Assembly (NCBI GenBank): GCA_965206595.1
Contig: OZ242214.1
Span: 1,632,001-1,696,000 of the forward strand
DNA from: Candidatus Latescibacterota bacterium
GTDB lineage: Bacteria > Latescibacterota > UBA2968 > UBA8231
Reading direction: 5' to 3'
DNA: 64,000 nucleotides
Shown: positions 1-64,000 of the stretch, one piece after another
Layout of the letters: each line of letters starts with the position of its first letter
Numbering within the stretch: the first letter of the stretch is position 1
The notes under the pieces: generated by a model
The model's input: the letters and a program-made list of their open reading frames with translations, nothing else
What the model was told of the DNA's origin: nothing
Databases searched by the model: none
Made by a program: the position numbers and the translations under genes

Positions 1-425
1 CAGTTGACGCCGACGCGAATCGCGCAGTCGTTCCCTGCCGCGGTGTCGGCGAGAAAGGCGACCTTGTCCCGCACCGGCCGCTCGGTTTCGTGGTGGTACA
101 GGTGGCCCGGGTTGTAGCGGATTTTTTGCAGGTGCGGGGCGACCGCGGTCGCCAGGCGGTAGTTCTCCTGAAGGTCGACGGACAGCGGGGTGTCGGTCTC
201 GCCCGCTATGCGAGTCAGGGCTTCTGCGTCTTTGCGACTGTCGATGGCCACCCGTATGATGTCGGCGCCGGCCTTCTCGAGGAGGCGGACCTGCCTCGTC
301 GTGGCCTCGATGTCCTGGGTCCGCGTCGCCGCCATGCTCTGAACGGCGATCGGATGGCCGTTGCCGATCACCGTGCTGCCGATCCGCACCGTCCTCGTCG
401 GGTTGCGCTGGGGCAGGTTGGTCAT
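1..425 (-). CDS. ispG: (E)-4-hydroxy-3-methylbut-2-enyl-diphosphate synthase, 5' part (runs off window start)
   Basis: Not in the ORF track. Manual translation from ATG at 425 gives [46 protein letters not shown]...AGADIIRVA...KIRYNPG...AIRVGVN, containing the IspG motifs PIxVQSM, KIRxNPG and IRxGVN. Confidence 0.92.
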
Positions 426-475
426 TTTCCGAACTTCCAGGTTCCTGGGAAGTAAGCGCCGTTTCGCACTCAGGG

Positions 476-505
476 ATTATATGGAGGTCGGTTGGAGCCT
501 GTCAA
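476..505 (-). promoter_or_regulatory. sigma70-type promoter for ispG (TTGACA-18-TATAAT)
   Basis: Reverse complement gives exact TTGACA (505-500) and TATAAT (481-476), about 50 nt upstream of the ispG ATG. Confidence 0.75.
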
Positions 506-612
506 AGCAGTTTCGCGGGATGGCCGGAGGCCGCTGCCGGGGCCTGCGAACCGTGCCGATGGCATCGGGGGAACCGCCCGGGAGGCCGCGACGTGAAGGA
601 ACTGGGGGATCG

Positions 613-1731
613 ATGACTCACAGGATCGACAAGGGCAGTCCGAGTCTTTCCGATGCGGACATCGAAGGCCTCCTCGAGGATTTCCGCGCCATCCTGCGGG
701 GGGGCAGGCTGACACAGGGGCAGTACCTCGACCGCTTCGAACGCGAGTTTTCCGAATACGTAGGGGTAGCCCACGCCGTCGGCATGAGTTCCGGCACCGC
801 CCCCCTGGAGGTAGCCCTGCGCTATTTCGGCGTCGAGGGGGGCGAAGTGATCGTACCGACCAACACCTTCGCAGCCACCGCCAACGCCGTGATTCTCGCC
901 GGGGGAACCCCGGTCTTCGCCGATCTCGACCCGTCCACCCTCTGCAGCGGCCCTGGTGAGATCGAAGGGCTGCTTACCGGGCGGACCCGGGGTGTCATCG
1001 CCGTCCATGTGGCCGGGTTGATCGTGCCCGGCATCGAAAACATCTCCTCCTGGTGCCACGCCAACTCCCTCTTCCTGCTCGAGGACGCCGCCCACGCTCA
1101 CGGCTCCCGGGTCGGAGACCGCCGCGCCGGCGCCCTCGCAGATGCCGCTTCCTTCAGCTTCTACCCCTCCAAAGTGATGACCAGCGGGGAAGGGGGGATG
1201 CTGACGACGGACGCTCCCGGGCTGGCCGCGTTCGCGCGCAGCTTCCGTTCCCATGGGCAGGCCGCGCAGAGCCGCAGCATCGTGCGGCTCGGAAGCAACT
1301 ACCGCCTCCCCGAGCTCAGCGCGGCGCTCGGCCTGAGCCAGCTGCGCAAGCTCGATGAGATCATCGCCAGGCGCGCCCGTCTCGCGGATCGCTACCGGCA
1401 GCGGCTGGGCAGCCGGGGCGACGCCCGGCTGATTGCGACCCCGGCAAGCCAGGTTCACTCGCACTACAAGTTTCCCCTGGTACTGCCCCCCGGAATGGGG
1501 CGGGACTCCATGGCAGCAGCGCTAGCGGCGCAGGGGATTGCCACGGGAAGCATCTACTGGCCCCCGTGCCACCTCGAGCCGTATTTCGCCGGTCAGTCGG
1601 GAGAGATCCGGGCGTGCTGTCCGGTGGCGGAGGAGGTCCTGTCGAGAACCCTGACACTGCCGCTGCACACCGGCATGAGCCTCGAGGATGTCGACGCGGT
1701 CTGCGAGTCCCTGGTGCGAGCTTTCAACTGA
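613..1731 (+). CDS. DegT/DnrJ/EryC1/StrS family PLP-dependent sugar aminotransferase
   Basis: Motifs SSGTAPL, EDAAHAHG and SFYPSKVMTSGEGG (PLP lysine). Start moved to ATG 613, after GGGGGA. Confidence 0.9.
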   Translation: MTHRIDKGSPSLSDADIEGLLEDFRAILRGGRLTQGQYLDRFEREFSEYVGVAHAVGMSSGTAPLEVALRYFGVEGGEVIVPTNTFAATANAVILAGGTPVFADLDPSTLCSGPGEIEGLLTGRTRGVIAVHVAGLIVPGIENISSWCHANSLFLLEDAAHAHGSRVGDRRAGALADAASFSFYPSKVMTSGEGGMLTTDAPGLAAFARSFRSHGQAAQSRSIVRLGSNYRLPELSAALGLSQLRKLDEIIARRARLADRYRQRLGSRGDARLIATPASQVHSHYKFPLVLPPGMGRDSMAAALAAQGIATGSIYWPPCHLEPYFAGQSGEIRACCPVAEEVLSRTLTLPLHTGMSLEDVDAVCESLVRAFN

Positions 1732-1766
1732 ACCACCTTGATCCCAGACTCTTTGCACGTTCCAAA

Positions 1767-1790
1767 GTAAGTAAGTTATTGTTTACTTAC
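1767..1790. promoter_or_regulatory. palindromic operator GTAAGTAA-N8-TTACTTAC, probably bound by the adjacent TetR
   Basis: Perfect 8-bp AT-rich inverted repeat ending 2 nt before the tetR ATG. It overlaps a candidate TTGCAC-18-TATTGT promoter (1753-1782). Confidence 0.7.
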
Positions 1791-1792
1791 AG

Positions 1793-2389
1793 ATGCGACC
1801 GAACCGAAGGAATGAAATAATCGCCGCTACGGTCCGGGAAGCTGCCCGGCACGGGGTCAGCGGTTCCACCGTCCGGGGTATCGCCGCGGAGGCCGGAGTC
1901 ACCGAGGGGGCGATTTACCGCCACTTCACCAGCAAGGAGGAGCTGTGCCAGGCCGCTTACTGTCAGATCGTCGACGAAATGGCCGAGCAGAAACAGGCCA
2001 TTGTCCGCAGTCCCGGACCCATACCGCACAAATTCCGCTCCTGGATACTGGTGACGTACGAGTATTTCGACCGCCTTCCCGAGGCTTTCGCCTATGTCCT
2101 GCTCAAGGATCATAATTTTCCACCGGAGATTCGGGAAGTCGCTGCGCGGCAGGGGCAGATGTTGACCGGCCTGATCGAGGAGGCCGTGGCCGCGGGGGAG
2201 ATCGATGAGATCGACCCGAAGCTTGCCGTCAGCCACTTCACCGGCCTCATGCTCAATCTCCCAAGGTTGATCGGCGAATCCTCGCTTCCGGGCCCGGCCG
2301 TCCAGTACCTCGACGACGTCGTCGAGGCGGTCTACCGTGTCTTCGGGATCGCCGCCGGCAAGGAGGAGACAGATCGTGCCGGAGGATAA
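1793..2389 (+). CDS. TetR/AcrR family transcriptional regulator
   Basis: N-terminal HTH TVRGIAAEAGVTEGAIYRHFTSKEEL. Confidence 0.93.
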   Translation: MRPNRRNEIIAATVREAARHGVSGSTVRGIAAEAGVTEGAIYRHFTSKEELCQAAYCQIVDEMAEQKQAIVRSPGPIPHKFRSWILVTYEYFDRLPEAFAYVLLKDHNFPPEIREVAARQGQMLTGLIEEAVAAGEIDEIDPKLAVSHFTGLMLNLPRLIGESSLPGPAVQYLDDVVEAVYRVFGIAAGKEETDRAGG

Positions 2390-3014
2390 CAACCGCGTCC
2401 TGGTGCTCGCCCCGCACACCGACGACGGCGAATTCGGCTGCGGCGGCACGATCAGCCGCATGATCGAGGAGGGGCGGAAGGTCTACTACGCCGCCTTTTC
2501 GACCGCCGAGGAGTCGGTGCCGGAGGAGTTCCCACCCGACGTCCTGGAGACCGAGGTGAGAGAAGGCACTCGCGCGCTCGGGATCGCCAGCGAAAACCTG
2601 CTGGTCTACAAGTACCGCGTCCGCCACCTCCCCCACGTCCGTCAGGAGATCCTCGAAGAGCTGGTGCGTCTGCGGCGGGACCTGCGACCCTCGACCGTAT
2701 TTCTCCCCAGCAGCCACGACCTGCACCAGGATCACCAGACCGTCTACATGGAGGGCCTGCGCGCCTTCAAGATGGAGACCGTGCTGGCGTACGAGCTTCC
2801 CTGGAACAACATCAGCTTCGACTGCCGCCATTTCGTCGTGCTCCAGCGCCGCCACGTCGGCACCAAGGTCGCAGCGCTCAGGTGCTACCGGTCTCAGCAA
2901 TCCCGGCCATACAGCGATGAGGATTTCATCTGGAGCTGGGCGAGAAGCCGCGGGGTCCAGATCTCCGTCCAATACGCCGAGGCCTTCGACGTGTTGCGGT
3001 GGGTCCTGCCATGA
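2376..3014 (+). CDS. PIG-L/LmbE family deacetylase
   Basis: APHTDDGEFGCGG and HQDH metal-binding motifs; AGGAGG RBS before GTG 2376. Confidence 0.9.
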   Translation: MPEDNNRVLVLAPHTDDGEFGCGGTISRMIEEGRKVYYAAFSTAEESVPEEFPPDVLETEVREGTRALGIASENLLVYKYRVRHLPHVRQEILEELVRLRRDLRPSTVFLPSSHDLHQDHQTVYMEGLRAFKMETVLAYELPWNNISFDCRHFVVLQRRHVGTKVAALRCYRSQQSRPYSDEDFIWSWARSRGVQISVQYAEAFDVLRWVLP

Positions 3015-3745
3015 GCCCTGCCGGAAGCGGGCACCGGGTGGGCGGAAACCGTGTTCTCACCGCCCACCAGCCCAACTACCTGCCTTGGCTCGGCCTCTTT
3101 CACAGGGTCGCGCTGGCCGACGTATGGGTCCTAGCCGACGACGTTCAGTTCAGCAAGCACGGGTACACGAACCGGGTGCGGGTGCGCACCGCTGCGGGAT
3201 GGCAGTGGCTGACGGTCCCGGTCAGGACCAGGGGGAAAGGGGGTCAGCAGATCCGGCAGGTGGAAACCAACGGCTCGAACTGGCAGTCGAAGCATTGGAG
3301 GACCCTGGAGTGGAACTACCGCAGCGGTGCCCATTTCGACGAGTTCGCGCCATTCCTTGCGAGCTTCTACGCGGAGGCGCGGTGGCGCCACCTCGTCGAC
3401 GTCAACGTCGCCCTCTGCGATTTCCTGCGGGGCCAACTCGGCATCGAGGTGGAGACGCGGCTGAGCTCGGGCATGGAGCTGCGCCGGGAACGGAGCCAGC
3501 GGCTCGTCGACATGGCGCTCGCCTGCGGCTGTGACGTCTATCTCGCCGGCGGAGGGGGCTCGCGCCGCTACCTCGAGGAGTCCCGCTTCGCCGAGGCCGG
3601 CGTCGAGCTGAGGTTCGTCGATTTCGAGCACCCGGAGTACCGCCAGTGCTTTCCCGGTTTCGAAGCCAACATGACCGCCCTCGACCTGTTGTTCAACTGC
3701 GGAGCGGAGTACGCGCGAAGGGTTATGAGGAGTGCGAGAAACTGA
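3011..3745 (+). CDS. WbqC-like family protein
   Basis: AHQPNYLPWLGLF, DDVQFSK...NR, WLTVPV and Y.Q....F..NMTALDLLFN motifs; ATGA overlap with the upstream gene. Confidence 0.88.
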   Translation: MSPAGSGHRVGGNRVLTAHQPNYLPWLGLFHRVALADVWVLADDVQFSKHGYTNRVRVRTAAGWQWLTVPVRTRGKGGQQIRQVETNGSNWQSKHWRTLEWNYRSGAHFDEFAPFLASFYAEARWRHLVDVNVALCDFLRGQLGIEVETRLSSGMELRRERSQRLVDMALACGCDVYLAGGGGSRRYLEESRFAEAGVELRFVDFEHPEYRQCFPGFEANMTALDLLFNCGAEYARRVMRSARN

Positions 3746-3785
3746 CATCCAATTGATAGAGTTGCTCTGCAGACGAGGCCGAGTC

Positions 3786-5117
3786 ATGACCGCCGAAGAC
3801 AAGGCGCGCAACAGGGCCGAATCGCTGGGGATCCGGGGAGGGGGCGTAACCCCGTTTACGGAACGCTCTTTCGAGCGTACCCAACACGAACCCGAAAGGT
3901 CCGAGGCCGTCAGGGCCCGTAGCCCAGTTGGGCTTTACCAACGGGCTGCCAAGGTCTGCCAGCTGACCAACGTGCACAGCCCGCTGGACCAGCGCATCTA
4001 CTACAAGGAAGCCTTCAGCCTGGCTGCAGCCGGGTATGAGGTCTGTGTGGCGGGCCCGGGCCCTCGCGACATTGAGGGGGTGCGCGAGGGAGTGCGGGTG
4101 GTGACCGTTCCGCGGGGCCGCGGCTTTTCCGGGCGCCTAGGCAACGCCCTCAGGCTGTTCCTCAAGGCCGCTTCGATGCGCGCCGACATCTACCACTTCC
4201 ACGATCCCGAGCTGCTGCCGTTCGGGCTGCTGTTGCGCCTGATGGGGAGCGAGGTCATCTACGACTGCCACGAGCATTTCCCTCAGACGGCGTACGTTCG
4301 CCGCTGGGTCCCCGGAATGCTGCGCGGTTCACTAGCGGCCGCCCTCGACCGCCTGGAGCGCTTCATTGCAAGGTTTCTCAGCGGCGTGCTCGGGGTGGTC
4401 GAGGAACAGGGGAGCAGGTTCGGCCACCGGCCGTTCGCCGCGGTGAAGAACTTTCCCCGCCTCGAATGGTTCCAAGCCAACGGCCGCCTCGCCGAGGGCG
4501 GACATCGGGAGGAGTGCGAGCTCCTCCACCTCGGATCCCTGTCGGCCGACCGCGGCAGCGATTTCCTCGTCGACGTCATGCACGAGCTCGCGAAGACGCA
4601 TCCCGGGGTCCGGTTGCGCGCCATCGGCCGCTTCCACACCAGGCAGGACGAGGCGAACTTCCGCGGCCGCCTGGAAACCTGCGGTCTGCAGGACCGCATC
4701 CTCTGCCAGCAGGAGCTGGTCCCCTACGACCGTCTCGGGCAGGAGATCCGGCGCCACCGGATCGGCTTGATTCCCGGCCAGGTTTCGGTGAAAAATCTCG
4801 CTCCCTTCATCCCTACCAAGCTTTTCGAGTACCTTGCCTGCGGAATCCCGGTGGTCGCCAGCGACCTGCCTTCCATCAGGGCCTTCTACGAGGAGGGGGA
4901 CTGGGGAGCGATCGCCGACCCGTCGGATCCGGCGGCCCACGCGCGGGAGATCGCGCGACTGCTGGAGGCTCCAGCAGTCGCGGCAGAAAAGGGACACCGG
5001 GGCCGGGCCCTGGTCGAGGAGCGCTACAACTGGGGGCTCGAGTCCCGGAAGCTGATCGCCTTCTACGACCGCATCCGCAACGCCAGCAGCACTGATCCCG
5101 GAAAGGAGAAGGGATAG
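3786..5117 (+). CDS. glycosyltransferase family 4
   Basis: VH..LDQRIYYKE, YHFHDPEL, IYDCHE and PTKLFEYLACGIPVVASD. Start uncertain (3732 or 3786). Confidence 0.88.
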   Translation: MTAEDKARNRAESLGIRGGGVTPFTERSFERTQHEPERSEAVRARSPVGLYQRAAKVCQLTNVHSPLDQRIYYKEAFSLAAAGYEVCVAGPGPRDIEGVREGVRVVTVPRGRGFSGRLGNALRLFLKAASMRADIYHFHDPELLPFGLLLRLMGSEVIYDCHEHFPQTAYVRRWVPGMLRGSLAAALDRLERFIARFLSGVLGVVEEQGSRFGHRPFAAVKNFPRLEWFQANGRLAEGGHREECELLHLGSLSADRGSDFLVDVMHELAKTHPGVRLRAIGRFHTRQDEANFRGRLETCGLQDRILCQQELVPYDRLGQEIRRHRIGLIPGQVSVKNLAPFIPTKLFEYLACGIPVVASDLPSIRAFYEEGDWGAIADPSDPAAHAREIARLLEAPAVAAEKGHRGRALVEERYNWGLESRKLIAFYDRIRNASSTDPGKEKG

Positions 5118-5121
5118 CGGC

Positions 5122-5979
5122 GTGATGAAAATGCCATCTATGCTCGATCGCGGGGTTCTTCCCCTGGCGCTGGCAGGCCTGGTCCTGGCGGCGACGGCAC
5201 CGCCGTTGTTCGCAGGTGCCTGGAGCCAGGAAAAGGGAAGCCTTTACCTCAAGATATCCGGCATCTCCTACTCATCAGACGAGGTCTACAACGACATGGG
5301 AGACCGCCAGCCCATGGGGGAGGAGAACGACTCTTTCGTCGGCTCGCAGGGGTTTCTATACGCCGAGTACGGGCTCCGCCATCGCTTCACCGCAATCGCG
5401 CAGGCCAACGCCGGAGTCCTGGTGTCCGAGAACCGGCAGGTGCACAGGGAAACCAGGGGAATCGGCGATGTCGACATCGGCGCCAGGTTTCAGCTGACAG
5501 ACGGCCCCGTCGTCCTTTCTCCGCTGGTGACCTTCAAGCTGCCCACCGGGTACCACGCCGACTACGATCCCCCGTTCGGAACCGGGAAGATCGACGCCGA
5601 GGTGCGCATCCTGGCCGCCCGCTCGCTGTATCCGCTGCCGCTGTACGTCGGACTGGAAGGAGGGTACCGGATTCGCGGGGGGGAGTATTCCAACCAGGTG
5701 CCCTGGTTTACCGAGGTCGGCGTTACTCCGCATCCCAGGCTGTTCGCGAAGGCGTACCTCGAAGGCAAGGATACCCGGGTCAGCGAGGACACCGAGGATC
5801 TCGGCGTGGTCGGGGGCTCGGTCCAGGTGTCGGAAGGGGATTTTTCCAAGGCCGGACTCAACGCGGCCTGGAACCTCCAGGGCCCCTTCTGGGTAGACGT
5901 TCTGGTCGAGCGCACGATTTCCGGAGAGAACATCGGCGCCGGTGCCTCCCTCGGCATCGGCGTTTCCTGCAGTTACTGA
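5122..5979 (+). CDS. secreted protein, probable outer-membrane beta-barrel
   Basis: Signal peptide ending LFA-GAW, alternating hydrophobic strands, GIGDVDIG motif and aromatic C-terminal residue (GIGVSCSY). Confidence 0.6.
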   Translation: MMKMPSMLDRGVLPLALAGLVLAATAPPLFAGAWSQEKGSLYLKISGISYSSDEVYNDMGDRQPMGEENDSFVGSQGFLYAEYGLRHRFTAIAQANAGVLVSENRQVHRETRGIGDVDIGARFQLTDGPVVLSPLVTFKLPTGYHADYDPPFGTGKIDAEVRILAARSLYPLPLYVGLEGGYRIRGGEYSNQVPWFTEVGVTPHPRLFAKAYLEGKDTRVSEDTEDLGVVGGSVQVSEGDFSKAGLNAAWNLQGPFWVDVLVERTISGENIGAGASLGIGVSCSY

Positions 5980-6002
5980 TGCAACGCGGGAGAGGAAATG
6001 AA

Positions 6003-7142
6003 ATGAAGAGGCAACAGAGCCGGCGGCGTTTCCTGCAATCGAGCGGAGTGGTCGCCATTTCGGCGCTGGTCCCGCAGTGGGGGTGCGACAGCAACAAGGT
6101 GACCTTCCGGGAGATGCCCACGGCACCGCCCATGGACATGCCGCCCGACACTCCGATGGAGGAGATGCCGGAGGCCAGGATCTCCCCGAACAGCCGCTTC
6201 TACCTGCAGTCGATCAACGGGCAGAACTACGATCCGAAGATCGATGTGGCCAACTGGAGCCTGCGCATCGACGGGCTGGTCGACAGCGCGGTGGAATCGC
6301 TGGCCTACGAGGCGATCACCTCCATGCCGATTGTGCGCCAGACGATGACGATGCAGTGCATCGGGAACTGGATCGGCGGGCCCTTGGTGGGGAACGCCGA
6401 ATGGGGAGGCACCCCGTTGAGCAACCTGCTCGACATGGCCGGTGTCGGCGGGGACGCCATCCGCGTGAAGTTCTACAGCGTCGACGGTTACACGACCTCC
6501 ATCCCGCTGGAGCGGGCACTGCGGGAGGAATGTCTGCTGGTCTGGGAGATGAACGGCGAGGTGCTGCCGTCCAAGCACGGCTTCCCGGCGCGTCTGATAA
6601 ACCCGGGTCACTACGGCCAGAAGATGCCGAAGTGGATCACGCGGATCGAGCTGATCGACGAGGTCTACCTGGGGTACTGGGAGAGCAAGCCGAAGAACAA
6701 GCCGTTCAAATGGTCGGACGACGCGGTCGCCACCATCAACTCGCGAATCGATTCGCCGCTGTCACTGTGGGACGACGTCAAGGATCCGGCCAACGGCGGG
6801 GTCACCATGCGCCTGCAGACCGTTCGCGGGGATGCCGACACGGTGTTCTCCATACACGGGATCGCCATGGCCGGGGAACGCAAGGTCGATATCGTCGAGG
6901 TGAGCACGGATGGCGGGGCTACCTGGGAAGAGGCCCAGATCCTGAACCACCCGCGCGAAAACGTCTGGATAGCCTGGCGCTACGAGTGGCACCTGCCGCC
7001 CTCGGGCCGCTACGAGATCGTCGCCCGGGCAACCGACAACGCCGGGGACAGGCAGCCTGCCGAAGACGAGGGGGCCGATCTCTACGACGGTCGCACGGGC
7101 TGGCACCGCGTGCCGATCGACGTCGTGCGCACGGAGGTGTAG
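6003..7142 (+). CDS. molybdopterin-dependent oxidoreductase, sulfite oxidase family; probable Tat lipoprotein
   Basis: Tat motif SRRRFL, lipobox-like WGC, Mo-ligand Cys in MQCIGN, MNGEVLPSKHGFPARL, GYWE, and a C-terminal dimerisation domain (VEVSTDGGATW, ARATD..G..QP). Confidence 0.88.
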   Translation: MKRQQSRRRFLQSSGVVAISALVPQWGCDSNKVTFREMPTAPPMDMPPDTPMEEMPEARISPNSRFYLQSINGQNYDPKIDVANWSLRIDGLVDSAVESLAYEAITSMPIVRQTMTMQCIGNWIGGPLVGNAEWGGTPLSNLLDMAGVGGDAIRVKFYSVDGYTTSIPLERALREECLLVWEMNGEVLPSKHGFPARLINPGHYGQKMPKWITRIELIDEVYLGYWESKPKNKPFKWSDDAVATINSRIDSPLSLWDDVKDPANGGVTMRLQTVRGDADTVFSIHGIAMAGERKVDIVEVSTDGGATWEEAQILNHPRENVWIAWRYEWHLPPSGRYEIVARATDNAGDRQPAEDEGADLYDGRTGWHRVPIDVVRTEV

Positions 7143-7295
7143 TGGGTGTTCCCGGGAACAGCTTGGGGAATCGAAGACCCCCGCCCTGCCGTCGAGGTGC
7201 GCGACGAAGCCATACGGGTCGATACTGCGAACGGGCCATGCCGGGCGCCGGGATGCAGCGGCGACCCGATTCCCCCGGAACTGCGTGCGTAGGCT

Positions 7296-7583
7296 CTAGT
7301 CTTCCGGGAACCAGTTCCCGATCTTGTCGCGAACCGCCAGGGCCTGCCGGGGGCTCGAGATCTCGAATTTACTGCGGGGCTGGTAGGATCCGTCGCGCTT
7401 CTGATAGCGCCTGATCGACACCTTCTGGGGGCCGTATTCGCCGGTTTTGCGATCGAGATCCTGGTAGAGAAACATGATCGTCGTCCAGGATCCCTTGCTC
7501 AGCACCTCCTTGTCGAGCTGCTTGCGCAAAACCTTCCCGTCTTCCTCGTACTGAATCGTCAGTTCATCTACTATTTCAGCCAT
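7296..7583 (-). CDS. conserved-looking hypothetical 95-aa protein (possibly PC4/PUR-like nucleic-acid-binding)
   Basis: Typical codon usage; charged beta-rich sequence with IRRYQK and a C-terminal helix. The fold guess is inference. Confidence 0.7.
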   Translation of the reverse strand: MAEIVDELTIQYEEDGKVLRKQLDKEVLSKGSWTTIMFLYQDLDRKTGEYGPQKVSIRRYQKRDGSYQPRSKFEISSPRQALAVRDKIGNWFPED

Positions 7584-7706
7584 GAATTCAAATTAACGGC
7601 TCGCCCGGCGGCGGGGCAAACTTCGCCACCGACAGTGGTTGCCCTGCCCGAAGTTTTTCTGGTTCGCAGTTCCTTGCCGCCCAGTACAGCGGCCCATATA
7701 CTGAAC

Positions 7707-10700
7707 TTGAAACAAGCAGAAAGGACCCGAATCATCCCTTCCAATACGAGGATCGAGGACAAGTACGAGCTGGAGGAAGGCATCGTTTTCCTCACCGGCA
7801 TAGAGGCGATCGTGCGCCTGCTGGTGGAGAAGCAGCGCCACGACGAGCAGCAGTCGGGGGCCGGGGCAGTCAACCAGACGTACGTCTCCGGGTACGAGGG
7901 GTCGCCGCTGGGAGGGCTGGACCTCGAAATCGTCTCCCAGCTCGAGGTCCTGAACCGGCGCGGGCGCACGGTGCACCAGTTCGGTATCAACGAGAAGACC
8001 GCGGCCTCGGCGATGCTCGGAACCCAGTACGCACCCTCGGCCGACGTCGACGCCTTCTGGTACGGCAAGGCGCACGGCACCATGTGGATCCCGGACGAAG
8101 TCTGGCTCGCCAACCTCGCCGGTACCAGCGGCAGCGGATCGATGGTGCTCCTGTGCGGGGAGGACCACCGTTCGAAGAGCTCGGTATCGCCCGGGAGCAG
8201 CGACTGGGTCCTGCGCGGCAGCATGGTTCCCATCTTCTACCCGGCCAGCATCGAGGAGATCCTCAGACTCGGGATGCACGCCATCCACTTGTCCCGCCAC
8301 CTCGGGGTGGTGACGGCGCTAAAGCTCGCGACCCCGCTCTGCGACGGCGCCGGAACGGTCCGTCTCGGGGAGGTACGCCCGGACATACACCTGCCGGAGG
8401 ACGACTTCGAGAAGAGCTTCAGCCCGATCGTCATGGCCCTCGGGGCGCTGCCGATGCAGAAGGAGCTGGTCGAGGAGAAGCTACCCCTGGTCGAGGAGTA
8501 CGTCCGGCTCAACAGGCTCAACCGGATTCACCCCGCCAACGGCACCAGCCCGACCGCGGCCGGAATCATCGCCACCGGCAAGTCCTTCCCCGATGTCAGA
8601 CAGGCTCTGGAGATCCTCGGCGTCGAGATCCCGGTGCTGCAGCTGTCGGTTACCTACCCCCTCGACCAGGAGATCGTCCGCGAATTCGCCCGCACCCTCG
8701 GCCTGCGGACAATCTACCTCGTAGAAGAACCCGGACCCTTTGTCGAAGAGGGGGTGAAAGCCGCCCTCTGGGGTTCGTCCGTGGAAGGGGTGTACGGCCA
8801 GTACGACGAAAAGGGAAAACCGTTCGTGCCCTCCTGGGGGGAAGTCGACCCCGAACGGATCGTCCAGCTGCTTGGACCGCGTCTCCTTCCCTCGGCTTCG
8901 TCGTCGGCAACCCCGCTGTACAGCCGGCTGGAGGATATCCTCGGGCGCACTTACTCCGAGGTCCCGAAGGTCGCCCCGATGTCGTGCGGGGGATGTCCCT
9001 ACAACAGCTTTCGCGACCTGAAAGGGGAGAAGCCCGGGGGCGCCATCGGCTGCAGCTCGATCCGGGCGATGGAGGCCTACGACTACGGGGTGCTCTACAT
9101 CCCGACCATGGGTGCGGGAGGCTCGATCTACAGCGGCACCGCGCCCTTCAACGGCAACAGGCACAGCTATCAGTACCTCGGCGACGGCAGCTATTTCCAC
9201 AGCGGCAGGGGGGCCGTTCAGAGCTGCGTGCAGGGGGATGTCAACATCACCTTTCTGCTGCTGTTCAACGGCTCCGTTGCCTTGACGGGGGGACAGCGGC
9301 CCGGGGGCCAGCGCAGCGTCGCCGAGGTCGCCGGGGAGCTCCTCGCCCTCGGGGTGCGGCAGGTCGGGATCGTCAGCGAGGAGCCGCAGCGCTACCGCTC
9401 TCTGAACCGGGAGAACGTCCGCGTGTTCGGCCTCGACCGGCACGCCGAAGCGCTCGCCCACTTCAAGGGAGTCGGCGGAACCACGGCGCTGATCCTCGAC
9501 AAGGAATGCGCCACCGAGAAGGGGCGCCGGCGGCGGCGTCTGGGCGAGCGGCCCGAGAGCTACATCCTCGTTCACGAGAGGCTGTGCGAGGGGTGCGGCG
9601 ACTGTTACCGGCAGTCGGAGGGCTGCGCCGCGCTCTACGGTACGGAGACCGAGTTCGGGGAGAAGACGCAGATCCGCCAGGCCAGCTGCGTCCAGGACGG
9701 CCTCTGCGTCGACGGGGAATGTCCTTCTTTCGTCAAGGTGACCCCCCGCTCCGACTCCGTGGGGCTGCGCCGTGCGATCCCGGAGCCGCTGCGCGATCTG
9801 CCGGAACCGGCGGTCGATTTCGACCTGCAAGCCGAGGACTACACCATCTTGGCGGTAGGCCGCGGCGGCACCGGAGTGGTGACTATTGCCCACCTCGTCG
9901 CCTACGCCGGCATGCTCGACGGGCTCAACGTGTACCTGTCGAACAACACCGGCCTGGCGCAGAAAGGCGGCCCGGTAGAAGCCCCGATAATCCTCAGCCG
10001 CCGCCGCCAGCCGGTGTTCAACCGGCTGTTTCCCGGTTCCGCGGACCTGTATCTCGGCTTCGATCTGCTGCGTGCCGCGGAACCCGGGAACCTGAAGTTC
10101 GCCTCATCCGATCGCTCCGTCGCCCTGGTCAGCTCGACGCGCCTTCCGACGGCCCGGATGAACAGGAATCCCGGGGGGAAATTCCCCGATCCGGATCACC
10201 TTGCCGGGCTGATCGACCAATGCAGCCGCAAGTCGGACAATATCTACATCGACACCTTCTGGCTCGCGGAGAAGCTCTTCGGCGACAGCCTGTACGCCAA
10301 CATGCTGCTGCTGGGAGCGGCGTACCAGACCGGGAGTCTTCCCCTGAGCCCGGCCTCCTTAGAGGCCGCCATCGCCCTGAACGGCAAAGCCGTGGAGGTC
10401 AACGTCCAGGCCTTCCGCTGGGGGCGCCTTGCCGTGGCCGACCCGGGGCGGCTGCAGGCGCACGTCGGCCCGGTCGTCCCCGACGACGAGGACCTCATCC
10501 GCGAAAGCCGCGGCAGGCTCGGCAGTGACAGCGAGCGCTCCCTCCACGACGAGGCGCTGCAGTCGATCGACCTGCCGGCCGAGCTGGCAGCCCGTTTCAG
10601 CACTCGTATCGCCGATCTGATTTCCTATCAGGACGAGGCGTACGCGAGGGAGTACGTCGATTTTGTGCGCTCGGTGGCCGCCGCCGAAGCCGGGCAGGGG

Positions 10701-11228
10701 GACCGGCCGCGGTCTCTGACCCGGGCGGTAATCCTCAACCTGCACAAGCTGATGGCTTACAAGGACGAGTACGAGGTGGCGCGGCTCGCCCTGGACCGGG
10801 AATCCACGGAGCGACTGGCAGGGATGTTCGACGGGGAGGTGAGAATCTCCCACTACCTCAATCCCCCCACCTTGAGGCGTTTCCGGGTCGGCAAGATCGC
10901 CGTCGGCCCCTGGTTCCGGCCGTTGTTCTCCTGCCTGCGCGCCTTGCGAGGGCTGCGCGCCACACGCTGGGATCCCTTCGGCCGCACCCCCTGCAGGAAG
11001 CTCGAGCGCGAGCTGGTTACATGGTACAGGAGTATGCTGCTGGAAGTGGCCGAGCTGTTGTCTCGGCCCGGAGCCACGGCCGCGGACCGCAACCGGGCGC
11101 TGGAGATCGCCGGGGCACCCGACTCGATTCGCGGGTACGAGCAGATCAAGATCGAGTCCGCGGCGAAAGCGAGGGCGCAGGCCGAGGCAGGTCTGCGGGA
11201 GCTGCGTGGCCTGGCGGACCGCCGATAG
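7707..11228 (+). CDS. fused indolepyruvate:ferredoxin oxidoreductase family protein (alpha/beta/gamma single chain)
   Basis: VSGYEGSPLGGLD, TPP motif GDGSYFHSG, ferredoxin CEGCGDC...C, GRGGTGVVT, TGLAQKGG, KLMAYKDEYEVARL. Start probably TTG 7707, just after TTGCCG-17-TATACT. Confidence 0.9.
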   Translation: MKQAERTRIIPSNTRIEDKYELEEGIVFLTGIEAIVRLLVEKQRHDEQQSGAGAVNQTYVSGYEGSPLGGLDLEIVSQLEVLNRRGRTVHQFGINEKTAASAMLGTQYAPSADVDAFWYGKAHGTMWIPDEVWLANLAGTSGSGSMVLLCGEDHRSKSSVSPGSSDWVLRGSMVPIFYPASIEEILRLGMHAIHLSRHLGVVTALKLATPLCDGAGTVRLGEVRPDIHLPEDDFEKSFSPIVMALGALPMQKELVEEKLPLVEEYVRLNRLNRIHPANGTSPTAAGIIATGKSFPDVRQALEILGVEIPVLQLSVTYPLDQEIVREFARTLGLRTIYLVEEPGPFVEEGVKAALWGSSVEGVYGQYDEKGKPFVPSWGEVDPERIVQLLGPRLLPSASSSATPLYSRLEDILGRTYSEVPKVAPMSCGGCPYNSFRDLKGEKPGGAIGCSSIRAMEAYDYGVLYIPTMGAGGSIYSGTAPFNGNRHSYQYLGDGSYFHSGRGAVQSCVQGDVNITFLLLFNGSVALTGGQRPGGQRSVAEVAGELLALGVRQVGIVSEEPQRYRSLNRENVRVFGLDRHAEALAHFKGVGGTTALILDKECATEKGRRRRRLGERPESYILVHERLCEGCGDCYRQSEGCAALYGTETEFGEKTQIRQASCVQDGLCVDGECPSFVKVTPRSDSVGLRRAIPEPLRDLPEPAVDFDLQAEDYTILAVGRGGTGVVTIAHLVAYAGMLDGLNVYLSNNTGLAQKGGPVEAPIILSRRRQPVFNRLFPGSADLYLGFDLLRAAEPGNLKFASSDRSVALVSSTRLPTARMNRNPGGKFPDPDHLAGLIDQCSRKSDNIYIDTFWLAEKLFGDSLYANMLLLGAAYQTGSLPLSPASLEAAIALNGKAVEVNVQAFRWGRLAVADPGRLQAHVGPVVPDDEDLIRESRGRLGSDSERSLHDEALQSIDLPAELAARFSTRIADLISYQDEAYAREYVDFVRSVAAAEAGQGDRPRSLTRAVILNLHKLMAYKDEYEVARLALDRESTERLAGMFDGEVRISHYLNPPTLRRFRVGKIAVGPWFRPLFSCLRALRGLRATRWDPFGRTPCRKLERELVTWYRSMLLEVAELLSRPGATAADRNRALEIAGAPDSIRGYEQIKIESAAKARAQAEAGLRELRGLADRR

Positions 11229-11249
11229 GGAGCAGGCGGGACCGGGGAA

Positions 11250-12149
11250 TCAGCGCAGGCGGACTTCTACCACCTCACCCGAGCGCCGGGCCTTGCGCAT
11301 CGACCTGAGAAAGGCGAAGGCCCGCGCTGTTTCCTCCCTGACGGCCGGCTCGCGGTCGTTCCCTTTGGCGACGGCCCGGCAGAAGGTTCGAAGCCATTCC
11401 GGTTCGGGTCGCAGGCCAGACGGTTGCCGAACTTCCTGGCCCCCCGGTCCGAAGGCGACGACCCGGTTGGCCGCGGCGGCGTAGGTCAGGATTCCACCGC
11501 TTCCGAGAAACAGGTAATCCCCCTCGGGAGCCCCGGCCCGGATCGCAGAGAGCTGGGCGGTAGCGCGATTGGCGAAAGAAACAGTAGCCGCCGCGTGCGT
11601 GACCCTGCCCGCCGAGGTCGCGGTGACGTGGAGGCGCGTTGGATCGGAGCGAGCCAGGGCGGCGGCTTGGTGGCAGGCATCGGCCAGGGCCCACCAGATC
11701 GCCGTCATCCCAGCCCCCGCAGCTTCGACCGCGGCGCGCAGGAAGACCGGCTTGCCGAAGTCGACTTCGGCGCTGGCTTTCAGCAGCTTTGCGTGCGCCC
11801 TCCCATGCTCGTACAGCCCCCCCCAGCCCAACGCCAGTCCGTGTTTTCGGGCCGTTCCGCAAACCGCCTCGATACCGTCAGAAGTGGTGGCAGGCAGGCC
11901 GCGGCAAAGCACGTGAAAGCCGGCCTCGAGGGCGGCGACGACGTCGCCCTCCAAGTTCCGGTACGGCGACAGGAAACAGGCGATCCTCCTGTCCCCGTCA
12001 ACGGCGGACAGGGCGCTGCCGACCGTGTCGAACGAGGGAATTCCCGGAATCCGCCCCTGGCCAACGACGGAGGCGACCTCCAGGCCCCCGGCGAGCTCCT
12101 CGACGAGGGACCGCTGGTCTCTGCCCGCGACCAGGCAGACCGCGCTCAC
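11250..12149 (-). CDS. divergent Gfo/Idh/MocA-like oxidoreductase
   Basis: AALEAGFHVLC, FGKPVFLR and a C-terminal ...ARRSGEVVEV resemble the family, but the EKP motif is absent. Confidence 0.55.
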   Translation of the reverse strand: MSAVCLVAGRDQRSLVEELAGGLEVASVVGQGRIPGIPSFDTVGSALSAVDGDRRIACFLSPYRNLEGDVVAALEAGFHVLCRGLPATTSDGIEAVCGTARKHGLALGWGGLYEHGRAHAKLLKASAEVDFGKPVFLRAAVEAAGAGMTAIWWALADACHQAAALARSDPTRLHVTATSAGRVTHAAATVSFANRATAQLSAIRAGAPEGDYLFLGSGGILTYAAAANRVVAFGPGGQEVRQPSGLRPEPEWLRTFCRAVAKGNDREPAVREETARAFAFLRSMRKARRSGEVVEVRLR

Positions 12150-13276
12150 GAGTCATCCCTTTGCAAAAGGCTCACGGGCCCGTTCTCGACGATGGAGCGG
12201 TATCCGCCGAGAAGGATTTCCATGTGATCGCGGGCCTCCGTCACGGAGTAGAACGGCTGCCGCTCTTCGTCCATCGCCGCCACGAGATCCTCCAGGCCGT
12301 TGGCGAGGCAGGGATCGTCCACCAAGGGGGAAGCCGTGGTCGGAGATGGGGTGTGCCACTGCATCGGATCTTCGGCGGGGGGGTGGTAGTCGGAGGCCGT
12401 GATGGTCCGGCTTAGCGTCGTTTCCAGCAACGGCCGCCTGGCGTCGACCATGGCGCTGCGCTCGCTGCCGACGAGCCAGGCTCGCGACGGCCCTCCGGCC
12501 GCATGAGTGGCAACTCCGACCCTTCCCGCGCACAGGGTCGCCACGCGGCCTCCGGAATCGACGAGGGTCATGGTGGCGAAATCATCGGCGCGGTGGGCAG
12601 CGTGCTGAGCGAAGAAGTGCGCCCCGCCGTGAGCAAGCACCTGCCTGATCGGCCCGAAGCATCGCTGCACAAGTCCCACCGAATAGGCCCCGACCGTAAG
12701 CAGCTCGCGCTTGATGTCGGGGAACTTCCAGCGGCCTGCAGGCAGGAAGTCGCCGGGGACGGACAGGCCGGGGGCCGGCCAGCCCTTGCAGAACAGGATA
12801 TCGGAGTGAACTCCGAGCAGCTCTCCGAGGTCGCCGCTGTCTATCAGCTCGCGGCACCGGCTCACCAAGGTGCCGTAGGTGTAGCTCGGCACGATCGCCC
12901 TGACCCCGGAACGGGCAACGGTCTCGACGACGGCGTCGCACTCGTCGAGGTTGCCGCCCATGAACTTGTCTATCCAGAGGTGCTTTCCGGCGCGGGCGGC
13001 GCGCATGGCGAGGTCGGAACGGCGCTCGATCTCGTGGCCGATGCTGACGATGTCGACCCCCTCCATTCCGAGAGCCCCGTCCACTCCCTCGACGTAGGGA
13101 ACGCCGATCTCCCGGGCCCGCTTCCGGTTCAGGTCCTGCAGATGAGGCTCGATGTCCGTTTCGTCGGCGACGGCGACAATCCGCAGGCGCGGATGGCTGC
13201 TGAAGAGGGGGACGAAGGTGTCCTGGTGGCTGTGGCGGCTGAAGCTGACCAGCAGCACGCCGTAGGTGGCGGGCAT
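12146..13276 (-). CDS. Gfo/Idh/MocA family oxidoreductase
   Basis: RIVAVAD, VDIVSI, AARAGKHLWIDK, GDLGEL and C-terminal GYRSIVENGPVSL. Confidence 0.82.
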   Translation of the reverse strand: MPATYGVLLVSFSRHSHQDTFVPLFSSHPRLRIVAVADETDIEPHLQDLNRKRAREIGVPYVEGVDGALGMEGVDIVSIGHEIERRSDLAMRAARAGKHLWIDKFMGGNLDECDAVVETVARSGVRAIVPSYTYGTLVSRCRELIDSGDLGELLGVHSDILFCKGWPAPGLSVPGDFLPAGRWKFPDIKRELLTVGAYSVGLVQRCFGPIRQVLAHGGAHFFAQHAAHRADDFATMTLVDSGGRVATLCAGRVGVATHAAGGPSRAWLVGSERSAMVDARRPLLETTLSRTITASDYHPPAEDPMQWHTPSPTTASPLVDDPCLANGLEDLVAAMDEERQPFYSVTEARDHMEILLGGYRSIVENGPVSLLQRDDS

Positions 13277-13440
13277 TCCGTCCAAGGGGGTTGGGGTGGG
13301 CGCTCGCCGAGGACCGTCGGGTCCTGCGCGAGAAGGGACAGGCGGGCAAGATACTCAGGGGGAAAATCCCTGTAAACCGGACTTCCTCCGGCTTCTCCTG
13401 CAAGCAGTGCAAGTCTCGGAGGGACGGCAGTTGGGTTCCG

Positions 13441-14127
13441 TCAGGTTCCGCGGGTGTTGCCCCACAGATCGATCTGCAGCCGGCCGCTGTAGCTGAAGCC
13501 TTCCCGCTTGCAGACTTCGGCCACCCAGGGCCCGCGGGCCTTCAGCTGCCCGCCTTCGACCCCCTCCGGCATCAGGAATACCTGGCGCCGGGGGATCGAA
13601 AGTTCCTCGACGAGGCGCACCACCTCGGCCGTATCCTCCTCTTCCTGCAGCACGAACTTGAACTGAAGGTCGATTCCCGACTCAAGGTACCGCGACAGCG
13701 GCTCGAAGCGGTTGTTGCGCAGGTGAAGGGCGCGCTCCGCAGTATGGTCGGACCCGGGCGTGCTGTTGGCGAGCTTGGGGGAAAGGCTGAATAAATCGGG
13801 CCGCACCGCGGGCTGGAAGATCGTCCCCGCGGTCTCGATGGTGGTGTGATGTCCGCGTTCTCTCAACGACTCGACGAGAGGGGCGAGGTCTTTCTGCAGA
13901 AGCGGCTCACCGCCGGTGATCACCGCGTAGGGAACGGCGCTCCATGCCGCGGTTTCCGCCATGATTTCTTCCACCCTCATGTTCCTGCCCTCGGGGTTCC
14001 AGGAGGTGTAGGGGGTGTCGCACCAGGAGCACCTCAGGTTGCATCCGGAAGTGCGGATGAAGATGCACGGTACGCCGGTGTAGCGGCCCTCCCCCTGAAG
14101 GGTGTGGAAGATCTCCGATATCAGCAT
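13441..14127 (-). CDS. queE: 7-carboxy-7-deazaguanine synthase (radical SAM)
   Basis: [22 protein letters not shown] (CxxxCxxC), [12 protein letters not shown]. Confidence 0.9.
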
Positions 14128-14151
14128 CTGCCCGGGGTCGTGGGAATGAGC

Positions 14152-14481
14152 TCATCCGCCGAGCAGCTGGTCGATCTTGGCGGCGCAGATGAAGTCGTTT
14201 TCCGAAAGGCCGTCTATCGCGTGGGTGCGGTACTTCACCTTGCAGGCCCTGTATCCGACCTCGAGATCGGGGTGGTGGTTCTCTCTGTTGGCGAGCCAGG
14301 CAACGGCATTGACGAACGATATCGTCTCGAAGTAGTTGCGGAAACGGAACCTTTTCTCGATGCGGCCTGCGACCGCCTTCCACCCGGGGATGGAGGCGAT
14401 GTGGGTCTCGATTTCCGCCTCGGTCAACGGAGGCACGCCGGCTTCGCACGGCTTGCAGGATCTGGCTGCCAGGTCGGTCAT
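14152..14481 (-). CDS. phhB: pterin-4-alpha-carbinolamine dehydratase
   Basis: ENHHPDL and [19 protein letters not shown]. Confidence 0.93.
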
Positions 14482-14643
14482 GGGAATGCGGATCTCCCGG
14501 TCATGGGTCGGCGAAATCGCAGCTTGTACGAGGAAAGGTACCTCTGCGAGCAGGGCCCTTCAAACGTACATTGTCATGCGGTCGACCGCGGCGCTCGTGG
14601 TTGCCCGGACACGAGATGCAGGCGATTCGACGTGAGGTGTAAA

Positions 14644-15192
14644 ATGGGAATGGAGAGCACGTACAGGACGCTGATCGAACAGATCGGGGAGGATGCCGGA
14701 CGCGAAGGACTTGCCCGTACGCCCGAGCGTGCGGCGAGGGCCATGGGGCACCTCACCCAGGGGTACCGGGCCTCCCCGGCCGAGGCCGTCGGGGGCGCCA
14801 TCTACGATTCCTGCTCCGACGAAATGGTGGTGGTCAAGAACATCGAGCTGTACTCGCTGTGCGAGCACCACGTCCTGCCGTTCTTCGGCAAGTGCCACGT
14901 AGCCTATCTGCCCAGGGGCAAGGTGATCGGACTGTCGAAGGTGGCGCGCATCGTCGACGTGTTCGCCCGCCGCCTGCAGATCCAGGAAAACCTCACCATG
15001 CAGATCGCCGACTCGCTGATGGATCTGCTCAATCCCCTCGGGGTGGGGGTAGTCATCCAGGCGCGCCACCTGTGCATGATGATGCGCGGGGTGGAGAAGC
15101 AGAACTCCGAGATGGTGACTTCGCGCATGCTGGGAAGCTTCCGGGAAAACGGGCAGACGAGGTCGGAGTTCCTATCCCTGATCGCGGACTGA
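14644..15192 (+). CDS. folE: GTP cyclohydrolase I
   Basis: [46 protein letters not shown]. Start 14644 or 14650. Confidence 0.96.
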
Positions 15193-18100
15193 GCCCGGCT
15201 GCCTGCGCCGCCGCGGCGATCTTCTGCGCTGCGGCGCTTGCCGTTACCGGAGCCTCGGCAGCGGAGAAACCCCCGTATGCGCCGGGCGAGGTCCTGGCCC
15301 AGTGGTCGCAGCGGACCGCGGCCGCCAAGATCGCCGCAGGTTCGCCGCGGCTTCTCGACCATCTGCCTCCGGGATACGGCTGGGTCGAGGAGACCCCCGT
15401 GGTTCCCGCACGGCCGCTGGCCGCGGCCAAGGCGGGCGCCGGCACCTCGGTAATGGCCTCCTGGAGCCTGTTGCGATACAGCGCCGGTACCGATCCCGCG
15501 GCGGTCGCCCGGGACCTTCGAGGCCGCGATTTCGTGGCGCGCGCCCACCCCAACTATCTCCGCTCCTTCGCCTCTCCCCCGAACGATCCGCTTTTCCCCG
15601 AGCAGGGCAACCTCGACGCCATCGGCTGGGACGAGTCGCTGGCGACGGGTGGGGACGTAGTCGTCGCCATCATCGATTCCGGCATCGACCGCGAGCACCC
15701 CGACCTGGCCTCCCAGCTGTGGCACAATCCGGTAGAGGCGGACGGGCTCGCGGGGGTCGACGACGACGGCAACGGCTACGTCGACGACGTGACAGGCTGG
15801 GATTTCACCGATGCACCCGGGTTGCCCGGCGAGGGGGATTTCCGCTTCCGCGACCCCGACCCGGATGACGAGTCCGGGCACGGCACGCACGTGGCCGGTA
15901 TCGTCGCCGCGGTCGCACCCGGGGTGAGGGTGATGGTCCTGCGCGCCGGCTTCACGGTTTCCGGTTCCGGCTATCTCGAGGACGACGACATCGCCGCCGC
16001 CGCGGTGTACGCCGTCGACCAGGGCGCCGACATCCTCAACATGAGCTTCGGCGATCCGGTTTTCTCCCCCGTCATCGGGGACGTCGTCCGCTACGCCCGC
16101 TCCGCGGGCTGCCTGGTCGTGGCTGCGGTCGGAAACGAGGGAAACGACGAGGTCTTCTACCCGGCGCGCATGGAGGAGGTCGTGGCGGTGGCCGCCGCGG
16201 ATGACGAAGGACAGCCGCTCGCCTTCTCCAACTGGGGATACAGCGTCGACATCGCCGCCCCCGGGCTCGCCGTCCACGGACCGGTGCCCGGCGGCGGGTA
16301 CGCGGAGCGCTCAGGGACATCGATGGCGGCTGCCCACGTCTCAGGGGTCGCCGCGGTTACTTGGTCGCGCCAGCCGCAGCTCACCGCCGGGCAGGTGCGC
16401 GGCGCCCTGGCGAACAGAGCCCTGGATATCGTCGCCCAAGGGTGGGACCGCTGGTCGGGTGCGGGCCTCGTCCAGATGGCGGCAGCCCGTATCGGCGATC
16501 CGGCCGCGGTTGCCATCACCGGGCCGGCTTCGGGCGCAGTCAGGGCCGGGGAGGTTACCGTTCGCGGTCGAGTCTGGGGGGAAGGGGTGGAGTACGACCT
16601 GAGCTGGGGCCGCGGCCCGTTTCCCGAGTCCACCGAGGTCCTGCTCAGCGGCAGATCCCGCGCCGGCGAGAACAGATTCGAGGTCAGCTGGCCAACATCG
16701 GGACTCGCCCCTGGTCCATACCTGCTGCGGCTGCTGGCGGTCGCGGGAGGGAACAGGCATTCGCAGCGGCTTCTGCTCGATCTCCGGCAGGCCGCCGCAG
16801 CGGTGTCGGATCTGCGCCTGGAACGCGTCCTCAGCGGACCGGGATGGACGGACATCCTGCGGTGGGAAACGAGCGCGCCAGCGGCCGGGACGGTGATACT
16901 TCTCGAGCCCGCATCGGGGGACACGGTGCTGCAGATTCCCCTTGGCGGCGATCGACTCGAGCACTCCGTGTCCCTGCCGGAAGATCTCCTGCACGGAGAG
17001 TACAGGGCTGTCGTGCTGCCGGAAGCCGACGCCGGGGAAAGCGCCGGGAGCCTCGACTTCGACATCGGCGACACCGGCATCCGACGCTGGACGCTGAGGC
17101 AATCGGGTGCGCTCCCGGACGGGTACCTGCTGCCGCAGCCGACCGATTTCGACGCCGATGGAATTCCGGAGATCGTGGCGATGGGGTACGGAGGAGCCGG
17201 GTACAACCCGTCGGCCTTCTTCGAGCTGCCCTCCGGTTCCCGGGCCGTTCACCTCTCCTCGAGGCCATTCATCCCGTGGAACGCCCACGACCTCGATGGC
17301 GACGACAGGGGGGAGATCATGGCGGTCGATGCCGAGCGGGTGCGCCTGCTGGAATCTGCGAAGCCCGGCTCCTTTCCGACCGAGGTTGTCTTCGAGATCA
17401 CGCAGGTCTGGGGAGGGGAGGTGGCTGACGGGGACGGGGACGGGCGCATGGAGATGTTCCTGCGCTCCAGCCGCTCCGAGCAGTTCCGCGTTTTCGAGAG
17501 CCGCGGGGACGATTCCTTCGCGGAGACCGGAGCCCTCGCAAACCCATCGGAGGGTCTGGACGGCCTCGGTGAGCGCCAGGTCGCCGCGGACCTCGACGGC
17601 GACGGCAGCCTCGAGCTGCTCGCCGGGGACGAGGACGGGGACCTGTTCATCTACGAGAGCATCGGCGACGACACTTGGCGCCACACCTGGCTCGAGCGCC
17701 TGGAATCGGGAGACAGCCGCGTGGTGGGAGGGCCGTTCGACACCGACGCCGACGGGCGCCTCGAGTTCGCCGTCGCCAGTCTGGCCGCCGACCTGTTCGA
17801 CCCGGGGGAGACGAGATGGAAGGGGACGGTTTTCGAAGCCTCAGGGGACAATCGCTACGAACCGCGCTGGAGCGCCGAGATCGTCGGCGGTGCAGGCGCC
17901 GGCAACGGCATAAGCTCCGGGGATTTCGATGGCGACGGAGTTCCGGAAATCGTCCTGGCCCTGGTGCCCAACCTCTATCTGCTGAGAACGGATCCCTCCG
18001 GAGCCATGGTGCCTGTCTGGCACATGGAAGTCGCCAGGGTGTACCGGCCTCTGGTCGCCGACGTCGACGCCGACGGGGTCGTCGATCTCGTCGCCAACTC

Positions 18101-19286
18101 GGGGGAGATTCTGGAGGTACATTCGCTGCCTTCCGGCGACAACCGGGCACCCCGCCTCGATGCGCCGGCGAGCTTCTCGGCGCATGCGGGTGGCGAGCGG
18201 TCAGTCCTGCTCTCGTGGACAGCCGTATCGGGCGCGCGCAGCTACCGCCTGTTCCGCGCAGGCGACGATGGGGCGGACCTGCAGGTGCTGGTGGGGTCGC
18301 TCCGGGGCACCCGCTATGAAGACGGGGACGTCGCGGCCGGAAGTGAGTACAGATACGCGGTTGCCGCCCTGGATTCGCTCTCGGAGGAAGCGGGCCATCG
18401 GTCGCGGGAAGTCACCGTCACCCCGGAGCCGAATCCGCGGATCGAAGCGGTCCGGCGCGCTGCGGACAACCAGTTGTCGGTGCGGTTCGACTCGGAAATG
18501 GGCCGCGAGATCGGCGACCATTTCCGCTATCGGATCGAGAGCCACGGCATCCCCAGCTCCGCGGCCGCGCACGCCGGCGCCAAGCGTGTTCTGCTAACCT
18601 TTTCCGCCCTGCCGACCGCGGGGGAGTTGGCGCTGGCGACCCGGGGCCTGCGCAACAGCAGGGGGACTCCCCTCGATTCGGAACGGTTCCTTTTCGAGCT
18701 GTTCCAGGAGGCCTCGGCGATACGCCTGGTGCGCGCCGACCCTGAAACCCCGACGCGCCTCGTCCTGCACTTCAGCGAGCCGGTGACGTTGGACGCGGAG
18801 GGAGCGGCAGGGAACCGGTCCGGATTCGCCGTCGACGGGGGCCGGGTACGCATCGAGGATCTGATTCTCGAGGACGGCCGAATCGTTCTCGTCCTTTCGG
18901 AAGAGACGCCCCTGCGGGCCGCGGGCAGCCGCTACGAGGTCGCCGTCGTCGACCTGGCCGACCGTAACGGGCGCGCCATCGAGGGCGCGGTTTATGTCCA
19001 GCTCTCCGCCGCCTCTCTCGCCGAGGTATCCGTGTTTCCCAATCCGTTCGACCCGGCCCTCGGCGAGGTCACCGTTGCCGGCCTGCCGGTCGCCTCGGAG
19101 GTCATGGTGGCGACGATTTCGGGAGAGGTGGTCTGGACGCAGTCTGAAGAGGACGGGGACGGGGGGCTTCGCTGGGACGGTCGCAACGCCAACGGGAGAC
19201 CGGTCGATGCCGGCCTGTACCTGGTACGCGTCGCCCACCAAGGTGTAACGCGGCTGCGAAAGCTCGCAGTTATCCGGGGGCGCTGA
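15189..19286 (+). CDS. secreted S8 (subtilisin-like) serine peptidase with FG-GAP/VCBS repeats, FN3, Ig-like domains and C-terminal FlgD-like domain
   Basis: Catalytic triad [18 protein letters not shown]; about seven DxDxDG repeats; VFPNPF...[16 protein letters not shown] tail. A signal peptide begins near 15189 (in-frame CTG overlapping the folE stop), so the start is uncertain. Confidence 0.88.
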
Positions 19287-19289
19287 GGG

Positions 19290-19327
19290 AAAAAGCAAAG
19301 CGGGCGGGAGCCCGAAGCCCCGCCCGC
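19290..19327 (-). terminator. intrinsic terminator after groEL (possibly bidirectional)
   Basis: GCGGGCGGG/CCCGCCCGC stem (19300-19327) followed on the minus strand by TTTGCTTTTT. Confidence 0.75.
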
Positions 19328-19368
19328 CTCTGCCGGAAAACGCTGCGACCAGCTGCTAGTACCAGCTG

Positions 19369-21310
<1,942 letters not shown>

Positions 21311-21377
21311 GGGTTGGTCTCCTTCGGTTAGGGTAGGGAAGGCCGCGTGGCTTTCCATTGTGGCGAATAATATACAC

Positions 21378-21392
21378 GCAATTATCGTGCCA
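21378..21392 (-). promoter_or_regulatory. sigma-54 (RpoN) -24/-12 promoter upstream of groES
   Basis: Minus strand reads TGGCACGATAATTGC, matching TGGCACG-N4-TTGC, about 68 nt upstream of the groES ATG. AT-rich upstream DNA includes IHF-like AAACAATGTGTTA (21423-21435). Confidence 0.8.
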
Positions 21393-21689
21393 CTTTGTTT
21401 ATATCAGAGATAAATTCATAATAAACAATGTGTTAAGAAGAAAAATAGAATGGATGCAGCAGCAGCTATTTTTTGCTATATAGAGAAATTACTAAATTAT
21501 CAAGCGTGTAGTTTTCTGATAACTACTTGATAATAATTGGTTTATTGATGTATTACCAAAATGGAAATTTTCTCAAGGCTATTTCTTCAATTCGGGAAAT
21601 TACAGCCTCAGAGATGCTGGAATTGGAACCTGGAGCCGCGGCCGGGCGTGCGAGCCAGCAAGTGGCCCGCGGGTCCCCGGGGATGAGAC

Positions 21690-22496
21690 TTGGGTTCTTC
21701 TTTCCGTAGCAGCCATATGGTCGTTACCGGGGCCAGCTCTGGAATAGGCTGGCACCTTTCCCTGCAGCTCGCGCGACAGGGTGCGCGCCTGGCCCTCGTC
21801 GCCAGGCGGGCGGACTGCCTCCGCCGTCTCGCAGGCGAGATCGCCGTGGCCGGGGGACCGCGCCCGCTCGAGTGCGCCTGCGACGTCGGGGACTGGGACC
21901 AGGTCGAAGAGATGGAGAACCAGGTCGCGGCCGCGCTCGGTCACGTAGACGTGCTCGTCAACAACGCCGGACGCGGCGCCTACGGACCTCTGGCTCAGGC
22001 AGATCCCGACGACCTCAGCGCTGTTGTCCGCACCAACCTGACCGGGGTCGTCTACGTGACTCGGGCCTTCCTTCCGGCGATGGTGGCGCGGGGTTCTGGA
22101 CATCTCGTTTTCGTTTCCAGCGTGCTCGGGGAGCTCCCCGCGCCACACCACGCCGTGTACGGCAGCACCAAGTTCGCCGTCACCGCGCTCGCCGAGAGTT
22201 TGAGGCACGAACTGGCGGCAGACAACATCGACGTCACCACCGTCGAGCCCGGCCTGGTGCGCTCCGAGTTCGCCTCCATAAGCGGCACGCCGGCGGTGCG
22301 CTTCGACCAGCTGCCCTCCAAGAGCGCCGCCCGGACCGCGGAGCTGGTTGCGGCCGCGATCCGCCGCAAGAGCAGGTTGTCGATCACCGATGCGCTGTCG
22401 GCACAGGCGATCAGGGTGCGGCGACACGCCCCGCGGCTGTTCGCCCGCCTCTTCGGCATCGCCTGCAGGCGCGCCTTCCGCAACGATCTTTCCTGA
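21690..22496 (+). CDS. SDR family NAD(P)-dependent oxidoreductase
   Basis: TGASSGIG, NNAG, YGSTK. Confidence 0.9.
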   Translation: MGSSFRSSHMVVTGASSGIGWHLSLQLARQGARLALVARRADCLRRLAGEIAVAGGPRPLECACDVGDWDQVEEMENQVAAALGHVDVLVNNAGRGAYGPLAQADPDDLSAVVRTNLTGVVYVTRAFLPAMVARGSGHLVFVSSVLGELPAPHHAVYGSTKFAVTALAESLRHELAADNIDVTTVEPGLVRSEFASISGTPAVRFDQLPSKSAARTAELVAAAIRRKSRLSITDALSAQAIRVRRHAPRLFARLFGIACRRAFRNDLS

Positions 22497-22507
22497 GGAA
22501 ACCGGAC

Positions 22508-22543
22508 GCCGCCGGAGGGAGGTGTCCCCCCCGGCGGCCTTTT
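22508..22543 (+). terminator. intrinsic terminator
   Basis: GCCGCCGG/CCGGCGGC stem followed by CTTTT, just after the SDR stop. Confidence 0.65.
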
Positions 22544-22644
22544 CGTGAAATCGCCCGAGATCAGGGCGGAGACCGGAATTCCCGACACGCGGCCGGTGCG
22601 CCTGCGGAACCCCGTCCTTCACCGCGACGCCGGGTCGGGAGCAG

Positions 22645-23466
22645 CTATACCGAGCGGGGTCCGGCGAACGGCCGTTGGCCGGGCTCGTCGAGCTGCAGGC
22701 GGTAGACGGCCCCTGAGGCCTCGCTGACGAAGAGCTGGTCGAAGTCGATGCCGCCGAAGGTCATCCCCGTCGGATGCCGCCCGGGGATCTCCCAGCTGTC
22801 GGCGACTGCCCCGTCGGGATCGACGACGCAGATTCCGACTCCTTCCTGTCCCACCAGCAACATGCCGCGGGAATCGAGCAGCAGGGAGCCCGGGCGTCCG
22901 CCGCTCAGCTCGACGAAGACCTCGCGGTTCCGGGAGCTGCCGTCTTCCTCCAGCTCGAAGCTGACGATTCGTCCTGCACCCTGCTCGGAGGCGAACAGGG
23001 TCACCGCGTCGTCGAGCAGCACCAGCCCCGCCGGAGAGGCGAGGTCTCCCGCCAGCTGCTCGACCTCCCCGTTGAGGTCGCAGTGGAAGAGCGATCCGCT
23101 GTTGGCAGTTGAGCCGATGTCGCAGAAAAGCACTCCTCCTTCATGGGTGAAGCAGAGATCCCGCGGCCCGGAGAAGCGGCGGCCGTGGCACTGGCTGGCG
23201 TACACTTCAACCGCCTCGTCCGGGGACACCAGCAGCAGGTGATGTCTGCCGCTCTCCGCTACGAAGAGGTCGCCCGAGTCGTCGAAGGCGATCCCCATCG
23301 GAAGCCCCCCTGTCTCGGCGAAGGGGGTCAGCCTGCCCCCTTCGGATATCCTCGTAACCTGGCCGGCCCCGGCCCCGGCCTCGGCGACGAAAAGCTGATC
23401 GTCGGCATCGAACGCCAGGCCCTGGGGAGACGCCAGGTTTTCCGCTATCAGTTCCGCTGTGGGCAT
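22645..23466 (-). CDS. SMP-30/gluconolactonase/LRE family beta-propeller
   Basis: Repeated P.GLAFD and PMGIAFD blades, F.GP.DL, PTGMTFGG.D...LFV. Several canonical metal ligands look substituted. Confidence 0.8.
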   Translation of the reverse strand: MPTAELIAENLASPQGLAFDADDQLFVAEAGAGAGQVTRISEGGRLTPFAETGGLPMGIAFDDSGDLFVAESGRHHLLLVSPDEAVEVYASQCHGRRFSGPRDLCFTHEGGVLFCDIGSTANSGSLFHCDLNGEVEQLAGDLASPAGLVLLDDAVTLFASEQGAGRIVSFELEEDGSSRNREVFVELSGGRPGSLLLDSRGMLLVGQEGVGICVVDPDGAVADSWEIPGRHPTGMTFGGIDFDQLFVSEASGAVYRLQLDEPGQRPFAGPRSV

Positions 23467-23482
23467 CGGGATTCCACGCAGA

Positions 23483-24265
23483 CTACCAGCTGACGTACCC
23501 GCCATCGACCAGCAAGGTCGAACCGGTCGTGAAACTGGAGGCGGGGGAGGCGAAGTACAGCACCGCGGTCGCCAGTTCGACGGGATCGCCCCAGCGTTCC
23601 ATGGGGACCTTGGACTGCATTTGCCGCGCCGCTTCGGGATCCCTGAGCAGAATCTCGTTGATCGGGGTCGCAAACGGTCCGGGGCAGATGGCGTTGACGG
23701 TGATTCCGGAACGCGCCCATTCCAGGGCGAGGGTGCGCGTCAGCTGCACGATTCCCCCCTTGCTGGAAGCGTACGGAGTGCGGCCCGCTATCGAAATGGA
23801 GGAGAGGGTGGACCCGAGGTTGATGACGCGCCCGAACCGGCGTTCGACCATCACCGCTCCAACGGATCGGCAGTAGTAGAAGGGCCCGCTGAGGTTGATA
23901 TCGAGCACGGTCTGCCACTGCTCGTCGCTGAGCTCGAGGATCGGACCGCGAATGTTGATGCCGGCGTTGTTGACGAGGATGTCAATTGTGCCGAAACGGT
24001 CGCACACCGCGGCGACAGAGGCGTCGACCTGGGCACGGTCCCGGGCGTCCGCTTCGATGGCGAACACCGGGTTGCCGGTGTGGGCTTCGATCGCCTCAGC
24101 GGTCGCTTGCAACTCCTCGAGGTGGCGGCTGGTGACCGCGACCTGGGCCCCGGCTCCGGAAAGGGCGGTAGCCATCACCTCTCCCAGTCCCTTGCTCGCC
24201 CCGGTGACCAGCGCGGTCCTGCCATCGAGGCGGAACAGTTCAGTTGAGCTTTTCGGCAGTTTCAT
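23483..24265 (-). CDS. SDR family oxidoreductase (gluconate 5-dehydrogenase-like)
   Basis: TGASKGLG, NNAGINIR, YASSKGG, LALEWA, VDGG. Confidence 0.9.
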   Translation of the reverse strand: MKLPKSSTELFRLDGRTALVTGASKGLGEVMATALSGAGAQVAVTSRHLEELQATAEAIEAHTGNPVFAIEADARDRAQVDASVAAVCDRFGTIDILVNNAGINIRGPILELSDEQWQTVLDINLSGPFYYCRSVGAVMVERRFGRVINLGSTLSSISIAGRTPYASSKGGIVQLTRTLALEWARSGITVNAICPGPFATPINEILLRDPEAARQMQSKVPMERWGDPVELATAVLYFASPASSFTTGSTLLVDGGYVSW

Positions 24266-24403
24266 CAACGAGGAGCCGGTGAGGTTGCGGGTGGTGCGAA
24301 GCGAGCGGGTGTAAGCGGGTTTCTGTTCTGGAGCGGGGAGGCTTCTTTCCGGCGACGATTCGGTGGCTGGCTCAGGGGGCGGCCGGCACGACTCCGGAAG
24401 GGG

Positions 24404-24640
24404 TTACCATTTCTCGGCCCGGACCATCTCCCTGGCGAGTTCGCCGAGCTCCTCGACCAGGTCTTCCTTGTCCTGTGCGCGCGCCTTGCTGGTGATCTGC
24501 ATCGTCAGGGCGATCAGCCCGAGGCCGAAGATCCGCTGCAGGGATTCGGGCGTTTCGGGGTTCAGGTCCGGGATCAGCTCGCCGAGTTTGTTGAGCAGAT
24601 GGCGATGTTTGTCCGACAGGTCGATGACTTCGAAAGACAT
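24404..24640 (-). CDS. hypothetical 78-aa helical protein
   Basis: ATG 24640 opens MSFEVIDLSDKHRHLLNKL... with host-like codon usage. Confidence 0.65.
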   Translation of the reverse strand: MSFEVIDLSDKHRHLLNKLGELIPDLNPETPESLQRIFGLGLIALTMQITSKARAQDKEDLVEELGELAREMVRAEKW

Positions 24641-24665
24641 GGCAGTGGCGGCGAACCGCGTTCGC

Positions 24666-24700
24666 CTGTGGCGCGCAAGTATTCTGTGGCGCGCAAGTAT
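24666..24700. repeat. 17-bp direct repeat CTGTGGCGCGCAAGTAT x2
   Basis: Copies at 24666-24682 and 24684-24700, upstream of the 78-aa gene. Confidence 0.85.
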
Positions 24701-24738
24701 AGGGTATGCACCAGCCCTGCACAATCCACCTGAACCCC

Positions 24739-25584
24739 TCAGGCGGCCGCTTCGGCGACGACTCGCTTGCCATCCCGTCTCAGGGTGCTCCAGGGTGAAT
24801 CGGGATCGTGATCCCAGGCGACGATCCACCCGTCGGAGCATGCCGCCTCGATCCAGCGTTTCTTCTCGCGCAGGGTATCGTGGGGGTACATGTCGTAGGC
24901 CATGATCCAGTAGGGGGACAGGTGGTGGCGCGTCGGGACGAGGTCGCCGGGGTAGAGCAGGGTCTGCCCGGCGTCCTCGACGACGACGGCCTGGTGCGCC
25001 GCGGTATGCCCTCCGGTGACGCAGGTGCGAACACCCGCGATGATGTCGGAGTCGCCGTCGAGAAAGCGCATCCGGCCGCTTTCGGCGAGACGCCGCAGGT
25101 CGGCGATGGCGTAGCTGGTGCGCATTATGCTGCGCCCCGACAGGGCGTCCTCGAACTCCCGCCTCTGGACCCAGTACACGGCATTGGCGAAGGCCGGGCG
25201 CAGGGCGCCGTCCTCCGCCGCGGCCAGGCTGCCCGCGGCGTGGTCGAAATGCAGATGGGTCAGGACGACATGTGATATTTCGTCGCTCTCCACCCCCGCG
25301 GTCCGCAGGTTGTCGACGAACCCTGGACCGGAGCCGATGGCGAAGATGTCACGCTCTTTCTCGCTGAAGCGGTTCCCGCACCCGGTTTCCACCAGCAGGT
25401 GCTCGCCGGCGCAGCGGAGCAGCAGGCAGTTGCAGGCCATCGGAATCCGGTTGCGTTCGTCGGTGGGGCAGAGGGGTTCCCAGACAGGCCGGGGCACGAC
25501 CCCGAACATGGCGCCGCCGTCGAGGCGGAAGCGGCCGCCGTCGATATGAGTAACCGAGATGTCGCCGATCTGCAGGGTGTTCAT
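24739..25584 (-). CDS. MBL-fold metallo-hydrolase (YtnP-like)
   Basis: FRLDGGAMFGVVP, THLHFDHAAG, GGHTAAHQ, MAYD, HDP. Confidence 0.9.
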   Translation of the reverse strand: MNTLQIGDISVTHIDGGRFRLDGGAMFGVVPRPVWEPLCPTDERNRIPMACNCLLLRCAGEHLLVETGCGNRFSEKERDIFAIGSGPGFVDNLRTAGVESDEISHVVLTHLHFDHAAGSLAAAEDGALRPAFANAVYWVQRREFEDALSGRSIMRTSYAIADLRRLAESGRMRFLDGDSDIIAGVRTCVTGGHTAAHQAVVVEDAGQTLLYPGDLVPTRHHLSPYWIMAYDMYPHDTLREKKRWIEAACSDGWIVAWDHDPDSPWSTLRRDGKRVVAEAAA

Positions 25585-25618
25585 GGAAACCGCCCCAGGG
25601 CCGGCTGCTCCGGAAAGG

Positions 25619-26284
25619 TCAGGACAGGCCGCCTTTCTGCCGGGCATCGTCCCAGGCCTCCTTGAACTCCCGGATGGTCTCGACGGTGCGCGGGTGGTGA
25701 ACCATTTCCGGCAGGAACTTGAACGGGGTGGTGACGATGTGGGCTCCGGCGAGGAAGGCGCGGGGAATATCCCCGACCTGACGCATGCTGCCGGCGATGA
25801 TGCGGGCCTTGAACCCGCCCCGTTCGATGAACTCGGCCGTCTCCCCGATGGCCTGTCCTGAATCGCTGCCGAGGTCGTTGATGCGGCCGACGAAAAGGCT
25901 GACGTAGGTCGCCCCGGCCATCATCGCCATCAGGGCCTGGCTCGAGTTCATCATGCAGGTGACGTTGACGCGGATGTCCTGCTCCCGTTCTAGCTTGTGG
26001 ATGACCTCGACTCCCTCCAGCGACATCGGGATCTTGACGACGATGCGTCCATCCCAGGAGGCGTACTCTTCCGCTTCCGCCAGCATCTCCCCGACCTCTT
26101 CGGCCACCACCTCGACGCTGACCGGCCCGGGGCAGCAGGCGAGGATTTCGCGGACCCGGGCCTCGAAGCTGCCCGGCTCGGCCGTGGCCGCCAGCTTGGG
26201 ATTGGTGGTAACTCCCGAGATCACCCCGAGTGAGGCTGCCAGGCGGGCTTCTTCGATGTCGGCGGTGTCGATGAACAGTTCCAT
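25619..26284 (-). CDS. transaldolase / fructose-6-phosphate aldolase family
   Basis: LFIDTA, GVTTNP, VVKIP (Schiff-base Lys), VNVT, YVSLFVGR. Confidence 0.9.
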   Translation of the reverse strand: MELFIDTADIEEARLAASLGVISGVTTNPKLAATAEPGSFEARVREILACCPGPVSVEVVAEEVGEMLAEAEEYASWDGRIVVKIPMSLEGVEVIHKLEREQDIRVNVTCMMNSSQALMAMMAGATYVSLFVGRINDLGSDSGQAIGETAEFIERGGFKARIIAGSMRQVGDIPRAFLAGAHIVTTPFKFLPEMVHHPRTVETIREFKEAWDDARQKGGLS

Positions 26285-26298
26285 AGGAAGGGTTTCCC

Positions 26299-26898
26299 TC
26301 AGGCGTCCGAGATGCGCTCCCGCAAGCGGTCGCAGATGAGGTGCTCCAGGGCGAGATGAAACGACTCGACCTGTGGCGTCGAGTCGATGGGAACGACGAT
26401 GCAGACGTCTGACATGCGTTTAAGGGCGCCGCCGCCGAAGCCGCTTAGGCCGATGGTGCGGGCCCCGCGTTCCCTCGCAAGCCCCAGGGCGCGCAGCAGG
26501 TTCTGCGACCAGGCGCCGGCGTTCCCCTCGCCGGAACCGCCGTGAACGCTGATGAGTATGAGCACGTCCCCGGCGGCGACGAACGGCTCGAGCTGCTCGG
26601 CATACACCGAGGCCGGTCCCTCGTCGTTTATCAGGGCGCTGTATATCGGCATGTTGTCGGTCAGCGCCATGACCCGGAACCGTTTCTTTCCCGCCGCCGC
26701 CGTCCACTTGGCGAGGTCGCAGGCGAAGTGAGAGGCGGTCGAGGAGGAGCCCCCGTTGCCGGCGATGTACACCGTCGAAGAGTTCTGCCAGGCCTCGAAC
26801 AGGATGTCGATCGCCGCGGAGATCTCCTGCCGCGGCATCTCGCCGATCACCGCAGCCATGGTCGCGAGGTACTCCTCGATGTAGCCGTTGTTGTCCAT
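26299..26898 (-). CDS. SIS-domain phosphosugar isomerase (GmhA-like)
   Basis: GNGGSSSTASHFACDL, ND, GDVLILIS, QVESFH. Confidence 0.85.
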   Translation of the reverse strand: MDNNGYIEEYLATMAAVIGEMPRQEISAAIDILFEAWQNSSTVYIAGNGGSSSTASHFACDLAKWTAAAGKKRFRVMALTDNMPIYSALINDEGPASVYAEQLEPFVAAGDVLILISVHGGSGEGNAGAWSQNLLRALGLARERGARTIGLSGFGGGALKRMSDVCIVVPIDSTPQVESFHLALEHLICDRLRERISDA

Positions 26899-26921
26899 GT
26901 CGTTTTTCCCGAATGCCCTTC

Positions 26922-27911
26922 TCAGGCATTCATGAGCACTTTGGCGCCTTCCCTGTCGAATTGGTAGCCCATCTCACGCAGCCCCTCGGCCGCCATGGTC
27001 CGGCGCAGCTCGCCGCGGTGCTCCGCGGGGCAGAAGAACATCAGGAATCCGCCGCCGCCTGCACCGAGCAGCTTGCCTCCCAGAGCGCCTGCGCCCCGTC
27101 CCGAATCGTACCACCTGTCGATGTCGCCGCTCGACATCCTGCCCGAACGCAGCTTCTTCGTCTCCCAATGGCGGTGGAGGAGGCCGCCGAAGCGGTCGAG
27201 CTCGCCGCCCTCGAGGGCCTGCCTGATCTCGAGGCCGATCCGCTTGACCTCGTGGAGGCTGTCGATGACCTGCGCGTTCCCCTTGCGGGTGTCGGTGTCC
27301 TGTTGCTTGAGCAGGTCGAAGCTCTCGCGCTCGATGCCGGTGTAGAAGAGGAGCATGCTGTTGCGCAGCTCCTCCCTCGTGTGCAGATCGAGCTCGAGGG
27401 TCGAAACCGCGACCTCCCCGCCGGCATCGATCTCCAGAATGGTCACTCCCCCGAACGCCGCGAGGTAGTGGTCCTGCTTGCCGGCCGGCTGCCCGGCGCG
27501 CACCGCCTCGACGTGATGTGCCTGCTCGGCCAACTCCTGCCTCGGCACGCGTTCGAGCCTGTGTTCGTAAAGGGCCGCGAGCAGGGCAACGGTGAAGGCC
27601 CCGGAGGATCCCATGCCGGTGCGACCGGGAAGATCGGCCATGGCGCCGATCTCGACGCCGCCCTCCGTGCCGGTGTGGAGCAGCGACTCGCGCAGCAGAG
27701 GATGTTCGATATCGGAAGGGTGATCGACCCGTTCCGTCTTCGAGTACTTGACGCGAAAGAACTCTTCCACCTGCAGCTTGTTGAGCTGGATGTAGACGTA
27801 CTTGTCGATCCCCGCGCTGAGCACGAAGCCACCGTGCTCGCGGTAGTAGGAAGGCAGGTCGGTGCCGCCTCCTCCCAGCGGGATGCGGAGGGGGGCCCTG
27901 GTAGTGATCAA
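26922..27911 (-). CDS. GHMP kinase, HddA-like (heptose-7-phosphate kinase)
   Basis: RAPLRIPLGGGGTD, GTGMGSSG-type motif (GRTGMGSSG), GKQDHY, GGKLLGAGGGG. TTG start 27911. Confidence 0.88.
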   Translation of the reverse strand: MITTRAPLRIPLGGGGTDLPSYYREHGGFVLSAGIDKYVYIQLNKLQVEEFFRVKYSKTERVDHPSDIEHPLLRESLLHTGTEGGVEIGAMADLPGRTGMGSSGAFTVALLAALYEHRLERVPRQELAEQAHHVEAVRAGQPAGKQDHYLAAFGGVTILEIDAGGEVAVSTLELDLHTREELRNSMLLFYTGIERESFDLLKQQDTDTRKGNAQVIDSLHEVKRIGLEIRQALEGGELDRFGGLLHRHWETKKLRSGRMSSGDIDRWYDSGRGAGALGGKLLGAGGGGFLMFFCPAEHRGELRRTMAAEGLREMGYQFDREGAKVLMNA

Positions 27912-27988
27912 TTCCGGGATCCGATGGTGACGCCGGTCGCGACTGCCGCCCTGACCGGGGGGAAGGTGAGATCGAAATCGAATAGAAG

Positions 27989-29107
27989 TCAGGCTCGCGC
28001 CGTGCGCAAGATGCCCTGACGGCGCATTTCCCGCGAGCTGCCGGCGTAGTAGTCGGCCCCTCCAGAACCTCGCTGGCGCACCCAGTCGACGTACGCGGAG
28101 AGGATCTCTCCGAGGGATTTCTCCGCCCGCCACCCGAGCCGGGAAAGCTTGGCCGCGGACGAGGCCGTATGGCGGGTGTCCCCGAAACGGTATTCCCCCG
28201 AAACAACCGGTTCGATCTGCTTGCCGCAGATGTTCGTCAACAGCTCCGCCACCTCCGCAACCGTGTGAGCGCGCTGTCCGGCGACGTTGAGGGACTGGTA
28301 ATCGGCGCGCTCGTCCTCGTAGGCGAGCAGGTTTGCCCGGGCGACGTCGCCGACGTACACGTAGTCGCGAAGCTGCCTGCCGTCCTCGTAACACACCGGG
28401 GGCTGGTCGTTGAGCAGCCGCAGGGTGAAGATGCGGGCAATGCCGGAATAGGCGTTGAAAAAGGAGTTGCGCGGTCCCTGCACGATCGAGTAGCGCATGT
28501 TGGCGACCGGGATTCCGTACTTGCGGCCGAGGCTCAACGCGGTCATCTCGAGTGCGTACTTCGAAATCCCGTAGGCCGTGTGCGGATTCACCACCGCCTC
28601 GTCGATCGGGCGCGGGGTTGCCGGGCGCATGCATTCGGGGCAGTGGATCTCCCAGTCCCCCCGCGCCAGCGCTTCGGCGGCGCGCGCCACCGGGTAGAAG
28701 AGGCCGTGCTCGTCGCAGGAATACGTCCCTTCGCCGTACACAGCTTGCGACGATGCCAGCACCACCTTCGAGACCGGCAGCTTCCTGGCGACGATGATCT
28801 CGAACAGCAGCGCCGTGCTCACCGTGTTGACGCGGAAGAAGGTGCTGAAGTCCGGCATGTAGTCCTGGTAGGCGGCGAGGTGGAATACGCCGTCGACCCC
28901 CTCGAGAGCCGCTTCGAGATCCGCCCTTTCGCAGACGTCCCCGCGCAGCTTGTCAACCTTCTCAGGCAGGTATTCCGGCCAGCCCTCGGGATGGACGCGG
29001 GGCTGCAGGCAGTCGAGGACGCGCACCTCGTAGCCGCGCTCGACGAGGAGGTCGACCGTGTGGGAGCCGATGAATCCGGCGCCTCCCGTAACCAGGATCC
29101 TGCTCAC
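27989..29107 (-). CDS. NAD-dependent nucleotide-sugar epimerase/dehydratase
   Basis: TGGAGFIGS, ASSQAVYGEG, YGISK, EDG.QLRDYV, YRFGDTRH. Confidence 0.92.
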   Translation of the reverse strand: MSRILVTGGAGFIGSHTVDLLVERGYEVRVLDCLQPRVHPEGWPEYLPEKVDKLRGDVCERADLEAALEGVDGVFHLAAYQDYMPDFSTFFRVNTVSTALLFEIIVARKLPVSKVVLASSQAVYGEGTYSCDEHGLFYPVARAAEALARGDWEIHCPECMRPATPRPIDEAVVNPHTAYGISKYALEMTALSLGRKYGIPVANMRYSIVQGPRNSFFNAYSGIARIFTLRLLNDQPPVCYEDGRQLRDYVYVGDVARANLLAYEDERADYQSLNVAGQRAHTVAEVAELLTNICGKQIEPVVSGEYRFGDTRHTASSAAKLSRLGWRAEKSLGEILSAYVDWVRQRGSGGADYYAGSSREMRRQGILRTARA

Positions 29108-29300
29108 CGTTGACAGGTAAATCGCGGAGAGAATCGGGATTGCGAAGGGGGGCTGTACAAAGCTCGAAATCCGGGCACTGAAATCGTCCTAACTCATTCG
29201 ACAATATAGACATAGGAATGGTCCCCGGCAATTCGGGCACGTTGACAGCCGGGGCCGGCGGGGCCTAGTTTCACCCCTCTTCGAAACAACCTCCACGCCA

Positions 29301-30509
29301 TTGGTCGAGGCCGCGATCACACCGGACGCCGCGCACAATCACTCCACCGGCGGAGACTCTTCCGCGGTCCGGCGGTGGATTAAAACCGGAGCTCTGGCCC
29401 TCTTCGGGCTGGTCTGCGGCATGCTGCTCGCCGAGGCCCTCCTCGTCCTGGCGGTTCCGCAACTGCACCGCAGGCCCCGGGTCTGGCAGTTCGACAGCGA
29501 GCTGGGGTGGGGTCACGTTCCCGGCTCGCACGGAAGGCTGGTAAGCCCCGAATTCGACGTCGAGTACCGGATTAATCAACGCGGTCTCCGCGACAGCGAG
29601 ACCCACCCCTCCGGTGCGCCTGGGAAGCGCCTCCTCCTCCTCGGGGACTCGTTTGCCGAAGGCTGGGGCGTCGACATCGAGCAGGCGGTCAGCGAACAAC
29701 TCGAAGAACGGCTCTCCGACGGAGGGATCCCGGGGGAGGTGTTCAACCTCGGCGTCGCCGGGTACGGGACCGACCAGCAGCTGCTGCTGTTTCAGCGCCT
29801 TTGGCGCGCCTACTCCCCGGATATCGTCCTGCTCCTGTTTTACGGAAACGACCTGTGGAACAACGCTCTCAACCGGGGAATCGGCATCGAGAGGGGGTAC
29901 AAACCCCGTTTCGTCCTCGGTCCGGGGAACGGCCTCAGGCTGACCGGAGTACCGGTGCGACGCACTCGCTACTGGGACCTCGACGGGGACCTTCCGATGG
30001 ACCAGCGCGTCTCGCGGTATGCCTACGAGAACTGGCACCTCGCCGTGCTCCTTCGCAAGGCCTTCGCACCGGAGGTTCCAGCGGCCCAGCGGCGGGAGTT
30101 CTACCTCGCCCTGTACGGCACCGGCCCGGACTCGGACCGTTTCGAGAAGGCCTGGAAAATCACGGAACGGCTGCTCCTGGAGTTCGACACCGAGGTTCGC
30201 CGCGCCGATGCGGAACTGCTGCTGGTGTACGTCCCGGCGATCGTCCAGATCGAGCGGGAGGACTGGCAGGCCAAGGTCTCCCAGTACGGGATGCTCGAGG
30301 AAGAGTACGCCCTCGACAAGCCGAACCGGCGGCTCGCCGCGGCCGCGGCCGACCACGGGATTCCCTTTCTCGACCTCTCGCCGGCGTTCCTCGCCGCCGC
30401 GGTCACGGAGACTCTCTTCCACAGGGACAGCCACTGGAACGCCGCAGGGCACGCGCTGGCCGCCGATACCATCGCCGAGTTCCTTCACCGGCAGTCCTGG
30501 CTGCGCTGA
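29301..30509 (+). CDS. membrane-anchored SGNH/GDSL hydrolase-like protein
   Basis: N-terminal TM helix, LGDSFAEG, NLGVAGYGTDQ, GND, DSHWNAAGH. Candidate promoter TTGACA-18-TAGTTT at 29242-29271. Confidence 0.85.
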   Translation: MVEAAITPDAAHNHSTGGDSSAVRRWIKTGALALFGLVCGMLLAEALLVLAVPQLHRRPRVWQFDSELGWGHVPGSHGRLVSPEFDVEYRINQRGLRDSETHPSGAPGKRLLLLGDSFAEGWGVDIEQAVSEQLEERLSDGGIPGEVFNLGVAGYGTDQQLLLFQRLWRAYSPDIVLLLFYGNDLWNNALNRGIGIERGYKPRFVLGPGNGLRLTGVPVRRTRYWDLDGDLPMDQRVSRYAYENWHLAVLLRKAFAPEVPAAQRREFYLALYGTGPDSDRFEKAWKITERLLLEFDTEVRRADAELLLVYVPAIVQIEREDWQAKVSQYGMLEEEYALDKPNRRLAAAAADHGIPFLDLSPAFLAAAVTETLFHRDSHWNAAGHALAADTIAEFLHRQSWLR

Positions 30510-30555
30510 AGGCAGTGACTCCGGACCCCCGCCCGCTCTCCAGCCGCTGAGACCG

Positions 30556-33075
30556 ATGGCGAAATCCTCCGTCCCGATTCTGCTGCTCGTCCTCGCCGTG
30601 GCCATGTATTTCCGGGAGGCGTTGACCCTCCAGGGGGCCTTCTTCGTTCAGGACGTCATGGTCCAGAACTACCCCTTCCGGCACTTCTGTTCCCAGATGC
30701 TCAGGCAGCTCGAGCTTCCTCTCTGGCACCCGGGTATCAACTGCGGTTTTCCCCTGTTCGCCGAGGGCCAGGCCGGGGTCCTGTATCCCTTCAACCTGCT
30801 GACGGCGCTGCTGCTGCCGACCTGGGTGGCCATCAACTACAACGTCGCCTTTCACCTCTGGCTCGGGGGGATGGGGACCTTCGCCTACCTGCGCCTGATC
30901 GGCGCCGGCCGTGCGGGGGCGCTGACCGGCGGACTGACTTTCGCGCTGAGCGGTTACGCCGTCGTGCGCGCCATGTCGCAGAACTTCGTCGACGCCGCGG
31001 CCTGGATGCCGTTTCTGTTCGCGGCACTGGAGCTGGCCGCGCGCCGTCGCAGCATTCGCTGGCTCGGTCTCGCCGCCGCGGTCTTCGCCCTGCAGCTGCT
31101 TGCCGGCCACCCACAGGCAGCCCTGTACTGCGCCGCGGCCGCTTTCCTCTACGCCCTGTATCGAGGCCTCGGGATGCGGGGATCCGGCGCCAGGGACGTC
31201 AGCCGGCTGACGTCCCCCCCCGCGGTCTGGACCGCGGCCGTGGCCGCGGCGTTCGCCCTCGGCGCCGGCATGGCCGCGGTGCAGCTGTTGCCGACCTGGG
31301 AGCTGGTGCAGTTGTCCGGCCGCTCGGAGGGCCTCGATTACGAGCAGTTCGCGAAGATGTCGCTGCCCCCGGAGCGCCTCGTCTGCCTGCTGCTGCCCGA
31401 CTTCTTCGGCAACTCGGCAACCGGTTCCTACTGGGGGAGGGAGGCCGGTTTCTTCATCCAACTCTGCCCCTACGTCGGGGTGCTGCCGCTGTTGCTCGCC
31501 CCCTTGGCGCTGCGCGGAAGCCGCAATCGGTACGCCCCCTTCTTCGCCGCACTCGCCGCCGCGGCCCTGCTGCTCTCCCTGGGCAGGTACACCGTCCTCT
31601 ACGAGATCCTCTACGAGCTGCCGGGGCTGAGTTTCTTCAGGATTCCCACGCGCTTCCTCCTCTGGTGGGCGTTCGCCGCCGCGGTGCTGGCAGGCCTCGG
31701 GCTCGACCGGCTTTGCAGCGGCGAGCACAGGAGGTGGTGGCTGGGCTCGTTGGTCGCCGCCGCCCTCGTGGCCGCCCTCGCCGCGGGAGTCAACGGGGAC
31801 CTCGTGTCAGCGAATCCGGATTCCGGCACGGAGCCGGTAGCCGCGGGCCGCTACCGGGAGGATCTCTCCTCAGATATGCTGCGCTGCGGCCTCATCCTCG
31901 CCGCCGCGGTGCCGCTCGGTTTCGCGGCCGGTCCCGGCCGCAGGCGGCGTTGGACGGGCTGGGCTGTTCCGTTGGTCCTGTTTGCCGACCTCGCCGCTTT
32001 CGGCCGCTCCTTCAACGGCGTGATCGACCCGGCGGTGTACCTCGAGCCGCCGCGGACCGCGGAGCGCATCGCCGCCGCGGCCGCGGCCGATTCTCTAGCC
32101 GTGGAGCTTCCGCCCGGCGGGCGCTTCCGCGTCGCCAGCTTCGTGTCCGAACGGGGCAGCGGGCTCGACTGGCACTCCGGGTGGGTTTACGACCTCGGTT
32201 CCTACCGGTCCTACCCGGAGACCCTGCGGATGTACACCGGCTCCGTCTACGGCCTGGCGAACTCGCTGCCGGGGTGGAGTCCGCTGCACCTGTCGCGGCA
32301 CTGGGAATTCGCCAGGGGGTATCCTGGATTCCTGTCCCTTGCCAACGCGCGCTTCGTCGTTACTCATGCCCCGCTCCGGCAGGCGGGACTGACTCTGTTG
32401 CACCGCGGGGAGCTGTTCCTGTACGAAAACAGCCATGTCCTGCCGCGGGCCTTTCTGGTCGGCGAGGCAAAGGTGATTGCAGGTGCCGGGAAACGCCTGC
32501 GCTACATGCGCGGGGACCGGTTCAGACCGGAGCGCGAGGTGATCCTCGACAGGCCCCCGGATCTCCGGGGTGATGGAGGAAAACCCTCCGCTGGCGCGCC
32601 CCCCGCTGGCGGGGGATTCCCCTCAGGCCAGGCCCACATAACCCGCTACGACCCGTGTCGCGTGGAGGTCGCGGTGGCGCCGAACGAGCCGGGGTTCCTG
32701 GTTTTGAGCGACAGCCACTATCCCGGGTGGCGGGTGGACGTCGACGGGGAAGAGAGGCCGCTGCTGCTCGCCAACCATGTCTTTCGCGCCGTCGCCCTGG
32801 GGCCTGCGGACCGGGAGGTGGTCTTCAGCTTCGAGCCGGCCAGCTTCCGCATCGGGGCTTCGGTCAGCATCGCCGCCCTGCTGCTCTGGGCGGGACTCAA
32901 CTTCGCCGCGCGAGGGCGGGCGCCCTGGGCGGAGGGGACAGTACCAGAGGGGCGCCGCATCCTCTCTTCGACCTGCCAACTCCTCCTCATCCTGTTGCTG
33001 CACGCCGCGATCAGGCAGTGGCCCCTGTGGGCGGGGATGCTCGACCGCTGCCGCGCCCCTGCCGGCTGGTTTTAG
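30556..33075 (+). CDS. YfhO-family polytopic membrane protein (GT-C-like)
   Basis: D...QNYP, PLWHP...CGFP...EGQ...LYP, LAGHPQ, many TM helices, C-terminal LSDSHYPGW...AN..FRAV. Confidence 0.85.
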   Translation: MAKSSVPILLLVLAVAMYFREALTLQGAFFVQDVMVQNYPFRHFCSQMLRQLELPLWHPGINCGFPLFAEGQAGVLYPFNLLTALLLPTWVAINYNVAFHLWLGGMGTFAYLRLIGAGRAGALTGGLTFALSGYAVVRAMSQNFVDAAAWMPFLFAALELAARRRSIRWLGLAAAVFALQLLAGHPQAALYCAAAAFLYALYRGLGMRGSGARDVSRLTSPPAVWTAAVAAAFALGAGMAAVQLLPTWELVQLSGRSEGLDYEQFAKMSLPPERLVCLLLPDFFGNSATGSYWGREAGFFIQLCPYVGVLPLLLAPLALRGSRNRYAPFFAALAAAALLLSLGRYTVLYEILYELPGLSFFRIPTRFLLWWAFAAAVLAGLGLDRLCSGEHRRWWLGSLVAAALVAALAAGVNGDLVSANPDSGTEPVAAGRYREDLSSDMLRCGLILAAAVPLGFAAGPGRRRRWTGWAVPLVLFADLAAFGRSFNGVIDPAVYLEPPRTAERIAAAAAADSLAVELPPGGRFRVASFVSERGSGLDWHSGWVYDLGSYRSYPETLRMYTGSVYGLANSLPGWSPLHLSRHWEFARGYPGFLSLANARFVVTHAPLRQAGLTLLHRGELFLYENSHVLPRAFLVGEAKVIAGAGKRLRYMRGDRFRPEREVILDRPPDLRGDGGKPSAGAPPAGGGFPSGQAHITRYDPCRVEVAVAPNEPGFLVLSDSHYPGWRVDVDGEERPLLLANHVFRAVALGPADREVVFSFEPASFRIGASVSIAALLLWAGLNFAARGRAPWAEGTVPEGRRILSSTCQLLLILLLHAAIRQWPLWAGMLDRCRAPAGWF

Positions 33076-33344
33076 GCGGGCCCGGGTTTCGAGCTTTCCG
33101 GAGAGAATATCGAGGAAGGGCACCGGGGCCCGGGCTCTGGAGCGCTAGTTTCCCACCGGCGGAGGGGCCCCGGCCTGGAGGAGCTGCGATAGCCCAGAAG
33201 TTGAAGCGCCATGAGGTCGGCGCTGCAGCCAGGTGTATCTCCCTTCCGGACCTTCGAGATGACGGGAGGGTTCTGGGATCCACGCCGGTTCCCTGGCCGG
33301 ACGCGAAGCTTCTCGTTCGGGATGGGTGGAAGAAGTGGTCTCTG

Positions 33345-35357
33345 TCAGCCGTTGCCGGCAGCCGCGGCTGCTATGGCGGCGATCGCTTCGGGATTCACCA
33401 GGCTGGAAGTATCTCCGGGATCTTCCCCCAGCCAGGCGCTGCGGATGACGCGGCGCATCACCTTGGCGTTGCGGGTTGTCGGCAGGTCCGGCACGAAGAG
33501 CAGGTCTGCGGGGCGCATCGGTCTGCCGAGCTCCGCGGCGACTTTGTCGAGCAACTCCCGTTTGAGCTGCTCGTCCGCGGTGCTTCCGGGAACCGGCACG
33601 CAGAAGCAGACGACGTCCGTTCCCTTGACCGGGTGGGGGACGCCGACGGCGCCGGCCTCGGCGACCGCGGGGTGGTTGACGAGGATGGACTCGAACTCCG
33701 CGGGGCCCAGGCGCTTGCCGGCGACGTTGATGGTGTCGTCGGAGCGGCCGAGGATGTACCAGGATCCGTCGCCGTCGATGGCGGCCCAGTCGCCGTGCAC
33801 CCAGACGTCGTGCCAGCGCGACCAGTAGGTCCCCAGGTAGCGCTCCTCGTCGTTCCAGAAGCCGCGCGTCATGCCGATCCAGGGAGCGCGCACCACGAGC
33901 TCGCCGACCTCGCCGCGGAGCGGTTCGCCGTCCTCTCCGGCCACGTCCGCGGCCATGCCGGGGCAGGGCCCGGTGAAGGCGGTCGGCTTCGACGGCTGCA
34001 GCAGGTTGCCCATGAGGATGCCGCCGCTCACCTCGGTGCCCCCGGAGTAGTTGATGATGGGCAGCCGTCTTTCCCCGGCGACCTCGAAGAGCCAGTTCCA
34101 GGGGTCGGGGTTCCAGGGCTCTCCGGTGGAGGCGAACAGCCTCAGGGAGGAGAGGTCGCGCCGCCTGACGAGCTCCTCTCCGTGGGGGATGAGGCTGCGC
34201 ACCAAGGTGGGGGAGAGCCCGAGGATCCCGATCCTCTGCGTCTCCACCAGCTTCCACAGGCGGTCGGGCCCCGGATAGTCGGGGGCGCCGTCGTAGAGGA
34301 CGCAGGTCGCTCCCAGCAGGGCGGCGCCGAAGACGAGCCACGGCCCCATCATCCAGCCCATGTCCGTCACCCAGTGAACGACGTCCCCGGCGTGCACGTC
34401 GGTGCCGAAGCACATGTCCTGGGCAGCCTTGACCGGGAACCCGCAGTGGGTGTGCACCGCCCCTTTGGGGCGGCCGCTGGTGCCCGAGGTGTACATGAGC
34501 ATCAGCACGTCCTCGGCCGCGGTCGGCTCCGGCTCACAGGCGTCCGGCATGCCTGCGAGCAACTCGTGCCACCAGTGATCCCGTCTCTCGACCATCTCCA
34601 CGCTCCCGTCCGGGGTAGCGAGTCGGCGCAGGACGACCACGTGCTCGACGCAGGGGGCTTGTCTCAGGGCCTCGTCCGCGGTCTTCTTCAGCGGCACCTG
34701 CCGTCCCCGGCGGCGGGATCCGTCGGCGGTGATCAGGGCCCTGGCGCCGGCGTCCTCGAGGCGGCCGGCCACCGCCCCGGCCCCGAAGCCGGAGAACAGC
34801 GGCAGCAGGATCGCCCCGATGCGGGCGGCGGCGAAAAGGGCGATGACGATTTCGGCCGACATAGGCATGTACAGGCCGACGACGTCCCCCTTGCCCAGCC
34901 CCAGGGAGCGCAGGGCGTTGGCGCAGCGGCCGACCTCGTCGGCCAGCTCGCAGTAGCTGAGGCTTGCCGCGTTCCCCTCCTCGTCCTCGGCGACCAGGGC
35001 GGTTCGCCGCGCCGTTTCCGGGTCCGCCAGCCACTTGTCGAGGCAGCTCTCGACGATGTTGAGTTGCCCGCCGACACACCAGCGGGGGAACGGCATTCCC
35101 CGGGACAGATCGAGGACCTGCGTCCAGGGCCTGGCGAAGCGGATGTCGAGGAACGCGATGACCTGTTCGGTGAACCAGCCTACCTCCTCGGTGGAGCGCC
35201 TTTGCAACTCCTCGAGCGAGCCGACGCCGGCTCGCTCCATAAACGCGGCGAGGTTGCTGCCGGCGACCTGTTCCGGGTCCGGGTGCCAGGCGAAATCGAA
35301 ACTTACCGGACCGGTGCCCGCGGCTGCGGTTGCGCTCATGGAATCCCCCGCAGTCAC
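33345..35357 (-). CDS. acyl-CoA synthetase (acetyl-CoA synthetase-like, AMP-forming)
   Basis: YTSGTSGRPKG, STGEPWN, SGGTE, HGD, GRSDD, PTTRNAKVMRR. Confidence 0.9.
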   Translation of the reverse strand: MTAGDSMSATAAAGTGPVSFDFAWHPDPEQVAGSNLAAFMERAGVGSLEELQRRSTEEVGWFTEQVIAFLDIRFARPWTQVLDLSRGMPFPRWCVGGQLNIVESCLDKWLADPETARRTALVAEDEEGNAASLSYCELADEVGRCANALRSLGLGKGDVVGLYMPMSAEIVIALFAAARIGAILLPLFSGFGAGAVAGRLEDAGARALITADGSRRRGRQVPLKKTADEALRQAPCVEHVVVLRRLATPDGSVEMVERRDHWWHELLAGMPDACEPEPTAAEDVLMLMYTSGTSGRPKGAVHTHCGFPVKAAQDMCFGTDVHAGDVVHWVTDMGWMMGPWLVFGAALLGATCVLYDGAPDYPGPDRLWKLVETQRIGILGLSPTLVRSLIPHGEELVRRRDLSSLRLFASTGEPWNPDPWNWLFEVAGERRLPIINYSGGTEVSGGILMGNLLQPSKPTAFTGPCPGMAADVAGEDGEPLRGEVGELVVRAPWIGMTRGFWNDEERYLGTYWSRWHDVWVHGDWAAIDGDGSWYILGRSDDTINVAGKRLGPAEFESILVNHPAVAEAGAVGVPHPVKGTDVVCFCVPVPGSTADEQLKRELLDKVAAELGRPMRPADLLFVPDLPTTRNAKVMRRVIRSAWLGEDPGDTSSLVNPEAIAAIAAAAAGNG

Positions 35358-36478
35358 ACCGCGTAGGCGACCGAGCCGTCCTCGGAGATCGGGGTCGTGC
35401 CGGTGTTCATCGGCGAGAAGGCTCCTGACTCTGCCTCGGGATCGAGCTCGACCCCGAGACCGGGCGCCTCGGGAACAGTCATGAAGCCCCCTTCGCGGCG
35501 GTGGGCGCAGCGGTAGATGGCGTTCTCGGGCGCCTCGTCCCTCTTCGTGTATTCCTGGGTGACGAAGTTGGGGATGCTGGCGTCGAGATGGAGGGAGGCC
35601 GCGGTGGTCAGCGGCCCGAGAAAGTTGTGGGTGACGACGGCGCAGTGGTAGGACTCGGCGATCGCCGCGATTTTCTTGCAGTGGGTCAGCCCGCCGGCGA
35701 GGGCGACGTCAGGGCGCACGTACTGAGGCCCTCCCGCCTCGAGCAGCTCGCGGAACTCCCAGACCGTGGTCAGGCGCTCGCCGTTTGCGATCGGCACGCT
35801 GGTACGGCGGGCGATCCCCGCCTGCGACTGGATGCTGTCGATCTGAATCGGGTCTTCGAGGAAGTAGAGGTTGAACGGGGCGAGGGCCTCGGCCACGGCG
35901 AGCGCGGTGAGGGGGGTCAGCTTGCGGTGCACCTCGACGACGAGATCGAGATCCGGGCCGCCGGCTTCGCGCGCCGCTCCTACCAGTGCCTCGGCGTTCC
36001 TGACGATGCGGTCGAGGCCGCTGTCGGGATGCAGCGAGGTGATCGGGTCGAACTTGAGGGCGGTGAAACCTTCGGCGACGGCGTTGCGGGCGGTTTCCGC
36101 CATCGCCTCCGGCGTCGCCCCTCCGTCCATCAGGCAGAGGCGGATCCTGTCGCGGCAGCGCCCTCCGAGCAGCTCCCAGACCGGAACCTCGAAGCGCTTT
36201 CCCTTGATGTCCCAAAGCGCGATGTCGATGGCGCTGAGGGCGCCGGCCACGACGTTGCCGCGAAACGGGCTCATGCGGTAGAGGTGCTGCCAGTGATGCT
36301 CTATGCGCAAGGGGTCCTGGCCGACGAGATAGCGCCCGAAGGCGTCGACGACCCGTTCGACCGCCTCGGGATACCCCCAGCAGGCGGTCTGCCCGAGGCC
36401 GGTCAGTCCGGTGTCCGTGTAGACCTTTACCAGGTAATTGCTGCCGAGGTAGAGCGACTCGAGGCGATCAATTTTCAT
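35354..36478 (-). CDS. mandelate racemase/muconate lactonizing enzyme family (galactonate dehydratase-like)
   Basis: SAIDIALWDIKGK, LLGGRCRDRI, KFDP, EVH, EDP, GER, HN.LGP, PGLG. Confidence 0.88.
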   Translation of the reverse strand: MKIDRLESLYLGSNYLVKVYTDTGLTGLGQTACWGYPEAVERVVDAFGRYLVGQDPLRIEHHWQHLYRMSPFRGNVVAGALSAIDIALWDIKGKRFEVPVWELLGGRCRDRIRLCLMDGGATPEAMAETARNAVAEGFTALKFDPITSLHPDSGLDRIVRNAEALVGAAREAGGPDLDLVVEVHRKLTPLTALAVAEALAPFNLYFLEDPIQIDSIQSQAGIARRTSVPIANGERLTTVWEFRELLEAGGPQYVRPDVALAGGLTHCKKIAAIAESYHCAVVTHNFLGPLTTAASLHLDASIPNFVTQEYTKRDEAPENAIYRCAHRREGGFMTVPEAPGLGVELDPEAESGAFSPMNTGTTPISEDGSVAYAV

Positions 36479-36712
36479 GTGTCCACCACCACTTTTCGGA
36501 ACTGGAAGAGCCCTGGCGGGCGGGCCGCAGGCGGTTGAATGCCTGCGGGCAGGGCGGCTATATTATCGCCCCTGTCAGCCCGCGGCAAACGTGGTTCAGG
36601 CTACGGCCCTTCGCCGCCGATTGCCCGGGCTCAGCTGCAGCGCGGCCGGACCATTGGCCGCTTCAGCATCCCTGCCCACAACCTGCATTCCAGACCCCAG
36701 ACCGGAACCTCC

Positions 36713-37468
36713 GTGGCAGAGCTCAGGTTCGCCGCTCCCGAAGAGCGCCGCGTCGCCCTCGTAACCGGAGGGGCCAGGGGCATCGGACGCGCCATCGCCT
36801 TGCGTCTGGCTGCGGACGGCCGCGACCTCGTCATTGCCGACATTCTCGAGGAAGAGGCTGCCGAAACAGTGGCCGCGGTCCGCCGGCAGGGCAGGGAGGC
36901 GGTTTTCCTGCGCACCGACGTCGCCGACGAACCGGCGGTGCGCTCCTGCGTCGAGGGGGCGCGCGAGCATTTCGGCCGCCTCGACATCCTGGTCTGTTCC
37001 GCCGGCATCCTCGGGCTGGAAGCGGACTTCCTCGAGCAGTCGCCGGCCCAATTCGACAAGGTCCTGAAGACCAATCTGTACGGCGCCTTCTACGCTCACC
37101 AGACCGCCATTCCCCACATGCTGGAGGGGGGCTGGGGCCGCTGCCTGTCCATCACGTCGGGCGCCCGCGGGGGCTCCCCGCACCAGGTCCCGTACTGTGT
37201 CTCCAAGGCGGCCCTCTTCTGCTTCGTGCGCTCCCTCGGCAACGCCTATCCCAAGCAGGGGGTTTTCGTCAACGGGGTGGAACCTGGCCGCGCCCTGACC
37301 GACATGGTGGTGCCGCGGTTCACGGCCGAGCACCTCGCCAATCCCGGCACCCCGGTAGGCCGCTACTCCGATCCCGAGGAAGTGGCCGAGGTCGCGGCCT
37401 TTCTCTGCTCGGAGCGCAACACCTATACCACCGGGTCGATCTGGAGCGTCAAGGGAGGCAGCGGCTAA
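36713..37468 (+). CDS. SDR family oxidoreductase
   Basis: TGGARGIG, YCVSK. Candidate promoter TTGAAT-18-TATATT at 36535-36564. Confidence 0.85.
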   Translation: MAELRFAAPEERRVALVTGGARGIGRAIALRLAADGRDLVIADILEEEAAETVAAVRRQGREAVFLRTDVADEPAVRSCVEGAREHFGRLDILVCSAGILGLEADFLEQSPAQFDKVLKTNLYGAFYAHQTAIPHMLEGGWGRCLSITSGARGGSPHQVPYCVSKAALFCFVRSLGNAYPKQGVFVNGVEPGRALTDMVVPRFTAEHLANPGTPVGRYSDPEEVAEVAAFLCSERNTYTTGSIWSVKGGSG

Positions 37469-39355
37469 GTGGTGCCGCCTGAAGTGTTGCTCGATTCCCG
37501 GGGCGACGGCCCGGGCGGCTGGGCCTCCCGCTTCTCCGGGTTCTCCGGGAAGGTCGAGGTCGCTTCCCAGGCCGACGTTCCCCAGGCGCTGGAGGAGATC
37601 GAAAGGGCGGTTGCCAGCGGCCTCCACGCCGCCGGTTTCCTGACCTACGAGGCCGCCCCCGGCCTCGACGCGGCGATGCGCACGAGGGCTCCCGGAACCC
37701 TGCCCGTGCTCTGGTTCGGTCTGTTTTCGGAACGCCGCCGGCCACCCCTGGACAGGCCTTGGCCGCCCCCGGCGGGGGCTTACGCTGCCGGCCCCTGGGA
37801 ATCCTCGATGGACAGGTCCGCCTATGCCGCCGCGGTGGAGGAGATCCACCGCTACATCCTGGCCGGCGATACCTACCAGGTCAATTTCACCACCCGCATG
37901 CGGACCCCGATCTCGGGAGATTTCCTCGCTCTCTACGACGACATCTGCGCCGCTCAGCGCTCCGGTTACTGCGCCTTCCTCGACATCGGGTCGCACGCGG
38001 TTCTGTCGGCGTCTCCCGAGCTGTTCTTCTCCCTGAAGGATGGCCGGCTGCGGGCGCGGCCGATGAAGGGGACCCGCCCGCGCGGCCGCTGGCTGGAGGA
38101 GGACCGGGCCCTGGTCGAGGAGCTGGCATCCGATCCCAAGGAGCGCGCCGAGAACGTCATGATCGTCGACCTGCTGAGGAACGATCTCGGACGCGTCTCC
38201 GCGGCCGGATCGGTCGTGGTCCCGAGCCTGTGGCAGGTGGAGCGGTACGAGACCGTGAACCAGCTCGTCTCCCAGGTCGAATCGGAGGTTGAACCGGGCA
38301 CGAGCCTGCGGGACCTGTTCGCCGCCCTGTTTCCCAGCGGTTCGGTCACCGGGGCCCCCAAAGTGCGCACCATGGAGCTCATCACCGAGCTCGAGACCGC
38401 GCCGCGCGGCATCTATACGGGGTGCATCGGCTACCTCTCCCCGGGAGAGGAGGGCGTCGGAGGCGGGTCCCCGCGAGGGGGAGTCACCGCCATGGAAGCC
38501 TGCTTCAGCGTCGCCATCAGGACCGTCTGCGTCGACCGCGGCCGCGGACAGGCGGAGTACGGCGTCGGCAGCGGGGTTACGCATTACTCCGCCGCGGCCG
38601 CCGAGTTCGAGGAGTGCAGGCTCAAGGCCCGCGTTCTCACCGAGCGCCGGCCTCCGTTCGATCTGTTCGAGACCTTGCGGCTCGATACCGGGGCTGGCGT
38701 CTCCTCCCGGGAGGGGGGATACTTTCTCCGCGACCGCCACATCGCCCGGCTGCGGGACTCCGCCGCCTACTTCGGCTTCGCCTGCGACGAAGAGCAGGTG
38801 CTCGCCGCCCTCGAAGGCCACGCCCGCGGGCTGCGGCCGGGGGGAGGCATCCACCGGGTCCGACTGGTGCTGTCGCGGGCAGGAGAGGTGACGGTGAAGA
38901 GCCGGCCGCTCCCCTTCGCCGAAGGCTGTCCGCTGCGCGCCGGGATCGCCCGGGATGCGGTGTCGAGCGGCGACGTGTTCCTCTACCACAAGACGACCAA
39001 CAGGCAGGTCTACGAGGAACGCCGGTCCCACTGCGGCGCTGGCGAGGTGCTGCTGTGGAACGAGCGCGGCGAGCTGACCGAGGCTTCGATCGGCAACATC
39101 GTCGCCGTTTCGGAAGGGCGGCGATGGACGCCGCCGCGGGAGTGCGGGCTGCTGGCCGGAACCTACCGGAACCATCTTTTGGAACTGGGGGAGATCGAGG
39201 AGCAGGTGATCGCCATCGACGAGGTGGAAGAGGCGGAGGGGCTGTTTCTGATCAACTCCGTGCGCGGTTGGGTCCCTCTCGAACTCGTTGGTATCGGGAC
39301 GGCGGGCGCTGCGCCGCGGCAGCGGGAGCCCGCCGCAGACATGGGAGCAGGATGA
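37469..39355 (+). CDS. pabB: aminodeoxychorismate synthase component I fused to class IV aminotransferase/ADC lyase (PabB-PabC)
   Basis: GDTYQVN, SPELF, PMKGT, KERAENVMIVDLLRNDL, VAIRT, followed by HKTT.R, E....N and GLLAGT.R. Confidence 0.9.
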   Translation: MVPPEVLLDSRGDGPGGWASRFSGFSGKVEVASQADVPQALEEIERAVASGLHAAGFLTYEAAPGLDAAMRTRAPGTLPVLWFGLFSERRRPPLDRPWPPPAGAYAAGPWESSMDRSAYAAAVEEIHRYILAGDTYQVNFTTRMRTPISGDFLALYDDICAAQRSGYCAFLDIGSHAVLSASPELFFSLKDGRLRARPMKGTRPRGRWLEEDRALVEELASDPKERAENVMIVDLLRNDLGRVSAAGSVVVPSLWQVERYETVNQLVSQVESEVEPGTSLRDLFAALFPSGSVTGAPKVRTMELITELETAPRGIYTGCIGYLSPGEEGVGGGSPRGGVTAMEACFSVAIRTVCVDRGRGQAEYGVGSGVTHYSAAAAEFEECRLKARVLTERRPPFDLFETLRLDTGAGVSSREGGYFLRDRHIARLRDSAAYFGFACDEEQVLAALEGHARGLRPGGGIHRVRLVLSRAGEVTVKSRPLPFAEGCPLRAGIARDAVSSGDVFLYHKTTNRQVYEERRSHCGAGEVLLWNERGELTEASIGNIVAVSEGRRWTPPRECGLLAGTYRNHLLELGEIEEQVIAIDEVEEAEGLFLINSVRGWVPLELVGIGTAGAAPRQREPAADMGAG

Positions 39356-40518
39356 TGTACAGAATGGGCGAAGCGGAGCTGAAGCGGCTGCGCAGGGTGA
39401 TCGAGAGCGGCAAAATGTACCGCTATGAAGGAGGGGAGTGCGATCTCTTCGAGAAGCGTTGGGCGAGGCACGTCGGAGTCCGCTACGCGCGCATGACGCG
39501 CAGCGGCACCTCGGCCATCTACACGGCCCTGGTCGGCCTCGGGGTCGGTCCCGGCGACCAGGTGATCGTGCCGGCGTACACCTACATGGCGACCGCCCTC
39601 GGGGTCCTCAACGCCGGGGCGATTCCCGTGGTCGCCGACGTCGACGAATCCCTCACCCTGTCGCCGCAGGACCTCGAAAGGAGAATCACCCCGTTCACCC
39701 GCGCCGTGATTCCCGTGCACATGTGCGGCTTGTCCAGCGACATGAACGCGATCATGAAGATCGCCCGCAGCCGCGGCCTGCTGGTGCTCGAGGACGCCTG
39801 CCAGGCGGTCGGAGGCGGGTACCGCGGGCGCAAGCTCGGCTCCATCGGCCACGCCGGCGCCTTCAGCTTCAACTTCTTCAAGAACATTTCCTGCGGAGAG
39901 GGGGGCGCCTTCGTCGCCAAGACCCGGAAGGTATTCGACCGCGCCTCCGTGGCCGCCGACTGCTGCGCCTACTACTGGAACCCCGAGATACACAGCGACG
40001 ACGTGCAGTTCGCCGGTCACAACTTCCGCGCCTCCGAGTTCGAGGGGGCGATCATGAACGTGCAGCTGCGGCGCATCGACGGCATCCTGTCGCGCATGCG
40101 GAACCACAAGAAGGAGGTGATCGCCGCGGGGGAGCAGGCCGGCCTGCGGTCGATCCGCTACAACAGCATCGACCACGAGTGCGGCTCCCACGCCGGGTTC
40201 CTGTTCGACGACGAGGGCAGCGCGCGCCGCTTCTCCGACAGCGTCGCCGCCGCCGGGGTCCGCTCGTTCCTGCCGATGGACACCGGGCGCCACGTGTACA
40301 CCCGCTGGCACCCGATCCTGCGCGAGCAGGGGTCCCACCACCCGGCCCTCGACCCGTTCAAGATCCCCGCGAACCGGCGCTGCAGGGTGAAGTACTCCGA
40401 GGACATGTGCCGCGACTCGCTCGACATCCTGGCGCGCTCCGTCCTGATCGGCATGCACCCCGACGACTCGCGCTCGCGAGTGCGCGCCATCTGCAAGGCC
40501 GTGGCCGCGGCCGCCTGA
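39352..40518 (+). CDS. DegT/DnrJ/EryC1/StrS family aminotransferase
   Basis: SGTSA, VHMCG, EDACQA, FSFNFFKNISCGEGG. Confidence 0.9.
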   Translation: MMYRMGEAELKRLRRVIESGKMYRYEGGECDLFEKRWARHVGVRYARMTRSGTSAIYTALVGLGVGPGDQVIVPAYTYMATALGVLNAGAIPVVADVDESLTLSPQDLERRITPFTRAVIPVHMCGLSSDMNAIMKIARSRGLLVLEDACQAVGGGYRGRKLGSIGHAGAFSFNFFKNISCGEGGAFVAKTRKVFDRASVAADCCAYYWNPEIHSDDVQFAGHNFRASEFEGAIMNVQLRRIDGILSRMRNHKKEVIAAGEQAGLRSIRYNSIDHECGSHAGFLFDDEGSARRFSDSVAAAGVRSFLPMDTGRHVYTRWHPILREQGSHHPALDPFKIPANRRCRVKYSEDMCRDSLDILARSVLIGMHPDDSRSRVRAICKAVAAAA

Positions 40519-40547
40519 GAAACCGCCAACCTGATCCGAGGCTCGAA

Positions 40548-41856
40548 ATGCTTGCGACATCCAGAACCCTGACCATTCTCGTTTTCTGCGCACTTCTCCC
40601 GATCCCCGCGGGCGCCGAGGCCGAAAAATCGATCACCATCTGGTGGGCGCAGTGGGACCCCGCGGTGGGACTGCAGAAGCTCGGGGACGAGTTCGCCGCC
40701 GAGACCGGGATCGCCGTCGAGGTGCACCAGATTCCCTGGGCTTCCTACCAGGACCAGGTGTTCCTCAACTATCGGCAACAGGCAGACCGACTTCGACATC
40801 GTCGTCGGCGACAGCCAGTGGATCGGCCGCGGCGCCACCCGCGGCCTCTACCTCGAGCTGACCGACTGGCTGCCCCAGCACGTCGACATCGAGGCCATTC
40901 ACCCCCTGGCGCGCCATTTTCTGATGGAGTACCCCTCGGGCAGCGGCAGGTATTTCGCCGCCCCCTGCGAGACCGACGCCCTCGGCTTCGTGTACCGCCG
41001 GGACTGGTTCGAGGACCCTGCCGAGCAGGCGGCGTTCGCGCCAAAGTACGGCCGCGCCCTGCAGCCCCCGGACACCTGGCAGGAGTTCCGCGAGGTCGCC
41101 GAATTCTTCTACCGCCCCGATGAGAAGCGCTACGGCTGCGCCCTGCTGACCGGCCGCAGTTACGACTCGCTGGTGATGGGGTTCCAGCCCTTCCTGGGAG
41201 CCTGGGGGGGCTCCTGGGGGAACAGGGAGACCTTCGAGGTCGCCGGCCACGTCAACAGCCCCGAGGCGGTCGCCGGGTTGCAGTATCTGATCGACCTCCT
41301 GCAGTTCGCTCCCCCGGGAGGGGTAAGCGCCGACTACATGCAGGTTCTCGACGCCTTCATGAACGGATCGACGGCGATGGTCCTCGACTACTTCCCGTTC
41401 TACCCCGGGATCGTCGACGCCATGGGGGACAAGGCGGGGTTCTTCCTGGTGCCGCGCAACGGCGACAGCCGCGTCATCAGCCTCGGGGGACAGGGGTTCA
41501 GCATCTCGACCAAGGTTTCCGCGCCGCAGCAGGAGCTCGCCAAACAGTTCATCGCCTGGTTCGAGCGCACCGAAGTGCAGGAACGTTGGATCACCCATCC
41601 GGGCTGCTTCACCGCCAACACCGGGCTGCTCGCCAGCGAGGCGTTCGCCAGGGCCTACCCGTTCAACGCCGTGTTCGCGCAGTCCCTCGACTACCTGATC
41701 GACTTCTGGAACGTGCCGGTGTACAACGAGCTGCTCGCCGCGGCGCAGCGCAATCTCGGAGAGGCGCTCGACGGGGCGAAGGAGCCGCAGGCCGCCCTCG
41801 ACCAGCTCGCCGCGGAGCACGAGCTGATCATGAAGCAGGGCGGCCTGCTCGAATAG
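40548..41856 (+). pseudogene. sugar ABC transporter substrate-binding protein, frameshifted near 40771
   Basis: Signal peptide plus ITIWWAQWDP...FLN in one frame; GNRQTDFDIVVGDSQW... continues in another. Removing one A from AACTATCGGC restores AAC TTC GGC. Confidence 0.8.
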
Positions 41857-41873
41857 CCGCTGCCCGCCGAAGA

Positions 41874-42812
41874 GTGCCGGACGCGTCCGCATCCGGGAGG
41901 GCCCGGGGCGCCGCCCAACGCGGGGAGGGCAGGTTGCTGGCGTACGGATTCGTCGCCCCCGCCCTCGCCGTGCTCATCGGCGTCAACGTATTCCTTCTCC
42001 TGTACAGCATCTTCCTCAGCTTCTCGAACGCCGAGCTGACCGGTGGCGACTACCGGATGATCGGCACCCTCAACTACGGCTTCGTCTTCCTCGACCCGAA
42101 GTACGCCGCCGCCTTCCGCACCACTGCCCTGTTCGTCGTCGCCGCGGTTTCCGTCGAGCTGCTGCTCGGGTACGGGCTCGCCCTGGGGTTGCGCGCCGAC
42201 TTTCGCGGCAAGCCCGCGGTGCTGACCCTGCTCCTGGTCCCGATGATGCTGCCGGCGGCGGTGATCGGGCTGTTCTGGAAGCTGATCCTCAACGGCAGCT
42301 ACGGCGTCCTCAACCAGGCGCTGGGAGCGCTGGGCCTGCCGCAGCCGCAGTGGACGACCGACCCCGGCCTCAAGCTGTTCTCGGTGCTGATGATCGACAT
42401 CTGGATGTGGACCCCCTTCATGCTGCTGATCTCGCTGGCCGCCCTCAACTCGATCCCGGCGGCCATCTACGAGGCCGCGGCCATCGACCGCGCCTCCCCC
42501 TGGAGGCTGTTCCGCCGCATCGTTCTGCCGATGTCGGCGCCGCTGGTCGGCCTCGCGGTGCTGCTGCGGGCCACCGACGCGATCAAGCAGTTCGACCTGG
42601 TGATGGCGATCACCGGGCCGAACGACGGCGCCACGCAGACCCTGAGCGCACTGCTGTACCAGGTGATGTTCCGCGACGGCAAGGTCGGCCTCAGCTCCGC
42701 GTACTCCTACGTCGTCCTGGTGGTCGTCATCGCCTTGGCCACGGTCTTCATCCGCTACCTGCACGGCCAGCAGGGCCGCAACCTGCAGGGCGGCTCCGGG
42801 GAGGCGGCGTGA
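41874..42812 (+). CDS. carbohydrate ABC transporter permease
   Basis: WMWTPF and EAAAIDRAS (EAA motif); about six TM helices. Confidence 0.9.
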   Translation: MPDASASGRARGAAQRGEGRLLAYGFVAPALAVLIGVNVFLLLYSIFLSFSNAELTGGDYRMIGTLNYGFVFLDPKYAAAFRTTALFVVAAVSVELLLGYGLALGLRADFRGKPAVLTLLLVPMMLPAAVIGLFWKLILNGSYGVLNQALGALGLPQPQWTTDPGLKLFSVLMIDIWMWTPFMLLISLAALNSIPAAIYEAAAIDRASPWRLFRRIVLPMSAPLVGLAVLLRATDAIKQFDLVMAITGPNDGATQTLSALLYQVMFRDGKVGLSSAYSYVVLVVVIALATVFIRYLHGQQGRNLQGGSGEAA

Positions 42813-43667
42813 CTCCCCTGCGGATTCTCTTCATCGCCGCGTACGGGGCGATCTCCCTGATGCCGCTCGCCTGGCTCGGGCTGACCTCGTTCAAGTCCAA
42901 GGCGGACAGCATCAGCACGACGGCGAAGTTCCTGCCCGCGGCGGACGGGAACCCCCGAAGGCATTCGCTTCAGGCCCACCCTCGACGGCTACCGCCGCCT
43001 CGGCGAGCGCTACGCCGGGGCGCGGCACGACTACTTCCACTACCTGCTCAACACCGTCCTCATAGGGCTGGCTAGCACGGCCGCGGCCGTCGCCCTGGGC
43101 ACGACCTGCGCCTACGGATTCAGCCGCTTCCGCATCGCCGGGTCCCGGGACTGGCTGTTCTTCATCCTCTCGACCCGCTTCCTGCCGCCGCTCGCCGTGG
43201 TGATCCCGGTGCTGATGATGTACCGGCAGTTCGACCTGCAGAACACCCACGCCGGGCTGATCCTCCTCTACACCGCCTTCAACCTGTCGCTGGCGGTCTG
43301 GCTGATGAAGGGGTTCGTCGACGAGGTGCCTGCCGCATTCGAGGAGGCCGCCCTCGTCGACGGGTACTCGCGCCTGCACGCCTTCCGGCTCATCGTCGTG
43401 CCGCGGGTGCTGCCCGGGATGGCGGTGACCGCGGTGTTCTGCATGATCTCCGCCTGGAACGAGTACGGCTTCGCGATGACCTTGAACAACCAGGAGGCGG
43501 TGACCGTGCCGGTCTACTTCGCCGGGCTGCAGGGGAACGTGCAGGGCCTGCCGTGGTCGCAGATCGGCGCCGGGGTGCTGCTGTTCGTGCTGCCCATCGT
43601 CCTCTTCACCGTGCTCGTGCGCCGCCACCTGCTCAGGGGGGTGACCCTGGGGACGATCAAACGATGA
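42809..43667 (+). pseudogene. carbohydrate ABC transporter permease, frameshifted near 42950
   Basis: ...LTSFK...PAADG is followed in another frame by TPEGIRFRPTLDGY...CAYGFSRF...EEAALVDG. One extra A in GGGAACCCCC. Confidence 0.8.
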
Positions 43668-43864
43668 TCCGCGGCCTCGACCTCCTGGCGCGGGCCGGCC
43701 TGGCCGCGGGAATCTCGATGATGTTGCAGCCCTGGTGGGCGGGGGGCTTCCGCTGGGGCTTCTTCGTCACCGCCGCCTTCACCCTTCTCCACATCGCGAC
43801 CAGCCGTCTGCAGACCGGGAGCCGGGACCGGGAGAGCCCGCCCCTGTCCGGGAGCGAAGGATGA
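43664..43864 (+). CDS. small two-TM membrane protein within the ABC operon
   Basis: ATGA overlaps at both ends; hydrophobic 66-aa product. Confidence 0.7.
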   Translation: MIRGLDLLARAGLAAGISMMLQPWWAGGFRWGFFVTAAFTLLHIATSRLQTGSRDRESPPLSGSEG

Positions 43865-44937
43865 GTTTTCTCGAGATCGAGGGGCTGACCAAGACCTTCC
43901 CCGGCGGCGTCGAGGCGGTTGCCGGCATCGACCTCGTCTGCGAGGAGGGGGAGTTCGTCGTCCTGCTGGGACCTTCCGGCTGCGGCAAGACCACCACCCT
44001 GCGCATGCTCGCCGGCCTCGAGACCCCGACCAGCGGGCAGATACGGATCGCAGGGGAACCTGTGGAGGGCCTCCCCCCCGCCCGGCGCGACGTCGGCTTC
44101 GTCTTCCAGTTCTACGCCCTGTACCCGCACATGACCGTGGCCGAGAACGTCGGTTTCCCCCTGGAATGCGACGGCGTCGGCCGCGGCGAGCGCCGGGAAC
44201 GGATCGCGGCCCTGCTTGCGCAGATGCAGCTGTCCCACCTCGCCCGGCGCCGCCCCGGCCAGCTCGGCGGCGGCGATCAGCAGCGCGTCGCCCTCGCTAG
44301 GGCCCTGGTGAGGCGGCCGCGGCTCTGGCTGATGGACGAGCCCCTGGGCACCCTCGACGCCGGTATGAGGGCGGAAATGCGCGAGCTGATCCGGGAGCGG
44401 CAGGGCGCCTCCGGGATCACCACGGTGTACGTGACCCACGACCAGGAGGAGGCGATGAGCCTGGCGGATCGCGTGGTGGTGATGGACCGGGGGGAGGTCT
44501 GCCAGGCGGGGGGGCCCGCCGAGGTGTACGACGACCCGGAGAATCTGTTCGTCGCCCGCTTCATCGGCAGCCCGGGGATGAATTTCGCGGAAGGAGAGAT
44601 TGGCGGGGAACCACCTGTGTTCACCGGCTCCCTCGACCGCGAGGGAAGCGGCCGCCTCCCGGTGGAAGGAGGCAGGCCCGGTCCCGTCACCCTGGGGATC
44701 CGCCCCGAGTTCCTGCGCCCCGATCCTTCCGGCCCGCTGCCGGCCACCGTGGTCGTCGACGAGCTGCTCGGCCGCCACCGCAACCTCCACCTCGACACCC
44801 CGCTCGGCAGGGTGATCATGCGCCTGGGCGGGGAATCGGCGGAAACGCCGGAGTACCGCCCGGGGGAGCGCCTAAGCGTCACCTTCGACCAGGCGCACCT
44901 GCGCTTCTTCGATTGCGACACCGGCCGCAGGATCTGA
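43861..44937 (+). CDS. sugar ABC transporter ATP-binding protein
   Basis: GPSGCGKTT, LGGGDQQRV, MDEP, YVTHDQ, FIGSPGMN. Confidence 0.93.
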   Translation: MSFLEIEGLTKTFPGGVEAVAGIDLVCEEGEFVVLLGPSGCGKTTTLRMLAGLETPTSGQIRIAGEPVEGLPPARRDVGFVFQFYALYPHMTVAENVGFPLECDGVGRGERRERIAALLAQMQLSHLARRRPGQLGGGDQQRVALARALVRRPRLWLMDEPLGTLDAGMRAEMRELIRERQGASGITTVYVTHDQEEAMSLADRVVVMDRGEVCQAGGPAEVYDDPENLFVARFIGSPGMNFAEGEIGGEPPVFTGSLDREGSGRLPVEGGRPGPVTLGIRPEFLRPDPSGPLPATVVVDELLGRHRNLHLDTPLGRVIMRLGGESAETPEYRPGERLSVTFDQAHLRFFDCDTGRRI

Positions 44938-44939
44938 CC

Positions 44940-45998
44940 GTGGCAGTGCTGCAGATCGACAACCTCCACAAGCGCTTCGGCGACGTCGCCGCCCTGCGGG
45001 GAGTCGACCTGGCGGTCGGCGCAGACGAGACCGGGGTGGTCCTCGGGCCGACGGGAGCGGGAAAGACCACCCTGCTGCGCACCGTAGCCGGGCTGGAGAC
45101 CCCGGACGCCGGCTCGATTCTCCTGGGCGGGGAGGAGATCGACGGATGGTCCCCGGCGGCCCGGGACGTCGCCCTGGTTTTCCAGAACTTCTCACTCTAC
45201 CCCGGCTGGACGGTGCGCCGCAACCTGGAGTTTCCCCTGCGCGCTCCGGGGCGGCGGGAGACGCGGGGCGAGATCGACGAGCGCCTGCGCTGGGCTGCGG
45301 GGATGCTGCGGATAGGGCACCTGCTCGACCGGAACGCCGAACAGCTGTCGGGCGGGGAGATGCAGCGGGTGGCGATCGGCCGGGCGATCGTGCGCCGACC
45401 CCGCCTGTTCCTGATGGACGAGCCCCTGACCAATCTCGACGCCAAGCTGCGGGAGGAGCTGCGCGTCGAGCTCGTGCTCCTGCGGCGCGAGATCGGCCTG
45501 CCGATGGTGTACGTCACCCACGACTGGAGCGAGGCCCTGGCGATTGGGGACCGGCTCTTCGTCCTAGCGGATGGAGTGGTGCTGCAGCAGGGCACTCCCC
45601 GGGAGGTGTACGTGCGTCCCGCCTCACCGACGGTGGCCCGGCAGCTCGGGCTTGCCGGGACCAACATCTTTCCCGTGACCGTCGCCGAAGGCAGGGTGTG
45701 GCGGAACGGTTCCGGGGATGCCCCGGGGCTCGAGATCGGCCAGGTCGATCCGGCGTCACCACCTGTCTCGACCGAGGCGGTTATGGGTATCCGACCCGAA
45801 GACGTCGACCCGGCTGGTGGAAAACAGCCCGCGCGCGTGCTGGTCGTCGAAGAGGCGGGACCTCGGGTGACGGTGCTGGCCGAATGGGGGGGAGAGCCGA
45901 TCCACCTCGCTCTAGAACGCGCCGCGGACCGTCCGTCTCCGGGGGACACCATCTACCCGCGGCCGCGCATGGACCGCGCCATCTGGTGGCCGCGGTGA
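44940..45998 (+). CDS. second sugar ABC transporter ATP-binding protein
   Basis: GPTGAGKTT, LSGGEMQRV, MDEPL, YVTHD. Confidence 0.92.
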   Translation: MAVLQIDNLHKRFGDVAALRGVDLAVGADETGVVLGPTGAGKTTLLRTVAGLETPDAGSILLGGEEIDGWSPAARDVALVFQNFSLYPGWTVRRNLEFPLRAPGRRETRGEIDERLRWAAGMLRIGHLLDRNAEQLSGGEMQRVAIGRAIVRRPRLFLMDEPLTNLDAKLREELRVELVLLRREIGLPMVYVTHDWSEALAIGDRLFVLADGVVLQQGTPREVYVRPASPTVARQLGLAGTNIFPVTVAEGRVWRNGSGDAPGLEIGQVDPASPPVSTEAVMGIRPEDVDPAGGKQPARVLVVEEAGPRVTVLAEWGGEPIHLALERAADRPSPGDTIYPRPRMDRAIWWPR

Positions 45999-46099
45999 GT
46001 CGGGTGGTGGTTCACCGCCCCCACCCCGAGCCGGAGACAGGCAGGGCGACGGTACGCGACATAGCCGCCTTCCTCGAAGCTACGGGAGTCAAGCCATGA
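45995..46099 (+). pseudogene. hicA: C-terminal remnant of HicA toxin
   Basis: 34 codons, SRVVVHRPHPEPETGRATVRDIAAFLEATGVKP. This matches the HRPHP...FL...GVKP end of HicA-family toxins and overlaps the hicB start; the N-terminal half is missing. Confidence 0.75.
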
Positions 46100-46443
46100 T
46101 GGAATACAAGGGATACACCGCCAAGATAGAATTCGACGATTCCGTGGGCCGACTTCACGGGCGGGTCGTCAACAGCGGCCCCTATCCGATTGCCACCTTT
46201 GAAGCCACCGACGTCGAGGGGATCAGGCGGGAGTTCCACCGTTCCATAGACGAATACCTCGCTTCCTGCGAGGAAGATGGAATCCAGCCCCGAAAGCCAT
46301 TCTCAGGCAAGCTCAACCTTCGGCTGGGCCCTGACCTGCATCAGCGCGTGGCACAGTTTGCGGCCGAGAGCGGATTGAGCATGAACAGCTGGATTCTGCA
46401 GGCGCTCGAAAAAAGCGTGTCCCCCGAGGTCGAAGCTCGTTGA
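46096..46443 (+). CDS. hicB: HicB family antitoxin
   Basis: MEYKGYTAKIEFD...SIDEYL..C...G..PRKPFSGKLNLR...LH...SMNSW. Confidence 0.92.
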   Translation: MMEYKGYTAKIEFDDSVGRLHGRVVNSGPYPIATFEATDVEGIRREFHRSIDEYLASCEEDGIQPRKPFSGKLNLRLGPDLHQRVAQFAAESGLSMNSWILQALEKSVSPEVEAR

Positions 46444-46563
46444 TGCGATTCTGGTTGCAATTGAGGGCAGGTAGAGCAACTAGGGGAAATCGAGTCTCCT
46501 ATGGCGCAGACAGACAATCCGCCCTTCAGGTTGATCCGTTCGCTCCGTAAGGGAGAAATTAAC

Positions 46564-48643
46564 ATGGATAACTTCGCGATGTTCGCGATGGGGGCAGTAG
46601 CCCTTGGCATCGCGGCATTCTCGTTGATTTCCCGCGCCAAGAGGGTGAGGAACCTTGCTCACCTACGCGCCCGAGCGGAGGCTGGGGATACCTCAGCTCA
46701 GCCTCGGGCGCATGTACTCAACGGGTAACGGTGTGCCCCTGGATTCTGTTGAAGCGGTTCGGCGGTATCGCCAGGCAGCGGAGCAGGGGAATGCTTCAGC
46801 ACAGTTCATCCTCGGGGGCATGTACGCCGAGGGTAGCGGTGTGTCACAGGATGATGACGAAGCGTTTCGGTGGTTTCGCCAGGCAGCCGATCAAGGCGAT
46901 GCCGGAGCCCAGTACAAACTTGCGGACATGTACTCCTTGGGTATTGGAGTGTCTCAGGATGATGTCGAAGCAGCTCGGGGGTTCCGCCAGGCAGCAGTGC
47001 AGGGGAAGGACTCCGCACAGTACTGTCTCGGGCTCATGTACGAGGCCGGGAAGGGTGTGCCTCAAGATGATGTGGAAGCCTTTCGGTGGTTCTCCCAGGC
47101 AGCTGATCAAGGCAACATCTATGCATTAGGCCGTCTTGATTTGCCCCGGTATTTAGCCGTATCCGAGCGGTGCGACGCTTTAGCCGCGGCGGAGCAGGGC
47201 GATGTCGAAGCGCAGGTCAAACTCGGATTCATGTGCGCCAAGGGTAGGGGTGGAGCGCAGGGTGCTGCCGAAGCCGCCCGGTGGTTCCACCAAGCAGCTG
47301 AGCAGGGAAACGTGGAAGCCCAGGTCCAACTGGGATTCATATGCTATGGGAAGGATGATTTTGAAGCGGTTCGATGGTTCCGCCAAGCAGCCGAGAAGGG
47401 CCGCCTCGAAGCGCAAGTCCAACTCGGGCATATGTTCGAATCGGGCCAAGGTGTGTCTCAGGATGCTGCCGAAGCGGCTCGGTGGTACCGAATGGCAGGC
47501 GAGCAAGGCAACGTTTCGGCCCAGCGCAGTCTCGGGAGCATGTACAAATCGGGCCGAGGTGTTTCTCAGGATGTTGCCGAAGCGATCCGGTGGTACCGAA
47601 TGGCAGCCGATCAGGGGGACGCCCTCGCGGAGCTTGAGATAAGATGCGCAGAGCATATGACCAAGTTGAAAAGGGTATCGCAAAGGTTGAAAAAGGAAAT
47701 TTTCAAGGCCAAGGACGAAAAGGTTAGGTTGTTCAACGAAATGGCTTTCCATGACGCAGTGCGGGACGCCGAGCAGGTGACCAAGGAGGCTTTCACCGAG
47801 GATCCCAGTGTGCCACAGGATGATACCGAAGTTTTTCGGAGGTTGCGGCAAGCAGCCGAGAATGGCAACCCCATAGGGCAGGTCAAACTCGGATTGATGT
47901 ATTCCTTAGGCAGGGGAGTGACCCAGAACGATGTCGAAGCGGTTCAGTGGTATCGGCTGGCAGCCGATCAGGGCAACCTCTCTGCCCAGGGCATTCTCGG
48001 GTCCCTGTACGCTGGGGGCCGGGGAGTGCAACAGGATGATGTCGAAGCAGTTCGATGGTATCGCAAGGCGGCGGATCAAGGCTGCACCTCAGCGCAGTAC
48101 AATCTCGGGCGAATGTATTCCGACGGTCGCGGTGTTTCTCAGGATGATTCCGAAGCCGTTCGGTGGTACCGCAAGGCGGCCGAGCAGGGGAATGCCCAGG
48201 CGCAGGCCAGGCTCGGGTTCAGTTACGCCCGGGGTCTCGGGGTGTCCAAGGATGATGCCAAAGCGGTTCGGTGGTTTCGCCAGGCTGGAAATCAGGCTCC
48301 CTCCGATTTTCAGGTCAGTCTCGGGGGCATGTACGCGGGGGGTCACGGTGTGTCTCAGGATGATGCCGAAGCGGTTCGGTGGTACCGCCTGGCAACCGAC
48401 CAGAGCGACGCCTCAGGACAGTACAATCTCGGGATGATGTACGACGAGGGTCGCGGTGTGCCGCAGGATTTCGTCGCTGCACACATGTGGTTCAACTTGG
48501 CTACTGCCCGAGCAACTGGAGAGGATCGCGAGCGGGCGAAAAAGGCCCGTGATGCAGTCGCGGAAAAAATGACCACGAAGGCGCTCGTCGAGGCACACCG
48601 CTTGGCGCGTGAATGGGAAACGGACCACCCGATGTCGCAGTAG
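46564..48643 (+). pseudogene. membrane-anchored Sel1-repeat protein (~14 repeats), frameshifted at 46693-46702
   Basis: ATG 46564 after GGGAG encodes a TM helix then AEAGDTSAQ; LSLGRMY and the repeats A.QG...AQ..LG.MY..G.GV.QD..EA.RW continue in another frame. Confidence 0.85.
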
Positions 48644-49508
48644 CATCCGAAGTGCCGCGGATCAACAATATACTCCCATCACTGGTCGAAATTCCTTTAA
48701 CATTTAACCTTCCCAAATTTCTGAAGAATGTAATTCCAGACTTCAGGGAGATCAGATGGATCAAGAGGTCATTGTGAAGGAGGTCGAAATCAAAAGTTGG
48801 GAAGGGTTTCTGTCTAAGGTCTCTCAACTGGATTCCCTTCCCGAGGAGTTCGTGTATAGAGGACAAAAGGACAGTTCGTGGAGCCTACAGCCCAGCCTTG
48901 CCAGAATATGGGACTGCTTTTCCAATGCAAGGGAAAACGAGGTGCGAATCAGTGATGTGTTTTTGAGGAGATCGACCACGTTACTTAGCCCGAATATCTT
49001 TGGAGAACTCATTCGGCATAACAACATTCTCCAATGGTGGGCGCAAATGAGGCATCACGGGGCGCCCACGCGAATACTGGACTGGACCAGATCTCCCTTT
49101 GTAGCGGCTTACTTTGCCTGCGAATCCGGATGTAAATCAGGCGCTGTGTGGTGTTTGAATCGGACAAAATTTCACAACCTCAGCATGTCAGAGACAAACA
49201 AAATCCAGGAATCCTACAGCGCTTTCGTAACATACCTTGGATCAATACCTGACATTGAAGACCGGAAAACAATGGAGCGGATGTTGTACGGAGAAGATCA
49301 ACCGCACTTGGTTGCGTTCGCGGATACGAACCTCTTGACGGACCGCATGGAAAGACAACAAGGGTTGTTTTCCTACAGCAACCTTCCCCACATAGATCAC
49401 GCAGATGGGTTAGGAAATTACCCTGGGGTTCTCACCAAGCTCGTTATCTCCGACGGCATTCGTTTTGACCTCAAAAGAGAGTTCATGCATCAATTGCGGT
49501 TGATGAAC

Positions 49509-51368
49509 CCCTTGTTATTCATGGAATTTTAGTGGAGAGGGCTGTACTGGGTGCCTCCCATGCTTAGATTTCAGAGGGAAACACAAGGCAGTATCGCCCT
49601 TTGAACCCATCACACAGTAGGACACCCAATGGGTGAATTACCGTCACACACCGAGTCCGAGCAAGCCGGGCCGATTCAGCCGTCTTTCAACCGCTCCATC
49701 CACATCGAAGCCCGCCCCACCCACCTTGGCAGCGACACCGGTGCGCTGATGTTGCGTCAACTGCTCGAACACAGCCGGGTTCTGGATTGGGTCGACGCCC
49801 ACTTCGAGGATCTCCGTACCCAAGACCAGATCACGCACCCGCTGCCGGAGCTGCTGCGCACACAGATCGTGCTGCTGGCACAGGGCTGGACCCACGCCGC
49901 CGACGCCGACGCGTTGCGCCAAGATCCGATCCTGCGTCTGGCGGTCAGCGATCGCAAAGGGCAGGCGCCGTTGCGCAGCGGCGACGAAGACCGGCCGCAG
50001 GGACTGGCCAGTCAGCCGACGCTGTCGCGCCTGCTCGAGCAAGCCTCGACTGCCTATAACCGCGAGGTGTTGGAGGAAGCCGTCCTGCGCAGCGCCCGGT
50101 CTCGTTGCCGGCTGCTGGAAGGACGGATGAAATACGAGGAGTTGGCCGTCGACATGGATGCCCTGCCGATGCCGGCGCACGGGCACCAGGCGGGGGTCGA
50201 ATACAACGGCTACTTCCACGCCTCGGGGTACCATCCCCTGCTCCTCGGCTCGGCGCAGACGGGCGATTTCTTCGGTGCCGTGCTGCGGCCGGGCAACGTG
50301 CACGCCCATGAGGGTGCCTCAGAGGCTCTCGGCAAGCGCTTGGACTGGATTCAGTCGCATCTGGCCCGGCGCCTCATCCTGCGCTTCGACGCGGCCTCGG
50401 TGAGCGGGTCTTTCCTGAGTGAGCTGGAAGCGCGGGCCGACACCTCGTACGTGGCGCGCATCAAGAAGAATGCGCGCCTGGAGGAGCTGGCTCGTGCCTG
50501 GGTGGAAGGCTATCAGCAGGAGCTGGCGCAGCACCCGGAAGAGCTGCGGGAAGAGGGTTTTCGCTGTCGCGAGCTGCGCTATCAAGCCAGGTCCTGGGCG
50601 CAGCCCCGGCGGGTGGTGTTGGTCCTGGTCCCTTCCGAGACGGAAGAGCTGCCCATCGCCCGCCACTTCTTCCTGATCACCGACCAGAGTCCCCAGACGA
50701 TGAGCGGCCGCGACCTGGTCGCCTTTTATCGTCAGCGCGGCCTTTTCGAGCGCATGCTCGGCGAGTTGAGCTCCACCCTCCAGCCTCAGCTCTCCTCTAC
50801 CACCCGTCGCAAGCAACACTACCGGGGTCGAGAGCCGCGTCAGCGCACCCCGTCCCGGGATGCCTTCGCTGCCAACCAGGCGCTTCTGACCTTGAACCTG
50901 CTGGCCTACAACCTGCTTCACCTGGGCCGCCAGGCCGCCGAACGCGCCGAGGCCCGACGCGGGCGGCCCCGCACATACGGACGCTCGACGACGGCCCTGA
51001 GCCTGGACAGTTTTCGACGGCGCTACCTGCGCCTGCCGTCCCGCGTCACCTTGCATGGGCGCAGGGTGGGCGTCATCCTGACCCAAGGGACGGCGGCTGC
51101 CTGGGATCGTCTGTGGAGATTTCTGGCCACGCTCAAACCGGTGGACGCGGCGATGGCGTAAGCGCAGGCCGGGTCGGTCGGGATGATGGGCTCGCAAAGG
51201 CAAGCGTCTTCGAGAAGGCGCGTACAATTTCAACAAGGTCGGTAGAGATAAGGAGACGGCTCTACCCAAAAAGCCGACTATAGAAGGAACGCAAGCCTCT
51301 GAGGCTAAGCAAAGGGGTCTCGGAAGCGCCTATGTCCGCTTATGCGCGGGTTGAATGAATAACAAAGG
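49509..51368 (+). mobile_element. complete IS1380-family insertion sequence, 1860 bp
   Basis: IRL CCCTTGTTATTCAT (49509-49522) and IRR ATGAATAACAAAGG (51355-51368) match 13/14. Target duplication TGAAC at 49504-49508 and 51369-51373. Confidence 0.92.
49629..51161 (+). CDS. IS1380-family DDE transposase
   Basis: SDTGAL.L, D...LRQDP, LASQPTLSRL, VDMD, HGHQ...YNGYF....YHPL, LRPGN, RFDA, YRQRG..E, F.AN.A.L....LAYNL. Confidence 0.92.
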   Translation: MGELPSHTESEQAGPIQPSFNRSIHIEARPTHLGSDTGALMLRQLLEHSRVLDWVDAHFEDLRTQDQITHPLPELLRTQIVLLAQGWTHAADADALRQDPILRLAVSDRKGQAPLRSGDEDRPQGLASQPTLSRLLEQASTAYNREVLEEAVLRSARSRCRLLEGRMKYEELAVDMDALPMPAHGHQAGVEYNGYFHASGYHPLLLGSAQTGDFFGAVLRPGNVHAHEGASEALGKRLDWIQSHLARRLILRFDAASVSGSFLSELEARADTSYVARIKKNARLEELARAWVEGYQQELAQHPEELREEGFRCRELRYQARSWAQPRRVVLVLVPSETEELPIARHFFLITDQSPQTMSGRDLVAFYRQRGLFERMLGELSSTLQPQLSSTTRRKQHYRGREPRQRTPSRDAFAANQALLTLNLLAYNLLHLGRQAAERAEARRGRPRTYGRSTTALSLDSFRRRYLRLPSRVTLHGRRVGVILTQGTAAAWDRLWRFLATLKPVDAAMA

Positions 51369-51487
51369 TGAACATAAACGGTTTCAGTCTGTTCCCCGAT
51401 CTCGATGGGATCGGCAGGTATTGCATCGAATTGGCCCGTCACAACGTGGAAGCGGTATGGTAATTAAACCATAGGAAGGCAGTTTGA

Positions 51488-52705
51488 ATGATCAATAGAC
51501 TTGCCCATGCGTTGCTCCTGCTGGCGCTGGCCTGCGGAGAGGAGGACAAGGGTACGGGGCCTGTCCCGGAACCTGGTCCGGATCCCGTCTCCGAACCGGA
51601 TCCCGAAGCTGCGCTTTTCGCTGCGGAGGTAGCGGCTGTTCGTGAAGGGTGTGAAGACGGCTGCATTCTTGCCGTCGCGTCCAACGAATCGGACGACTAC
51701 GGGGCCTGCTACGTGTCTTGTGTGTGGGAAAGTGAGAAGGAGTTGTGGAAGGTCAGGATGTTGGAGGTCCTGGCCGAGTTCCACGATCAGGGGATCGAGG
51801 TTGGGTTTCCCGTTTCCGACCTTCCAGACAAGTATTTCCTCGAGATCATCGGCTCAGGGGACACACCTCGCACCTGGGTTTCAAGGCTTGCCTTGACGTT
51901 TGCGGCCATGGCGGGTGATGGGGAAACAGTGCGCTTTTTGTTGGAACAAGGGGCCGATTTGCCGGGCGATACGGAGGTTTTCTTTCTGCCAGGTGGGGCG
52001 GCAATGGAGTTTGTCCGGATCGAGGGGGGGACGTTCTTCATGGGATCGCCGTCTTCGGAGGAGGGCCGGTGGGATCATGAAGGTCCGCTGCATGAGGTGG
52101 AGATCAGCACGGGGTTCTGGTTGGGCAGGTACGAGGTGACGCAGGGGCAGTGGGAGGCGGAAATGGGGTCGCGGCCGTGGTCTGGAGGAAACAATGTGGT
52201 TGAGGACCCCTTCCATCCGGCGGTGTATGTTTCCTGGGAAGACGTGCAGGCATTCATTGAGAAGTTGAACAGTGCCGCGGGTGAAGCACTGTATCGTCTG
52301 CCGAGTGAGGCGGAGTGGGAGTATGCGTGTCGGGCGGGTACCAGGTCTCCGTGGGCGTTCGGGGATGACGAGAGTCGGCTTGTCGATTATGCGTGGTATT
52401 ATGCCAATACGTTCGATGTGGGTGAGGAGTATGCTCATGCGGTGGGTCTGAAGGTTGCGAATCCATGGGGGTTGCACGATATGCACGGGAATGTCTGGGA
52501 GTGGGTGCATGACTGGTATGACGGGGGCTATTATCGAGATTCCCCTCGAGTAGACCCTCGGGGGCCTGAAACCGGCTCATCTCGCGTTATCCGGGGCGGC
52601 CGTTTCGACGATTTCGCCCGGTTTGTGCGGTCGGCGAGTCGCCACAACGTCTCGCCGGGGCTTCGTGGCGAAGGCTTGGGCCTGCGTCTTTTACGGGATC
52701 CTTGA
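51488..52705 (+). CDS. lipoprotein with ankyrin-like segment and C-terminal formylglycine-generating-enzyme (FGE/SUMF1, CLec-fold) domain
   Basis: Lipobox LALAC, Pro-rich linker, ALTFAAMAGDGETVRFLLEQGAD, F.MGS, YEVTQGQW, RLPSEAEWEYACRAG, N.WGLHDMHGNVWEW, RVIRGG. Confidence 0.9.
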   Translation: MINRLAHALLLLALACGEEDKGTGPVPEPGPDPVSEPDPEAALFAAEVAAVREGCEDGCILAVASNESDDYGACYVSCVWESEKELWKVRMLEVLAEFHDQGIEVGFPVSDLPDKYFLEIIGSGDTPRTWVSRLALTFAAMAGDGETVRFLLEQGADLPGDTEVFFLPGGAAMEFVRIEGGTFFMGSPSSEEGRWDHEGPLHEVEISTGFWLGRYEVTQGQWEAEMGSRPWSGGNNVVEDPFHPAVYVSWEDVQAFIEKLNSAAGEALYRLPSEAEWEYACRAGTRSPWAFGDDESRLVDYAWYYANTFDVGEEYAHAVGLKVANPWGLHDMHGNVWEWVHDWYDGGYYRDSPRVDPRGPETGSSRVIRGGRFDDFARFVRSASRHNVSPGLRGEGLGLRLLRDP

Positions 52706-52770
52706 CCGATGTGCTCTTTTCCCCTTGACCGGGGAGCACTTCGGGATGCGCGGCCTCAATCGAGTCTGGC

Positions 52771-54759
52771 ATGACAACCCCGATCACCTCCCTGACAGCC
52801 GTCGGCGGAATCCTCCTGCCCGATCTTCGGGCGCGCTCGCTCACTCTGGACTCCCCCCGGACCCTGACCCCGGTCCGCAGCCGCGCCGAGTGGCAGAAGC
52901 GCGCCGCGTACATCCGCCACCACATCCTCGCCTGCGCCGGACTGCTGCCACTGCCGGAGAGGACCCCGCTCAACCCTCACATCTTCGAGCCGCTTCAAAG
53001 GGAAGAATACTCTGTCGAGAAAGTGTTTTTCGAGAGCCTTCCGGGTTACCTGGTCTGCGGCAACCTCTATCGGCCGCTGCGGCCGGGGAAGACCCGGTTT
53101 CCCGGGATCGCGCATCCGCATGGACACTGGTCGGGGGGCCGCCTCGAGAACGGGGATGCCTGCTCAGTCCCGAACCGCTGCATCGAACTGGCCAGGCGCG
53201 GGTTCGTCAGCTTCTCCTGGGACATGGCCGGGTACCTCGACAGCGGCCAGATCGCCCACCGCGCCTTCGGCGGCCCCCGCGAGGACCTGTGGGGTATCGG
53301 GGTTCTGGGCATCCAGCTCTGGAACAGCATCCGCGCCGTCGACTTCCTGCAGAGCCTGCCCGACGTCGACGCCGGCCGCATCGGCTGCACCGGCGCTTCG
53401 GGCGGCGGCACCCAGACTTTTCTGCTGACCGCGGTCGACGACCGGGTGACCGCGTCGGCGCCGGTCAACATGGTCTCCGCTCACATGCAGGGGGGCTGCG
53501 TGTGCGAGAACCAGAGCCACCTTCGCGTCGACATCGACAACGTCGAGATCGCCGCGGCCGCGGCCCCGAGGCCGCAGCTTCTCATCGCCGCCACCGGTGA
53601 CTGGACCGCCCATACCCTGGAGCACGAGTACCCGTTCGTGCGCTCGGTATACCAGCTCTTCGGCGCCGCCGCGAAAGTGAGCGCGGTTCGTTTCGACGCC
53701 CCCCACAACTACCACCGGGGAAGCCGCGAGGCGGTGTACGCCTTCTTCGAGCGCTGGCTTCTGGGGTCGCGCCGCCGCAGCCGTCCGGAGGCGCCGCTGC
53801 AGGTCGAGGCCGAGGGGGACCTTCGGGTTTTCTCCCGCCGTCCCCGGCCGCGGTCGGCGTTGCGCCGCAACGAGGTCGTCCCCGCCTTGGTGGCTCGGTC
53901 GGAAAACCGGATGGGCTCGTTCGAGATCCGCATCCCGGAGGATCTGGACAGGTTCCGCAAGGCCATGGGCCCGGCCCTTGAGCACGCCCTCGCCGCGCAC
54001 CTTCCGGACGAGGTCGCCGCCCGCGACTGCGGCCGCTCGAGAATTGAGGGCGGCTACCTGCAGCGCTTCGCCCTCGGCCGCGCGGGGGCCGGGGACTCGG
54101 TGCCGGCGATCCTGGTCTCGCGCCTGCCCCTGCAGGACCGCGCCCCGGTCACTCTGCTGCTGCACCCGGCCGGGAAGGGGGCAGGCTGGCAGGGGGAACG
54201 CATGCCGCAGCTGGTCGCCGGGCTCCTCGGCAGGGGGCAGCAGGTGCTCGCCGTCGACCTGTTCGGAACCGGTGAGGCCGGATCCCTTGAAGAGGCTGAC
54301 GCCGGAAAAATCCATCACTATTTCACCTACAACCGAACTCCCGCCGCCAACCAGGTTCAGGACATCCTGACGGCGCTGGCATTCGCCCGGCAACACGGCG
54401 GCGGGTCCGTCAACCTGCTGGCCCTGAAGGGAACCGGGGTCCCGGCTCTGCTGGCACGGGCCCTGGCACCTTGGGCAGGCAACGCCTGCCTGTCGCTGGC
54501 GGCTTTTTCGTTCGACGACCGCAGCTGGCTCCGTCACTGTTTGGTTCCCGGGGTGCGCAGCGCCGGGGACGTGCGCACTGCCGTGGCCCTGGCAGCTCCC
54601 GGCCGCCTTTTGCTCCACGGGGCAGGCCCCGGTTTTCCTTCGTCCTGGGCTCGGAAGGCGTACCGGGCCGCTGGCAGGCCGCGTTCCCTGCGCGTATCTC
54701 CGCGTGCGGCTCCTCTGGAAGAGATGGTCCGGTGGACGGCTGCCGTTCCCCGGAGTTGA
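52771..54759 (+). CDS. acetylxylan esterase-like alpha/beta hydrolase with second degenerate hydrolase domain
   Basis: EKVFFES.PG...GNLY.P, PHGHW, nucleophile elbow GASGGGTQT, MQGGCVCEN, HNY. Confidence 0.8.
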   Translation: MTTPITSLTAVGGILLPDLRARSLTLDSPRTLTPVRSRAEWQKRAAYIRHHILACAGLLPLPERTPLNPHIFEPLQREEYSVEKVFFESLPGYLVCGNLYRPLRPGKTRFPGIAHPHGHWSGGRLENGDACSVPNRCIELARRGFVSFSWDMAGYLDSGQIAHRAFGGPREDLWGIGVLGIQLWNSIRAVDFLQSLPDVDAGRIGCTGASGGGTQTFLLTAVDDRVTASAPVNMVSAHMQGGCVCENQSHLRVDIDNVEIAAAAAPRPQLLIAATGDWTAHTLEHEYPFVRSVYQLFGAAAKVSAVRFDAPHNYHRGSREAVYAFFERWLLGSRRRSRPEAPLQVEAEGDLRVFSRRPRPRSALRRNEVVPALVARSENRMGSFEIRIPEDLDRFRKAMGPALEHALAAHLPDEVAARDCGRSRIEGGYLQRFALGRAGAGDSVPAILVSRLPLQDRAPVTLLLHPAGKGAGWQGERMPQLVAGLLGRGQQVLAVDLFGTGEAGSLEEADAGKIHHYFTYNRTPAANQVQDILTALAFARQHGGGSVNLLALKGTGVPALLARALAPWAGNACLSLAAFSFDDRSWLRHCLVPGVRSAGDVRTAVALAAPGRLLLHGAGPGFPSSWARKAYRAAGRPRSLRVSPRAAPLEEMVRWTAAVPRS

Positions 54760-54838
54760 CTGGGGAGTCCGCGCTTCTCAGGTATGAATTACTGACCGAA
54801 ATGGCGAGGTTGTGGAACGGGAGACCAAGGAGACAACG

Positions 54839-56095
54839 ATGGGCAACGGGGACCGCAACGAAGTCCTGGTTATCGGAGGGGGCGCAATCGGGGTGGCCAG
54901 CGCCTACTACCTGGCGCGCAGGGGGGTCGCGGTCACCCTGGTGGAGAAGGGGGAGATCTGCTCCGGCTGCTCCTACGGCAACGCCGGCCTCCTGGTTCCC
55001 AGCCACAGCGTGCCCCTGGCCGCTCCCGGGGTGGTTGCCCAGGGGTTGAAGTGGATGCGGCGCCGGGACAGCCCCTTCTACATCCGTCCCCGCATGGACG
55101 CGCAGCTGATTCGCTGGCTGTGGCGGTTCTACCGCTCCGCCAACCACGGCCACGTGCGTCGCTCCGTGCCCCTGCTGCGCGACCTGAGCTTCGCCAGCCT
55201 CGAGCTCTACGACGAGCTCGACCGCATCGAGGAGTTCGACTTCGACCTGCGCCGCAACGGCTATCTGCAGGTGGGGAAGAAGAGCTTCAGCAAGGACGAC
55301 GCGGAAGTCCGGATACTCAACGAGGCCGGGGTCGTCGCCAACGTCCTGACCCGGGGGGAGGCCCAGGAGCTGGTGCCGGAAACCGAGCTGAAGATCGGCG
55401 GAGCCATCCACTTTCCCCAGGACTGGAACCTGTCGCCGCACCGTTTCGTTACCGGACTCGCCGCCCAGGCGGCCGCGCTCGGGGCCGACATCCGCACCGG
55501 CACCGAGGTGCTCGGGTTCGAGCGCAACGGCTCCCGGGTCTCCATGGTGAAGACCACGCGCGGCGACTTCAGCCCCGGGGAGATCGTGCTGGCCGCGGGT
55601 TCCTGGTCCCCCGTGGTGGCGCGCGACCTCTCCCTGTCCCTGCCGATCCAGGCGGGTAAGGGGTACAGCATCACCTTCAAACGCCCGCCCCAGGCGCCCT
55701 CGGTGCCGATTTCCCTGGCCGAGGCCAGGGTGGGGGTGTCGGCGATGGGGGATTTCCTGCGCTTCGCCGGCACCCTCGAGCTGTCGGGACTGACCCTCTA
55801 TCTCGATCCGGTAAGGGTGGCCGCCATCCTGAAGGCGGTTCCCGGATACATGCCGGGCCTGGATCCCGGAAAGCTGGAAATGATCGAGATCTGGCGCGGC
55901 ATGCGGCCCTGCACCCCGGACGGCCTGCCTCTGCTCGGGCGCCCCGAAAGCCTGGCAAACCTCACCGTGGCCGCGGGCCACGCCATGATCGGGGTCTCCC
56001 TGGCGCCGGTCACCGGCAAGCTCGTCAGCGAGATCGTCTGCGGCGAGGAGCCGGGGATCGACCTGGCGCTGACCCGGCCGGAGCGGTTCGGCTGA
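54839..56095 (+). CDS. FAD-dependent D-amino acid dehydrogenase/oxidase (DadA-like)
   Basis: IGGGAIG, CSYGNAG, GKGYS, GMRPCTPDGLP, GHAMIGVSLAP.TG. Confidence 0.88.
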   Translation: MGNGDRNEVLVIGGGAIGVASAYYLARRGVAVTLVEKGEICSGCSYGNAGLLVPSHSVPLAAPGVVAQGLKWMRRRDSPFYIRPRMDAQLIRWLWRFYRSANHGHVRRSVPLLRDLSFASLELYDELDRIEEFDFDLRRNGYLQVGKKSFSKDDAEVRILNEAGVVANVLTRGEAQELVPETELKIGGAIHFPQDWNLSPHRFVTGLAAQAAALGADIRTGTEVLGFERNGSRVSMVKTTRGDFSPGEIVLAAGSWSPVVARDLSLSLPIQAGKGYSITFKRPPQAPSVPISLAEARVGVSAMGDFLRFAGTLELSGLTLYLDPVRVAAILKAVPGYMPGLDPGKLEMIEIWRGMRPCTPDGLPLLGRPESLANLTVAAGHAMIGVSLAPVTGKLVSEIVCGEEPGIDLALTRPERFG

Positions 56096-56922
56096 TGGCC
56101 GGTAAAGCCCAGCTGCAGGAGATGAAGCGGGCGGGGCGGAAAATCACCGTCCTCACCTGCTACGACTACCCGACCGCCCTGTGGGAAGAGGAAGCGGGGG
56201 TCGACGTCGTCTTCGTCGGGGACAGCGTCGGCACCAACGTTCTCGGGTACGCCAGCGAAACCGAGGTGACCATGGAGGACATTGCCCACCACCTGAAGGC
56301 GGTGCGCCGCGGGGTCAGGGAAGCCTACCTGCTGGTCGACCTGCCTTTCGGCTCGGCCGACACTCCCGGGCAGGCGGTGGAGAACGGCCGGCGCCTGGTA
56401 TCGCTGGGAGCGGACGGCGTAAAGCTCGAGGGGTTCAAGCCGGAAGCGGTCCGTGCCCTGAGCGGCGAGGGCCTCGATGTGTGGGGGCACCTCGGTCTTA
56501 CCCCCCAGTTCCACAGGGAGCGGGCGCTGCAGGCGAAGACCGCGGAGAGCGCGGCCGAGCTGGTCTCGCGGAGTCTGGAGCTCGAGGGGGCGGGTGCGGA
56601 TTTCCTCGTGCTCGAGGCGGTGCCGGAGGAAGTGGCCGCGGCCGTTACCCGGCGCCTGTCCATACCGACGATCGGCATCGCCGCGGGCCGCTGCACCGAC
56701 GGCCAGGTGATCGTCGTTTCCGACCTGCTCGGGGCCGCCGACCTCGAGCTGCGCCACGTCGACCGGCTCGCCGACAGCAAGGCGGATGGGGTGCGCGCCA
56801 TCAGGGCCTTCGTCGAGGGGGTGCGGGAAGGGAGCTTTCCCGCGGAAAGGCACGTGCGCCACCTGAGCGCAGACGAGCTCGCGAAGTTCGACGCCGGGGG
56901 CCCCCAAGCCGGGGGCAATTAA
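56095..56922 (+). CDS. panB: 3-methyl-2-oxobutanoate hydroxymethyltransferase
   Basis: LTCYDY, VGDSVG, DLPFGS, VKLEG, GHLGLTPQ, PTIGIAAG..TDGQV. Confidence 0.93.
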   Translation: MAGKAQLQEMKRAGRKITVLTCYDYPTALWEEEAGVDVVFVGDSVGTNVLGYASETEVTMEDIAHHLKAVRRGVREAYLLVDLPFGSADTPGQAVENGRRLVSLGADGVKLEGFKPEAVRALSGEGLDVWGHLGLTPQFHRERALQAKTAESAAELVSRSLELEGAGADFLVLEAVPEEVAAAVTRRLSIPTIGIAAGRCTDGQVIVVSDLLGAADLELRHVDRLADSKADGVRAIRAFVEGVREGSFPAERHVRHLSADELAKFDAGGPQAGGN

Positions 56923-58823
56923 CTGGAACCGCCCCTGCCGGCCAGGTCGAAGCGGGACTCGAGCCGGGGCAGGTCGACGCTCGCCAGCCGGACCTGAACC
57001 ACCTCGTTCAAATCCAGCCTGCTTCCTCCCTGAAGGTCGATCTCCAGGGCGAGATCGGGGATCACCGCCACTGCCCGCGAGCCGCGGTGATCGACGATTA
57101 CCGCCTCTCCCTGCCAACCGGGGCACTGTCCCAGCCAGGCGAGTGTCCAGTGGCGGCGGCTCATCCGCTCCGCCTTTCTCACGCACAGGACCGCGGTTTC
57201 GGCAGCCCCCATCCTTTCGACGATCTCCGCTTCGCTCAGGGTCCGCTCTCCGCGCAGGTGCAGGCGCAGCTGCTGGTGGGCGACGAGGTCGAGGTAGCGG
57301 CGCAGCGGGCTGGTGACCCGGCAGTAGGCCTCCACCCCGAGACCGGCGTGCCTGCCCCTCGCTGCGGAGGACCGCGACGGCAGCTGGCGCCGGCGCAGCG
57401 CCAGGGCCCCGGCAAGTCCCCACCCGGCTCCGGGATCCTCCGGGGTCTCCGCAGTCTCCTGGAGGACGAAGGGGAACGGCAGCCCGTGGTCGGCGGCGTA
57501 CTTCGCAGCCCCTTCTCCGGCGAGAATCATCAGCTCGGCGACCAGGCCGCGGCTTGCCCGGCGAATCAGCGGGCAAATGTCGATTGCCGCGGGGCTGGAC
57601 CCGGCGTCGGCGCGGATGTCGACTTCCGGCCAGTCGATGGCGACCGCCCCCGCGGCGCTCCGGCGCCCGGCCGAGCGGTCGCCGACCTTCTTCAGGCCGG
57701 CGAGACTGTCGTTCCCGCCCTCCAGCCGAAGCTCCGCCTCCCCGTAGGTCAGACGGGTGACCGCTACGGTGCTGACGGCGATTTCGATCAGGGCCGCCCC
57801 GCCCGACGGATCCGGACGCAGGTGGAAGGAGAGCGCAGGGGAGCGCTCCTCCAGGCCGAGGCCGAGCCGCTGAATCAGCGTTTGGGGCAGCATCGGCACA
57901 GTGAGGTGGGGCATGTAGAGGGTCTCCCCGCGGCCGCGCGCCTCCAGGTCGAGCTCGCTGCCGCCGGCAACGGCCGCAGCGACGTCGGCGACGTGCACCC
58001 AGACGCTGCCGTCGGCCGGGTCGATGCTGACCGCGTCGTCCGGATGGTCGTTCCCTTCGTCGTCGATCGCCCAGGCCTCGAGGTGGGTCAGATCGACCCG
58101 TTCCTCCTCCGGCAGCCGGACCGGTCCCGGTTCCGGGGGCGGGGAGAGGAGGGCGCCGCTGCGCTCCGGGTAGGGGAGGTCGCCCTCGTTCCAATAGCCG
58201 ATTTCGAGCAGCAAGGCATGGGCGTTCTCCGGGGACTCGCGCCTCTTCAGGGCCCGCAGGGCGCGGCTGTCGCCGCGGCGGCCCCTCGCCATGCGGACGG
58301 TCTCTTCGAGAAACCGCTTGTCCCCCTCGATCCAGGTGCGGTTGTGCAAGCGCTCGAGGAACCCCTCCCAGGCCTGCCGCTCCCGCTCGGCCTCGAGGCG
58401 CCGCCGGGCATCCTCGGCCACCGCCGCTGCCGAACGCGCGCGGATCCGCTGCGGCGTCCCTTCGAACCACAGCCCTTCGCTGAGAATCCGCCAGGTCGCC
58501 CAGGCCGCCCGCGGAGTGAAGCAGTCGTAGAGCAGGTCGCAGAGGGTGGGCAGATCGACTCCCTCCCCGCTCTCCTCGAGCAGCTCCCTGGCGGTGTCGA
58601 TATCGGCGTCCGCGGACCCGGCTTCGAGGGAGGCGAGGTCGCCGCGGGCAAGCGGTCCCGGGTGCAGCCCGATCAAGTCCTTGGGGCGCACCGAGCGGGA
58701 ACCGCCGTCGACTTCGATCTCGATGCGGTCGTCTCGGACATTCTTGACCCTCGCCGGGCGGTTTCTATACAGTACGAGGGCGTCGAGTGCGGGCTTGTCA
58801 GCGGGGGGCTTGACGTCAGGCAT
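56919..58823 (-). CDS. RNB-domain exoribonuclease (RNase II/R family)
   Basis: AIDDEGNDHPDDAVS, VHVADVA, TLYMP, VAELMIL, H.GLG...Y..VTSPLRRY.DL..H.QL. Confidence 0.9.
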   Translation of the reverse strand: MPDVKPPADKPALDALVLYRNRPARVKNVRDDRIEIEVDGGSRSVRPKDLIGLHPGPLARGDLASLEAGSADADIDTARELLEESGEGVDLPTLCDLLYDCFTPRAAWATWRILSEGLWFEGTPQRIRARSAAAVAEDARRRLEAERERQAWEGFLERLHNRTWIEGDKRFLEETVRMARGRRGDSRALRALKRRESPENAHALLLEIGYWNEGDLPYPERSGALLSPPPEPGPVRLPEEERVDLTHLEAWAIDDEGNDHPDDAVSIDPADGSVWVHVADVAAAVAGGSELDLEARGRGETLYMPHLTVPMLPQTLIQRLGLGLEERSPALSFHLRPDPSGGAALIEIAVSTVAVTRLTYGEAELRLEGGNDSLAGLKKVGDRSAGRRSAAGAVAIDWPEVDIRADAGSSPAAIDICPLIRRASRGLVAELMILAGEGAAKYAADHGLPFPFVLQETAETPEDPGAGWGLAGALALRRRQLPSRSSAARGRHAGLGVEAYCRVTSPLRRYLDLVAHQQLRLHLRGERTLSEAEIVERMGAAETAVLCVRKAERMSRRHWTLAWLGQCPGWQGEAVIVDHRGSRAVAVIPDLALEIDLQGGSRLDLNEVVQVRLASVDLPRLESRFDLAGRGGSS

Positions 58824-58888
58824 GGGCAGGGTGGGGCCAGAAGGTAACCTCCGGGACGCGAACTCGAAACGATCACAACTACCCGAAA

Positions 58889-60370
58889 ATGCCAACGGTA
58901 CTGGGAATCGATCAGGGCACCAGCAGCGTCAAGGTCGTCCTCATCGACGAGAGCGGGCGCGAGCTGGGAAAGCAGATCGCCGGCTATCCGCTGCTGAAGC
59001 CGCGGCCCGGTTGGGTCGAGCAGGACCCCGAGGACTGGTGGCGGGCTGCCTGTTCCGCGGTGCAAGCGCTGCTCGCCGCAACCGGGACCGACCCGGACGA
59101 CATCGCCGGAGTGGCGCTGTCGGGCCAGATCAACGGCGCCGTGGTAGCGGATGCCTCCGGGGCCTGCCTGCGCAACTCCCTGATTTGGCTCGATCACCGT
59201 TCCGCCGAGGAGTGCCGGTGGGCGGAGGAGCGCGCCGGCGATCTGCTGCGCGACCGCGCCTTCAGCCGCGTAACCCCGGTCAACTTCCTCGCCAAGCTGT
59301 TGTGGCTTCACCGCCACGAGGCCGACCTCCTGCGCAGGGCTACGTACATCCTGCTGCCGAAGGACTGGCTGCGCCTGCGCCTGACCGGCGTCGCCTCCAG
59401 CGAGATATCCGACGCCTCGGTAACCGCGGCCTTCGACCTGCGGCGGCGGCAGTGGTCCGGGGAGATCCTCGATGCCCTCGACCTCGACGCCGCCAAGCTT
59501 CCGGCCGCGGTCGAGTCCCCCGAAGTCGTCGGTGCCGTAACGACGCGGGCCGCCGCGGAGATCGGCCTGCGCGCCGGCACCCCGGTCTGCGCCGGAGGAG
59601 GGGACATACCCTGCATGGTGCTCGGGAGCGGTATCGTCCGGCCCGGGATCGCTGGGCTGGGGATCGGCACCGCTGCCCACGCGGTAACCTGCGTCGAGGA
59701 GCTCGACCCCCGCGGCGTCGACAAGCTCTGGCCGATGTGCCACCCGGTCCCGGGGCAGTACGCCTGGCTCGGGTGCTCCTACACCGGAGGAGCTTCCTTC
59801 ACCTGGGCAAAGGAAGCCTTCGGGATGTCGTCGTACGAGAAGATGACCGCGGCGGCGGAGACCGCTCAGGTCGCTTCCGAGGGGCTGTTCTTCATGCCCT
59901 GGCTCGAAGGTTCGGCCACCCCGTGCCCCGACCCGGAGGCGCGCGGCGGCTTCGTCGGACTGACGCTGCGGCACGGCCGCGCCGAGATGATCCGCGCCGT
60001 GATGGAGGGGGTTGTCTTCGAGCTGCGCAACGCCCTCGAGTGCTTTTCCGGAATCGGCATCTCCCTGCAGGAGGTGCGTATCGGAGAGGGGGGCTCGCGC
60101 TCGGCTCTGTGGAGGCAGATGCAGGCGGACGTCTTCGGCCGCGAGGTGCGGGTGATCGACACCGAGGACCTTTCCGCTGTCGGGGCTGCCCTGATCGCGG
60201 GAGTCGGCTGCGGCCTCTTCGAGAGCTTCGAGGCCGCCTGCGAAAAAGTGGTGCAGCTGGGAGAGACGGTCCGCCCCGGAGAGGCGGAAGCGCGAGCCTA
60301 CGCGGCGGCCTTCTCCCGCTACGAGCGCCTGTACCCGACGATGAAGGACTGGTTCCACGGCGCCCCATGA
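58889..60370 (+). CDS. xylB: xylulokinase / FGGY carbohydrate kinase
   Basis: LGIDQGTSSVK, EQDPEDWW, SGQ, W.D.R, LLPKDW, GGGD, EGV, GGSRS.LW.Q. Exact substrate uncertain. Confidence 0.8.
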   Translation: MPTVLGIDQGTSSVKVVLIDESGRELGKQIAGYPLLKPRPGWVEQDPEDWWRAACSAVQALLAATGTDPDDIAGVALSGQINGAVVADASGACLRNSLIWLDHRSAEECRWAEERAGDLLRDRAFSRVTPVNFLAKLLWLHRHEADLLRRATYILLPKDWLRLRLTGVASSEISDASVTAAFDLRRRQWSGEILDALDLDAAKLPAAVESPEVVGAVTTRAAAEIGLRAGTPVCAGGGDIPCMVLGSGIVRPGIAGLGIGTAAHAVTCVEELDPRGVDKLWPMCHPVPGQYAWLGCSYTGGASFTWAKEAFGMSSYEKMTAAAETAQVASEGLFFMPWLEGSATPCPDPEARGGFVGLTLRHGRAEMIRAVMEGVVFELRNALECFSGIGISLQEVRIGEGGSRSALWRQMQADVFGREVRVIDTEDLSAVGAALIAGVGCGLFESFEAACEKVVQLGETVRPGEAEARAYAAAFSRYERLYPTMKDWFHGAP

Positions 60371-60377
60371 GGAGGAC

Positions 60378-60632
60378 GTGAACGACAGGGAGAACGGCTC
60401 CGATCCGCTGGCGCCCGCCGGACTCCTGGCGGAGCCGCGGCGGAAACCCTGGGTCTGGCTGGTGTACGCCCTGCTGCTGGCCCTCGCCATTCCCTGGTAC
60501 TGGCCCGCGGGGTACCGCGGACCGCTGCTGCTGGGGTTCCCGCTGTGGGTGGCCGCGACCGTCCTCTGCGTCATCCTCCTGGCGGGCTGGACATGCTGGG
60601 TGATCGCCGCCTGCTGGCGGGACGGGGAGTGA
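60378..60632 (+). CDS. small two-TM membrane protein preceding a symporter (DUF3311-like)
   Basis: IPWYWP...LLGFPLW, with GAGGAGG RBS. Confidence 0.7.
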   Translation: MNDRENGSDPLAPAGLLAEPRRKPWVWLVYALLLALAIPWYWPAGYRGPLLLGFPLWVAATVLCVILLAGWTCWVIAACWRDGE

Positions 60633-60635
60633 AGG

Positions 60636-62111
60636 ATGGGCTCGGCAGCGGATCCGCTCGCCTTCGGTCCGGGCGCCCTCGCCGCGGTCGCCTTCTATCT
60701 GCTGTCGATGATCGGCATCGGCTGGTGGGGGAGGCGGCAGCGCCGCGGCGACAGTCTCGCCGACTTCTACCTCGCCGGCCGCTCCCTCGGCTTCGCCGTT
60801 CTCTTCCTGACCCTGTACGCGACCCAGTACAGCGGCAACACCCTGTTCGGGTACCCGGGCAAGTCGTACCGGATCGGGTTCGACTGGACGGTCTCGCTGC
60901 TGTTTATGTTCGCCATCATCCCGGGGTACCTGCTGTACGCACCCCGTCTCGTCGCCCTGGCGCGCAGACAGGATTTCATCACCCCGGGGGATTACATCTC
61001 CTTCCGCTTCGGCTCCCGTTCCCTGACCCTGCTCAGCACGGTGACGATGGTCTACGCCCTCGGCAACTACACCCTGGCGCAGCTCAAGGCGATGGGGGCC
61101 GCGGTCGAAGGGCTGACCGACGGCGCCGTCCCCTCGGCGTACGGGATCGTCGCCCTGGCCTTCATCATGGTGGTGTACGAGACCCTGGGCGGCATGCGCA
61201 GCGTCGCCTGGACCGACGTCATCCAGGGAATCGTCCTGCTGACCGGCTTCGCCGCCCTGCTCTTCATGATCCCGGGACTCGGGGGCGGTTTCACCGCGGT
61301 GGTGGAACGGCTGTCCGCCGCCGACCCCGTCAAGGTCGAGGCGCCGTCGCTACGCCAGTGCGCGACCTGGCTCAGCTACGTCGTGCTTGTCGGCGCCGGC
61401 GCCGCCATCTACCCGCAGGCGATCCAGCGCCTCTACTCAGGCCGCTCGGTCGCCGGGCTCAAGCGCGCCCTGTCGCTGATGGCCTTCATGCCCCTGACCA
61501 CCACTCTGATCGCCCTGGTCTGCGGGATCACCGGGGCGGTTGTTCTTCCCGGCCTCGAGGGGACCGCGACCGACCAGTTGCTGCCGCGGCTCTGCGCCCT
61601 CATCATGGGTCAGTCCGCGTTCGGGTACTGGCTGGTCGTGCTCGTGTTCGCCGCGGCTCTGGCCGCCCTGATGTCGACGGCGGACTCGGCGCTGCTGTCG
61701 ATCTCGTCGATCTTCACCCGCAACGTCTACCAGGCTCACATCCGCCCCGGCAGCAGCCAGGCCGAGCTGACCCGGGTCGGCAAGCTCTGCTCCTGGACCA
61801 TCGTGGCGGTTCTCGTCGTCGTCGCCATCGGCACCGAGAAAACCCTGATCCGGCTGCTGGAGCTGAAGTTCGAAGTGCTGATCCAGATCGCCCCCTGCTT
61901 CTTCCTCGGCCTCTACTGGCCGCGGCTCGGGGCCGCCGCGGTCCTGGCAGGGATGATCGCCGGCCTCGCGTTCGGCTTGGGGGCGACCCTTCTCGGCCAC
62001 GCTCGTATCTGGGGGTTTCACGCCGGGGTCGTCGGCCTCGGGTTGAACCTCCTCGTCTGCGCTGCCGGCTGCGCCGGCTCGCGCCTGTCCGAAAGGAGAA
62101 ATGCCACGTGA
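60636..62111 (+). CDS. sodium:solute symporter family protein
   Basis: DFYLAGRSLG, GGMRSVAWTDVIQG, AALMSTADS. Confidence 0.92.
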   Translation: MGSAADPLAFGPGALAAVAFYLLSMIGIGWWGRRQRRGDSLADFYLAGRSLGFAVLFLTLYATQYSGNTLFGYPGKSYRIGFDWTVSLLFMFAIIPGYLLYAPRLVALARRQDFITPGDYISFRFGSRSLTLLSTVTMVYALGNYTLAQLKAMGAAVEGLTDGAVPSAYGIVALAFIMVVYETLGGMRSVAWTDVIQGIVLLTGFAALLFMIPGLGGGFTAVVERLSAADPVKVEAPSLRQCATWLSYVVLVGAGAAIYPQAIQRLYSGRSVAGLKRALSLMAFMPLTTTLIALVCGITGAVVLPGLEGTATDQLLPRLCALIMGQSAFGYWLVVLVFAAALAALMSTADSALLSISSIFTRNVYQAHIRPGSSQAELTRVGKLCSWTIVAVLVVVAIGTEKTLIRLLELKFEVLIQIAPCFFLGLYWPRLGAAAVLAGMIAGLAFGLGATLLGHARIWGFHAGVVGLGLNLLVCAAGCAGSRLSERRNAT

Positions 62112-63174
62112 AGATCACCTCGATCGACATCTGGACGGTGGTGGTGCCGACGATTCCCGGCCGCGTGCACAGCCGGGAGTGGGTGCCGGAGACCGGCTGG
62201 GACCAGGTGCCCAAGCAGATCCTGCGGATCAACACCGGCACCGAGCTCACCGGGATCGGGGAGACCGGCCGCGGCACGGAGGCGGCGACGGTCGCCGCGG
62301 GAGCCGCCCGCCTCGTCGGCCGCGATCCGGAGTCGATCACCCTGCGCGATATTTTCCGCGAACCGGCCGACGGCACCGAGGAGATGCTGGAGATCGGCAC
62401 CGGGGAGGCCTACGAGGCCTTCGAGATGGCGGTGTTCGACCTCGCCGGCCGCATGCGCGGGCTGCCGCCGACTACTGGATGGGCCACCAGACCCCGGAGG
62501 ACGGCAGGCGGACGGTCGAGCGCGCCCTCGAGCAGGGATTCAGGGGAGTCAAGATCAAGTGCCGCATCGAGGAGCCGATGGTCGAGCGGCTGCGGGCGAT
62601 GCTCGACGCCGCCGGCCCTTCGTTCAAGGTGACCGTCGATCCCAACGAGCGCTTCCACACCGCCGAGCAGACCATCGCCCTCGCCGGAGAGCTGGCGCCG
62701 CTGGGCAACGTCGAGGTCTTCGAAGATCCGATCCCCAAGACCGATGTCGAGGGCTACGCCCTGATTCACGAGGAGATCGACCTGCCGCTGGCGATGCACC
62801 TCGGGGAACCTGGGCAGGTGCTGGCGGCGATGACGGCCGATCTCGTCGACTGCTTCAACCTCAACGGCGGCCCGGTCGGCTTCATGCGCAACGCCGCGGT
62901 CGCCGCGGCCGGGGGCATGCGCTGCTGGCACGGGTCGGGGAACGACCTCGGTATCGTCGACACCTGCTACGTGCACTGCGCGGCCCTGGCCCCCAATTGC
63001 ACCATGGCCTCGGATTTCGTCGGCTCCTGGACCCGGGAGGACGACCTGATCCTCGAGCCGATCCCCTTCCGGGACGGCTTCGTCCCGGTGCCGTCGCGGC
63101 CGGGGCTCGGGTGCGACCTCGACCTGGAGGCCCTGGAGCGCTACTGCCGGGCCCACCAGGTGGTGACTCCGTAG
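62108..63174 (+). pseudogene. mandelate racemase/muconate lactonizing enzyme family protein with internal deletion and frameshift near 62468
   Basis: N-domain ends EMAVFDLAGRMRGLP; the barrel resumes in another frame (ADYWMG...KIK...VDPNERF...FEDP...PGLG). The usual VxxLLGGxxRxxV linker is missing. Confidence 0.8.
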
Positions 63175-63209
63175 GGAACCCATGCTGAGGGAAAGGACAC
63201 CCCGGAACG

Positions 63210-64000
63210 TGTCAATGGAAATGAGACACTTCGCGTGAAAGTTTACTGTCCTGTTCGTGCGCATTCGATGATGGTCGGGGGTGGGTTGATCCACACCTCG
63301 GCTGGTATTTTCGGTGCTTGGGGCGGCCCCTTTACGAAGCGCTCGGGATGTCGTGCATGGGCGTCATCGAGGATGGATTGGCGCGCTGCCTGGAGCTCCT
63401 CGGCGCGCCCGTGATGTACCGCCTCCGGGGTCAGCAGGCCCAATCCGCTATGGCGATGGCGGGTGTTGTACCAGAGAAAGAACGAGCGAAAATACGCCCG
63501 CGCCTGCTCCGGGTCGGCAAAGCGGCCCGGGTAGGTGGGCGCGTATTTGACGGTTTTGAACTGGCTCTCCGAATAGGGGTTGTCGTCGGCGGTTCGCGGG
63601 CGGCTGTAGCTGGCCAGGATCTCGAGATCGACCAGCAGCTGCGAAAAGGTCTTGGCCGTCATCGGGGCGCCCCGGTCCTGGTGCAGGGTCAGCTGCCCCG
63701 GCTCGATGGCTTGCTTGCGGCAGGCGGTCCGGATCAGGCGCCGTGCGCTGCCGGCGCTTTCCCGGGTGGCCACCATCCAGGCGACGACGTAACGCGAAAA
63801 CAGGTCGAGCACCACGTAAAGCGGATACGTCCCCCCTGTACGCGGGCCCGCCAGACGGGTAATGTCCCATGTCCAGACCTGGTTGGGGGCCCTGGCCACC
63901 AGCCGCGGCGGCTCGGCCCGAGGGTGGCGGCGCTGGCGGCGGCGTTCCCGCACCTCGCCGGCGCCGTGCAGCAGACGATACATCGTGCGTTGGGAACACA
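63210..64000 (-). mobile_element. IS3-family insertion sequence, partial (continues beyond window)
   Basis: Terminal TGTCAATGGAAATGAGACA at 63210, just past the transposase stop. Confidence 0.8.
63243..64000 (-). CDS. IS3-family transposase (rve integrase core), 3' part
   Basis: CSQRTMYRLL..., PNQVWTWDIT, DLFSRYVVAW, HQDRG, DNPYSESQFKTVK, WYN..HRHSGLG. Confidence 0.9.
   Translation of the reverse strand, partial: CSQRTMYRLLHGAGEVRERRRQRRHPRAEPPRLVARAPNQVWTWDITRLAGPRTGGTYPLYVVLDLFSRYVVAWMVATRESAGSARRLIRTACRKQAIEPGQLTLHQDRGAPMTAKTFSQLLVDLEILASYSRPRTADDNPYSESQFKTVKYAPTYPGRFADPEQARAYFRSFFLWYNTRHRHSGLGLLTPEAVHHGRAEELQAARQSILDDAHARHPERFVKGPPQAPKIPAEVWINPPPTIIECARTGQ

Follow-up and report, generated by a model that had tools for sequence, protein, structure and literature searches.

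A predicted lipoprotein gene of a Latescibacterota bacterium as a probable retired DGR target with a nearly fixed variable region

The window analysed here, a stretch of 64,000 nucleotides from the genome of a Candidatus Latescibacterota bacterium, carries a predicted lipoprotein gene whose last codons resemble the variable region (VR) of a diversity-generating retroelement (DGR). This raises the question of whether the gene is a remote target that is still diversified in trans, as proposed in the initial annotation, a target that has lost its element, or a gene that has never been a target. The 3' end of the gene is likely a fossil DGR variable region; the element was probably lost, and one variant is now nearly fixed throughout the genus. 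Since no element was found in the genome and the residues in question are almost unchanged in related species, the gene is likely a retired target and not one that is still being diversified.

The gene and its C-terminal domain

The features of the locus are reported in table 1. The Pfam FGE-sulfatase match covers residues 174-403 of the 405-aa protein, and the reading frame ends with the stop codon 52703-52705. The model of the FGE domain has a pLDDT of 97; that of the full-length protein is of low confidence (pLDDT 41), including the N-terminal helical region. No sigma-70 promoter or intrinsic terminator was called within 51150-52900.

Table 1. Coordinates of the features of the FGE gene, its 3' flank and the related DGR of G012 (window positions, except for G012).
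Feature	Position	Strand	Basis or remark
Predicted 405-aa lipoprotein gene with C-terminal FGE-subtype CLec domain; likely former DGR target	51488..52705	+	ORF, Pfam, model, syntenic orthologues in G001 and G002
Signal-peptide-like N-terminus ending in lipobox-like LALA-C16	51488..51535	+	judged by eye; C16 invariant across 13 aligned orthologues
Pro-rich linker and helical N-terminal region	51536..51979	+	does not align to G012 target; ankyrin-like lead near its end
FGE-sulfatase (CLec) domain, single cysteine C281	52007..52696	+	PF03781, E 4.7e-47
Probable fossil variable region	52571..52692	+	homology; 76% over 122 nt to G012 template repeat
Span of 13 putatively formerly variable codons, now nearly fixed	52601..52675	+	
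Segment after last variable codon, expected IMH site	52676..52696	+	inferred from position
9-bp direct repeat CCTTGACCG	52700-52708 and 52723-52731	+	not conserved in congeners, probably incidental
Pyrimidine-rich 3' flank, resembling flanks of RT-linked DGR targets	52706..52730	+	19/25 C/T
Bulged hairpin with 6-nt TTGACC loop	52711..52739	+	outer stem not conserved
G012 DGR (RT-TR-target)	C1:868290-870538		

The same fold is found in three known proteins. PvdO (5hha, TM 0.87) is the top match in both sequence and fold; the others are TvpA (2y3c, TM 0.87, rmsd 2.4), the DGR variable protein of Treponema denticola, and the formylglycine-generating enzyme SUMF1 (TM 0.79). Neither enzymatic identity was retained. 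With the NCBIfam model NF051459 of the PvdO dihydropyoverdine dehydrogenase the protein scores 136.9, far under the cut-off of 500 bits. Formylglycine-generating enzymes rely for catalysis on two cysteines of the C-terminal active-site loop; the window domain has one cysteine and lacks this pair, so a sulfatase-maturing enzyme is unlikely. The product would be a lipid-anchored, non-catalytic binder.

TvpA is itself a lipoprotein, and it is similar to the window protein in its fold, its C-terminal variable region and its RGG-x-F/W...R...G-x-R scaffold. The window gene differs from TvpA-type targets of the FGE-subtype CLec fold in three respects: no cognate template repeat (TR), reverse transcriptase (RT) or Avd was found for it, its variable-region residues are nearly fixed across species, and it has an extra N-terminal helical region. 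Because the variable residues of solved DGR CLec proteins are exposed and make up the binding site (PMC6328139, partial text), the 13 fixed residues of the tail likely define, by homology to TvpA and TaqVP, the binding pocket of the predicted surface protein.

A single ankyrin-repeat-like motif is located just before the FGE domain (51890-51965; Atlas score 0.87, no Pfam match) and is a lead only. Further upstream, an IS1380-family element (49508-51369, transposase 49629-51161), of which the genome has about 28 near-identical copies, interrupts an FRG-domain gene that starts at 48756 and whose C-terminal remainder resumes near 51369. A lower-GC block directly upstream of the FGE gene (46096-49532) comprises a short HicB-like ORF (judged by eye), a Sel1-repeat gene and the FRG gene; it is present in the congener G001 and unmatched in the equivalent region in the congener G002.

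Origin of the C-terminal tail

The tail scaffold and its 13 listed codons are present as claimed in the initial annotation, 12 of the 13 ending in C or T. The codons encode R372, D374, D375, F376, F379, S384, H386, N387, V388, L392, G394, E395 and G396. A comparison of the tail DNA with 61 genomes revealed strong matches in both congeneric species (G001 and G002) and two more, 1.2 kb apart, in G012, a genome of the same family. The gene order in G012 is RT, then a TR rich in Asn codons, then an FGE target that is 74% identical to the FGE domain of the window gene. The 13 codons proposed to have been diversified match 13 adenine-rich codons of this TR, namely AAC, AAT and GAC codons.

The window tail differs from the G012 TR at 18 of 26 template-A sites and at 11 of 88 other sites (Fisher 5e-8); for the G012 target and its own TR, the corresponding values are 18/26 and 9/88. 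This TR is the template of a relative, with 11 non-A changes from the window tail, and not the ancestral TR of the window gene. In 11 target-TR pairs from four RT- or TR-linked loci (G044, G075, L188 and L144), which served as positive controls, there are 0-1 non-A mismatches. When the window gene is compared with the G012 target, 19 of 26 first and second codon positions differ within the 13 codons versus 52/402 in the domain body (p=4e-11), and the third positions differ at 3/13 versus 46/201 (p=1). The TR match and this inverted codon-position pattern argue that the tail descends from a variable region of the DGR type, carried by a CLec fold of the FGE subtype. The initial annotation had reached the same assignment, which is also in line with the fold match to TvpA.

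Among the rival explanations, the one that survives best, although it is unlikely, is that the gene encodes an ordinary FGE-family binder with no DGR in its past; its 13 positions would be fast-evolving pocket residues, and the resemblance to the TR would reflect common descent with the G012 target. Two of the signals are indeed generic to FGE tails. The pyrimidine endings, called suggestive in the initial annotation, are unusual relative to the whole gene (198/405 codons; binomial p=0.0014) but ordinary among 60 control FGE tails, which have a median of 12/13 and 33 of which reach at least 12; the count was therefore rejected as DGR evidence. The control set comes from 62 tails matched among at least 78 distant metagenome FGE loci (37-56% identity); it consists of the 60 that are not template-like, some of which may themselves be DGR-derived. 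Mismatch to the G012 TR at A sites has a median of 17/26 in the control tails, and adenine-site mismatch alone is not diagnostic of DGR ancestry. By analogy, the 13 positions may be exposed pocket residues that are variable in FGE proteins anyway. In addition, the changes at codon positions 1 and 2 relative to the G012 target could all lie in the G012 lineage.

Three observations nevertheless speak against a gene that was never diversified. First, most differences between the window tail and the TR fall at A sites, and the tail shares the third bases of the TR, C or T, in 11 of the 13 codons (12 of 13 in G001), whereas the 60 control tails agree at no more than 10/13 third bases (median 7) and have at least 18 non-A mismatches. 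Second, in a quick maximum-likelihood tree of 57 rows, computed without the 13 positions and without bootstrap, the G012 target and P0043 are sister to the eight-row orthologue clade (SH-aLRT 97; 99 for the orthologue rows), and the relatives among which the clade of the window gene is nested have other residues at most of the 13 positions. Third, a 3' flank resembling those of DGR targets persists.

The pyrimidine content of this flank is reached by 1.5% of 6647 ORF flanks of the genome, and 0.5% of 1500 sampled flanks are at least as similar to the flanks of eight RT-linked targets. The congeners keep a tract rich in pyrimidines and the G run behind it, a combination also present after RT-linked targets in this class; the flank is likely a degenerate DGR relic. 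The expected IMH site precedes it, at the position described for TaqVP, Mtd and TvpA (PMC6328139, partial text).

Two other downstream structures had been pointed out, and neither is kept in the two congeners, so that both were rejected as conserved signals. The described hairpin fold is reproduced (-10.3 kcal/mol; z -3.8 in a 40-nt window chosen post hoc, z -1.6 in 66 nt), but the same region has no such fold in the congeners (z +1.3 and 0.0). Its bulged stem and 6-nt loop also depart from the phage DGR consensus, a GC-rich stem of 7-10 bp with a 4-nt GRNA loop (PMC3240598, partial text). A 3' hairpin is seen in 34% of DGRs (PMC5758913, partial text), and live DGR targets in the same class likewise lack the canonical form. 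Both copies of the 9-bp repeat CCTTGACCG exist; the first shares bases with both the final codon and the stop codon, and therefore does not lie after the stop as had been stated.

Search for a DGR and conservation of the tail

The genome (G000) is a single contig of 7.05 Mb, 92.9% complete, with unbinned plasmids and phages outside the data. No TR was found in it by BLASTn (word 7), by an adenine-tolerant scan, with the G012 TR as query or by a motif scan; the BLASTn comparison of the tail with the whole genome, suggested in the initial annotation as a check, thus returned no non-coding template copy. The adenine-tolerant scan used six windows on both strands, and the best non-self 60-nt windows had 11-14 non-A mismatches. 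RVT_1 is represented by two RT loci, each frameshifted or interrupted (split over frames) and one of them inside transposase sequence. For both, the best model is that of group II intron RTs, with scores under its cut-off, and identity to the G012 RT is only 31-34% (E 7e-15; the DGR RTs of G044 and G075 reach E 1e-55). No DGR-type RT was found in the 7.05 Mb, and no Avd with either a protein or a family query, G044 serving as positive control. The reported lack of a retroelement in the vicinity holds, within these searches, for TR, DGR RT and Avd over the whole contig.

None of these three parts was found in G001 or G002 either. The window gene is syntenic in both congeners, and no DGR parts were seen near the orthologous gene. 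Scans of viral contigs yielded one DGR, with an RT 53% identical to that of G012; two TR-shaped patterns had no match there. The genome contains four other FGE matches, which are distant (30% identity where aligned), so there is no common scaffold or 3' flank of the kind that had been looked for among the paralogues.

Within the genus the tail residues are, on sequence comparison, nearly fixed: the three congeneric species, taken in pairs, show 2, 3 and 1 substitutions at the 26 template-A-type sites. With one to three changes per pair, pN at the 13 codons is 0.03-0.10, versus 0.06-0.09 in the body and a gene pS of 0.25-0.33. The third bases of the tail scaffold differ between congeners at 5-7 of 25 positions, a drift similar to that of the body, and the variable codons are nearly unchanged. 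Among the matches listed, 15 of 16 orthologous proteins include the tail, and all of these read RD(D/S)(F/S)(F/L)(S/N)HNVLG(E/D)G at the 13 positions; the variant is common to orthologues down to 79% identity. In six non-redundant orthologues, 9/13 of these positions are invariant, compared with 138/201 in the body. Across 39 relatives that are not orthologues, by contrast, the most frequent residue at the 13 columns has a median frequency of 0.23. When the 13 columns are compared with other sister-variable columns, the difference in orthologue conservation (9/13 vs 9/24) is not significant (p=0.09). Purifying selection would account for the retention of the fixed residues, judged from one to three substitutions per pair.

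Contigs from eight sequencing runs, which are blind to rare within-sample variants, gave a similar picture. For six runs, the contig pieces listed include one that spans the tail, with zero differences; one run (X1) may be the source of the window. The other two runs represent related strains or species: of at least eight differences within 52583-52702, those listed include five synonymous changes at third positions and one change at a template-A site.

These data bear on the proposal that the gene is a live remote target on which a TR and RT located at another place in the cell (in an assembly gap, a plasmid or a phage) act in trans, its variants being purged by strong selection. This is very improbable. 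The VR ancestry and DGR-like 3' flank would fit it, targets more than 100 kb away are documented (PMC5758913, partial text), activity can be masked by purifying selection (PMC8144416, partial text), and the genome is incomplete. However, the searches of the three genomes turned up no TR, DGR RT or Avd, the two TR-shaped patterns are unmatched in viral contigs, and in the congeners the scaffold of the tail has drifted like the body while the variable codons have not moved. Continued diversification, as initially proposed, is further opposed by the nearly identical orthologue residues and by contig differences that are mostly synonymous and not adenine-patterned. The least probable reading, that a former target has merely drifted since DGR loss without selection on the variant or has turned into a PvdO-like enzyme, could appeal to the small counts and to PvdO as the top match, but pN at the 13 codons is about that of the conserved body and well below the gene pS, and the PvdO model score (137) is far from its cut-off.

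DGR remnants in the family and the fate of the target

With the queries used, only decayed DGR remnants were found in 76 genomes of this Latescibacterota family, many of which are incomplete, so that absence here means not found with these queries. The G012 RT query matched 3 of 132 class genomes; of the 75 other family genomes searched, the one match was G012 itself. The TR pattern occurs in 2 of 76 family genomes (G012 and G030), both decayed-looking, and Avd is above cut-off in none of the 76, with two weak matches below it.

The G012 RT is about 30 residues short at its N-terminus, where it is divergent from an intact DGR RT, and G012 has no Avd. A two-ORF transposase, IS5-like by eye, lies a few bases past the stop of the target (C1:868290-871400; L067 8225-11362). 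The nine non-A mismatches of the G012 target are not in themselves proof of decay, because up to 11 have been reported for DGRs (PMC5758913, partial text). In G030 (C250, about 800-1785, minus strand; L185, L020), an apparently 5'-truncated FGE frame has a tail whose first half is VR-like and second half TR-like, reading through without the usual stop. This looks like a deletion via VR-TR recombination, which would have removed anything between the two. An intact-looking multi-target DGR of the same class, with Avd, RT, TR and at least eight variable regions having 0-1 non-A mismatches, is present in G044 (C1:4205000-4241000; L183, L184).

Other FGE groups (L053/L056, L058/L059, L051/L052/L054 and P0105/P0108/P0110) have template-A-equivalent positions that are conserved between genomes, with 1-7 differences out of 26 in DNA pairs, and are candidates for independently frozen targets. 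P0058 and P0060 are close in the body and differ at most of the template-A-equivalent positions. About 30 FGE-domain matches, many in long open frames, occur in each of the fragmented assemblies G008 and G022, in which no DGR RT was found.

The preferred reading, a retired target, can be put as a sequence of events. An ancestral retroelement would have rewritten 13 codons with adenine templates, which are predicted to encode a binding pocket at the surface. The gene would then have left or outlived its DGR cassette before the three species split, and one variant would have been selected and nearly fixed, its residues R, D, H, N, V, L, G, E and G possibly recognizing one stable ligand. The decayed DGR of G012 belongs to the sister target gene and its TR accounts for the 13 codons of the window gene; it differs from the window locus in that TR and RT are still present.

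The fate of a DGR target after loss of its element has already been proposed, in the form of remnant targets such as all3226 of Nostoc PCC 7120 (Vallota-Eastman et al. 2020, PMC7517822, partial text). The Nostoc genome still holds two DGRs, and the part of that article available describes no cross-species fixation, whereas no DGR was detected in the window genome and its congeners and the variant is common to distant orthologues. A theory preprint, in its accessible part, names RT loss as a scenario yet to be modelled (10.64898/2026.02.18.706561). No case of an orphaned DGR variant conserved across species was found in the literature searched. The individual parts are thus all known, and the cross-species fixation of a retired variant is the new element relative to the literature found.

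At this locus both ends of the process are in hand: a related template marks the 13 codons, and the orthologue set gives evidence of their fixation. Codons resembling a variable region at the tail of an FGE gene do not imply a live DGR. One defined pocket sequence can be searched for a ligand, unlike a hypervariable target. A broader reading, which is tentative and in our view slightly less probable than its contrary, is that DGRs were lost from the whole family and their products domesticated: several FGE/CLec lineages would have been frozen independently, each on one variant made by a DGR, and would now be passed on as ordinary receptors of fixed sequence. If so, the VR-by-TR deletion in G030 and the insertion-sequence damage in G012 would be routes of DGR loss, the frozen receptors would resemble a germline-fixed antibody, and selection would have favoured the RD-HNV-L-GEG pocket of this gene for a conserved ligand from the habitat or host.
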